DNA of 64,000 nucleotides from Chiloscyllium plagiosum (lineage: Eukaryota), in assembly GCF_004010195.1 (NCBI RefSeq), contig NC_057745.1:348952-412951 (forward strand), read 5' to 3'. The translations under genes and the position numbers were made by a program. Below the pieces are notes generated by a model. The model saw only the letters and a program-made list of their open reading frames with translations. It did not search any database and was not told the origin of the DNA. Positions 1 to 64,000 of the stretch are shown here, one piece after another (position 1 is the first letter of the stretch; every line of letters begins with the position of its first letter).

Positions 1-7
1 CTGTTAC

Positions 8-62
8 CTTTTTGGTGATTGCGCCAAAGTTTGTCGTACGTGTGCCAAGCCTTTGCATGAGC
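8..62 (-). CDS. LCTL: LCTL coding exon 7: AHAKAWHTYDKLWRNHQK(G); the gene continues beyond the left edge
   Basis: AHAxAWHxY motif, CAG acceptor and GTAACA donor, 55 nt. Confidence 0.92.
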
Positions 63-337
63 CTGTGAAACAGAAGTAAATACTTGAAGTGTTAATGAGA
101 TTATGGTTTGTTCCTATTTTACTCCCGCACAATCTTTTAGTTGGATTTCTCAGCTCTCACCCCAGCTTACTGAGCCCTGCCTGAAAATGTACATCGTACA
201 AGTCCAAATGTAGGCTCGGCACAATGGTAACTCTCAAAACACAGGATTTAACAAATTTCAGAAACAGCAGCTCATAATCTAAACCGACATTTCAGTGCAA
301 CACTGAGGAACTGCTACATTGTAAAATGTCCCATTTA

Positions 338-1423
338 TCCACTCCGGGTGGAAGTGGTGTCCTTCTTCATCCGAATGTAAGGATACTAGTGAAAGACGAT
401 CATGTCGTTTTGTGGCTAGTTGATGTTCATGTATCTTGGTGGCTAGTTTTCTGCCTGTTTGTCCAATGTAGTGTTTCTTACAGTTCTTGCAAGGACAACA
501 CATCCATCCTAGGACAAGCCAAACAGAGACACGCACGAGACTTCCTAAAAGCATGGCATTCCAATCGGAACTCTATCAACAAACACATTGACTTGGATCC
601 CATTTACCACCTGAGAAAAATGACAGGAAATGCTATCACTATGGGAAATGAAGTCACCACAGGAAATGACATCACCAGCCCAAGGAAGCTCAAACATATA
701 AATAAAAAGCAGGAAACACCAGCAATGCTTTGTCCGGAGGCACATTTAGCAGGGTGACAAATCGTCTGAAAATGAACCAGGTAAAAACAATGACTGCAGA
801 TGCTGGAAACCAGATTCTGGATCAGTGGTGCTGGAAGAGCACAGCAGTTCAGGCAGCATCCAAGGAGCTTTGAAATTGATCTTTCGGGCAAAAGCCCTTC
901 ATCAGGAATAAAGGCAGTGAGCCTGAAGCGTGAAGAGATAAGCTAGAGGAGGGTTACAGACATCAAACGGTCATCAACGGGGAGGAGATGGTGGGATTGT
1001 CACGGGGGCTTAGTGTTCCCTCACCCCACCCGGGTTCGATTCCAGCCTCGGGAGACTCCCAACTCATCCTAGTTCCAAATTTCCAGCTTCGCACTGTCCC
1101 CTTGACTCGTCCGGACCTGTCCGACCTGCCTAGCTCCTTTTCCACCTACCCACTCCACCCTCTCCTCACTGATCTATCACCTTCATCTCCTCCCCCACTC
1201 ACCCATTGTAGTCTATGCTACTCTCTCCCCACCCCCACCCTCCTCTAGCTTATCTCTTCACGCTTCAGGCTCACTGCCTTCGTTCCTGATGAAGGGCTTT
1301 GCCCGAAACGTCGATTTCAAAGCTCCTTGGATGCTGCCTGAACTGCTGTGCTCTTCCAGCACCACTCTGATCCAGAATCTGAAAATGAACCATCCATCCA
1401 GCTCAGCGAGCAAACCTACATCC
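338..1423. mobile_element. Penelope-like GIY-YIG 3' fragment containing a nested second Penelope-derived element with inverted arms (about 780-1377)
   Basis: HYIGQTGRKL/HEHQLA and AWHS...INKH translations. Outer TSD ATGTCCCATTTA (326, 1424), inner TSD TCTGAAAATGAACCA (765, 1378). Confidence 0.8.
1283..1316 (+). ncRNA. Minimal hammerhead ribozyme motif in a Penelope pseudo-LTR
   Basis: CTGATGA-A-GGGC(TTT)GCCC-GAAAC-GTC, with intact core boxes, stem II and GUC cleavage triplet. Confidence 0.7.
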
Positions 1424-1606
1424 ATGTCCCATTTATTTTGAGAAAATTCCCATGAGGAGGAGCAGAAATGGTCTCCTTAAGTTCTGGCAACCTTTATCCC
1501 TCAACCACATCCAAAAACAAATGAAACGGTCTATTGATACACAATTTTTAAAATCCTTTCAATATATTATGAAATTTTTGAGATTGAGAAATAGGAGAAT
1601 ACTTAC

Positions 1607-1702
1607 TTTAATGATGTTATGACCTGCTCGGTACGCTCCTATTCCTTTCAGTTTCACTCCTGGTGCATGTTGTCCCAATTCATATCCTTCCACAGCTGTG
1701 GA
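1607..1702 (-). CDS. LCTL: LCTL coding exon 6: STAVEGYELGQHAPGVKLKGIGAYRAGHNIIK
   Basis: GYxxGxHAPG motif, TAG acceptor and GTAAGT donor, 96 nt. Confidence 0.93.
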
Positions 1703-3783
1703 CTACAATGAAAAAATGATCAAATGGAATCAGTTCCCACTACTGCCACTATTTGTAGAATAGGGATGGGATCCTGTGGATGTTCCATGTTGGAGGTTCA
1801 GAGTGTAACGAGCATGCAGATGGGCAACAGGCACAGGCTTCCTAACCTCACTTCTGTCAGCAATCAAGAGAAGAAAAATGGGCATTTTCTTCAGCTATCA
1901 GCAAATGTTAGTTGGTGAATATCTTTTATTAGAAAATCAGGCATATCATTTGCAGGATATCGGCCTGTTTTGAACTGAAAACTGGCAAAAGGTGGTGGTG
2001 GGAAAACATTCAACTAAAGAGAAAGTGGAAAGTTTGCACCAAATACAGTTTCTTTTAATTTAGGTTTTATTACTAATTATCCAGAGATAGAACAAGAAGA
2101 AACCTCCAATAAACTCCACTCCAGTCATCCTCAAAGTCCTGAGATTGCTGGCTTTCAGAGATTGTGCTTGTATTCTGCTTTTCAAACTCACACCTGCTGA
2201 ACTAGTCACGATCATCCTAGGCAGGTTATGCTGCCTCTCGAGTTGTGACTTAAAACATGAAACAGCCATAACAATAAAACTGGGTTGAATCTGTCTGTAA
2301 CAAAAGGATAAAAGGCTCCTTTCTGATGATTGTAGAGATCCTGCCATCATTTAGCACTAAATGTGGTAAAAATAAAAGTTACATCAAAGATAATGAATGA
2401 CTAGAGTGTCCAAGATGTCTATCTCCATAGCAATGTAAGTGCTGATCACAGAACCTTGCTTACCCCAAACTAAACTAAACTTCTGCATGTGTTCCTGTTA
2501 ATGCACAAGTATCTCAGTGTGCTAGTACTCTGTACCAGCAATTCTTGCGTGTTCTGACCCAGGATTAACGAGGCCAAAAAAGTTCTTTCTAGTTGGACAG
2601 AATTCACCCAAGGTAAACCAGAGAGTAATAGAGAAAGACCACAGGCTACAGGCTGCAGTCAGGCCACTTCAATCCAGAGTATGAGTTATAGTGACTGAAT
2701 TTGGATGATGTTACTTCATCTACTTACAAAACATTCAAGTAAGATTAAACTAATTTTTGATTTTTCAATTGTGTTTTCATGCAATTTCATTCTTCAATTA
2801 CCATGTAACGCACAACAAATAAATCGCGTCAGGTTATTATTAACTAAACAAATAATATTTAAAGTAATATTTTTAAAAGCCAAGGTTTGGTATAATACAC
2901 TTTCAATATTATATGTGAAAGTAAGAAAAAAATCTTAAGCTTGTGCAATGTGCTGTGTGGAAAATGGCTGCAATCTTTCCTGCATAACAAGAACATTTAG
3001 CTAATCCAGTTCATGGATATGAAGCATTTTAAGATGTTTATGAGAGAAGTGAATAGACATGATGTAAATGGAAATCCTTTTACCCCCTGAGATGGGAACA
3101 CTATGGAGGAAGTTGACAATGCTGTTGCAAAGTCACCACATTCTGTTTCCAAGTTGTAGAGATCGAAGACTTTGATCATTGGTTGAAACATGACCTAATA
3201 AGAATCTGATAAGAAAAGATTAATCAAATAATTCGGAGACCCTGGCTAATGCTCTCTGGGTTCAAATTCCAGCTCAGCAGCTGTTGGAACTGAAGTTTAA
3301 TGAGTAAATTATTTGGAGTTAAAAGCTACTCACATTGTTGATGTATTACATCATATTGGGTGTACTGGACACCATATTTGCAGGATGTTAATGTATTGGA
3401 AGAAGTTCAGAGAAGGTTTACTAGATCAGTGGTTCCCAACTTTTTCAGTACAAAGACATGTGTATACGTTATGTATATATTTAAAAAAATTGTTAACAGG
3501 AGAAACTCAGAGCAAAGGTAGTGACAAACAAACTTACCTCTGAGTTTATGTGGAGGTGTATTATGGGAGATCTACCATTATTTGGTAATAAAGCAGCTAT
3601 TCCAACCTTTTTTCAGAAAGGACACATTCACGGTCATGTGAGAGATATTCACAACAAAGTTTGAAGGTTAGTTTAAAAGAATATGACCAAAGAACATGTC
3701 AACTATAATGGGAAGGAAGAAGACAGTGCCCCAGACAGTGCCATAGACAGTGCCACAGGATAATATTCACCTATACTTTGCTA

Positions 3784-4107
<324 letters not shown>

Positions 4108-4254
4108 CTAAAATATCAAAGATGATCAACTATAGTCACTTTCAGAAAGATTCTATAAGAAAGGCAATTTGACTCATCACATCTGCTCATTCCAGACTTT
4201 AACCAGCCATTTCCAGGTTTGTGTAATCACAGAGTGGATTTTCACGAAAATATA

Positions 4255-4555
4255 TCGAACACAGAACAATACAGCGCAGAACAGGCCCTTTGGCCCTCAA
4301 TGTTGCGCCGACCTGTGGACTATTCTCAACTCGTCCCCCTACACTATCCCATTATCATCCATGTGCTTATCTAAGGATTGTTTAAATCTCCCTAACATGG
4401 CTGAGTTGACTACATTAGCAGGTAGGGTATTCCACGCTCTTACCACTCGCTGCATAAAGAACTTGCCTCTGATGTCTATCTTAAATCTATCACTCCTCAA
4501 TTTGTAGTTACGCCCCCTCGTACACACTGAAGTCATCAGCCTAGGAAAAAGACTT
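4255..4555 (-). mobile_element. CR1-type LINE 3' fragment
   Basis: TRGRNYKL...FFMQRVVRAWNTLP...FKQSLDKHM is the CR1 ORF2 C-terminus. Confidence 0.85.
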
Positions 4556-5363
4556 TCAGCAAAATAAAACTCAGAATCATTGTCTGGTGCTGGGAAGTTG
4601 AGAGATTCAGTCTCCACTGGGAGCACAGACTGTGACAGGGGAAGAGTGAAAGTAGTACATACAGGTGCTATTACAGACTTCAGTGCTAAAGCTTAGAGAG
4701 GGGTAAAATAAGGTTCCTACTCCTGACTGGCAGTAAATATTACAAGAACGGTGAGTTTGTGATTTTCTGGAGAGTATATGATTGCAATTAGCTGTAATGT
4801 CCTTTAACCGTGGTACATTTCTGTGTGTAAGTGCAACACTGGGGGAGATCAGTCATAGAGTGTGGGGACAGGAGGAGCTTGGACTTAGCACTGAGCTGCA
4901 GATCTGTAATTTTACACTGTCAGGGAGATTTGTAATTGTCTGGGAATAGAGTGATTGACTGATTGAATAACATGCAGCAGGATTCAACAGAGCTGTAGAA
5001 TCTTAGGTAACAAGCAACACTTCTGTGTCTCTTTCTGGAGGTAGGAGATAGCTTATTGGGAGAGGCAACAAGCGATACCCAGTATTCATGGAACTCAGGC
5101 CCCTTATATGTCAACATGTTTAAGAGAGGAAAAAAATGTTGAAATAAAACCATAATAGAATTTGTAAGCATTGTAGATAGTTAGTGTTTACCCACGGTGT
5201 GGGAATTTCTTACTGATTTTCAGGACCACTGTCAAATCTGGCATTTATTGCTGGTCCCTCTCCGTCTTTAAAAAAGTGATAGTGCACAGTCAGTAGTTGC
5301 TGTGACACACATACAGATAGACGTTAGCAAGTTACAAATGGTGTTCAAACATTCCACACAGAC

Positions 5364-5473
5364 CTGAGGAAGATCCCCATGGTACAGGGTGACCACCGGT
5401 TGGATGTTGCTCTCCAGGAGGGTATTAATTAGCTCGTTATAATGCATGATTCCTTTGTCATTGATTCGCTCAG
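5364..5473 (-). CDS. LCTL: LCTL coding exon 4: AERINDKGIMHYNELINTLLESNIQPVVTLYHGDLPQ
   Basis: GH1 PxVTLYH.DLPQ motif (Gly replaces the usual Trp), AG/GT boundaries, 110 nt, phase 1 to 0. Confidence 0.93.
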
Positions 5474-6857
5474 CTGTATGATACAGAGAGATAAGAAACA
5501 GATAAACTCTGACTTAAAAAGAAAACAAGTGACTTGACAACAGTAAAAACATTTTCCCCTACCCTTCATTTTAATATTTCCCCACCAACTCTCCTGTGCT
5601 GAATGCACCTTTTTATTTGTGAATACCTACTCCCACAACTGCTTAGAGACAGCTTTGTCGTCATTAGTCTTGTCCAAGGGCAGTGCTGAAGGGAATCAGC
5701 CTTAGACGTGCTGGTAGCAGGAAAAGCTGGGGGTCAGTGCTGAGCTGTGGATTTGTACCCTTACACTAAAGTGGAATCTCATTCCAAGAAGATTTGTAAT
5801 CATCTGGAACACCGTGAGTGACCTTTATAGTGTACCACAAGTAAGACAAGAGAGGAGCACTGCAGATACCTTGAGCACGATAGTAACAGAGCTGTTTGTT
5901 CTCAGTCAAGAAACAGGAATGTGTGGCAGATGACACCAGGCCCTCACTATAACACTGCTCTCTCATAATACTCTTGCCTCTACTCGCTGTTCACTTAGAG
6001 AGCGACTGGTTTCTCACTGTGGGTAAAATCCTGAGGAGAATTTCCAAACTGTCAAAAACAATAAGACAATTGAACTCTTCAGTTTAATTTAATATAAAAT
6101 AAAAGACCTATTTGGTGGGGAGATGATGGCATTGTGATATTTTCACTGGATCAGTAATTCCAATTATCATGGATCATTGTAAAAAAACCCACCTGGGTCA
6201 CTAATACCCTTGAGGGAAAGATATTGGCAACCTTACCTGGTCTGGCCTACGTGGGACTCCAGACCCACAACAATATGGATAATTCTTAATTGCCCTCTCA
6301 AGTGGTTGAGTCAGTTGTTCAGTTCAAGGATAATGAAGGATTGTCAGTAAATGCTGACCTTGCCAGTGACACCCTCATCACATGAAATATCCCAAGTACT
6401 TTCTCTACTTTTGGCTGGCACACCCTAATCCCTAACAAACACAGCAAGTGCTGGACACACTCAGCAGGTCTTTCATCCCCCACAATCATCTGATGAAGGA
6501 GCAGCGCTGTGAAAGCTAGTGCTTCCAAATAAACCTGTTGGACTAAACCCTGGTGTTGTGTGATTTTTAACTTTGTAGAGAAAGGAACAGAGTTAATGTG
6601 TTGAGTCCAATATGATGCTTCTTTAGACCCTAATACCTGTCTGACGTCCCCCTCTACTTCTCCCAGCTCTGCGCCAATCTGTGGGTCCGGACACCCAGCC
6701 TGAATGAAATTCAAGTCAGTTTTCTCTCTGTCATGAATGGTGTAGGCTGGTGTAGGTGTACTTCATTCATTGACTTCAATTAGGAGAAGATTTGATCTGA
6801 GCACTAGCTGAGATTATGACTTCTCACATTACACAACCACAAATTGAGAGATATTAC

Positions 6858-6945
6858 CTTTAATCCCAGTTGGTAGAATTCGAGGCCAGGAGATAGAGAA
6901 ACGATAGTGATTGACTTTAAGCTCCTTCAGTAGAGCAATATCCTC
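6858..6945 (-). CDS. LCTL: LCTL coding exon 3: [29 protein letters not shown]
   Basis: GH1 [10 protein letters not shown] motif, AG/GT boundaries, 88 nt, phase 0 to 1. Not in the ORF track. Confidence 0.95.
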
Positions 6946-7744
6946 CTGGAAGAGAAGCTAGTGTTAACCAGACTTTGTGCAGGAGGAGGAGATTTCATTC
7001 AGCATATTCCTTATTGGGGGAAACATCGAAGCAAATCTGGGCAGTTAACAAAGAGGTTAATGTTTCTGATAGCATCCCTTCTCCAAACTCAAATTTAGGC
7101 AAGGATAAAAAGAATGCTGTAACCAAATAAAACTATTCATTCACTGCTTGGCATCGGATCTGAATATCAACAAGAGGATTTGATGCTGTTTGTGTTGTAT
7201 ACTAGTTATTACCATTTTAAATGCAATATTTTATTGGAAATGGTTCTGGCCAGCTTGTAATCAAGCAGATGTGAATTCTAATCCCATTCTGGTAAATTAT
7301 GAAACTGAATTCAAGATCTGGGTAACCTAAAGAACTCTTGGATTGTTGCAAAAATTCCAATTCATTGAATAATGTTCATCAGGGATGAGGCCATGTCTGG
7401 CTAAGTTGACCTACATGTGACTCCAGTCCATGCTATATGGTTGACTTTTAATGTCACAGAGGAGAGCAACAAGAACAGCTTTTGTCTGTAACACTTACAC
7501 AACAAATTCATAAAACAAAAATCCACAGGTGAATTGCTGTTTTAAGCAACTTTTATTTAACTCATAGATGGCTAAGAGTCAGGACACAAAACTGCCAATA
7601 ATTTGACAATATTGCACAAGAAAGATGCTTGCTATGGACATTGGAATTGCAAACAGAGAATGCTCTCCAATTGCACCTTCCCAAAAGTGACAACATTGTG
7701 TAAAACAAACTGAATCTTGTTATTTGTGTCTTACAAGTAATCAG

Positions 7745-8210
7745 TTTGGTTCAGTTAGTAGCAGACTAACATCTGAGTCACAAGGCTCCAGGTCCAAGCT
7801 TCACTCCAGAGACCCGAGCACAAAAACCTGAGTTGATACTGGAGTGCAGTAATGCAAAGGTTAAACCAACACCCTGTATTGACCTCTTAGGAAAATGGAA
7901 AGAATCCCATGGTCACTATTGGATGAAGAGCAGATTGTTGTCCTGGCAACAATGAAACAAACAGAATTATGTCTCTCAATGCTGCCTTGCTTGGTGTAAA
8001 TTGGCACCCTGTTTCCTCATTCATTACACTTCAATGTTTCTACTTTATTGGCTGTAAAGTCTTTTGGATGAAAGCAAAATACAGCAGATGCTGGAAATCT
8101 GAAACAATGAAGGAGAATACGGGAGAAATTCAGTGGGTCAAACAGCATCTGTGGAAAGACGCATAGCATTGTGGGATATTGTGAAATGTTCTACAAATAT
8201 GCAAGTTGTT
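7745..8210 (+). mobile_element. Decayed DeuSINE (SacSINE1-like) adjacent to LCTL exon 2
   Basis: Deu-domain-like AAGAATCCCATGG.CACTATT.GAAGAGCAG...GTCCTGGC and tail ATTGGCTGTAAAG...ATATGCAAGT. Recognised from memory. Confidence 0.55.
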
Positions 8211-8227
8211 TACATGTGCATTCTTAC

Positions 8228-8388
8228 CTTGAATCTATAATAGCTTTCACAGGATGAATCTCCTGTTTCATTCAAGTGCACTTTTCCTTTCATTCGGGTG
8301 AAAACATCCCAGATACTGAGTCCTTTCCCATCTTGATCCCAAGCCCCTTCGGTCTGGTAAGCAGAGCTTCCCACTCCCCAGGAGAAAC
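8228..8388 (-). CDS. LCTL: LCTL coding exon 2: [54 protein letters not shown]
   Basis: GH1 N-terminal signature (FxWGxxxSAYQxEG), AG/GT boundaries, 161 nt, phase 1 to 0. Confidence 0.95.
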
Positions 8389-8717
8389 CTGAAACCAACA
8401 CAATGCTTCCATGTTGTGTTTCACTACAGCTCATTCATGCACTGAGCAATATTTAGTTTAACACCAAATTGTTCAAGGAATTGTAAACTGAAAAGTTCCA
8501 AAACAGAATAATTAAAAATTCTAGGGCATTACTTTCAGCTCCAAATACGACTATAAATATTTCCAAGAATTATTTCTGTACGCTATTAGTGGCCAGTTCA
8601 ATCCAGGAAACAGTTAAATTAAAACACCAGGCATGATACATGGGAGCCATTCAGTATTTGTACCAGTGCTACTCCCACTTCACCCCCCCCTCCCACTCCC
8701 ACTCCCACTCACCCCCC

Positions 8718-9082
8718 NNNNNNNNNNNNNNNNNNNNNNNNNNNNNNNNNNNNNNNNNNNNNNNNNNNNNNNNNNNNNNNNNNNNNNNNNNNNNNNNNNN
8801 NNNNNNNNNNNNNNNNNNNNNNNNNNNNNNNNNNNNNNNNNNNNNNNNNNNNNNNNNNNNNNNNNNNNNNNNNNNNNNNNNNNNNNNNNNNNNNNNNNNN
8901 NNNNNNNNNNNNNNNNNNNNNNNNNNNNNNNNNNNNNNNNNNNNNNNNNNNNNNNNNNNNNNNNNNNNNNNNNNNNNNNNNNNNNNNNNNNNNNNNNNNN
9001 NNNNNNNNNNNNNNNNNNNNNNNNNNNNNNNNNNNNNNNNNNNNNNNNNNNNNNNNNNNNNNNNNNNNNNNNNNNNNNNNNN
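8718..9082. other. Assembly gap within a C-rich low-complexity tract
   Basis: Run of N. Confidence 1.
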
Positions 9083-9529
9083 ACTCTACCTACGCTCCCA
9101 TAGTATCCCCCCTTCTACTTGACCCCCCATTTCCCATCTACCCTATCCCCTACTGCTGCCTCTTCCAGTCTACCCATCTCCCAATCTACCCCATCTCTCA
9201 CTCTACTCTCTCCCATACTATCTCCCCCCAACTCCCATTCTACCCTCATCTCCAACTCTACCCCACCTGCCATTCTATTCCCTCTCCCACTGTAGTCCCT
9301 CTCCCAAAGACAGTGCTCCAATTTGAAGAGGGAGAGACAAAGATTGAAGGGCTTGACTGTGGGAAACAATCGTATAATTGTGAATATTTTTGCTGAAAAG
9401 GAGCTGCTAGGGAAGGTGATGTGATTGTTGTATTTAGGATTTTAAAGAGATTGATAATGTAAACAATGACAACCTGCTTCACTTGGTGATGATCTACTTT
9501 ATAAAAAGGGTAATATGGAAACTCCTTAC

Positions 9530-9656
9530 CAGGAGGGAAAGTCCCATAGTAGAAAGATCCTCCATGGTCTTTTGTCCAGTCAAACTCTCGAGACAGACCC
9601 AGGGATACCAACAGCAGAAAGGTCTGGGATGCAGTGAGTAGGACTGGTAGATGCAT
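9530..9656 (-). CDS. LCTL: Lactase-like protein (Klotho family, GH1), coding exon 1 with signal peptide: MHLPVLLTASQTFLLLVSLGLSREFDWTKDHGGSFYYGTFPP(G)
   Basis: ATG at 9656 with an in-frame stop three codons upstream, hydrophobic leader, and the SFYYGTFP motif typical of the LCTL N-terminus. Donor G|GTAAGG, phase 1. Confidence 0.9.
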
Positions 9657-9776
9657 TGTTCTTTAGTTAGTGCTGATCGAACACAAGCCACGGTCACCAT
9701 TCAACAAGCTGTTGGCACAAAGAGGGCAGGAGGATCATAAAAACCGATGGGAATTCATGAGGGAACAACAGTCACG

Positions 9777-9783
9777 TTATATA
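9777..9783 (-). promoter_or_regulatory. Candidate TATA box (TATATAA) for LCTL
   Basis: About 120 bp upstream of the ATG, at the edge of unique sequence just before a CR1 fragment. Motif and position only. Confidence 0.3.
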
Positions 9784-9784
9784 A

Positions 9785-10800
9785 ACATTTGTAAAAGGAG
9801 CAGAAATGGGCCATTCAGCCCACCCTATTCCAAGCCTATCCTGCCATTTGATAAGATCATGGCTGATCCATTTGTTTTTCAAGATTCACATTCCCATCTT
9901 TGACCCCTTTGTCTAACAAGAATTTAGTGGGACATGCTTTAAAAATACTCAATGAATCCTCCTATCGCCATCTTCTGAGGCACAGAGCACCAAAGTCATG
10001 CAACCCTCAGACTAAAAGGATGACCCCTAATTTCTAAAAACTGATGCCTTGCTCTGACCCACAAAACGTCATATCTTTGTCCACCTCATCAAGACCATTC
10101 AGTATCTTATCAAACTTCAATCAAGTCCCCCCTCACTCTTCTAAGCTCCAGTGGAAACAAGGCCAGTCAGTCTAACTATTCCTCATAAAGCAATTTATCC
10201 ATTCCAGGTACCAGTCTGGTAAACCCTCGCTGAACTGTCGCCAATGTAGCTACATCCTTACGGTGGAGATCAAAACCGCACACAGTTCGGTGCATCACAA
10301 TATCTTTTATGTTTTAATTCCTCTTATAAAAAAGGGAAGCATCTCATTAGCTTTCTGATTACATGCTGTACTTACAAACCAACTTTCTGGGGCTCATGCA
10401 CTAGAAAGCCTAAAATCTTCTGCATTTTGGATTTCTGTGGTTATTCTCAATTTCAGTAATTCTCTGCTTTTCCATTCTTCCTGCCAAAGTGAACAATTTC
10501 ATATTTTTCCACATAACTCCATTGAATGAACTGGGGATCTTCAGTTCAGAACAGATCAGGCTGATGGGTAAACTAAAAGAGGTCTTTAAAATTATGAATG
10601 GGTTTGATAGAATATGGAGAAGATGTATCCATTTGGAGGAGACCAAAACTAAGGTCCATAAATATAAGGTAGTCACCAATAAATTCAATAGAGAATTCAG
10701 GAGAAATTTACTTACTGAGTGATGAGAGAACATGTAACTTGCTACCATAAGGAATGGCTGAGGAAAATAGTTTAGACACATCAAAGGGGAAAATGGGTGA
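9785..10800. mobile_element. Old CR1/L2-like LINE fragments in both orientations
   Basis: Decayed LKEVFKIMNGFDRI-type ORF2 C-terminal translations. Confidence 0.6.
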
Positions 10801-12590
10801 AGGTATCATGGTCACTGACTCTTGTTCGAGAGACATCCGGTCATGGTTTAACCTGAGGGGAGTGGTTAAGAAGGAAAGTCCTTCAAGATAACCTCAGCTG
10901 ACATAGGAATTGAACCCACACTTTTGACATCACTGTCAAGGAATGTTGTGCTGGAAAAGCACAGTCGGTCAGGCAGCATCCGAGGAGCAGGAAAGTCGAC
11001 ATTTCGAGCATAAGTTCTATTCCTGATGAAGAGCTTAAGCTCAAAACGTTGACGCTCCTGATCCTCAGATGCCTGACCTACTGTGCTTTTCCAGCACCAT
11101 ACGTTTTAACTCTGATCTCCAGCATCTGCAGTCCTCACCGTCTCCTTGTTGGCAACACTGCATCACAGACCAGCTGTCCAAATTAACCAACCCGCCGAAA
11201 ATAGATAGACGTGTGAAATAATGCAATCGAAGGAAATGTCAGTGGGATCGGTTGAAGAATGGAATGCAGTGCAGGTTTGAAGGTAGACCTCTGTGGATCA
11301 TTAACACCACCAAAGACCAGGTTAGCAAGATGGTCTGTTTCTGTTGTACAGTATAAATTTGTTGTAAATAGTTGATATTCAGAGGCACTGTCCTCAGCCA
11401 GGTAACTAAATAACATATCAAATCAGTCCAGTTCAAAGATTTGGCCTCACTTCCCATCCAGGAAGTCAGGACAGTTCCTCATTTCAACATCCAACTGTCT
11501 CTTTACTGATCCAGACTCCAGGCTGCATTTTCCTTGAGTGTAGAATTTTCAGGGGACTGTTAGGGAATATTTGCACAGGTAATCAAAAATATCACTTGAA
11601 TGACATGCTGCATGACGTCGAGGAGGTAAGATGCTAGAAATTAGCATTTTTTGGCATTTCTGCACAGAAAGAAACAACTAAAGATCAAACAACAGTTTCA
11701 ATTTAACAGAAAACATAGAAATTAAATGATGAAATATTGATCCATCTTGATATTAAATATAGAAGTTCACATTTCATAAATCTAAGCAGCTTTGAGTTCC
11801 TTTACACTTCCATGTATCAGGTCACAACACTGCTACAATTGTTGCCAATCTGTTAATATCGTGCATTTGTTTTAAAAATAAAACTTGCAGTAAAGAACAA
11901 TAAACTATGGAATTTCCATGAAAATTGACATCAGATCAACTTTGGTAAATTAATATGACAGTTCAGTTTCTGAGTGCTGGCCGAGGTTCCAGATTTTATC
12001 TTACCTGTTATCCCTTTTTCATTTCTGTAGAATGGGGAGAGAACATGACCTCCAAGCAACTTACAGTGTTCAGAGAATCCACCCAAACACACACAAACGA
12101 CCGCGCAGCCCCAGCCAGCTGCAAATCTAGCCACACTTTGAAGAACAATCCCGCACATTATACATTGAGAGCAAACTCCTGTTGGAATTCAATGATGCGT
12201 TACTGAAATTGGCTGATCTACACACTTCTCTTTGTACGCAGTGAGTTTCCCGTGGTAAGCAAACATTTCTATTTGCTGTTTTTAAACCAACAACTCATCT
12301 GTTTTATTGTTTGATGAAATTACAAAGAGAGGGGACCAGCTCTCCAACATTGATTGGAATAGCTCTGCGTGGAAGCGAATCTCTTAGACAGTGCAGGGCG
12401 GTGCATTTCAGATATTCACTGAAAGTCTGCAAACTCCAATCACTGACCAAGTCATGTTTTTATCGCACGACACCCAAGCCTGAACGGGATTTATACATTC
12501 CAACTATTTGGAAATGTAATTCTTAGAATTTTCATGCTTCTGAAAAGTGGAAAGAAGTGCAGCAAGCATGGACTCGTCGTAAATTATAAA

Positions 12591-12885
12591 GGGGCGGCAC
12601 GGTGGCTCAGCGGTTGGCACTGCTGCCTCATAGCACCAGGGTCCCAAATTCGATTCCAGCCTCAGGTGACTGTGTGGAGTTTGTACATTCTCCCAGTGTC
12701 TGCGTGGGTTTCCTCCCACAGTCCAACGATGTGCAGGTCAGGTAAATTGCCCATGTTAAATTGCCCATAGTGTTAGGTGCATTAGTCACAAGGAAATGGG
12801 TCTGGGTGGGTTGCTCTTAGGAGGTATGGTGTTGACTTGTTGTGCCGAAGGGCCTGTTTCCACCCTGTAGGAAATCTCATCTAAT
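12591..12885 (+). mobile_element. HE1-type tRNA-derived SINE (other copies at about 21245-21420 -, 30820-31110 +, 49705-49995 +, 51287-51585 -, 54133-54430 +)
   Basis: GGCGGCACGGTGGCTCAG A box, TTCGATTCC B box, and a 3' tail GCCGAAGGGCCTGTTTCC shared with the CR1 LINE ends in this window. Confidence 0.85.
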
Positions 12886-13089
12886 TCTTACTGCCTTGCT
12901 AATTGTATGGAGGGAATTGTTGTTGTAATTACCTTTAGCTTTTGTTGGAATTCTGACCTTTCAACAGTTTGAGGAGAGATGGAAGAACAATCCACATCTG
13001 GCCAATCCTGCAGCTGTGTATTAAACCTAGACCACAGGGCCACTGCTATCATCTTCACCCAATGTCCCTGAATGACAGAATGAACCAGC

Positions 13090-16000
13090 TAGTCACAGTG
13101 TGGTACAGCACAGAAACAGACCCTTCAGTCCAATTCGTCTGTGTTGACCAGATATCCTAAATTAATCTGGTCTTATTTGCCAGAACTTGGCCCATATCCC
13201 TCTAAACATAGAGTCATAGAGATGTACAGCATGGAAACATCACCCTAAACCTATGCCCTCTAGTTCTGGACTCCCCGACCCCAGGGAAAAGACTTTGTCT
13301 ATTTATCCTATCCATGTCCCTCATAATTTTGTAAACTCTATGAGGTCACCCCTCAGCCTCCAGCCTGTTCAGCCTCTCACAATATCTCAAATCCTCCAAC
13401 CCTGACAACATCCTTGTAAATCTTTTCTGAATCCTTTCAAGTTTCACAACATCTTTCGATAGGAAGGAGACCAGAATTGCATGCAATATTCCAACGGTGG
13501 CCTAACCAATGTCGTGTACAGCCGCTACATGACCTCCCAATCCCTGTACTCAATACTCTGACCAATAAAAGAAAGCATACCAAATGCCTTCTTCACTATC
13601 CTATCTACCTGCAACTCCACTTTCAAGGAGCTATGAACCTGCACTCCAAGGTCTCTTTGTTCAGCAACACTCCCTAGGACCTTACCATTAAGTGTATAAT
13701 GCAGCACCTCCCACTTATCTGAATTAAACTCCATCTGCCACTTCTCAGCCCATTGGCCCATCTGATGAAGATCCTGTTGTAATCTGAGGTAACCCTCTTT
13801 GCTGTCCACTACACCTCCAATTTTGGTGTCATCTGCAAACTTACTAACTGTACCTTTTATGCTCGCATCCAAATCATTTATGTAAATGACAAAAAGTAGA
13901 GAACCCAGCGTTGATCCTTGTGGCACCCCACTGGTCACAGGCCTCCAGTATGAAAAACAACCCTCCACCACCACCCTCCGTCTTCTACCTTTGAGCCAGT
14001 TCTGTATCCAAACGGCTAGTTCTCCCTTAATTCCATGAGATCTAACCTTGTTAATCAGTCTCCCATGGGGGACCTTGTCGAATGCCTTACTGAAGTCTAT
14101 ATAGATCACATCTACCGCTCTGCCCTCATCAATCCTCTTTGTTACTTCCTCAAAAAACTCAATCAAGTTTGTGAGACATGATTTCCCAAGCACAAAGCCG
14201 TGTTGACTATCTCTAATCAGTCCTTGCCTTTCCAAATACATGTACATCCTGTCCCTCAGGATTCCCTCCAATAACTTTCCCTCCACCGAGGTCAGACTCA
14301 CTGGTCTATAGTTCCCTGGCTTGTCCTTACCACCCTTCGTAAACAGTGGCACCACATTAGCCAACCTCCAGTCTTCCGGCACCTCACCTGTTACTATCGA
14401 TGATACAAATATCTCAGCAAGAGGCCCAGCAATCACTTCTCTAGCTTCCCACAGAGTTCTCGGGTTTACCTGATCAGGTCCTGGGGATTTATCCACCTTT
14501 ACCTGTTTCAAGACATCCAGCACTTCCTCCTCTGTAATCTGGTCATTTTGCAAGATGTCACCATCTATTTCCCGACATTCTATATCTTCCATATCCACAG
14601 TAAATACTGATGCAAAATACTCGTTTAGTATCTCCCCCATTTTCTCCAGCTCCACACAAAGGCCGCCTTGCTGATCTTTGAGGGGCCCTATTCTCTTCCT
14701 AGTTACCCTTTTGTCCTTAATGTATTTGTAAAAACCCTTTGGATTCTCCTTAACCCTATTTGCCAAAGCTATCTCATGTCCCCTTTCTGCCCTCCTGATT
14801 TCCCTTTTAAGTATACTCCTACTTCCTTTATACTCCTCTAAGGATTCACTCGATCTATCCTGTCAATACCTTACTTTTGCTTCCTTCTTTTTCTTAACCA
14901 AACCGTCAATTTCTTTAGTCATCCAGCATTCCCTATACCTACCAGCCTTCCCTTTCACCCTGACAGGAATATACTTTCTCTGGATTCTCGTTATCTCATT
15001 TCTGAAGGCTTCCCATTTTCCAGCCGTCCCTTTACCTGCGAACATCTACCCTCAATCAGATTTCAAAAGTTCTTGCCTTTCTCCAATTTAGAACTTCAAC
15101 TTTTAGATCCAGTCTATCCTTTTCCATCACTATTTTAAATCTAATGGAATTATGTTCACTGGCCCCAAAGTGCTCCCCCACTGACCTCCTTTTTAAATTC
15201 CTGCCTAACTCTCTGTAATCTCCGTTCGGAATCTTAGCCTTTTCCCTTCCAATGTCGTTGGTTCCAATGTGGACAATGACCTCTTGCTGGCCCCTTCTCT
15301 CCTGTGAGAACATTCTGCATCCTCTCTGAGACATCCTGGCACCAGGGAAGCAACACACCATTCTGCTTTTTCGCTGCTGGCCACAGAAACATCTGTCTGT
15401 ATCTCGGACTGGAGAATCCCCTAACACAATTGATCTCTTGGAATCTGATGTACCCCTCGTTCCCCTGAGAATCCAACACCCTCTACATTTTCCAAAACAG
15501 CATACTTGTTTGAAATGGGTATAGCCACAGAAGACTCCTGCACTAGGTGCCTACCTCTCTTCCCTTTCCTGGAGTTAACCCATCTATGTGTCTGTATCTG
15601 AGACTTTCCCCCCTTCCTATAACTGCCATCCATCACATACTGTTACTGTTGCAAATTCCTCATTGCTTCTAACTGTCTCTCCAACCAATCCATTCGATCT
15701 GCTAAGATTTGCAGCCAACAGCATTTATGACAGATATAATCCGCAGTAACCCTTCAACTCTCTTTAAACTCCCACATCTGACAAGAAGTACATATCACTC
15801 TATTAAAGGCCATTTTTATTCCTTCACAATCTGCAGACCCAGAAAATAACACTGTTTTATTCCTCTACAAACACGGCCCCAGGTTAAATTAATAGTTATG
15901 GCTTATATTTTAAGTTTAACCAAGAGACATATCTCCAAAAATATATAATCAAGAACCCATTCTACTCACTGCTGCAGATTCTCTGTAGGCCACACTTAAA

Positions 16001-18020
16001 AACAACAATAAACTTATCTGATTCTGTGCTGTGAATTTCACCCAACAGTTCCTCCAAGATCAGTTGTGAATTTCACTGTTTGTTAATTTTCCCAGATGCA
16101 ATCCGATGTCCAGCGATAGATTAATTCAAACAGCAAAGTAAACCCTTCCTATTCATGTATCCAGCCAGATGCCTATTAAACATTATAATTATACCAGCCT
16201 CCACCACTTGCTCTGGCAGCTCGTTCCAAACAGGTACCACCCTCTGTGTGAAAAAGTTGCCCCTTAGGTCCCTTTTATACCTTTCCCCTCTCACCGTAAA
16301 CTTATGCCCTCTAGTTTGGACTCCCTGACCCTTGAAAAAGACCTTGTCTATTTATCCTATCCATGCCCCTCATGATTTTATAAACCTCTATATGGTCATC
16401 CCTCAGCCTCCGATGCTCCAAGCAAAACAGCCCCAGGCTATTCAGCCTCTGCCTGGAGCTCAAATCTTCTAACCCTGGCAATATCCTTGTAAATCTTTTT
16501 CTGCATTCTTTCAAGTTTAACAACATCTTTCCTGTAGTAGGGAGACCAGTATTCCAAAAGTGGCCTAACCAATGTTTTTACAGCTGCAATTTGACCTCCC
16601 AACTCCAATAGTCAATGCACTGACCAATAAAGGCATGCAACCAAATACCTTCCTCATTATCCTATCTACCTGTGACTCCACCTTCAGGTAACTCTGAATC
16701 TGCACTCCTTTTTGTTTGGTAACACTCCCCAGAACCCCCCATTAAGTGTATTAAATCCTGATCTGATTTTCCTTTTAAAAATGCAACAACCTCAGATTAC
16801 AATTGATCAGATGGGCCAATGGGCTGAGAAGTGGCAGATGGAGTTTAATTTAGATAAATGTGAGGTGCTGCATTTTGGAAAGGCAAATCAGGGCAGGATT
16901 TATACACTTAATGGTAAGATCCTGGGAAGCATTGCTGAACAAAGAGACCATGGAGTGCAGTTCATAGCTCCTTGAAGGTGGAGTCGCAGGTAGATAGGAT
17001 AGTGAAGAAGGTGTTTGGTATGCTTTCCTTTATTGGTCAGAGTATTGAGTACAGGAGTTGGGAGGTCATGTTGCGGCTGTACAGGACATTGGTTAGGCAA
17101 CTTTTGAAATATTGTGTGAATTCTGGTCTCCTTCCTATCGAAAAGATGTTGTGAAACTTGAAAGGGTTCCGAAAAGATTTACAAGGCTGTTGCCAGGGTT
17201 GGAGGATTTGAGCCACAGGGAGAGGCTAAATAGTCTGGGGCTGTTTTCCCTGGAGCATCGGAGGCTGTGGGGTGACCTTATACAGATTTATAAAATCATG
17301 AGGGGCATGGATAGAGTAAACAGACAAGGTCTTTTCCTTAGTGTGGAGGAGTCCAGAACTAGAGGGCTTAAGTTTAGGCTGAGATGGGAAAACTTTGAAA
17401 GGGGCTGAAGGGTCAACTTTTTTACACAGAGGGTGGTACGTGTATGGAATGAGCTGCCAGAGGAGGTGGTAGAGGGTGGTACAATTACAACATTTACAAG
17501 GCATCTGGATGGGTATATGAATAGGAAGGGTTTAGATGTATATGGACCAAGTGCTGACAAATGAGACTAGATTAGGTTAGGGTATCTAGTCGGCACATAT
17601 CCACGAATTGGACTGAAGGGTTTGTTTCCGTGCTGTACATCTCTATAACTCTATGTGACATTTATGTAAATTAAACTCCATCTGCATCGCCTCTGCCCAA
17701 CTGATCAAGGTCTTGTTGTACTCTGAAACAACCTTCTTCACTGTCCATTACACTACCAATTTTGGTGTTATCTACAAAGTTACTAACCATAACTCCTATA
17801 TTCACATTCAAATAATTTATATAAATGACAAAAAGTAGAGGGCGCAGCACCAATCCTTGTGGCACATCACTGGTCACAGGCCTCCAGTCTGAAAAACAAC
17901 CCTCCACCACCACCAAGCCAATTTTGTATACAAATGGCTAGCTCTCCCTGGATTCCATGTGATCTAACCTTGCTAACTAGTTTACTATGCAGAAGCTTGT
18001 CAAACACCTTGCTGAAGTAC
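13090..18020 (-). mobile_element. Nested CR1 (HER1-like) LINE cluster: a host fragment, an internally deleted near-full-length copy (about 13209-16139, -) and a plus-strand 3' fragment (about 16790-17655)
   Basis: 413-aa RT ORF (PGPD, NYRPVSLTS, DFSKAFD, GVPQGS, FADD), SGNH-esterase-like ORF1 remnant (GDS...CCFPGA...HIGTND) and CTCTATGACTCTAT tails. Confidence 0.92.
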
Positions 18021-18776
18021 GATTATACCTGGGTAGAAATGGTTCTCCTTCAAGATGCTCACATTCCCATTGGAAGAGAAGGTACCAGCCTCTCCTAAAT
18101 TGAGTGGTCATTGTCTTGTGAAAACAAGGACAATGTTTTATCTCGAGGCGTTGCTCAGAGTGGGAACAAACCATAAATTCTGTCTGAGTTACCGTAAAGT
18201 CAAGCACAGTCTATACGCTCACACTTAGATTTTCTAAATTCCAAAGCTGTATTTTGGGGTAATTTTCTTGTATTTTAATGCGTTACAAATGCTTTTTTCA
18301 AAATCAAGTTCTCGGTGGAGAATATTAACCAATTATTTGGTTCATCTTAGTGTTATTGGTAACCATTACTGACTGCCATTTTTTATCTGGAACCATTTTT
18401 TTGAGATTTGTGGTTTAGGATTTTCATTGCCCCCTGCACATATATCATCAGTCTGTCATCTTCTTGTGGCTCAGTTTATAGCAGGCTGATGACAAATAGT
18501 TTTATAATGACTGATGTTCTGTACCAGTTGTCTGCCTCTGCAATTTCTACTCACTTCATCAAAACTCCTCGGATCACCTTGAGTTTAATTACTTAGTCAG
18601 AAAGTCTTGCATGTTGTAAAGTGTGTGTCAGATTTAATTTCAAGTGGATATGTGCTTGACATTAAGTATTTAGCGTGTTTGGTTCTGAATCAATATGTCC
18701 TTCAGTCTGTATGTGTCTCCATATTGTTTTAAAGTTGAGATAGATATTTTAATAACCTTCTCTGTTTTCTTTACAC

Positions 18777-18827
18777 AGTAAACTGGATTTTGTACTCCAA
18801 CCCACTTTCTACGGGTTTTGTGGCTGC
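18777..18827 (+). pseudogene. crybgx-like N-terminal arm exon remnant: SKLDFVLQPTFYGFCGC
   Basis: Follows a polypyrimidine tract and resembles the teleost Crybgx arm (recalled as SKLGSVLQRAFYGSSGR). Donor reads TTAAGT instead of GTAAGT. Confidence 0.65.
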
Positions 18828-18912
18828 TTAAGTAAAAACCAGAAAATGCTTCCTCGCATTGACATCCTAAACACTGTGCACAATCGTTGATGTCTCAATC
18901 TTTATGATCCAA

Positions 18913-19261
18913 GTGACCCTATCTGAGTGAAGAAATCTTTCTGGCAGGTGGTTAGCAGTAATTGGTACAAAAACAGAAAGTGCTGGAAGAGCTCAGGTTT
19001 GACCCCATCAGTGGAGAGAAATCAGAGTTGATGTTTCAGATCCAGTCACCCTTCCTCAGAACTGGATCCGAAACATTAACTCTGATTTCTCTCCACAGAT
19101 GGGGTCAAACCTGCTGAGCTTCTCAGCAATTTTTGTTTTCGTTTCTGATTTATAGCATCAGTAGCTCTTTCAGTTTTTATTTAGCATTAACTGGTGTCAG
19201 TCCGAAGCTGTCAGAATGTAACTTCCAAGAGATGCAATTCTGTGCTAGTGGAGAGTGGGGT
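18913..19261 (+). pseudogene. crybgx-like Greek key 1 exon split by a transposon: VTLSE*RNLSGRWLA[insertion]LTGVSPKLSECNFQE/CNSVLVESGV
   Basis: Crystallin motif 1 pattern (VTLxExxNxxGRxxxL...NSVxVESG). Stop at 18928-18930, frameshift near 19232, acceptor CAA, donor ATAAGT. Confidence 0.85.
18967..19180. mobile_element. Palindromic Penelope-derived short element inserted in a crybgx-like exon
   Basis: Inverted arms of about 70 bp, 15-bp TSD TTAGCA(G/T)TAA(T/C)TGGT at 18952 and 19181, and a decayed hammerhead core. Confidence 0.8.
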
Positions 19262-20145
19262 ATAAGTCGTGTTATACCCCCTCAAAATATATTCAGAAGC
19301 CGAGACCCTGACTTTTTTTTATTTTAAAAGCAAGTGCCAGGTTGTGTGTTCTGGATACGATTTGATCAATCAGATTACCAATCTTGAAGCAAAGATTTAT
19401 TCATACACTATAGTTAAAATAAAACAACAGAAAGAAATTGGCATAAGAACTCCACTGATTTGTTTTTGATGTTATTGTCACATGTATCTTACAGTAAGAA
19501 TACAATCAAATGGTGAAAAGCTTTCATTTGGTGCCACAAAGCTGCCTTGCCAGCAGCACCGACTTCCTGAGGATGAATTCTTAAGTGGCTTTCTTGAAGA
19601 CAGGTTTGGGCTCAGGCCCTGATGACTTCTACAAATCAAAAGCTATTGGGATACTAGTCTTTATTATGAGAGGAGTTGAATTGAGAAGCAAGGATGGGAG
19701 CCTCTTGTAGCACAGAGGTAGTGTCCCTACCATTGAACCAAGAGACCAGGGTTCAACTTCTAACTGCTCCAGAGCTGCCTATAGGAAAAGAGGGTGTAAA
19801 CAAGGATGTCCTGCTTCACTTGTACCAGGCAAGCTACCCAGAACGGGGAGCTTGGTCTCCTTATTTTAAGGAAAGATGTGTATCCATTGGGAGTGTTTCA
19901 GAGGCAGTTTATTTGATTGATATCTGGAACAAGCAGGTTTTTTAATAAGTAAAGGTTGGAGAGACTGGGCTTGTTTCCACTGGAGTTTAGATGTGTGTGG
20001 GTAACTTGATTGAACTTTACCACATCCTGAACACAAGGCTGACAGAGAAGGGTTGCTTCCACTTGTGGGTGAAGCCATTGATAGGGGCCACTATTTAAAA
20101 TTAGGGGTGACACTTTTAGAAGATATCAGAATTTATTTTTTCTGA

Positions 20146-20835
20146 TGTGGTTCTGTTTGCTGAGCTGGGAATTTGTGTTGCAGACGTTTCGTCCCCTGTC
20201 TAGATGACATCCTCAGTGCTTGGGATCCTCCTGTGAAGCGCTTCTGTGATCTTTCCTCCGGCATTTGTAGTGGTTTTAATCTGCCGCTTCCGGTTGTCAG
20301 TTCCAGCTGTCCGTTGCAGTGGCCGGTATATTGGGTCCAGGTCGATGTGCTTATTGATTGAATCTGTGGATGAGTGCCACGCCTCTAGGAATTCCCCGCT
20401 GTTCTCTGTTTGGCTTGTCCTATAATAGTAGTGTTGTCCCAGTCAAACTCATGTTGCTTGTCATCTGCGTGTGTGGCTACTAAGGATAGCTGGTCGTGTC
20501 GTTTCGTGGCTAGTTGGTGTTCATGGATGCGGATCGTTAGCTGTCTTCTTGTTTGTCCTATGTAGTGTTTTGTGCAGTCCTTGCATGGGATTTTGTACAC
20601 TACATTGGTTTTGCTTATGCTGGGTATCGGGTCCTTCATTCTGGTGAGTTGTTGTCTGAGAGTGGCTGTTGGTTTGTGTGCTGTTATGAGTCCTAATGGT
20701 CGCAATAGTCTAACTGTCAGTTTGGAAATGCTCTTGATGTATAGTAATGTGGCTAGTCCTTTGGGTTGCGGCGTTCCCAGCTCGGCGAACAGAACCACAA
20801 CAACAAGCACCCGAGCTACAAATCTTCGCACAAAC
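20146..20835 (-). mobile_element. Penelope-like element 3' fragment (GIY-YIG endonuclease) with a short inverted terminus
   Basis: NVVYKIPCKDCTKHYIGQT...RIHEH translation. TSD TTTATTTTTTCTGA at 20132 and 20836. Confidence 0.9.
20180..20219 (-). ncRNA. Minimal hammerhead ribozyme motif
   Basis: Reverse strand reads GCA-CTGAGGA-T-GTCATCT(AGAC)AGGGGAC-GAAAC-GTC-TGC, with stem I GCA/TGC, stem II and a GUC triplet. Confidence 0.72.
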
Positions 20836-20905
20836 TTTATTTTTTCTGACTTTAACACCTGCTGCAGTGCAGGTAGGAAATTCTTTAATTCCCTGTTGTT
20901 GACAG

Positions 20906-21033
20906 TCGGGTCAGATAAAAGGGTGAAGAGCTACAGTGGTTGCCGGCATCTCTGGGATATGTATGACAAACAAGAGTACAGCAGTCGGAGAGGTCACAAG
21001 GTCACTACAGAGCAGCAGAGCCTGTCAGGATAC
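20906..21033 (+). pseudogene. crybgx-like Greek key 2 exon remnant: RVR*K../SYSGCRHLWDMYDKQEYSS...
   Basis: CAG acceptor in phase 2. LWDMxDxxEY matches the recalled Crybgx-specific YLWDMSDRGEY. Contains a stop and a frameshift, and the probable donor reads GCGAGT. Confidence 0.75.
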
Positions 21034-21419
21034 GCGAGTATATCGTTTAAATTACTTTTAGTCCCATCTTTCTTCAGTTCCTGGAGGCAGTCGTAGTAAC
21101 ATGAGGTTACATATTTGGGTGGTTGCTTTACCCGAAACGCTACCTGGGTAGTGTCTCCCACCCATCCTCCTCCACTAACCAAAACAAAGGTTCTGTGCAT
21201 CAATTGGTAAGGTGACAAGCATTTTCTTTCGTGTTTCATTTTTTTTCAGCGATCTATTTGGGATTCCCTACAGTGTGGAAACAGGGCCCCACACCGACAC
21301 TCCAAAGAGCAACCCACGCAGACCCATTCCCCAACATTTACCCCTGCACCTGACACTACGGGCAATTTAGCATGGCCAATTCACCTAACCTGTACATCTT
21401 TAGACTGTGGGAGGAAACC

Positions 21420-23280
21420 ATTGTAAGTTAGCCAGAAAATATCTAAAGAGAGGACTAAGAAGAGCCAGGAGGAGACATGAGAAGTTGTTGGTGGATAGGA
21501 ACAAGGAAAGCCCTAAGGCCTTCTATAGGTATATCAGGAATAAAAGAGTGACTAGAGTAAGATTAGAGCCAAAGACTGTAGTGGGAAGTTGTGTGTGGAA
21601 TCAGAGGACATGGGAGGAAGTGCTTAATGAGTGCTTTTCATCAGTATTCACATTGGAAAAGAGCAATGTTAGTGAGAAAATGGAGATACAGGCTACTAGA
21701 TTAGATGGGATTGCGGTTGACAAAGAGGTTTTAGCAATTTTGGAAGATCTGAAAATACATAAGACCCATGGGCTGGATGGGATTTATCCTCGGATTCTCT
21801 GGGAAGCCAGGGAGGAGATTGCAGAGCCTTTGGCTTCGATCTTTATGTCATCATTGTCGACAGGAGGAGAAGATGGCAAATGTTGTTCCCTTGTTCAAGA
21901 AGGGGAGTCAGGACAACCCTGGTAATTATAGGCCAGTGAGCCTTACCACGGTTGTGGGAAAGTGTTGGAAAAGGCTATAGGAGATAGGATTTATAATCAT
22001 CTGGAAAGCAATAAGATGATTACAGATAGTCAACATGGTTTTATGAAGAATAGATTATGCCTCTCTAACCTTATTGAGTTCTTCAAGAAGGTGACAAAAC
22101 AGGTGGATGAAGGTAAAGTGGTTGATGTGATGTATATGGATTTCAGTTAGGGGTTTGATAAGGTTCCACACAGTAGACTATTATACAAAATACAGAGTTA
22201 CGGGATTAAAGGTGATTTAGCAGTTTAGATCAGAAATTGGCTAGCTGTAAAACGACAGAGAGTGGTGTTTGATGGGAAATGTTCATCCTGGAGCTCAGTT
22301 ACCAGTGGTGCGCCACAAGGATCTGTTTTGGGGCCACTGCTGTTAGTCATTTTTATAAATTATCTGGAGGTGGGCGTAGAAGGATGGGTTAGTAAATTTG
22401 TGGATGACTCTAAGGTAGGCAGAGTTGTGGATAGTGCTGAAGGATGTTGTAGGTTACAGAGGGACATAGATACGATGCAGAGTTGGGATGAGAAGTGGCA
22501 AATGGAGTTTAATGCAGAAAAGTGTGAGCTAGTTCACTTTGGAAGTAGTAACAGGAATGCTGAGTACTGGGCTAATGGTAAAATCCTTGGCAGTGTAGAT
22601 GAACAGAGAGATCTCTGTGTCTAGGTGCATAAATCCCCGAAAGTTGCCACCCCGGATGACAGGGTTGTTAAGAATGCAAATGGTGTGTTGCCGTTTATTG
22701 GTAAGGGGGATTGAGTTTCGGAGCCACGAGGTCATGTTTCAGCTGTACAGGACCCTGGTAAGGCTGCATCTGGAGTATTGCGTACAGTTCTGGTCACTGC
22801 ATTATGGGAAGGACGTGGAAGCTTTGGAAAGGGTTCAGAGAAGATTTACTAGGATGTTGCCTGGTATGGAGGGGAGGTCTTACGCATAAAGGCTGAGGGA
22901 ACCGAGGCTGTTTTCGTTGGAGAGAAAGTTGAGAGGTGACTTATTTGAGATGTATTAGATAATCAGAGGGTTAGATAGGATGGCCAGTGACAGCCTTTTA
23001 CCTTGGAAGCTGGTGGCTAACATGAGGAGACATAGCTTTAAATTGAGGGGTGATAGATTTAGGACAGACATCAGGGGTAATTTCTTTACTCAGTAGTAGG
23101 GGTGTGGAAAGGCTTGCCTGCAACAGTAGTAGACTTGCCCTTGTTAAGGGCATTTAAATGGGCATTGGACATTCATATGGATAATGATGGAATGGTATAG
23201 GTTAGAAGGGCATCAGATTAATTTCACAGGTTGGTGCAACATCGAGGGCCGAAGGACCTGTACTGCGCTGTAATGTTCTG
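21420..23280 (+). mobile_element. 5'-truncated CR1 LINE ORF2 with frameshifts
   Basis: NYRPVSLT, SQHGF, PQGSVLGP and LEYCVQFWS translations. Confidence 0.9.
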
Positions 23281-23999
23281 TAAGTGGTTTGGCATATCAG
23301 CATCTCCTCTGTGATAGCTGAGAGGTGGGTCAAAAAAAATGATCTGATAATGTTGCATGATGCACTAAATTACCAGCTATCAACAAATCATTATCCAGTA
23401 AAATTTCTTCACATAAGACAGCCATAGAAAGATCAAACATTTTCAGAGAGAACTTAGTGGCCATCAAAAACATAAATCACTTTCTTCATCAAATGGTACA
23501 TGTCAAGTATCAAGTCTTAACACTTGTAGGTTTAAATAAAAACCTAGAAAGTTAAAAGGGATGATGCCAAACAGCTCACTGTAGCGAGCTTCCGGCTTTG
23601 ATACCTTTGATTTTGGCTGCTGTGTGTTAAAGCTTGATGGTGAAATAATATCTCCCAGCAGGCATCTGAGAGCTTTGCTTTTGTAGAGGTACCAATTGAA
23701 AGTCAATTACCTCGTAGATATGTCCTTAGTAACCTAAAGTAAATTTGGCTTGAAACAAAACAGGCAGAAGTTGTTCAATTCTCACAAATCAGGATTTGTT
23801 GTTGGAAAATGACAGCATTTTGTCACGATTAACCCAGAGGCTGTAGTGTTATATTGAAGAAGTAGGCAATCCCTTATTCAGTAGAGAAGCAGGCAGAGAA
23901 ACATTTTAATCTTGAAAAATCGGAATGAATTAAAAAAAAACTGCAACCATTGACACTACCAAACTGTATCAAATATCTTTGTGCCTTGAAACTAATAAG

Positions 24000-24138
24000 G
24001 AACATTTACCATCGAAAATCTGCTTCCACAAAGAAAACAGCATTTCTGGAAGGAAGGTGGAGCTCCAAGAGAATATACTGAATCCCATTTCATGTTCACT
24101 CTCGATCACTGTGCCTCTGCCACGGGTCAGGGAGGAAT
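24000..24138 (+). pseudogene. crybgx-like Greek key 3 exon remnant: EHLPSKICFHKENSISGRKVELQENILNPISC/TLDHCASATGQGG(M)
   Basis: SGRKVELQE motif 3 pattern. AG and GTACGT are intact, but the 139-nt length implies a frameshift. The terminal AT joins the G of the next exon to give GG-M-WVAY. Confidence 0.8.
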
Positions 24139-25134
24139 GTACGTACAGATTGGGCTGTTACAGAGTACAGTCAGAGTTGGTTTGGCTACACAACAGGCAC
24201 CATACTTGAAAAATAATTTATTGTTTAATGTCAAAGTGTGACTCTTTTATATAAATGCAATTATTTCAGTCAAAATATTATCCATACTATTTGCATATAT
24301 AGTGAAAGTTCTTGGAATTATGGCACAGTGGTAGTATCCACATCTCTGAATCAGGCGACCAGATTTCAAGGCCCATTTGTTCCAGAGATGTATGACATCT
24401 TTGAACAGGTTGATTTAAATAAAAACCTAGAAAGTTGGGGGGGGGGGAATACCAAACACTCTCTGTAGCGAGCTTTCAGCTTTGTTACCTTTGATTTTGG
24501 CTGCTGTGTGTTAAAGGCTCTCGTGGTGCAGTGGTACCTCTTTGGAGCAGGCCTGGGTTCAGGTCCTGCATGCTCCAGAGGTACATCAGAACACATGCAC
24601 CCCTGTTGATTAGATGTATCTAGATTGAAGATTCCCAACTGTTTCTGTGCTTCAGCAGATTACAACCAGTGGGGGACTCAGCTGGTGCCTTTGATAGTAA
24701 TTATCATTGGTCTAGCTGACCTCACAACTAAACCTAATCCATCCTCAACAGGGAGAAATCACTGGATAATGATCGGAGCAGAAACCTTAGTTGACCTTTC
24801 CCTCCCTTGTTGAATCTAAGATTTGTCACCACTACCAGAAACCCTGAGCTAAGATCCATCATCTCAGTACAACAAAGGAGTCAAAACACCAGGGTGGTGA
24901 TCAGTCTGGGTCAGTGCACCTGGCACAAGACACAATGTCCCATTTTAACAGAATACTGTTTAATTTCCCATCTCTCTGCAACCAGCACTAACTTGATGAT
25001 AAACTAGTGTGTTTCACAGTGAACATGCAGTATCCTTTAGTCAGACATAGTGCACCCAGAGCAGGATGCACAGCTTTAAAGTATTGGGTTACAGGGTCAG
25101 TGTATATTTGATTTTCTTCTCCATTTCATTATAG

Positions 25135-25243
25135 GTGGGTAGCCTACCGGGATGTAAATTACCAGGGCTGACTTCAGCAATTATACTGACTGAGGAGAAC
25201 TGCTGCCGCGATGGGATCCATTCATCATGTACATTTCCATTGA
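25135..25243 (+). pseudogene. crybgx-like Greek key 4 terminal exon remnant: WVAYRDVNYQG/[deletion]DFSNYTD*G/RTAAAMGSIHHVHFH*
   Basis: Strong acceptor (TTTCTTCTCCATTTCATTATAG), WVxYxxxNYxG and GSI motifs. About 7 codons appear deleted, and a Trp position reads TGA at 25191. Confidence 0.85.
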
Positions 25244-28038
25244 ATTCAGAAGTGAGTTGCTACTATTGTCACAAGAAACAAAAATCAATTTTATTATTGA
25301 TTAGCTTTGTAACAGTGCAATTAACCAGCTGCAAAAAGCTTTCACATTTTTTTCACTTTAAGGCCTACACATTTATCTTGCGACAATACTTAAAATATGT
25401 CAATAGGCTTTCAGTCATAAAATGCAATTAATGTGTGTTCTGAAACAACTTGACCAGTCTGGGGACAAATACTCAACCTTCCGCATGTATGCCCCAAATC
25501 TTCAAAATCTCAAATGGCCAGCTTACAAACCCTTCAGCAGGCTTTGTTAATTTTGAGTGTATCTCCCAGAATGGAGGAGAGCTCTTGTCAACTTTGTTTT
25601 CAGTCTCAGCAGGAGAGAAAGATCACTCGATGCAATCCATGTTTAGCTGGCTCTAAGACAAGTTTACTGTTCTGACATTGCCATCTTTGTAGCTCTTTTC
25701 TGTTTGCACGTGCCTTTACAGTGAATTGTGCAGCTCACCATCAGCTCTCATTCCATCAGCCAGGATGCTGCAGGTTGGTGTTAACTATTGGCCACATATT
25801 TGAAACTTATGAGTCTAACTTAAAATGAACTCTAATGAGAAACAAATCAGCCTTATTTTCACTGAACATGAAAAGCTGTTTCACTGGCTGTTAAAGTGTT
25901 ACAGGACACACATTTTTCTTCCATATGTTTTACACAGTTTTACGGTGTTTTAAAAATAACTTCTACATTCACAGTTTCAATATCAGGCAAAAGCTTAAGA
26001 TTTTCTTTGAAGCTGTGAGGCAGGATCTCAACATCTTGACCAAGATAACCTTTAAGCACATTCATGGATTTACTGGCAGTTCACAGCCTGCTACAATAAT
26101 ACAGAAGTTTATAAAGCAATCATCATTCTGTCTCTAATATGAAGAATATGCATACACTGGACGCTAACTTACTCCAGTGTAAATTCTTGCATCCATGTTG
26201 ATATTTTAATTATAAAATGTGCCACATTAAAATTATACTTACCTGCAAATGTGTGTTATACTGCATTTAAACTGGAACTTATATCAGAAATATAAAACAA
26301 AAGCAGAACTTGTAACTTCAAAATAGGGATTGAATTACCTCTCCACCCTTGTCCAATTATACTCCATCTTCTAAGGCTGCTTTCACCTGAAGACAAATCT
26401 CTTCGGGTATCACCATATGAAATTCACTCTTTCAAAACAAACCAGTTGGCAACTGCCCACAAAGAAATGTCATGCAAATATCATTACACTCTAAAACAAC
26501 TGAAACCCCGCTGATGGTTTCAGACACAACACAATGATTATTTTTCTTGCATTCCATAAATCAAAATATTCAATTTTCGAACTGGAATGCTCAAATTTGC
26601 AGCTTTATTACTGATGCTATAGCCTTAATGCTTGGTTTGATTTGAATGAGCTCACAGAGTCACGGTGTATTTTACTCAAGATTGAATAGTACTTGGGGCT
26701 ACTGAAGACCCACTTGATCTGCACAGTGACACCTCTATTTTAAAAGGCACACAAAGAAAAATCAACCAAATTGTGGCTGTTTTGAAAAGGTGCAATATAA
26801 ACACATTCCATAGCAACATTTTTGGCCTGTCATATGGACACAGTGGAGTTGGCCACAATGCTGGGAACTCAAGATAATTGTATTTTAAAAACACAGGCAA
26901 TGACTGAATTAAACTCAGTATTGTACATATTTACACTCCTGCTTTGCTTTTTGTTTGGAGGCAAGTCTCAGTAACTCACATAGCTCAAAGTTAGGCTCCA
27001 TGAATTCACAAAGTTAACCTATAGATATATCCCACGTCTATGCTGTGAATTAAATTGACTTGCACAAAAGCAGCTAAGAGTGACTGTGGATAAACTCAAA
27101 TACAGCGACTGTGAATCACAGCAAAGGGACTGGCTGACAGATTATTACAATCTTATATTAGGAGGCTGCAGTAACTGCTCTTCATGGCTTTATAAACAAA
27201 AATAAATGAAGTGGCCAACAACTCATTGAACATTAAAATCACTTCCAAAACTCAAAAGAAATGTATCCATGCAAGGAGGCAAAACATTGAACCACATCCA
27301 ACTCACCCTCATTATTACATACAACCCTATTCTTTAAGATATTTAACATTATTATTTCAAACTCATACAGCTCAAGGCCAACAATCTTCAATTCTTTTGT
27401 GGCTCATTTAAGTAAGAATATCTGTCACAAAGTACTGCTGTGGTATCAGTTACCCACCGTTACACAGCCTCAGTAAGGCTCACAAACCATAAAGTCTCAC
27501 ATTAGCTGAGAACAGATACTCTATAGTCTAATGGACTTTTATATTTGTCTATTGATCTGGTGTTCTAAAAGCTCAGCATTGTAGAATCTCACTTTTATTC
27601 CCTCAGCAACAATCTGGCATTTCAGTTTAAAATTGTTTTAATCCAAGAATTCTTCAATGCTTTGCTGTATTAAAAAAAAGTTCATGTTTCCTTTATACAG
27701 TAAGTTAAATGTCAAGTTCCCATTTTCTTCTCACTTTCAGTCTTTTTCCGTTTCTCTCATGAAAGGAGGTATAGCAATGAGGATAACTATTTAAAAAACA
27801 TTCAATATCCCCAACAGATAGCAGACTGCAGGCTCAGAGATGGCAGACAGTCCCCTGTGGTGACCATCTTTCCAGTGTATAGCTGAGTGTACACATATTG
27901 AGAAACAATGAGCTCTGATGCATTGCTGTAAAGACGAAACTCTGAATACAAGCGCAGTTCAACACTCCATCTTCAAATGAAGCTGAGTACATTCTGTTGG
28001 TAGGACTTCTTTGCATTCTTTTCTGAAAACTGACCTAT

Positions 28039-28167
28039 TTAGGAGATGCATTCTTCATCCTCCTCCTCTTCCTCATTTTCCTGTGACGCATTTCTAACAG
28101 ACTGTAATGTGCTCAACTGAAGCTGGGTTTGATTGATAACACTCGCATCATCCACCTGCATTGAGGA
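28039..28167 (-). CDS. SNAPC5: SNAPC5 coding exon 3: SSMQVDDASVINQTQLQLSTLQSVRNASQENEEEEEDEECIS*
   Basis: INQTxLxLST motif and acidic tail as in vertebrate SNAPC5, TGTAG acceptor, TAA stop. Total protein 103 aa. Confidence 0.9.
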   Translation of the reverse strand, partial: SSMQVDDASVINQTQLQLSTLQSVRNASQENEEEEEDEECIS

Positions 28168-28339
28168 CTACAGAAACAAAGAGTCAGCAAATGAAATGGA
28201 TCACAATTACCATTCAATGGCAATGTCAGACCAGGCTAAAACTTTAACATCTCCAGTTTCTCATGTGCTGAGTGTACTACTTCCTGACTATCATTTTGGT
28301 ATAAAACAATGGTACTTTCTGCAACAAAGTAAATGACCT

Positions 28340-28990
28340 CTCATCCTCCAAGTCATTAATCTAGTAAATAATTGAAGCCCCATGACTGATCTATATATAC
28401 TCCATCCTTGAAAAGATCCATTAATCCCAACTCCATCCTCTGTGTTAACCAATCCTCAATCCACGCTGATGCATTACTCTCAATTCCATATTCTCCTATT
28501 TTGTGCAAAATCCTTCTGCGCACCTTATCAAAAGCCTTCTGGAAATCAAATACACTACAACTACTAGCTCTCTTTATCAATTCTGCTTGTTACATTCCTC
28601 AAAGGATTCCAACAAATTTGGAATAAGGGAAATACAGACCATGTGTGGGCAAATGGAATTAGTTTAGAGTCACATCATAGCACAGGCATACTGTACTTTA
28701 TGAATGATTTCCTTTTCACAAAACCATACTAACTTGGTTTGAGTGCATTAAGTTTTTCTAAGTATCTTCCTATTTCTTCCTTAATAAGGGACTCTAGTAT
28801 TTTTCCAGATGTTAGATTAACTGGCCTGTAGTTTCCTGCTTCCTGTCTCCTTCCCTTTTTGAACAGGGATGTCAAACACAGGCTTTACCAATGGGCTGGC
28901 ACTTTTCTGTTTCCAGTGAGTTCTGGAATATTTTGACCAATGCCTCCACCATCTCAGCAGGCACTTCCTTCCTTTAAAACTTCTCTTCCT
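28340..28990 (-). mobile_element. Old CR1-like RT fragments
   Basis: DFQKAFDKV...WIEDWLT translation. Confidence 0.65.
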
Positions 28991-31639
28991 CCCCAGCACT
29001 GCATCCTGAATCAAACTCATTTTCTCCCACACCAATCTCTGAGCCATGTATTTTTCTCTATACTGCAATTTACACATGGCTGGTAGTTAATACAGAGATG
29101 AACCCACCTCTGTGTTTTTGCTTTATCATTTAGCACAGAGTTGCTTATAATTCCTCAGTAGACAACACAGCCTTCAGAACATTACCTTCTCTACAAAAAA
29201 CAGTTATCTATTCCCCTATGATATTCCCTAAGACTGTTATGTTTCTTTCTCAGTGCACATCCTTCCCAGTCTCTGCCCTCATCCACTTGCTAAGCAAAAA
29301 CTTTGAACCGACTGGAGCTGAAGCTCCTTCAAATCGAAATTCAGGATCATCATACCTGCATCACTCAGTTACACCTACCTGCCTCTGAACTGTAATTAGT
29401 CCAAGATTTGTGACTGCTTCCTGAAACAGTGACCAGGTACCTTTCCCCATCCTTAGTAACTACAGCTCACTAACTCTGAGGTGAAGACCCTTGAGCAGCA
29501 AGCAATTGCTGTAGATTTGGTCACTGTGGATTGCATTAATATCCACAAACTCCTACATACTACAGCTGCAATACATCAAGTGAGCCTTCTTTGAACTGTC
29601 TCCTTATGTCCTTAAGTGCAAATTCTTCCCACTGTAGTCTCATCAACATCCTAGACAATCACAGCACAACCTCTCTGTTATATTCCATTCCCCTTGTAAA
29701 AAAAAATCACAACTTTCTATTTGCCTTCCTAATCACACTAACATTTTCAGCTTCACATAGCAGGACCCTCAAGTCTCTATATATCACTGGATTCTGCAAA
29801 ATCTCACCATTTAATAATACACTGCTTTTCTATTTCTTCTGCCAAAATTGACAAGTTTGTATGTTATCTCTACACAGTACAGAATTTGGATTATTGTGAC
29901 TATTTTCCCAGCAAAAGGAGAAGAGATTTGATAGAGATATTCAAAATCATAAAGAGTCTAGGCAATGTAGTTATGGAGAAACCATCCCCATTGGCAGGAT
30001 AATTGAAAGACCAAAGGGGCAAAAGAAACAATTATGATTTTTTTTCACGCTGTGAGTGGTTACGGATTGGAATGGACAGCCTGAAACTATGGCGGAGGTA
30101 GGTCAATTGATCCATTGAAGAAGAAACTGGATTTTTAGCTGAAAAGGAAGAAGGTGCAAGACCACAGGAGAAAGCAGGGGAGTGACATCAAGTGTTCATT
30201 CAGATCACCAACACAAACATGACATCGGCTGAATGGTGTCCTCTAATCATGTAACCATTCTGTAATTTTACCTCATGCTGATGGCTTGAGATATGTTTTT
30301 GCCCACAAGAAGAATCATTTTTGTATCCATTCCATCAAAATAAATTTGATGGACCTGTATTCGGGTCACCAAGTGAACCTTCTTTTGTCCAAGAAGTCAG
30401 CATGTCAATCCCTTCCTGATATATACCCCTATTTCTAGTCATGTCGGTCTTCCCTAAATCCTCTCTGTACTCCTATATCTTCTCCATTCCTACCTTCCCA
30501 ATTCTGTTTGAAATAAAGTCTGGTGCTTGGATTGTTCTTCTGTGGCTTTGCTAACCTGTCACTAACTAGTCAGCAATTAGTGTACCGCTGCCCAGAGATA
30601 CCTTCTTTCCTCTACCATACTTGGACTTGCATCTTCCATGTCATAAGTCATCTCCCAATTCACTCACCAAGATATACTGCCTCACATTTATCTGTGTGAA
30701 TTTAGTTTACCAATTATTTGACGAATCTCTAACTTTATTCATGATCTTCTGTAATTTATTTCAAAGATGTCAAGGCCTTGGCAAGAATGAAGAGAAAATT
30801 TATTAGAATAATTCTAGGTACAGCATACTGGCTCAGTGGTTAGCTTTGCTGCCTCACAGTGCCACGGACCCAGGTTCGATTCCAGCCTCCAGTGACTATC
30901 TCTGCAAAGTTTTTATGTTCTCCCCATGTCAGTGTGCATTTCCTCTGGGTGCTCCAGTTTCCTCCCACAATCCAAAGATGTGTAGGCTAGGTGGGTTAGC
31001 CTTGGGAAATGTATGGTTACAGGGATAGGTTAGCAGGGTGGGTCTAGATGGGATGCTCTACAGAGGATCAGTGTGGATTCTATGGGCTGAATGGCCTGTT
31101 TCCACACTATTAGTCCACGCTGTGGACATCAGTGAATCAGATGGGTTTTTCTGACATCCAACAATAGAGTAATGGTTGTTAAGACTTTTTTTTAACTGAA
31201 CTCCAATTCTACTATCTGTTGTGAGAGGATTTGAACCCAAGTTCCCAGAACATTACTTGGATTCCTGGATTAATAGTCCAGTGATATTAGTACTAGGCTG
31301 CCACTTCCCTTTATTTAAATGATAGGTAAAAGAACCCAGAAGGGAGACGATGTGAAAAAAAAACACAACATGCCCTAGCTTTTTTAAAGATAAGCCACAT
31401 GTCACAGTCTTTCCTTCCTCCCCTCCCCCAGAACCCTATCATTTTATTTCAGAGAGCAAACAGAAGACAGACTGAACATGATGGGTGGAATGAAGCAAGG
31501 ATAGCACAAGTCAATATCAGATGGGGAATGCAGAATGATAAACACAAAAGTTATTCAATATGTATTCACATGATGCTGTTTCCTTGAAATTTTAAAAGAA
31601 AAATATATTAATGTTTATAGCTCAGATCAGATTTCTCAC

Positions 31640-31732
31640 CTCTACAGGTTCAGCTGCTTGACCACAGTTGTCAGTGTCATCATCACCATCTTCCCTAGTC
31701 ATGATCATCGAGCGAAGGGCCAACTCTTCTAC
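31640..31732 (-). CDS. SNAPC5: SNAPC5 coding exon 2: VEELALRSMIMTREDGDDDTDNCGQAAEPVE
   Basis: VEELALxSMI motif, TTTTAG acceptor and GTGAGA donor, 93 nt. Confidence 0.93.
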
Positions 31733-32477
31733 CTAAAAGGTACACACATACCCACTTACACAAGGATCCTTTCCAAAAAAATGTTGGCATCCAATATTGA
31801 TAATCAGCATTCCTGCAGCATCTTTAACATACCAATATTACCAAGATACCTAGACAGGAATAAAGCCACCCTGAGCGATGGGAAATGACTAATGAAGGAG
31901 AAATCATTCAACCTCTAATTCAATTAGATCACTGCTGATCTGCACCATAATTCCACGTTTGTCCTTTTTGGCATCATATCCCATTACCAGGTACAGATTA
32001 ATATGTCGGGCCCAGGGCTTTAGAATCCCATAATCCATTAATTACAAAAGGGATTGGCTGGAGCATGCAAAACTTTGAAATAAATAGGAAAGGTTTGGAG
32101 GGACATGGGCCAGGAGCAGGCAGGTGGGACTAGTTTAGTTTGGGATGACATTCGGCATGGACTGCTTGGACCAAAGAGGCTATTCCTGTGCTGGATGACT
32201 ATGGGACACGCTGCAGGACATCAACCCAGAACTTAAGAGTCAGAGCTCCACTTACCTATCCACTCACCATAGCCCTTACTTCCTTTACTGTTCAGTGGGT
32301 GTCTAGCTTTCCACTAACCCAGAGGAATACTAAACATTAAAGTCTCACATAACTTCAACAATATCACTCACAATCTGTCAGTGACTGGGTATCCACAGTT
32401 TTGTTTGGGGTGAGGGGATGGGAGGGGGCTTTTCCACTACCATCTTTGAGGTAAATGTTCACTGGTATCATTCTTAA

Positions 32478-32982
32478 GATGTTGTGAAACTTGAAAGGGT
32501 TCAGAAAAGACTTACAAGGATGTTGCCAGGGTTGGTGGATCTGAGCTACAGGGAGAGGCTGAACAGGCTGGGGCTGTTTTCCCTGGAGCGTTGGAGGCTG
32601 AGGTGTCACTGTATAGAGGTTTACAAAATTATGAGGGGCATGGATAGGATAAATAGACAATGTCTTTTCCCTGGGTCGGGGAGTCCAGAACTAGAGGGCA
32701 TAGGTTTAGGATGAGTGGGGAAAGATATAAAAGTGACCCAAGGGGCAACTTTTTCACGCAGAGGGTGGTACATGTATGGAATGAGCTGCCAAAGGATGTG
32801 ATGGAGGCTGGTACAATTGCAACATTTAAGAGGCATTTGGATGGGTATATGGATAGGAAAGGTTTGGAGGGATATGGGCCGGGTGCTGGCAGGTGGGACT
32901 AGATTGGGTTGGGATATCTGGTCGGCATGGACAGGTTGGACCGAAGGGTCTGTTTCTATGTTGTACATCTCTATGACTCTAT
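32478..32982 (+). mobile_element. CR1 LINE 3' fragment
   Basis: LERVQKRLTRMLPGL...FFTQRVVHVWNELP translation and CTCTATGACTCTAT tail. Confidence 0.9.
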
Positions 32983-33449
32983 AAATGGTCTAACTCCAAT
33001 TATAAGATTAAAATCCTTTTTGTTTGAATATCCCCTCAGATACAATTGTTTTCTGTCTTTAGATTAGGGAAGATTAGCAAAGCTAAATTCTTGGCTGCAG
33101 TCCAGCGGGATGACTTAACATTTTATTTACACTGTCGGATGGGTTACAGGTAAGCAAGGTTTTGAAGGTTCTGTTAGAAGGAACACCTACAGCCAGTTGT
33201 CAGCTCTGTAACAGGAGAACTGCAGGAATGCAATCAGTTAGGAACTTGAGTGCCAGCTTAGCTCAATTTATAGCAAGAGTGAGGGGATACTGCACAATTA
33301 CAGGTTGTCTCTCTCGAATACGACTCCCACTACTACATAACTTGGATGTAAAAGAATCCATGGCATTGCCAGTGTGTGCTACTCAGCATTTCTTCTTCAA
33401 CCAAAAGCTTTCTGGCTATAAGAACATAAGAAATTGCAGCAGTTTTAGG

Positions 33450-33870
33450 ATCGCTGCTGGGCCCTCTACTTTTTTGTCATTTACATAAATGATTTGGATG
33501 CGAACATAAGAGGTACAGTTAGTACGATTGCAGATGACACCAAAATTGGAGGTGTGGTGAATAACGAAGAGGGTTACCTCAGATTGCAACAGGATCTGGA
33601 CCAGATAGGCCAATGGGCTGAGGAGTGGCAGATGGAGTTTAATTCAGATAAATGCGAGGTGCTGCATTTTGGGAAAGCAAATCTTAGCAGGACGTATACA
33701 CTTAATGGTAAGGTCCTAGGTGTTGCTTGGAGTGCAGGTTCATAGCTCCTTGAAAGTGGAGTCGCAGGTAGATAGGATAGTGAAGGCGGCGTTTGGTATG
33801 CTTTCCTTTATTGATCAGAGCACTGAGTACAAGAGTTGGGAGGTCATGCTGTACATCTCTATGACTCTAG
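33450..33870 (+). mobile_element. Internally deleted CR1 fragment
   Basis: ADDTKIGG...WQMEFNSDKC joined directly to the CR1 tail. Confidence 0.85.
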
Positions 33871-34917
33871 GAGTAGGCCATCTAGCCTGTTGAGATGGTT
33901 CTGCCATTCAATAAGGTCAAGGCTGATCTTTCTGTGGACTCAGCTCCACTTAGCCGCCCACTCACGATAACCCTCCCTTCACTGTTCAAAAAATCTATCA
34001 ATCTTAGCCTTAAAAACATTCAATGAGGTAGCCTCAACTGCTTCAATGGGCAGAGAATTCCACAGATTCACAACCCTTTAGGTGAGAAGCTCCTTCTCTC
34101 TCAGTCCTAAATCTGTTCCCCCTTATTTTGAGGCTACACGCCCTAGTTCTAATTTCACCAGCCAGTGGAAACAACCTCCCTGCTTCTATCCTATCTATTC
34201 CCTAAATAATTTTATATGATTCTATAAGATCGCCCCTGCATCCTTTTAAATTCCAATGAGTACAGTCCCACTTTACTCAATCTTTTTACACAAGCCAACC
34301 CTCTCAGCTCTGGAATCTGCATAATCTGATGGCTGTGTTTGCCTGGCATAGCAACAGTTGGTCACACGTGGGAAAGGGGCTGAAATGGCTCCAGACCTCT
34401 AAATTGTAAACTTCAAGCTCCCATTGAATGAATGGCACAACATGCAGAACTGAAGACAATACTTTTTTTTAAATATAGGAAATGATTCAGTGCCCTACCC
34501 AATCCTTAGTTTATGCTTATCCCATTAGAGGTGAACGTATATCTCAGCCCAATGTGACAGTGCCCGATCTGCTGATACATACTACAAGCAAATGTAATCA
34601 AATTAAAAAGTTTGGGATGCTTTTACTTGAATCACAGGAGAGAACAAAGACTAAGACTTAAGATTGTGTTTGGCTGGGTGATGCAGGCAGAAGCACCTCC
34701 CACCCTAAACTGTCTCAATTCAGCAAGAGCAATGTCAAAAATGAGGCAATGGAGTTGGGGAGGAGGGACTCCATGAACTGGACAGCCTGCACTATACCTC
34801 ACCAGGGAACACTTGCTATTGGCCCTGCTTGTAAAGGTACTTCATCCACCGACACAGAACAGCAGAATTTAAATCTATACATAAACAATAGGTGTTATTC
34901 GTTGCATGTAAGTATAC

Positions 34918-35007
34918 CTTGAGTCGGTTTAATTGATCTTGTAAACTGGTTTTGACTTTCAGTAGAGCTTCTTCTTCTTTCTTCAGCTCCTGCAACCGAC
35001 TGAGCAT
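34918..35007 (-). CDS. SNAPC5: snRNA-activating protein complex subunit 5 (SNAP19), coding exon 1: MLSRLQELKKEEEALLKVKTSLQDQLNRLK
   Basis: Closely matches the vertebrate SNAPC5 N-terminal leucine zipper. Donor AAG|GTATAC. An acceptor at 35037-35038 implies an upstream non-coding exon. Confidence 0.95.
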
Positions 35008-35599
35008 TCTGAGTCCTTTGGAGTTTTAGTGTTTACCTGTAGGAGGAATAACTGCACCTTTTGAAGAATTGTGCACAAAGATGCTGTAAATTGAACACTG
35101 CATTCTAATAAGAGAAGCAGCCTGTGAAGACTAGGATACAGGAGAAATAAGCGGCTAATGACAATCAGAAAGGGGCATCAGATGAAACAAAGGGATTCCC
35201 ACTGCCAGGCCAGTCAATATCTGAAACAAAAAGACAATTTAGCAGCTTTGTTGGAGCTGCGTACACAATGTTAACTAATTTTCTACAATATAACTTCAGC
35301 AGACTGGTCATTTACACCACTTTAAAGAACAAAGGCAGATAGTACCCATACCCAATCCTATCTATACAGACACCTCTTAAACATGTAGATAATGTGCAAG
35401 AGGATTTCCCTACCACGCTACCAACCCCATGTTTAGAAGATGCATGGATGACAAATATAAAATTATTTGATTGGTCAGTACAGGAAAGATACTCTAACCT
35501 GGAAATAAAAGGGGATGCTGCCTTCAAATTAAAACTAGGTAATTCTGGAATGAGATCAAGAAACAGTTTTCTCCATACAGAAAATTCCTTTGACAGCGA

Positions 35600-37398
35600 G
35601 TTTTGAGAAGATCTGTAACTCACATTGAGGTTCTGGATGTAGGTTTGCTCACTGAGCTGCAAGGTTCGTGAGCCTTCGGATGAAGCTCTGGTGGTATGGC
35701 CCGCTTTTTATGTGTTTAAGTTTCCTTGGGTTGCTGATTAAATTTCTTATGGTGATGTCATTTCCTGTTCTTTTTCTCAGGGGGTGGTAAATGGGATCCA
35801 AGAAAGTGTGTTTGTTGATAGACACTAGTATCTTTACATACAGATGAGGAAGGACACCACTTCGACTGGGACAACACATCCATCCTAGGGCAAACCAAAC
35901 AGAGACATGCGCGAGAATTCCTAGAAGCATGGCATTCCAACCAGAACTCATCCTCTTCTATCTTGGTGTGTTTGATGGTTTTCAGGAATTCTTGGGTGGA
36001 GTGGATGAGTGGCCTGAGTCTTCTACTAAATGGTTTAGTCTTTCGTATAGCTCCTTGGCTATCTAAGTTGGTGTTCCAGGTAGCGAGACTATGGGTCTGA
36101 GGGGGACTCCTGGTTTGTGAATCTTGGGTAATCCGTAGAAGCGTGGTGTGTTGGATCCATTTGGATTCGTATTTTGGAAGTCTGTCTTATTGATTTCTCC
36201 AGATTTTTGATGTTTTTTTGAGTACGGCTTTGATTTAGTTCTATAATTGTGGGGTTTGGTCTATCGCCACTTGTTGGTAAGTGTTGGTATCTGCAAGCAG
36301 TGCATTCGCTTTCTCAATGTAGTCTCTTTGATTTAAAATGACTGTCAAGCGTCCTTTGACTGCAGGTAGGATAACAATGTTTTTATCTTTTTCTTAGTCC
36401 TTCTAGTGCTTTCCTTTCTTATGTATTGAGTGTTTCCGTCCTTTTTCCTGGTTAATGTTGGGGTGACTATCACTCTGATGGTTTGCTGGGTTTTCTCTGA
36501 GAGTTCATTGCCTTTCACTGTTGTTTCTAATGCTGCTAAGAAATTTTTCTTGTCCGCATCCTGGAAGTTGTAATTTAATCCTTTTACTAAGACAGCTTTC
36601 TCAGTGTCTGTTAACAGTCGGTCAGATAAGTTTTTTATCCATTCTTCTGTGTTATTTTGTGTAAGTTTGTCTAGTTTTTCTCCTTTTCTGTGTTTGCCGC
36701 TGTCTAATGTCTATGACTTGTTGTATTGTGTCTGTCGAATTAGTAAGTAAAGTTTTTTGGCGTGAAATTTCCCAGTTGTATTTACAGTCTGTTGTGGGCA
36801 TCATTAAGCATTTCTCTAAGCATTCTGCGCCCGTTTTGCTCTGCTATTGTTTTGGCTAGTGGGGTATTAAGGGGAGGTTTGTATTTAAGACATTTAAGGA
36901 GTACCTGTTACCTTAGGCATTCGTGCAGGAAGTACAGCTGTTAGTGCGTGGCATTCTGTCCATGGCATTGGTTTCCCATCTGCATTGGACAAACTGGCAG
37001 AAAACTAGCCACCAGGATACACGAACATCAACTTGTCACAAAAAGACAATACCCATTCTCACTAGTATCCTTACATACAGATGAGGAAGGACACCACTTC
37101 GACTGGGACAACACATCATCCATGGACAAGCCAAACAGAGACATGTGCGAGAATTCCAAGAATCATGGCATTCCAACCGGAATTCTATCAACAAACACAC
37201 TGATTTGGATCCCATTTATCATCCCCTTAGAAAAAGAACATGAAATGACATCACCAACCCAAGGAAACCTAAACACAAATCAAAAGTGGGCCATACCACC
37301 AGCGCTTCATCCGGAGGCTCACTGATGATGTTACCTAACATGTTGACGAAACATCTGAAAATGAACATTCCAGCTCAGTGAGCAAACCTTTGCCCAGA
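35600..37398. mobile_element. Rearranged Penelope-like retroelement (RT region on -, GIY-YIG and pseudo-LTR on +, inverted pseudo-LTR at left)
   Basis: The minus strand at about 36070-36160 reads [27 protein letters not shown]. The plus strand has IGQTGRKLATRIHEH. Hammerhead-like core at 37319-37358. Confidence 0.88.
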
Positions 37399-39027
37399 TT
37401 CTTTTGAACATTTAGTGAAGTCTAGAATGGGTCTCCCACAAAGTACTTTCGATGCTGGGGACAACTGAAAATTAAGTGCAGACATCAATAGAAAAATGGA
37501 GCAAAAGTGGTTTAGCGTGGTTGAGATACAGATTATTTATAAATGAATGGTGGAAATAGCTTGAGCAGCCAAATGGTCCATGCTCTTACTATATCTAAAA
37601 TATTCTCTATAAATATCACAACTATGAATAGGAACAATGAATTTTAGCAAGTTTTGTCTTCAATTTGTTCATTAGTTTTGGGTGCTGCTGGCTATGCCAG
37701 AATTTATTGCCCATATCTAACTGCCCTGGAGAAGCAGCAAGTTGCCTTTTGAAGCAGTCTTTCAGATGGAGGGAACTCTCTGCATTGTTCAGAGCTTCCA
37801 GCATTTTGGCCCAGTGACAGTGATGGAATGGCAATATATTTCCAAATCGGATGGTACATGATTTGGAGGAGAGCTTACAAGTGGTATCCCCATGTTTCTG
37901 CTGCCCTGTCCTTCTGGATGGTAGCTCTCACAGGTTGGGAAGGTGTTGTCTAAGGAGCCTTGGTGAGTTGCAGTGCATCTTCTAGATGCTACACACTACT
38001 GCTGATTGTTGGTGGTGTTGGGAGTGACAGCTGAAGACATCGGATGGTGTGTCAATTAACACACTGGTTTGTCTTGATTAGTGTCAAGCATCTTGAGTCT
38101 TGTAGAAGCTGCACTCATCTGGACAAGTGGAAAGAATACCATCAAACCCCTGGCTTGTGCCTTGTAGATGGTGGACAGGCTCCAGGGAGACAGGAAGCTC
38201 CAACTCCCCAAATCTCATTACACACTGGAATAGACCACAATTGTTCACTATCTGCCCTCAACAGATACTCCATCATAGATTGCCTCAACCACTGCTCCTG
38301 TTCTAGTGGATCATCTTTCCTAAGGCTATGGTCTGCTGAACTCAATCTGCACTCCCAGGACTCATTCATTAGCATAACTTCAACCATTCACCAGCAGCTA
38401 GCTTCAGCAAACTGAACTGCCCCACGTTTCTTCTACGCTCTAAGCTTGCTAAGTCATACACCCAGTGAATACTGCTTGGTTTTAAAAGCCCAACTCACTC
38501 AACTGTACTGTATTAATGCTCACAAGCTTCTTCTAATCCCAATGCCGTTTCCCCAACACAGAGCCAGTGGGCTTCACACTTTCTCAGGTCGTTAGGAGTG
38601 TTGGGTCCTGAACTTAGCTGTTTCCTAATCCTTAAACGTCTTCCTAATAGCACAGATCATCAAGCTGCTGTCAGTTTATCACCAAGTAGTCTACACAGAA
38701 TCAGTATAGCACACAGCATAGGTGACTGCAACACCTCTCGCATGGAATATATCTGTTTGTCTTTTTCTCCAACTAATTGTAACCTTTGAACTCTTCTTCA
38801 GTGACCTCAAACTGTCTGGAATGGCTTCCACAGTACAAAGAAATACCTAAAAAAGGAGGATTTATCATACACTAATTATCAAAGATACTTGAAGAAGCTT
38901 TGTCCTGGATGGTGTCAGCTTGAGTGTTAGAATCATTTTCAGAGTTGCACTCACCAAGGCTAAGAGAGCGTATTCCACCACATCTCTGACTTGTGCATTG
39001 TAGATGGTGGTCAGGTGAATCCACTCA

Positions 39028-39527
39028 NNNNNNNNNNNNNNNNNNNNNNNNNNNNNNNNNNNNNNNNNNNNNNNNNNNNNNNNNNNNNNNNNNNNNNNNN
39101 NNNNNNNNNNNNNNNNNNNNNNNNNNNNNNNNNNNNNNNNNNNNNNNNNNNNNNNNNNNNNNNNNNNNNNNNNNNNNNNNNNNNNNNNNNNNNNNNNNNN
39201 NNNNNNNNNNNNNNNNNNNNNNNNNNNNNNNNNNNNNNNNNNNNNNNNNNNNNNNNNNNNNNNNNNNNNNNNNNNNNNNNNNNNNNNNNNNNNNNNNNNN
39301 NNNNNNNNNNNNNNNNNNNNNNNNNNNNNNNNNNNNNNNNNNNNNNNNNNNNNNNNNNNNNNNNNNNNNNNNNNNNNNNNNNNNNNNNNNNNNNNNNNNN
39401 NNNNNNNNNNNNNNNNNNNNNNNNNNNNNNNNNNNNNNNNNNNNNNNNNNNNNNNNNNNNNNNNNNNNNNNNNNNNNNNNNNNNNNNNNNNNNNNNNNNN
39501 NNNNNNNNNNNNNNNNNNNNNNNNNNN
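39028..39527. other. Assembly gap (500 N, probably a placeholder size)
   Basis: Run of N. Confidence 1.
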
Positions 39528-40490
39528 CTGGCCCTTCGAGCCTGTTCTGCAATTCAATAAGATCTTGGCTGACTTTTTCATGGACTCAGCTCCACTTATC
39601 TGCTCGCCCACCATAACCCTTAATTATTTTACTGTTAAAAGATCTATCTGTCTTTGCCTTTAAAACATTCAAAGAGAGCCTCAACTGCTTCACTGGGTAG
39701 GGAATTCACAGATCACAATCTTTTGGGTGAAGAAGTTCCTCCTCAACCCAGTCCTAAATCTGCTGCCCCTTATTTTGAGGCTATGCCCCTAGTACCAGTT
39801 TCATACACCCCTCCCCCCACCGTGGAAACAACCTCTTTGCTTCTATCTTATCTGTTTGCTTCATAATTTTATATGTTTCTGTAAGATCCCTCCTACTATT
39901 TTTCTAAATTCTAATGAGTATAGCTCCAGTGTACTCAATCTCTCCTTGAACCCTCACAATTCCAGAATCAGCAAACCTCCTCAGCACCCCTCCAGTGCCA
40001 GTGCATCCTTTTTCATATTAGGAGACCAAAACCATGTACAGTTCTCCAGGTGTGGCCTCACCAGCACTCTCTATTTTTAAACTCCATCCCTCTAGCAATG
40101 AACGACAATATTCCATTTGCCTTCTTAATTACTTGCTGCACCTGCACACCAGCTTTTGTGATTCGTGCACAAGGAGACCCAGGTCCCTCTGCACAGCAGC
40201 ATACTGCAATTTTTAACTATTTAGATAATAGTCTGTTTTCTGTTAATCTTACCAAACTGCATGATCTCACATTTACTAACGTTGTACCCCGTCTGCCAGA
40301 TCCTTGCTCTTAACCTATCTATATCCCTCTGCTGACTTTGTGTCATCTGCACACTTTGCTCTGCCACTTATTTTAGTGTCATCTGTGAACTTTGACACAT
40401 ACACTTGGTCCCCAACTCTAAATCATCTAGGTAAATTGTAAACAATTGCAGTCCCAACACTGATCCCTGAAACACACCATTTGCCATGAG
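39528..40490 (-). mobile_element. Old CR1 LINE 3' fragment
   Basis: QGSVLGLQLFTIYLDDLELGT translation and downstream ORF2 remnants. Confidence 0.75.
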
Positions 40491-41068
40491 TCCTTGCTGG
40501 ACCTCGCCAGTGCAAACGCCACTGACGACAAGCTGGTCAAGCACGATCCTTTTGATTTGATTTAAATTGTCACACATATCTAGGTACAGTGGAAAGTTTT
40601 GTTTTGCATGCAGTGCAGACAGATCATAACATACAAAGTTCATGAGGTGATTGAACAGAGTGAGGAATATAAAGTTATGGCTGCAAAGAAGGTGCATAAA
40701 AAATAAGATCTATATTAGATTTGAATTTTGAGATGTCCATTCAGAAGTCTAATGACAGTAAGTAAGAAGCTGGTCTTGATACTTCTGGTTAAAGTGTTTG
40801 AGCTCTTGTATTTTCCCAAGCATATATTTAGGAGATAAGAAGTCAGGCTGGTTAAACATGCATTGCGTGCAAAGCAAATATTTACTAAGTCACTGGTTAT
40901 CTTTGCAAATCAAAAATCCATGTGGTATCTTAAAAAAATCTCAAACCTGAATTTAACAGAAAATATTTTACTATGTTGCATGATACAAATCAATTCTCTC
41001 ATTATCTCTCTCATGTACCCTCACCCATATCTCTCTCAAATACTACCACTCTCTCTAACACTCATGAA

Positions 41069-41648
41069 GGAGAGCTTCTTGATGGGAGGTGTACAGGGAC
41101 TGGATGTCCATGGTGAAGATAAGGCGTTGGGGACCGGGGAAGCGAAAATCACGGAGGAGGTGGAGGGTGTGGGTGGTGTGCCGAACGTAGGTGGGGAGTT
41201 CTTGGACTAAGGGGGACAGGACTGTGTCGAGGTATGCAGAGATGAGTTCGGTGGATGGAGGTGTACAGGGATGAGCGCCTCCTCTTCTGCCTAGGAACCC
41301 TCCAACCACAAGGGATGAACTCAGATTTCTCCAGTTTCCTCAATTCCCCTCCCCCCCCCACCTTGTCTCAGTCAAATCCCTCGAACTCAGCACCGTCTTC
41401 CTAACCTGCAATCTTCTTCCTGACCTCTCCGCCCCCACCCCACTCTGGCCTATCACCCTCACCTTGACTTCCTTCCACCTATCGCATTTCCAATGCCCCT
41501 CCCACAAGTCCCTCCTCCCTACCTTTTATCTTAGCCTGCTGGACACACTTACCTCATTCCTGAAGAAGGGCTTATGCCCGAAACATCGATTCTCCTGCTC
41601 CTTGGATGCTGCCTGACCTGCTGCGCTTTTCCAGCAACACATTTTCAG
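41069..41648. mobile_element. Penelope-like fragment (RT piece plus pseudo-LTR)
   Basis: LIFTMDIQSLYTS RT motif, TSD CTAACACTCATGAA at 41055 and 41649, and core CTGAAGA-AGGGC-TTAT-GCCC-GAAAC-ATC at about 41560-41587. Confidence 0.8.
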
Positions 41649-42878
41649 CTAACACTCATGAACTCCGGTAGAAGTTTACAATTTCTTATAGTATATGCTA
41701 GTATTAGCAATAACATGCTAAGATTGAGCGCTGATGAATTAAAGTAAGTAAAGGCTCTCACTAGTGCAGCTCTCAGGCAGTGGTGCCTCACATTCCCCTC
41801 TGAGGATCAGGGTGGGAGGGATCTGCAACAGGTTATTTGCAACAGATCTGCATAGGTTAGGTTATTTTATTTTAGATTAGGAATAATCCTTGGCACAACA
41901 TCGTAGGCCAAAGGGCCTGTTCTGTGCTGTACTTTTCTACGTTCTATGTTCTAAACATGAAGTACTGCAAGTAGAAAGTTATATTTTTCCAATGTTTAAA
42001 TGTAGTGATTTAAAGTACTATATTTCATTTTACAAGATTTTTTTTTCTACTAAGAAGGGCTGTAGGGAATCCAACTCCAGGTTTAACATTGATTCCTAAA
42101 AGACACAAAAATTGCAGCTTTAAGTGAGAACTTCCTGTATGGTTTAGCCTTAAAACTATAGATAGTGATGGGAGAAGCTTGTTTCCACCGCATAGCTGAC
42201 CAGGAACCTCCCCTGCTCTTGCTGTCTTTCATTTTGTGTATGTCAGAAGGATTTACAAATTTGATGTTCAACCTGTTTGCCCAATTATAAATGCATCTTC
42301 TTTAGCTATCTAGTTCTGAAGTGGATTTAATCCTGGCTCCAGGTCAGTGGCATTGAGAACTGAGGGCTAAAGGGGATGAAAAAAAAGGCAGGACACTATT
42401 TGAAGGAAGGGCAAGGAGGTTTTCTGATCTCTTAGCCCAAGTTCCTCCTGCAACAGTGCCAAAACCCTGAATTTGCCCTTGTTAGGTATGAAATTCCCTT
42501 GCCTACAATAGTTGATTGAAGTGTTTTGGAGATGAGGCATAGATTTGTTCATAAAGTAATCTCTATAAAGAAGAACAGTAATTCTCCTCTGATCACTATT
42601 CTAATGGGTCACGTTTCATTTGGAAGATTGAACTAGTACTCATTTGCTAATAAGGCCATCTGGGAAAAAAAAATTTCATGAGATTCTATGTGGCTGTGGG
42701 GCTGGTGTGAACAGGCTTGTTTTGTGTTGACTCAGGTTGCATTCACAATACAACCAAAGTACTGAGTTAAGGTCTGGTCTGAGTAAACAAACCTCCTTAG
42801 TGGAGGTGTCTCACACTGCAATGCTGTTCAGTCAGCTGTGGTTTAAGTCTACAATTGCAGTACTTGGCTACTTCGAGC

Positions 42879-43901
42879 CTGCATCTGCCCCACCGAATTC
42901 ATCTCCACCTACCTCAATGCTGACTTATCTTCCCCTCCCCTCCTCTCCCCACTCCCTCGGTCCAGGAACTCTCCACTTAAGTTCGGGACACCACCCACCC
43001 CCTCCACCAAGATTTCTGTTTCCCCAGCCCCCAAAGCCTCATCTTCACCATGGTCACCCAGTCCCTCTACACCTCCATCCACAATGACCAGGGCCTCCAA
43101 GCTCTCCGTTTCTTCCTCTCCCAACGTCCCCACCAGTACCCTTCCACTGACACTCTGATTTGTTTGGCTGAATTGGTCCTCATCCTCAACAATTTCTCCT
43201 TCAAATCCTCCCACTTGTTCCAGACTGCTAAGTAGAGCAGTCCATCTTCCACAGTTACACCAGCACCACTCCCCACCTTTTCCTCTGCTACATTGATAAC
43301 TCCATCGGCGCCACCTAATGCTCCCACGAGGAGCTTGAACAGTTAATCAACTTCAGCAACACATTCCACCCTGACCTTAAATTCACCTGGACCATCTCTG
43401 ACACCTCCCTCCCTCTCCTTCCTGGACCTCTCCACTGCCACTCCCTCACCACCCGATGCCTGGAGGAAGAATGCCTCATCTTCCACCTCAGGACCGTTCA
43501 ACCCCATGGCATCAATGTGGACTTTACCAATTTCCTCATTCCTCTCCCCATCCACCTCCCCACCTTACTGCAGTTCCAACCTTCCAGCTCAGCACTGTCC
43601 TCATGACCTGTCCCACTTGTCAATCTTCCTTCCCACCGACCTGCTCCACCCTCCTCTCTGACCTATCACCTTCACCCCCACCTCCATCCACCTATTGCAC
43701 TCTCAGTTACCTTCTCTCCAGCCTCACCCACTTCCCATTTATCTTTCCACCCCTGACATTCCCAGTCTCATTCCTGATGAAGGGCTTTTGGCCGAAATAT
43801 CGATTTTTCCTGCTCCTCGGATGCTGCCTGACCTGCTGTGTTTTTCCAGCACCATTTAAATCTTGACTCTAATCTCCAGCATCTGCAGTATCCACTTCTG
43901 C
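42879..43901 (+). mobile_element. Decayed Penelope-like element (RT remnants plus pseudo-LTR)
   Basis: QSLYTSI...LAELVLILNNFSF translation and flanking CTACTTC(G/A)AGC duplication. Confidence 0.8.
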
Positions 43902-44009
43902 CTACTTCAAGCTATATGCTTTACTTTTAATTCAAATGGTTAAAAGACATATAGCAGCCTGTCATTATATTTGTAAGTTTATTTTTAACTTGTAGGTTTA
44001 AAAATGGGA

Positions 44010-45148
44010 GACGGGTTAGCAAGGTTAGGTCTCACGGGATAAAGGGAGAACTAGCCATTTGGATACAGAACTGGCTCAAAGGTAGAAGACAGAGGGTGAT
44101 GGTGGAGGGTTGTTTTTCAGGCTGGAGGTCTGTGACCAGTGGAGTGCCACAAGGATCGGTGCTGTGTCCTCTACATTTTGTCATTTACATAAATGATTTG
44201 GATGCGAGCATAAGAGGTACAGTTAGTAAGTTTGCAGATGATACCAAAATTGGAGGTGTAGTGGACAGCAAAAAGGGTTACCTCAGATTACAACAGGTGT
44301 TTGATCAGATGGACCTATCGGCTGAGAAGTGGCAGATGGAGTTTAATTCAGATAAATGCGAGGTGCTGCATTTTGGGAAAGCAAATCTTAGCAGGACTTA
44401 TACATTTAATGGTAAAGTCCGAGAGAGTGTTGCTGAATAAGGAGTCCTTGGAGTGCAGGTTCATAGCTCCTTGATAGTGGAGTCTCAGGTTGATAGGATA
44501 GTGAAGAAGGCGTTTGGTTTGCTTTCTTTTATTGGTCAGAGTATTGAGTACAGGAGTTGGGAGGTCATGTTGAAGCTGTACAGGACATTGGTTAGGCCAC
44601 TGTTGGAATATTGCATGCAGTTCTTATCTGCTTCCTATCCGAAGGATGTTGTGAAACTTGAAAGGGTTCATAAAAGATTGACAAGGATGTTGCTAGCGTT
44701 GGAGGATTTGAGCTACAGGGAGAGGCTGAACAGGCTGAGGCTGTTTACCCTGGAGCGTCGGAGGCTAAGGGGTGACCTCATAGAGGTTTGCAAAATTATG
44801 AGGGGCATGGATAGGATAAATAGACAAAGTCGTTTCCCTGAGGTGGGGGAGTCCAGAACTAGAGGGCATAGGTTTAGGGTGAGAGGGGAAACATATAAGA
44901 GACCTGAGAGGGAACTTTTTTACACAGAGGATGGTATGTGTATGGAATGAGTTGCCAGAGGAAGTGGTGGAGGCTGGTACAATTGCAACATTTAAAAGGC
45001 ATTTGGATGGGTATATGAATAGGAAGGGTTTGGAGGGCTATGGGTCGGGTGCTGGCAGGTGGGACTAGATTGGGTTGGGATATCTGGTCGGCATGGATGG
45101 GTTGGACCGAAGGGTCTGTTTCCATGCTGTACATCTTTATGACTCTAT
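44010..45148 (+). mobile_element. CR1 LINE 3' fragment (second short copy at about 45660-46080)
   Basis: GVPQGSVL...FADDTKIGG...LEYC translation and CR1 tail. Confidence 0.92.
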
Positions 45149-47521
45149 TAGTAACTTTTCTTACTAAGGTGGTGACAGTAAAAGCAGAGTATTGCGAGGT
45201 CATTGTACCAATGGGTATGTTGGTGATGTTTGCCTTCATTGACAGATCGGTATGATAAGATTTAATCAATAATATTTTAAACATGTAATACTGAATACTC
45301 CATAAATTACAAATGTATAATGCTGGAAACCCCCAGAAGGACTGAAAGTATCACTGGAGCAAACTGGGTAGACTAAAATTTCAGCTTGGAATTTTCATCA
45401 GAATTCATCACCCTGAAATAATTCTTTCTGCAGAGGTAGCTTGACCTATTCAGTATTCCAATTTATGGATGTGTCCAATAGATTACATAATGTGATGTCA
45501 ATCTAGTGTGTTGGTGCAACCTTGCAGTTTTTGTGTCAATTTGCTTTTCATTTCCACCCCATGCTTTTGGCTAGCGACCATTGAGACAAAGAACCAAAGT
45601 GTAAGACTTTGTCACTACACAGCCTTTCCATTGGTAAATCCTCAGTAGTGCCTCTTCAAGAGGTTTGAGCTATAGAGACGGGCTGAATAGGCTGGGGCTG
45701 TTTTCCTGCAGCGTTGGAAGCTGACGGGTAACCTTATAGAGGTGTATAAAATTATGAGGGGCATGGAAAGGGTAAATAGACAAAGTCTTTTCCCTGGGGT
45801 TGGGGAGTCCAGAACTAGAGGACATAGGTTTAAGGTGAGGGGGGAAAGATATAAAAGCGACCTAAGGGATAACTTTTTCCACGCAGAGGGTGGTACATGT
45901 ATGGAATGAGCTGTCAGAGAAGTGGTGGAGGCTGGTACAATTACAACATTTAAAAGCCATCTGGGCGGGTATATGAAATGGAAGGATTTAGGGGAATATG
46001 GGCCATATGCTGGTAATTAGAGCTAGGTTAATTTAGGATATCTAGGTTGGCATGGACAAGTTGGAGCAAAGGGTCTGTTTGCTATTTGTTTCTATTACTC
46101 CACAAAGATGCATGGAAATATTGTTCCAGCACTGTTCCAGTCTAATGCTTCAGAGGAATTCTTGAGCAACTTTGGGCAAGTAACTCCCTTATGAATACCT
46201 CGCAAGAATGAAAGGCTAACCAATTAGATCCTGAAGAAAGTTTGGAGTGGGGCCCAAAGGCAGACTGATACGTAAAATATTCTCTTTCTGAAAACTTCTG
46301 TACCAAAAGCAGTGCTAGTGGTAATGACTTGTATTCATATGGAATGAGGGAAACAATATTTTTAATGATTTGGAGGTGCCGGTGTTGGATTAGGCTGTAC
46401 AAAATTAAAAATCACACAACACCTGGGTATAATCCAACAGGTTTATTTGGAAGCATTAGCTTTCAGAGCCTGATGAAAGAGCAGTGCTCCAAAAGCTGTT
46501 GCTTCCAAATAAACCTGTTGGGCTATAAGCTGGTGTTGTGTGATTTTTAACTTTATATTTTTAATGTTTGTATTTCTTGAGGCATACCATAACTGGAAAG
46601 GAATTATCCCTCGCAGCTGCTTTTGCTTTCTTAGAAACTGGGATTTGGAAACTTAAACTTCTGGGTAGCGTGAACCTGGCTAAAAGATATAAATGGACAC
46701 TGACCAATTCAGGCTGCAGAGTACTAGAAGTTGATGAGTTCACTATGCAACACAAGCAATCTGAAGGAGATTGGCTAAATCCAGAAGCGGAGACTACGCA
46801 AAGAATTAGTTCTTGGAGTTGTTTCTAGTACTTGAAGACAGTCTGGAACATGTAGACCCAATGTAGAGTTGAGCACGTTCTGCACGTGTTGTTTTCAGTG
46901 AAAACTGTACTTTTGGTACTCAAGCTGGTTGTCTCTTGTTGACTGGACATTAGATTATGTCTTGAGGAGAAAGGTGCTAAATTTCTTGGGAAATTTGAAT
47001 TTTAATGGACCTTGTGACTATTCATGATGTTTGCTGAGAGGATCGTCTAATCAATCTGCAAGATATGGCTTGGTTGTATCTGTCAGCTAAGGTATAAATT
47101 ATAGTTTGTATTCAGCTACAATTTCCTGTTAATTGTTTTGGCTGGAGTTGATTCTGGATGTGAGTGAAAGACGTTATTATTTAAGATATTAAAAAAACAG
47201 AATGGTGGAGAAACTCAGCAAGTCTGGAAGCGTATGTGGAGAGAGACAAAAAGAGTTAATGTTTTAAGTCTGGCATGACTCTTCATCATTGTAAGCAAAC
47301 CATTTCCCTTCCCGGCCCAGTATCTCCCTCTGCAACAAATGTGGCAGAAACTGCCATGCTAAAGGAGGGCACCTGAGTCACCCCAGATTATGTTTAAGCT
47401 GAGACAGAAGACTGCCACGTTTTAAAATATTGAAAGGTATCCTATCTTTCTTGATTTATCAGTTTTGTTTTGGTTCAGAATTTTTTTTTCTTGTACTGTC
47501 TTATGATGAAAGAGGCATGAT

Positions 47522-47896
47522 GCTGTGGTTCTGTTCGCCGAGCTGGAAGTTTTTGTTGCAAACATTTCGTCCCCTGTCTAGGTGACATCCTCAGTGCTTG
47601 GGAGCCTCCTGTGAAGCGCTTCTGTAGTGTTTCCTCCGGCATTTATAGTGGCCTGTCCCTGCCGCTTCCGGTTGTCAGTTTCAGCTGTCCGCTGTAGTGG
47701 CCGGTATATTGGAAGCGGCAGGGACAGGCCACTATAAATGCTGGAGGAAACACCACAGAAGCGCTTCACAGGAGGCTCCCAAGCACTGAGGATGTCACCT
47801 AGACAGGGGACGAAACGTTTGCAACAAAAACTTCCAGCTCGGCGAACAGAACCACAGCAACGAGCACCCGAGCTACAAATCTTCTCACAAACTTTG
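47522..47896. mobile_element. Young palindromic Penelope-derived element (two inverted pseudo-LTR arms of about 149 bp)
   Basis: Arms 47521-47669 and 47711-47859 are nearly perfect reverse complements. TSD AAGAGGCATGAT at 47510 and 47897. Confidence 0.9.
47783..47822 (+). ncRNA. Minimal hammerhead ribozyme motif
   Basis: GCA-CTGAGGA-T-GTCACCT(AGAC)AGGGGAC-GAAAC-GTT-TGC, with intact core and a GUU triplet. Confidence 0.7.
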
Positions 47897-48982
47897 AAGA
47901 GGCATGATATTTAAAAAGTGCCGCATCATCTCTAGGTGTGCCAAATACTTTCATAACAAGGTATTATGTTAAAGTATAATTGGTTATCATGATTTTGATC
48001 AGTAATCTATAAACATCAAAATTGGCATGTGCACATTGTTTGAGTTTACTGGGAGTGGCGAGAAGAATACTGATGAGGAAGCATTCTATTATTTCACAAA
48101 CTTTCTTGTTTCAGTCAACCTGACAGTTTCATAATAAGAGGAGAAAGTGAGGACTGCAGATGGAGGAGATTAGAGTCAAAAAAGTGTAATGTTGGAAAAG
48201 CACAGCAGGTCAGGCAGCATCAAGGAGCAATGATGAAGTATTAAAGTACCTATTCGAGATGGCTCAGAGAATCCCAAATGACCTGACCTGTAGGCCTCTC
48301 TTGATTCGTGTCAGATATTGTACTCTGTAGTAGTCTGGAATATAAAACTCTTACAGACTGTTTAGTTTAAATAATTACCTTTATTTACCAATGGCATCCA
48401 TGTTAGCCAGGCTTCAGCTAAGGTTCTAAAATCATTAGCAGAGTAGCAGCACCAGCTCTTACCCCAAAGAGCTCTCTCAGGCTACTCCCCTTATTGCTGC
48501 AAACAAGTTGTCTTTATACAAAACTTAGTACTGAGATGACAAAAACACCATGTGTCCTTAATCAGATAAGCAGCAAAAGAAAGGCAAAAGTTTATAGAGT
48601 AAGAGAAACTCATTAACAGGTCTGAGTACACTTGACTAATTAAGCTACGTGCACATCAAAGTGGGAAACCCTGATCAAATCAGGACAAATGCTTTAGCTA
48701 GATAAGCTCCCTGTTAAGACCACAGCGTGACAAGAGACTCGTCTAACCTATGTGGAAAAGCTCATGAGGTATCCACGCTTAGCTAACATGCCCCAGTACC
48801 ATTGTCCTACAAAATGGCTTTTTTTTTTAAAAAATCATCTTGATTCCCAAAATGCAAATCAAATTCATAACATTCCCGGATCTCGAGCTCCAGGGAGCAA
48901 CACACAAACATTCAATACATGACAAGCAAGTGTACAGTCAAATCAGATCACAACAAGTTAACTTTTCCATCCGCTTCTGTCC

Positions 48983-49095
48983 TGTCTCTCCCCTGCCACC
49001 TCCCTCTCTCTCTTTTTACTCTCTCTCTTTTTCTCTCTCTTGCTCGCTCTTTCACTCGCTCATTCTTTCTCTCTCTCGCTCTTGCTCTCCCCATC
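48983..49095 (+). repeat. Imperfect (CT)n low-complexity tract
   Basis: Directly visible in the sequence. Confidence 0.85.
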
Positions 49096-52000
49096 TCAGT
49101 TTCAGCCTTTGTGTTTTCCTAGCCTGTAAGGGTAATGACATATTCACATTCCATAACAGTCAAGATGAGGGAGCTGAGCTTCATAAACTCAAATCTGCTC
49201 AGTGGTGGTGTACATGAAAATGTATCAGGATTGTTCTATTACGTGCATATTCCACTCAGCTTATTAAATTACAAGTTCTTTTCCTATTGAGTATGATTTT
49301 TGTTAAGAGCCTTCAACATAAACCAGAAATTTAGTTATCCATCATCCAGTTGCGCAGCTTCCAGCTCTCGGGGTCAAAAGGAAATACTGCCACATATTCC
49401 ACAAGTGAATAAATGTTATCACCTTATTTACACCAATCCATTGACACTAAGGACAGATATCCTTAATTCTTCTGAACAAATGCTTCCCCCTCCCCACCCA
49501 TATGGTCAAGCGATTTCCTGCATATCCTGTTTAGCTCTTGTGTGTGTGTGGCAGAAGTGTCAAATGTAAGGCAAACCTTCTCAGAAGGGCTAATGCCCGA
49601 AACATTGATTTTCCTGCTCCTTGGATGCTGCCTGACATGCTGTGCTTTTCCGGCACCACATGTTTTGACTTGGGTTTCATAATGAAAAGTTGATCTGAAA
49701 ATATACGTGGTGCAGTGGCTCAGCACTCAGGACCTGGATTCGATTCCAGTCTTAAGTGAACTGTATGTGTGGAGCTTGCATGTAGGCGTGTGGGTTTCCT
49801 CCCACAGTTCAAAGATGTGTAGGTAAGGTGGATTGGCCATGCTAAATTGCCCATAGTGTCCACAATTGATGCAGGCTAGATGGGTTAGCCACGGAAAATG
49901 CAGGGTCACGGGATAGGGTCGATGGGGCAGGGGGTGCCCTTTGGAGAGTCATTGCAGACCTCCTGGCTGCCGTGGTCTCTATCTACACTATAGGGAGCCT
50001 GTCTGTTTCTCCAGTGCCCAACTAGATTATAGAAACATAAGAATAGGAGTAGGCCATTCTGCCCACTTGACTTTGCTCTACCATTTAATATGATTTAGAC
50101 CAATCAAATGCTTCAATACCTTTTACTCTCACTATCCTGGTAACCTTTTATGTCATTGGTTATTAGAAATTAGTCAACTTCTACTTAAAAGATACTCAAA
50201 GACTGAGCTTCCAAAGGCTTTTGGGTAGAGAATGCAAAGATTCACAATCCTGACTTTATTAACAAATAAAACCCTCCTCATTCTCAGTCCTAAATGGTGC
50301 CCCGGGTTCTAGACTGCCCAACAAAGGGAGGCATTTTACCTGCACCTACCTTGCCCATCCCTTTTAAGTATTTTGAAAGTTTCTGAGATCAAAACTTGTC
50401 TGTTATGACTATAAATTAGGTGTAACTCTCAGATTTTTGAGTCAAGCTGTACATAATAAGCTTCAGCAAACAGCGATATGATAATTGGGTAATCACTTTT
50501 TGTGATTATGATTGTGGGATAAATATCAGCCAGCACATTAGGCAGAGCTCCTCTTCAAAATAGTGCCATTACTGTATTATAGGCTCAGATATTTGTAACA
50601 ATATTTGAAACCATAACCAAGGTGACAGAGCAATAACTGAAGGAATAGTCCTAAGTTTTCATGCAGTTGATTGGGGGATCAGTTGAAATGTGCTCGCAGC
50701 AGGAGCAAGAAAGGTTTCCTTTTTTTTTTGATGGTTGATTTGCACAGAAAAAGGATCCCTCTGCTTTCCAGGATGTGTCCCACTGTCCCACTGCACCTTT
50801 CAACCACTGAATGTGGCCAATTGCTTTGTAAAAGTAAAGTTGTCACAGTCTTACCAGACCATAGGGTTACTCCATCATTAGAGAAAAGTAACTGATGATG
50901 CCTTAACCTGAGGGTCATCACACTTGTGGTAACCTCATCTGGTGTGGGGAATTGGTATCTCTCTGCATTGCAAAGCTGTCCAGCCAACAGTGCTAACAAA
51001 TCTCCCTTAGCTCTAACTCTTGAAGAACATCATGGTCATCCCATGTGGTCTGTGGCATATTGTACTAATTGCATGGAGGTCTCTGTCTGCTTATGCACAA
51101 TGGTAATAATAATATGAATGTTTTAAATGTATCTTTTTCTCGTAACTTGCTGTTAAACCAAGGCTATAAACTTCAGCAATGTACCATTAGTGTTTAAATT
51201 CCTGGTGGAAATCTATGTTCATTTTATCTATTCCAGTTTGAATGGTTTAAAAGTTTTTCTTTCTGTCCTTTTAAAGCATTATTGTTAAGATTAGATTCCC
51301 TACAGTGTGGAAACAGGCCCATCGGCCCAATAAGTCCACAGCGACCCTCTGAATTCAGAGTAATCCACCTCGACCCATTTGCCTCTGACTAATGCACCTA
51401 ACACTGTGGGCAGTTTTGCATGGCCAACTTACCTGACCTGCATATCTTTGGACTGTGGGAGGAAACCAGAGCACCCAGAGGAAACCCACGCTGACATGGG
51501 AGAATGTGCAAACTCCATATAGACAGTCACCCGAGGCTGGAATCGAACCTGCGTTCCTGGCGCTGAGGCAACAGTGCTGCCCGCAGTTGTCTTTAAATTC
51601 ACAAAGCTGTTCATGTTTCAACCTTGTAATGGCTCTTATTTTGATTCAATTAAAATGAAAAATTTCCTGGGTTTTAATTTATCTTCTGTCACAGTCTACT
51701 AATTCATGCCCTAATTTTGAGGATGACATCCTTTTGCATCACTTGACTTCAGCTTTTACACTGTAAATATTTTGTGATGCTTGTAGATAATTATGAATTA
51801 TTAAATATTAACATCTTGTGTTCCGTCGTTTCTTTTCTGACTGAATCAGTTTGATTCTAAAACTAGTTGAGCTACTTTGCTGTTGCTTTCAGACAGAATG
51901 ATGAAAAATCTGTCTCTTGTTCAGGCTAAGCCTCTAAAATTTTGCAATCTCGTCCCTCATTGTGTCATCATTTATTCTAGTTCTGCCCTTTCCAGTTTGT

Positions 52001-52960
52001 TGGGTGAAGTGTAGAATAGCAATAAAATACACTCCCTTCTCCTCCTCCTCTTAATCCCCTCCCATCCTCTTCCCCTACTCAAGGTGTTTCCATCTCTTTT
52101 CTGTTTGGTTGTTTTATATTTTGATTTCCCTGCTGCAACAGTCTCATTAAGTAAGTTGCCTACTCTATTCCTATGGTTAGCCTTCTCCAATCTCAATAAG
52201 CAGCAGAAATACCCAGCTAAACACACTGGCAAACAGTAGCATGGGTTTATGCTAACAGGATTAAATTAGGAGACCTGGACTGATCATCTGGAGATGCACG
52301 TTCAAATCTCATCATTGTAGCTGGGAGACTTAAATTATTAATTAAACCAGATTAAAATGAACAGGTAGTTTCAGTATCAGTGACCATGTAGCTACTGGAT
52401 TGTTGTAAAAATCCCCTTGGTTCATTGATGTCTTTGAGCAAAGAAAGTACCATGTTTACCTGAACTGCCTTCTGTGGACTTCAGGTTCAATGCACTGTGG
52501 GATGACTCTTTATTGTTCTCTCAGCTATTTGCAAAATAGTATTTTCTGTGTTCTGCTCTCTGTGCTCTCCCTGTGCCCTTGTACCCTTGCTGTGCCTTTG
52601 CTTTCTTGTTTTACTTGCCTGAGAACCTTCTATCACACACCATCTCTGAAAAATCTGCAGTGCAGCAGGTGACTTTATGATCTCTAAACCCTGCTTTTAA
52701 AATGGGTGGAAGTATGGGGAGTGGCGTGTATGAACCTGAAGAAGGGTCATGAGACTCAAAACGTTAATTCTGTTTTCACTCCATGGATACAGCCAGACCT
52801 CCTGAGTTTCTACAGCTGTTCCTATATCTGCAGAATCCACAGTTCTTTGTTATACTTATATATGCATTGACACCTCAATAGATGTTCTCATCTCTTCATT
52901 AGCTAATTTAGCATGAGAAAACTTAGTTGTGAGTGACCTGTCGTTTTAATGTTCCTACAG

Positions 52961-53101
52961 GAATTGGACTAGGTTTTTTAAGACATTGGTTTTCTGGTGG
53001 GGTTTGTAAGAGTAAAACACGACTGGATGGAAAAACAGTGATCGTTACTGGCGCTAATATTGGGATTGGAAAGGAGACTGCCAAAGACCTTGCTCAGAGA
53101 G
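52961..53101 (+). CDS. RDH12/RDH13-like short-chain dehydrogenase, internal exon: (G)[46 protein letters not shown](G)
   Basis: SDR Rossmann TGxxxGIG motif, AG/GT boundaries, 141 nt, phase 1 to 1. The first coding exon was not located. Confidence 0.92.
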
Positions 53102-53579
53102 GTAACCCTGCTCTTTAATGTAATGTTTTATTTTGTATGGTTACTTCTTTTATGTCAATCTGTATGACAGTTAATATTTGATTATCTGAAATTGAAAGTG
53201 CATTTCTGGTTTGCAGTGAACCAATCCTAATTCTGCTGTGAAGCCTGTTGCTACATCTTGACAACAGTAAAGGAAAACTGCAGCTTGTTTTGATCTTGAG
53301 CAGTCCTGTAGTGCTTTACAACCGAGAGAATGGTTGTCAGCACTGTTGCAATGCAGGAGTACATGTTGGAATGTACTGAATTTTGATTTGGTGGTTGCCA
53401 TTTCTGGGACAGTGTCTTGTATTAAATATTTAAAGATAAAAGTGTATAGAATTAGCAGAGGGAGAGAGAAATTAACCTCGTAGCTCCATCACAGAACCAA
53501 TTGGGGCTCATACACCATTTTGCTGTACATTGTCTCATTTAATGATGAGAATCCTGATAGCCTCACTTTCTGATTGTAG

Positions 53580-53771
53580 GGGCTCGTGTGATATTAGCTT
53601 GCCGTGATTTGGAAAAAGCCGGAAAGGCAGCTAAAGAGATCAGAAAAGCAAGTGGGAATGGAAATGTCGTAGTGCAGAAACTGGATTTGGCATCACTTCA
53701 GTCCGTGCGTTCCTTTGCAAACAAAATTACAGAAACTGAAACACGCCTGGACATTCTCATTAATAATGCAG
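53580..53771 (+). CDS. RDH-like exon: GARVILACRDLEKAGKAAKEIRKASGNGNVVVQKLDLASLQSVRSFANKITETETRLDILINNA(G)
   Basis: LACR, LDLASL and LINNAG motifs of RDH11-14 type SDRs, AG/GT boundaries, 192 nt. Confidence 0.93.
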
Positions 53772-55744
53772 GTAAGAGCAGTTTAAGATGCTGGAAAAAG
53801 AAGAAAAATAATCTGATTCATACCAAATCTTATAATCTTCTCGGCTTTCAAAATTATTTTCAGCCAATTAATTACTTTTGAAGCATACTTTTTGGTTGGC
53901 AAGTGTAAGTTTAATAATTAGATAATTCATATTAATTCATTGTGGGTGCAATTTAGTTCAGATGCTTCAAATTTGACATAGTGTAGTCTAGGCACTGTGT
54001 TAATGAATAAAATGGAATTCTCATTGGTTAGTAATGCAGTAATAGTTAATTTGGTTAGATTTTAGTGTGTATACATTGCCTTAAACATGAGACTGTGGAG
54101 TGTTTTAGAGTGTACACTTTGCCATTCAAAATGGGACGGCATGGTGGTTCGGTGTTAGCATTGCTGCTTCACAGCGGGTTCGATTCCAGCTCGGGCGACT
54201 GTGTGGAGTTTGCACATTCTCCCCGTGTCTGCATGGGTTTCCCCCGAGTGCTCTGATTTCCTCCCGCAGTCCAAAAGGTGTGCAGGTCAGGTGAATTGGT
54301 CATGCTAAATTGTCCATAGTGTTAGGTGCATCATTCAGAGGGAAATGGATCTGGATGGGTTACTCTTCAGAGGGTCAGTGTGGGCTTGTTGGGCTGAAGG
54401 GCCTGTTTCCACGCTGTAGGGAATCTAATATAATATCAAATTTTTATGAGCATTTGAATTAAGAGCAGGAGTAGGCTATTCAGCTCCTCTTGCCTGCTCT
54501 ACCATTTACTAAGGTCATGGTCAACCAGTTTATGGCCTCAAATCCATGTTCCTATCTATCCACAGCGCCCTTTTCAAAGTATACTCAAATTAAAGATTAC
54601 ACTCATCTAACAGCTTAGGGATATTTAAGTAATTTTAAAAAATACAAAACTTTGCACTTCTCAAGAACAGAGGGCAACCTTGAAGCCCGATATCCAGAAC
54701 CCAGCTTGTAGACAGTGAATTTTACTTCCTTGAGGCAAGATATCTAAAGTTTTCATGCTGATAGGAGCCCAACCTTTGGACAGGGGTCTCTGCCCTGGAA
54801 GTTAGGCTGTCTTAGATTTATCTATATTCCAGCCCTGAAATAAGAATATACCCTGACATCTTACTGATAAAAGAAATACTCAACATTAAGGTTCCTGGGA
54901 CTACTTTTCAGTACTCAGTTTGGGTTAACCCACCCTAACTAACAATTCTTGTTGAAATTCTCATTGGTTAGTAAAGCAGTAATAGTTAATTTGGTTAGAT
55001 TTTAGTGTGTATACATTGCCTTAAACATGAGACTGTGGAGTGTTTTAGAGTGTACACTTTGTCTTCAAAATGAATAGGCCTCCACTCTCTAGTGTAAAGA
55101 TAACATCTTCATATTTTCTTTATTTTTGGGCTGTGGAAAATACTGGTGTGTATCAAGAACACAGTGGAATGAAAATCGCTGCAATTTTAAAAGTTATGCT
55201 TAACGGAGTTGTTTGCAGCATGTCAAGCAAATGGAGGTAAAAGTGCATAAGAAGCAATGGGCAGAATCCTCTAGGTACCAGTACAACATGGACTATGACG
55301 AGAAGTCAGTGAGGTCTATCTCGAAATCAGGAGCAATTTGCTGTATCTTTTAATTAAGTTCCAGCATATTGAGATGGGATTCCCATGAGGGAGTAGCAAT
55401 TTCCCTGTTAAAGGGAATTATTGCTTGTTAAAAACCTATTAATATGTTGCTTTCAGCCCCACCATCCGTCACAAGCAAACTAGATGCTGAAAGTTCTTAC
55501 ATTGCTAGCCAGAGTGGATGCCTAGTGACTTCAGCCTGCTACTGGCTGTGAAGAATCTCTACATAATATATACACAGCAAGGCAGGGCATGATCTATGGG
55601 CATCAGTCACACAAACCCCTCATCCATGGACATTGGCATCTGATATTTGTCAACACTTCAGGCTCCACATGGCCCCTGTCCAATCTCAGGAGCAAGATGC
55701 AGGGAAATCACAGAGCTGTATTGTACTGAGCACCAGCAGGAGAG

Positions 55745-56075
55745 GCAGTGGTGAAGTGCTATTATTGCTAGACTATTAATTCAGAAACTTGGCTAATGTT
55801 CCGAGGACCTGTGTTCAAATCCTGCCATGACAGATAGTGGAATTTGAATTAATTAAAAATCTGGAATTAAGAGTCTAATGATAACCGTAAAGCCATTGTT
55901 GATTGTCGGAAAAAAAACATCTGGTTCGTTAATGTCCTACAGGGAATGAAATCTGCCATCCTTACCTGGTCTGACCTACATGTGATTCCAGACCCACAGC
56001 AATGTGGTTGACTCTGAACTGGGCAATAAATGTTGGTCTAGCCAGAGACAGCCAAATCTCATAAGTAAATTTTAA
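55745..56075 (+). mobile_element. Second tRNA-derived SINE family (other copies at about 6120-6385, 7250-7450, 52240-52520, 57495-57790)
   Basis: GTTCAAATCC B box and shared core CCTTACCTGGTCTG.CCTACATGTGA.TCCAGACCCACAGCAATGTGGTTGACTCT. The 3' tail matches the end of the LINE at about 61640-61705. Confidence 0.7.
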
Positions 56076-56970
56076 AAAACAGCTAGTATCGAAAGGCTGC
56101 TGCAAGGACACACTGCATGCTGGGACAGGCGCGCATCTCTCAGATGGATCAAACTGCTTGTTTACTCTCCTCATGCTCAATCAGCACTGTGTGCTTACGG
56201 CATCCCCACCCTGTTTTGCCTTGCTTTGTTGCATTTATTAGCATAGTTACACAACCAGGCAACTTGTCTTGCTGTGTGGTAGCTGCATCAATTTTGCATC
56301 TGCACCATGCACAAACAGCTTACACAGCAAAAACACTGCATGTCCATCAAGCAAACAGTTCTGTCTCAGTTTTGGTTGATGGGTAGGTAGGTAGGTGGGT
56401 GGGGGAGTTGGGAGTAATTTTCACCAAAGTCCATGAAGTACTCATCAGCCAGGGGATCCCAGCACAGTATGTCAAGGGCAGTCTGTGATACCAGTCCAGA
56501 GGATCTACTATGGTCAAGCATCTGGTTGGAGTGTACTTGGCCAGGGGTACATGCTTCTGCCATCAGGGAGTGGGTGATACTCAGTCCTGTGGTTCCATAG
56601 TGACCAGGCTGAAGACTAGGGCCAAGGCAGTTTGGAATATGCAAGGCAGCATTCAGGGGTCTGGACATTTCTTATCTGTTTTGGTTAGGTAGCTCAAGGG
56701 ATGGGTTACAATCAGACCATCTGGACTAGGTGGACTGCTGCTGTGTGAAAGTGCCTTGAGAATCTATTTGCAAGTATTGGGGGCTGCAGGCTGGGGAGGG
56801 GATAAATGTGGTAAAGCATGGATGAGAGTGATGTAATAATTTGGGAATGGGGTAGTGACAGCATCTGACATGGTCAACTCATGGGTTGTGGGGAGAAAGT
56901 TGGGCAGATGCAGACTCATGTTGGGTGGGAACCTGGCGAGGTGTGAAATCTGTGGGGTTCATAAGAAAGG

Positions 56971-57470
56971 NNNNNNNNNNNNNNNNNNNNNNNNNNNNNN
57001 NNNNNNNNNNNNNNNNNNNNNNNNNNNNNNNNNNNNNNNNNNNNNNNNNNNNNNNNNNNNNNNNNNNNNNNNNNNNNNNNNNNNNNNNNNNNNNNNNNNN
57101 NNNNNNNNNNNNNNNNNNNNNNNNNNNNNNNNNNNNNNNNNNNNNNNNNNNNNNNNNNNNNNNNNNNNNNNNNNNNNNNNNNNNNNNNNNNNNNNNNNNN
57201 NNNNNNNNNNNNNNNNNNNNNNNNNNNNNNNNNNNNNNNNNNNNNNNNNNNNNNNNNNNNNNNNNNNNNNNNNNNNNNNNNNNNNNNNNNNNNNNNNNNN
57301 NNNNNNNNNNNNNNNNNNNNNNNNNNNNNNNNNNNNNNNNNNNNNNNNNNNNNNNNNNNNNNNNNNNNNNNNNNNNNNNNNNNNNNNNNNNNNNNNNNNN
57401 NNNNNNNNNNNNNNNNNNNNNNNNNNNNNNNNNNNNNNNNNNNNNNNNNNNNNNNNNNNNNNNNNNNNNN
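56971..57470. other. Assembly gap (500 N, probably a placeholder size)
   Basis: Run of N. Confidence 1.
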
Positions 57471-57789
57471 TGCCCATTACGCTATAGTTTCAGAGGAAAT
57501 GATGGCCTTGTGGTATTGTCGCTCGACTATTAATCCAGAAACTTGGCTAAGGTCGCAGGTTCAAATCCTGCCACGACAATTGGTGGGATTTGAGTTAATT
57601 TTTTTAAAATGTAACTAAGAATCTATTGATGACCATTAAGTTGTTATACAGTGAGAAAAACCCATCTAGTTCACTAATGCTCTTCAAGGAAGGAATTCTA
57701 CCATCTTTGCCTGGTCTGGCCTACATGTAACTCCAGACCCACAGCGATATGATTGATTCTCAATTGCCCTCTGAAATGGCCTAGCAAGC

Positions 57790-60700
57790 CACTTGGTTGG
57801 ATCAATTGCTTTGAAATCTCAAAGGTGTGAAACGAGACAGACCACCTAGCAATGGCAAGAACTATGGCAAAAACAGCCCTCTTGACCCTGCAAAGTCCTC
57901 CTCACTAACACCTGGGGGCGAGTGCCAAAATTGGAAGAGGTGTCTCAAACTAGTGAGCAAAGAGTCTGACATCGTCATACTCACGGAATCATACCTTAGG
58001 ACAATGTCCCCACCGCCACCATCCAACTGGCAGGACAGACTCAAGAGAGGTGGAGGTTTACTGGTATACAGAGGGGAAGGAATTGCCCGAGGGATCCTCA
58101 ACATTGACTCTGGATCCCATGACATCTCATGGCTTTAGTTTAAGTGTGGGCAAGGAAATTTCCAGCTGGTTACCACTTGCCATCCTCCCTCAGCTGACAC
58201 ATCAGTACTCCTCCAAGTTGAGCAACACTTCAAAGCATGGAGGGTGGCAAGGAGGCAAAATGTACACTGGGTAGGGGATTTCACTGTCCACCACTAAGTG
58301 TGGCTTGGAAGCAACAGTATTGATCAAGCTGGTCAGGTCCTAAAGGACATAGCTGCTAAACTGGGTTTGTGGTAGCTGATGAGGAAGCAACAAAAGGGAA
58401 CAACATACTTGACCTCATCCTTACCAACTGCCAGCTGCAGATGCTTCTGTCCATGATACTATCAGTAAGAGTGACCACCGCTCAATCCTTGAGGAGACAA
58501 AGTCCTGCCTTCACATTGAGAGTAGCCTCCATCACCGTGCTAAATGGGACAGACTTCAAACAGATCTGGCAATTCGGGATTCCATGAGGTGCTGTGGGCC
58601 ATCAGCCGCAGCAGAATTGTACACAATCTGCAACTTTGTGGCCCAGTATATCCCCACTCAACCATTGCCATAAAGCAAGGGAATCTACCCTGGTTCAATG
58701 GAAATTACGGGAGGGCATAATGCATACCTAAAAATTAGGTTCTGGATTAGTGGTGCTGGAAGAGCAGCATCCGAGGAGCAGTAAAATCGATGTTTCGGGT
58801 AAAAGCCCTTCATCAGGAATAAAGGCAGAGAGCCTGAAGCGTGGAGAGATAAGCTAGAGGAGGGTGGGGGTGGGGAGAAANNNNNNNNNNNNNNNNNNNN
58901 NNNNNNNNNNNNNNNNNNNNNNNNNNNNNNNNNNNNNNNNNNNNNNNNNNNNNNNNNNNNNNNNNNNNNNNNNNNNNNNNNNNNNNNNNNNNNNNNNNNN
59001 NNNNNNNNNNNNNNNNNNNNNNNNNNNNNNNNNNNNNNNNNNNNNNNNNNNNNNNNNNNNNNNNNNNNNNNNNNNNNNNNNNNNNNNNNNNNNNNNNNNN
59101 NNNNNNNNNNNNNNNNNNNNNNNNNNNNNNNNNNNNNNNNNNNNNNNNNNNNNNNNNNNNNNNNNNNNNNNNNNNNNNNNNNNNNNNNNNNNNNNNNNNN
59201 NNNNNNNNNNNNNNNNNNNNNNNNNNNNNNNNNNNNNNNNNNNNNNNNNNNNNNNNNNNNNNNNNNNNNNNNNNNNNNNNNNNNNNNNNNNNNNNNNNNN
59301 NNNNNNNNNNNNNNNNNNNNNNNNNNNNNNNNNNNNNNNNNNNNNNNNNNNNNNNNNNNNNNNNNNNNNNNNNNNNNNNNNNNNNNNNNNNNNNNNNNNN
59401 NNNNNNNNNNNNNNNNNNNNNNNNNNNNNNNNNNNNNNNNNNNNNNNNNNNNNNNNNNNNNNNNNNNNNNNNNNNNNNNNNNNNNNNNNNNNNNNNNNNN
59501 NNNNNNNNNNNNNNNNNNNNNNNNNNNNNNNNNNNNNNNNNNNNNNNNNNNNNNNNNNNNNNNNNNNNNNNNNNNNNNNNNNNNNNNNNNNNNNNNNNNN
59601 NNNNNNNNNNNNNNNNNNNNNNNNNNNNNNNNNNNNNNNNNNNNNNNNNNNNNNNNNNNNNNNNNNNNNNNNACCCCCACCCTCCTCTAGCTTATCTCTC
59701 CACGCTTCAGGCTCTCTGCCTTTATTCCTGATGAAGGGCTTTTGCCCGAAATGTCTATTTTACTGCTCCTCGGATGCTGCCTGAACTGCTGTGCTCTTCC
59801 AGTACCACTAATCCAGAATCTGGTTTCCAGCATCTGCAGTCATTGTTTTTACCTAAAAATGAGGTGCCAACGTGATGAAGCTACCACCTAGGATTATTTG
59901 CATGCCAAACAGCATAAGCAGCAAGTGATAGGCAGAACTAAACAAACCCACAACCAATGGATCATATCTAACCTCTGCAGTCCTACCACATCCAGTTGTG
60001 AATGGTTGTATATGAGTAAACAACTCCCAGGAGGAAAAGGAGGCTCCACAAATCATCATTGATGGAAGAGCCCAGCGCATCAGTGCAAAAGGTAAGGCTG
60101 AAGCTTTCGCAGCAATCTTCAGCTAGAAGTGCGCATGGATGATCCATCTCTGTCTCCTCCAGTATTCTCTGAATTACAGACACCAACCTATGGCCAATTG
60201 ATATCCACATTATATCAATTTGGAGGCACTGGCCACTGCACAGGACATGAGCCCTGGCAACATTCCAGCAATAGTACTGAAGAGTTGTGCTCCAGAACTT
60301 GCAGCTCCCCTAGCCAAGCTCTTCCAGTATGGTTACAACACTGGCATCTACCAGACAATGTGGAAAATTGCCCAGGTATGTCCTGTACTTTAAAGAAGGA
60401 CAAATTCAATCTGGCCAATTACCACCCCATCGGTCTACTCTTGATCATCAATAAAGTGATGGAAGGTGTCATCAACAGTGCTATCAAGCAGCATCTGCTC
60501 ACTAATGCCCAATTTGGGTTCCAACAGGGCCACTTGCCTCTTGATCTCATTACAGCTTTGGTTCAAACATAGAAGAGCTGAATTCTGGAGGTGAGGTGAG
60601 AGTGATAGCTCTTGATGTCAAAGCCATAATTGGGGTGAAAGACAGTATGGCATTGAGGACCCCTAGCAAAACTGGAATCAGTGGGTATCGGGTAAACCCT

Positions 60701-61705
60701 CCACTGGTTTGAGTCTCTCCCTGGTGCGTAGGAAGATGATTGTGGTTATTGGAGATAAGTTTTCTCAGTTTTCGGTCATCTCTGCAGGAGTTCCTCCGAG
60801 TAGTGTCCTGGGCCCAATGACCCTCCCTCTATCATAGGGTCAGAAGCGAGGATGTTCGCTGATGATTGCACAATGTTCAGCACCATTTGTGACTCCTCAG
60901 ATACTGAAACAGTCCATGTTCAGAAACAAGAATCTGGACAATATTCAACTGACAAATAACATTCGCACCATACAAATGCTAGGTGATGACTATCACCAAT
61001 AAGAGAAATATAACCACTGACCCTTGTCCTTCAATGTTATCATCATTGAATTCACCACTATCAACATTCTGGAGGTTACAACTGGACTCGTCACATAAAC
61101 ACAGTGGCTACAAGACCAGGTCAGAGGCTAAGAATATCGTAGCAAGTAACTTCTCTCCTGACTCCCCAAAGCCTGTCCACATCTACAAGGCACAAGTGAA
61201 GAGTGTGATGGCATATACTCTCCACTTGCCTGATGAACGCAGCTCCAACAACACTCAAAAAAAAATCTCAGCACCATTCAGGACAAAGAAGGCCGCTTGA
61301 TTGGCAATACATTCACAAGCATCCACTCTCTCCACCACTGATGCTCAGTAACAGCAGTGTATACCATCTACAAGATGACTGTAAACGTTCATCAAAGATC
61401 CTCAGATAGCACACTCCAAAGCCATGATAACTTCCATCTACCAGGACAAGTGTAGTAGATTTGAGGGAACACCACCACCTGCAAGTTCCTTTCCAAGCTA
61501 CTCACTATTCTGATTTGGAAATATTTTGCCATTCCTTCAGTATTGCTGGGTCAAGATCCTAGAATTATCTCCATAAGGGCATTGTGGGTCAATCCATTGC
61601 AGGGTTTCAAGAAGGCAGCTCACCAGCACCTTCTCAAAGGCAACTTGGGCCATGAAATTAATGCTGGCCAGCCAGTGACACCCACATCCATGAATGAATA
61701 AAAAA
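57790..61705 (+). mobile_element. Old, long CR1/L2-clade LINE (APE endonuclease and RT remnants), interrupted by a Penelope-derived palindromic element at about 58737-59850; second 3' copy at about 61860-62800
   Basis: DIVILTESYL, RGGG, NILDLILTN, NYHPIGLL, QFGFQQG and FADD remnants. TACCTAAAAAT is duplicated around the insert. Confidence 0.8.
58881..59672. other. Assembly gap between the inverted arms of a Penelope-derived element
   Basis: Run of N. Confidence 1.
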
Positions 61706-62930
61706 CGTTGGGTCTGTTTGTGTGTCTACCTGAGGAGTAAATGACATTTGTCATAATTGCAGTTTGAGAAAGAGAAATCCATATTTTGGATTGGACTTTT
61801 GTTTCTTTGTGATCTCGTTTACAGATTTTCATTTTGGCAAATGCAAAGTATTATAGACTCAATCATTTTCAGCTGCTTCATCAATGACCATCCCTCCTTC
61901 ACAAGGTCACGAGTGGGGATTTTTGTTGATGATTGCACAATGTTTAGCACTATTCACATCGCTTTGGATACTGGAGAGGCCTATATCCAAATGAGAAAGA
62001 CCTGGGCAATATCACGGTCTGGGCTAGCAAGTGGTAAGTGATGTTTGCATCACTCAAGAGTCAGACAATGACCATCTCCAGTAGGAGAGAATCTAATTAT
62101 CTCCTTGACATTCAGTGGCATGACCATTGCTGAATTTGTCACTGCCAGCATTCTGGTAGTTACTGTTGACCAGAAACTGAGCTAGATTGACCATATTAAT
62201 GGCTACATGAGCAATCTGGTCGCAACAAATCCTGCAACAATCACCTTCTGACTCCCCTATGTCTGTCCACTGTCTACAAGGCACAAATCAGGCATGTGAT
62301 GAGATCTCCCCACTTACCTTGATGATTGCACCTTCAGCAACATTCAGCCCACTCCATTGTGTTGAGCATAATTCACAAATTTGACAAAGTCTGATTGATT
62401 GGTCCCATATTCACAAACATTCACTCCTTTCATCGCCGACACGCAGTGTTTAAAATCGACAAGATTACCATATAAATTCACCAAAGCTTCTCCGACAGCA
62501 CCTTCCTAACCCATAACAATTACAGTCTAGAAAGGCGAGGACAGCAGAGCTATGGGAATGCCACTATGTACAAGTTTCCCTCCAAGCCATTCACCATCCA
62601 GACAAGAAAATATATTGCCATTCCTTCAATGGTACTTTGTTAAAATTATGGATCTCCCTCTCAAACAGTTTTGTGAGTTACCTCCACCAAATAGACTGCA
62701 GCAGTTCAAGAAGGCAGCTCACTATCACTTTTTCAAGTGCAGATAGGGATGGACAATAAATGCTGGCCCAGCAAAAGTCACTAATCATGAATGAATAAAA
62801 ATGCCTCAGTTTTGAAAGCAAGGTCTTTTCACGTTCATTCATGTGCTGTGTTAAAAGAACCGAAGAAACAGTGATTTGATGTGAGCCACATAATCTGGAG
62901 TAAGATCAAACAGAACATTACCTGAATCAC

Positions 62931-63482
62931 CGAGCTGGGAATTTGTGTTGCAGACGTTTCGTCCCCTGTCTAGGTGACATCCTCGGTGCTTGGGAGCCTC
63001 CTGTGAAGCGCTTCTGTGATCTTTCCTCCGGCATTTGTAGTGGTTTGTCTCTGCCGCTTCTGGTTGTCAGTTCCAGCTGTCCGCTGCAGTGGTTGGTGTA
63101 TTAGGTCCAGGTCAATGTGCTTATTGATTGAATCTGTGGATGAGTGCCACGCCTCTAGGAATTCCCTGGCTGTTCTCTGTTTGGCTTGTCCTATAATAGT
63201 AGTGTTGTCCCAATCAAACTCACGTTGCTTGTCATCTGCGTGTGTGGCTACGAAGGATAACTGGTCGTGTCGTTTCGTGGTTAGTTGGTGTTCATGGATG
63301 CGGATCGTTAGCTGTCTTCCTGTTTGTCCTATGTAGTGTTTTGTGCAGTCCTTGCATGGGATTTTGTACACTACATTTGTACACTAAGTAGGGGACGAAA
63401 CATCTGCAACACAAACTCCCAGCTCGGCGAACAGAATCACAACAACGAGCACCCGAGCTACAAATCTTCTCACAAACTTTGG
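62931..63482 (-). mobile_element. Penelope-like GIY-YIG 3' fragment, same family as 20146-20835 and 47522-47896
   Basis: YKIPCKDCTKHYIGQTGRQLTIRIHEH...REFLEAWHS translation. TSD TTACC(T/C)GAATCAC at 62918 and 63483. Confidence 0.9.
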
Positions 63483-63614
63483 TTACCCGAATCACTTGAA
63501 ATACCCAAAGACCATAATTGCTTCTTATTCAATTACTTCTTAAAATGTGATTTCACAAATGACTGAAGTCTGTAAATGGGTTACTGATTGTTCTAATCCT
63601 TTTCTCAAATACAG

Positions 63615-63731
63615 GGAAAATTAATTTTGATGACATTAATTTGGACAATTGTTATGATCCTGCTGTTAGTTATGAGCAGAGCAAGCTGGCCAATGTACTG
63701 TTCACCAGAGAACTTGCAAAGAAATTAAAAG
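63615..63731 (+). CDS. RDH-like catalytic exon: GKINFDDINLDNCYDPAVSYEQSKLANVLFTRELAKKLK(G)
   Basis: YxxxK catalytic motif (YEQSK) and SKLANVLF, CAG acceptor and GTGAGT donor, 117 nt. Not in the ORF track. Confidence 0.93.
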
Positions 63732-64000
63732 GTGAGTGTTGTAGAATGTACCAGCACTGCCAAGGAAGATTGAACTGGCTGGGGCTCCCTCCTCTATAAC
63801 TGAGAATAGTAAGGGGTGATCTGATAAATGTGTTTCAGATTATAAAATGATGATACAGAGTAGATGTAGAGATAATATACCTCTATCCATTGTGAGTAAG
63901 TAGCATTCAAGGCCCAGAAACATAAGATAATCATAACTTCATTAATAAATTTAGGGCAAACTGTTTTACCTAGTTTTGGATGGAATTTGTCAAATCAAGT

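What the first reader, a model, noticed from the sequence alone, without database searches (positions are those of the whole stretch)
18552..25243. Hidden fossil lens-crystallin gene (crybgx-like unitary pseudogene) between LCTL and SNAPC5
Seen in sequence: collinear plus-strand remnants reconstruct to SKLDFVLQPTFYGFCGC | VTLSE*RNLSGRWLALTGVSPKLSECNFQE/CNSVLVESGV | RVR*K../SYSGCRHLWDMYDKQEYSS.. | EHLPSKICFHKENSISGRKVELQENILNPISC/TLDHCASATGQGGM | WVAYRDVNYQG..DFSNYTD*G/RTAAAMGSIHHVHFH*. Established: one Greek key per exon, with a phase-2 intron before the W of even-numbered motifs, is the beta-crystallin gene layout. From memory, teleost Crybgx has the distinctive KLGSVLQRAFYG arm, the YLWDM insert and a GSIRRIRF-like end, and all three are echoed here. 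Inference: crybgx predates the split of bony and cartilaginous fishes and was lost in this lineage. The retained introns argue against a retrocopy.
Basis: partly seen in the sequence, partly recalled or inferred. Interest (0 to 1): 0.88.

Follow-up and report, generated by a model that had tools for sequence, protein, structure and literature searches.

The report
Dead lens crystallin gene in shark
This shark genome holds only a broken remnant of the eye-lens gene crybgx, which other sharks, bony fishes and salamanders keep whole, so its lineage likely lost the gene long ago.

Summary
Confirmed. Five exon remnants at 18779-25243 (+) are a decayed crystallin beta-gamma X (crybgx) gene. A profile built only from window fragments found one protein among 109 candidates: sawshark Crybgx, E 1.5e-7. 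The remnant is 62-66% identical to six shark Crybgx proteins, 46-49% to chimaera, bony-fish and salamander ones, and 26-33% to other crystallins; a tree puts it inside elasmobranch Crybgx, 100/99. Lesions: three stops, five frameshifts, three dead splice sites and a 229-bp insertion. No intact copy was found in the assembly. It lies head-to-head with LCTL, and carp crybgx is numbered next to lctl. Crybgx in sharks is already in database names, so that part is not new. No carpet-shark or ray Crybgx came up, which hints at an order-wide loss; shared lesions could not be tested. The start at 18552 is unsupported. A solid but ordinary unitary pseudogene.

The parts
18779..18827 (+). crybgx N-terminal-arm exon remnant; acceptor AG intact, donor reads TT instead of GT (18828)
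18913..19261 (+). Greek-key motif 1 exon remnant; acceptor reads AA, stop at 18928-18930, split by the insert, frameshift at 19232, donor at the orthologous phase-2 position reads AT
18967..19180 (.). Palindromic high-copy repeat inserted in the motif 1 exon, between 15-bp target-site copies 18952-18966 and 19181-19195 (13 of 15 alike); 229 bp added in all
   Evidence: 5478 first-look candidates, best full-length other copies 83% identical among 40 scored
20906..21040 (+). Motif 2 exon remnant with the LWD insert; acceptor intact (phase 2), first W changed to R, stop at 20916-20918, frameshift at 20928; the part after about 20985 is too decayed to align surely and its donor is not placed
24000..24138 (+). 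Motif 3 exon remnant, the best kept; AG and GT present, frameshift at 24096-24097; single copy in the assembly
25135..25243 (+). Motif 4 (last) exon remnant; acceptor intact (phase 2), 23-bp deletion at 25169, stop at 25191-25193, frameshift at 25197-25198, original stop kept at 25241-25243
9530..9656 (-). First coding exon of LCTL, head-to-head with the remnant, 9.1 kb from its first traceable exon
28057..35007 (-). SNAPC5, tail-to-tail neighbour (two exon matches to PF15497, E 1.1e-4 and 0.63)
21259..23282 (+). Interspersed repeats in the intron between motifs 2 and 3, with broken reverse-transcriptase-like frames (LINE label by eye)

Best explanation
This is the broken remnant of the shark's crybgx lens-crystallin gene, with its introns kept and next to LCTL, and it is likely the only copy, so the lineage has likely lost the protein. 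Shown: orthology to Crybgx, the exon layout, the lesions, and no intact copy in the assembly. It cannot encode a four-motif crystallin: the first stop comes six codons into motif 1 and three splice sites are dead. Inferred mechanism: selection on a minor lens-fibre crystallin relaxed, the gene died in place, and it has since drifted neutrally. The 229-bp insert probably came after the gene was dead: codon sites fixed in other sharks have drifted 17% (0.19 per site), while the insert's family copies differ by 17% pairwise, about half that per copy, and each target-site copy carries one change in 15. Which lesion came first cannot be read. The loss probably predates the split of bamboo sharks from zebra and whale sharks (inferred from absence in the protein collection only).
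For: Window-only profile finds sawshark Crybgx alone, 1 of 109 candidates, E 1.5e-7. Identity over 158 residues: 62-66% to 6 sharks, 49% chimaera, 46-48% coelacanth, gar, zebrafish and two salamanders; 26-33% over 130-158 residues to 10 beta/gamma proteins; blastp best 182 bits against 40 for the best non-crybgx. Tree of 41 rows: inside Crybgx 100/99 and inside elasmobranch Crybgx 100/99, end branch 0.48 against 0.015-0.052 for intact sharks. 41 of 127 codons invariant in 7 shark proteins are changed and 36 of 213 fixed sites differ; intact sharks differ at 2-7 of about 160 in a leave-one-out test. Genome search with catshark Crybgx: 113 of 113 candidates scored, 100 matches; the two highest identities (54%, 57%) are this locus, all others are 49% or less, while intact sharks are 89-98% alike. 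Carp gene numbers run smad6, crybgx, lctl, lctl, tipin, dis3l. Five carpet-shark species are in the collection for a beta-B1-like crystallin, none for Crybgx.
Against: The assembly is in 101,977 contigs with gaps and withheld stretches, and reads could not be checked (one search listed no run), so an unassembled intact copy is not excluded. Pfam Crystall misses the remnant, and 9 of 159 candidates were not scored. With the Crybgx profile the remnant scores 170 but intact beta and gamma-N loci score 120-157, so that score alone does not name the family. No genomic DNA of another shark was seen: synteny rests on carp gene numbering, without orientation, and the neighbour on the far side differs (SNAPC5 here, smad6 in carp). 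The first coding exon and promoter were not found. The order of events rests on rough distances (p 0.169, s.e. 0.026; 15-bp target site).
Confidence: 0.92

Rival explanations
1. The remnant is a dead duplicate, and a working crybgx lies in an unassembled or withheld part of the genome.
For: Fragmented assembly; no read-level check; searches in it score only the best candidates.
Against: No match above 57% in the genome; motif 3 DNA is single copy; the dead copy is the one beside LCTL, as carp crybgx is; no Crybgx protein from this or four related species in the collection.
Confidence: 0.04
2. The coding sequence is dead, but the locus is kept because it is transcribed as a non-coding RNA or carries lens enhancers shared with the head-to-head LCTL gene.
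For: Head-to-head layout with LCTL; zebrafish crybgx, lctla and lctlb fall together in two eye-related expression tables; a transcribed gamma-crystallin pseudogene is reported in catshark eye (PMC11979771, passages).
Against: Three splice sites are dead, repeats fill the introns, and the exons have drifted at about the level of old repeats. Expression was not testable.
Confidence: 0.06
3. The remnant is a decayed beta-A, beta-B, gamma-N or CRYBG paralogue that only resembles crybgx.
For: Shares the one-motif-per-exon layout of beta and CRYBG genes; among non-crybgx queries CRYBG proteins gave the best weak hits to motif 3 (E 0.05-0.09).
Against: Identity 62-66% against 26-33%, tree support 100/99, Crybgx-type arm and LWD insert, stop right after motif 4.
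Confidence: 0.005
4. The lesions are assembly or sequencing errors in an intact gene.
For: Reads were not examined.
Against: Twelve separate lesions, 36 substitutions at fixed sites with a 23:13 transition bias, and an old repeat with a diverged target-site pair; neighbouring LCTL exon frames read open.
Confidence: 0.005

Closest known systems
Crybgx of other sharks and chimaera (Scyliorhinus canicula XP_038670014.1, S. torazame, Mustelus asterias, Carcharodon carcharias XP_041030827.1, Cetorhinus maximus, Pristiophorus japonicus, Heptranchias perlo, Callorhinchus milii XP_007907816.1)
   Same: Arm, four Greek keys, LWD insert, C-terminal end and stop position; 62-66% identity to sharks, 49% to chimaera.
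   Different: Those are open frames, 89-98% alike among sharks; this one has three stops, five frameshifts, an insert and three dead splice sites.
Zebrafish crybgx (NP_001028894.1, Q45FX8)
   Same: Orthologue, 46% identity; lens-fibre gene (bioRxiv 2020.12.09.418533; PMC13762441); protein of low rank in the lens, 71-83 (PMC2779061).
   Different: Intact and expressed; called fish-specific and unstudied in that preprint.
Frameshifted crybgx of the blind cichlid Lamprologus lethops (PMC7502198, passages)
   Same: Inactivation of the same gene in a fish lineage.
   Different: There it goes with loss of external eyes and is recent; here it is old and in a sighted shark (sightedness from general knowledge).
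Beta-crystallin genes (CRYBA, CRYBB)
   Same: One motif per exon (PMC2929430, passages) and the same intron phases.
   Different: 26-33% identity, separate clade; in the tree Crybgx leans to gamma/gamma-N with weak support (85/82).

Membership tests
crybgx (orthologue) | Falls in the Crybgx clade of the beta-gamma crystallin tree | tested here: met
   100/99 for Crybgx, 100/99 for elasmobranch Crybgx
crybgx (orthologue) | KLGSVLQR-type arm before motif 1 | tested here: met
   Decayed arm exon aligns to the shark arm; motif in 40 of 47 Crybgx-type hits, 0 of 151 others
crybgx (orthologue) | LW[DE] insert in motif 2 | tested here: met
   Present at 20950-20958; in 46 of 47 against 1 of 151
crybgx (orthologue) | Position next to LCTL | tested here: met
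   Head-to-head here; consecutive gene numbers in carp, order inferred from numbering, orientation unseen
crybgx (orthologue) | Same exon boundaries as intact crybgx genes | not testable with these tools
   No genomic DNA of an intact crybgx was obtainable; boundaries match beta genes of this genome
unitary pseudogene | Disabling lesions | tested here: met
   3 stops, 5 frameshifts, 1 insert, 3 dead splice sites
unitary pseudogene | No working copy in the genome | tested here: met
   Met for the assembly; raw reads not checked
unitary pseudogene | Working orthologues in outgroups | tested here: met
   Open frames in 7 shark species, chimaera, coelacanth, gar, bowfin, bichirs, teleosts, 3 salamanders; that they work is shown only for zebrafish expression
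unitary pseudogene | No functional transcript or protein | not testable with these tools
   Run search listed none; no reads laid
processed pseudogene (retrocopy) | Introns absent | tested here: not met
   Four introns with splice-site remnants at beta-type positions
CRYBA / CRYBB / CRYGN / CRYBG | Groups with one of these families | tested here: not met

The most novel reading that the evidence does not exclude
crybgx is an ancient jawed-vertebrate lens crystallin that survives up to salamanders and was lost many times over: once in the ancestor of the carpet sharks, separately in rays, and in frogs and amniotes. In bamboo sharks it is one of a set of old eye-gene losses (with GJE1 and USH2A, noted by other agents), which would make these sighted, bottom-living sharks natural knockouts for testing what Crybgx does in the lens.
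Probability: 0.35. Interest if true: 0.65.

Novelty: new member of a known kind. Interest (0 to 1): 0.45.

Why it matters
Crybgx has no tested function (bioRxiv 2020.12.09.418533). A shark that lost it long ago shows the lens can be built without it and gives a natural comparison with sharks that keep it at 89-98% identity. The work also shows the gene is not fish-specific: three salamanders carry it under gamma-crystallin names. The remnant is invisible to the Pfam model, so such losses are easily missed. The kind of event, a unitary pseudogene, is ordinary.

Tried and rejected
Pfam Crystall on the genome and on fragments: no hit here. Word-based protein search with the motif 3 fragment: 4 candidates, none scored. 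ESM Atlas with that fragment: only unnamed clusters at 0.84. tblastn with this genome's beta-B1-like protein: best hit was motif 3 but E 0.70. Representative search with it: 150 beta/CRYBG proteins, no Crybgx. Sequencing-run search (DNA, word PACBIO): none was listed, which is no evidence; no reads could be laid, so expression and shared lesions are open. Four published zebrafish crybgx primers matched the 18.7-25.3 kb stretch no better at the expected sites than elsewhere: no weight given. First-exon candidate near 18552: not supported. Two weak extra genome hits were fetched: C12 scored 50-52 and C26 scored 54 and 68 against a null maximum of 66; the 68 is a chain of 18 short pieces without the beta layout and is taken as chance. 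A neutral-rate yardstick for carpet sharks was not found in the passages read of bioRxiv 2022.10.17.512540, so no age in years is given. Supplements of PMC11979771 and PMC7502198 could not be read; the first may list catshark crybgx expression.

Full report
Setting. The window is G000:C36:348952-412951 of a 3.56-Gb genome. An intronless beta-B1-like crystallin of this genome is letter for letter a Chiloscyllium plagiosum record, so this is a bamboo shark. Gene order on C36: ZWILCH (+, 297-329 kb), LCTL (-, 339-359 kb), the remnant (+, 368-374 kb), SNAPC5 (-, 377-384 kb), a short-chain dehydrogenase (+, window 53561).

Is it real? The quoted fragments are present and in order. Single-sequence and Pfam tests do not see them: 0 of 138 PF00030 matches lie on C36 (150 of 159 candidates scored), 0 of 5 fragments match, and this genome's beta-B1-like protein gives E 0.70. 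A spliced, frameshift-tolerant alignment with a 47-row beta/gamma/CRYBG profile without crybgx, introns favoured at beta positions, scores 54.1 bits against 22.7 +/- 2.7, maximum 31.0, in 120 controls (30 stretches, each forward, reverse-complement, reversed and complemented); intact loci score 216-267. That path placed motifs 1, 3 and 4 rightly and missed motif 2.

What is it? An alignment of eight stop-free window fragments found 1 protein among 109 candidates: Crybgx of Pristiophorus japonicus, E 1.5e-7. The fragment set was picked from 809 local trials scored on beta/CRYBG proteins, none on Crybgx, so the E-value may be somewhat generous but the name was not steered. That protein found 48 hits among 475 candidates, 47 of Crybgx type and one beta-A1-like. 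Catshark Crybgx gives 7 collinear tblastn hits, all at this locus. A Crybgx profile scores 170.1 against 53.0 +/- 5.1 (max 66.3, n=60); intact beta and gamma-N loci score 120-157. Read through its breaks (164 positions; the unalignable end of motif 2 left out), the remnant is 62-66% identical to six shark proteins, 49% to chimaera, 46-48% to coelacanth, gar, zebrafish and two salamanders, and 26-33% to ten beta and gamma crystallins. In a 41-row tree (17 Crybgx, 13 beta/gamma representatives, gamma-N, gamma-S, 8 CRYBG cores; other stored proteins left out) it is inside elasmobranch Crybgx, 100/99, on a branch of 0.48 against 0.015-0.052; its place among sharks is unresolved.

Anatomy. Arm exon 18779-18827, donor TT. 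Motif 1 exon 18913-19261: acceptor AA, stop at codon 6, 229-bp insert, frameshift, donor AT. Motif 2 exon from 20906: W to R, stop, frameshift, decayed 3-prime half. Motif 3 exon 24000-24138: one frameshift. Motif 4 exon 25135-25243: 23-bp deletion, stop, frameshift, original stop kept. Introns before motifs 2 and 4 are phase 2, one base ahead of the W codon, as in loci L042 and L047. One motif per exon is the beta layout (PMC2929430). The insert is a palindromic repeat between 15-bp target-site copies with thousands of candidate relatives, the best about 83% identical.

Is it the only copy? All crystallin loci listed outside the large gamma cluster were read (of the cluster, 6 loci were printed); by eye they are gamma, gamma-N, gamma-S, beta-A/B, CRYBG and single-domain types, none with the Crybgx marks. 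With catshark Crybgx all 113 candidates were scored; only this locus exceeds 49% identity. Motif 3 DNA has one match. Reads were not available.

Place. In the carp table, gene 28074 is a member of a Crybgx cluster and is numbered between smad6 and lctl, followed by tipin and dis3l (PMC5009708 supplement). That run follows the human 15q22 neighbourhood as I recall it, so the numbers probably reflect position. The LCTL link therefore looks ancestral; the far neighbour differs, and the nearest SMAD-type MH2 match here is 3.4 Mb away (SMAD6 by inference).

Age and breadth. Of 127 codons invariant in seven shark proteins, 41 are changed; 36 of 213 fixed sites differ (p 0.169, s.e. 0.026; corrected 0.19). 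Intact sharks differ at 2-7 of 158-163. The insert looks about half as old, so it probably did not kill the gene (inference). Crybgx frames were found in seven shark species of four orders (order names from general knowledge), chimaera, coelacanth, gar, bowfin, bichirs, a sturgeon fragment, many teleosts and three salamanders. None came from carpet sharks, though five of their species are in the collection, nor from rays, though Pristis is, nor from Heterodontus, lungfish, frogs or amniotes. Limits: only proteins of 122-391 residues were searched; members were listed for 13 of the 47 clusters (two of them 15 of 20 and 15 of 32), and three hits are unnamed; missing annotation looks the same as loss. 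An order-wide loss is thus a lead, not a result.

What is known. Zebrafish crybgx is expressed in lens fibres, at low level, and is called fish-specific and unstudied (bioRxiv 2020.12.09.418533); its protein ranks 71-83 in the lens and maps to chromosome 7 (PMC2779061); it is frameshifted in a blind cichlid (PMC7502198). Searches: crybgx with crystallin, 10 papers; crybgx with shark, 0; two broader shark-crystallin searches listed no paper on this loss by title or abstract start. The catshark genome paper has no 'crybg' in its main text; its supplement was unreadable. The library lacks most subscription papers, and I could not see whether a database already flags this locus as a pseudogene.

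Papers seen: passages of PMC7502198, PMC11979377, bioRxiv 2020.12.09.418533, PMC11979771, PMC13643694, PMC2779061, PMC10368750, PMC2358921, PMC13762441, PMC2929430 and bioRxiv 2022.10.17.512540; supplement rows of PMC9456529, PMC12232379, PMC10606920, PMC13762441 and PMC5009708. None was read whole. Wistow 2005, cited in PMC2358921 as describing the gene, was not seen.

Verdict. It is a new case of a known kind: a unitary pseudogene of a minor lens crystallin. Its value lies in the wider pattern of losses and in the salamander orthologues. Interest 0.45.

Noticed in passing
P0176, P0177, P0213: Three salamanders (Lissotriton, Pleurodeles, Ambystoma) have proteins named gamma-crystallin A/C-like that fall inside the Crybgx clade (100/99), so crybgx is not fish-specific.
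   Followed up: partly
one search hit list: No Crybgx from any ray, Heterodontus, lungfish, frog, caecilian or amniote among 47 hits; may be further losses or missing annotation.
   Followed up: partly
L031:1070-1711 (-), G000:C2: Intact intronless beta-B1-like crystallin, shared at 90% or more with four other carpet-shark species.
   Followed up: partly
window 5358-5471 (-), LCTL exon: Reads HGD where glycoside-hydrolase family 1 proteins usually have HWD (recalled); LCTL exon frames otherwise look open in 8 of 9 stretches printed, one was not printed.
   Followed up: no
G000:C36: SNAPC5 lies on the 5-prime side of LCTL, beyond the remnant, and the nearest SMAD-type match is at 3.75 Mb: a local rearrangement or assembly difference against the carp order and the recalled human order.
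   Followed up: partly
L062, L063, L064 (C3:10.29 Mb, C15:26.60 Mb, C25:16.72 Mb): The same beta-B3-type exons occur with identical translations on three chromosomes: recent duplication or assembly artefact.
   Followed up: no
L032, L033, L034, L038 (C37, C100894, C11032): A small family of single-domain, intronless beta-gamma crystallin frames, by eye like epidermal differentiation-specific proteins (label recalled).
   Followed up: no
L036:144-1496 (-), C67259: Open frame with two crystallin domains followed by a region that by eye resembles an aerolysin-type domain (label recalled); on a 2.4-kb GC-rich contig.
   Followed up: no
window 23507-23632 and 24390-24516: Two copies of a short repeat about 884 bp apart flank the motif 3 exon.
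   Followed up: no
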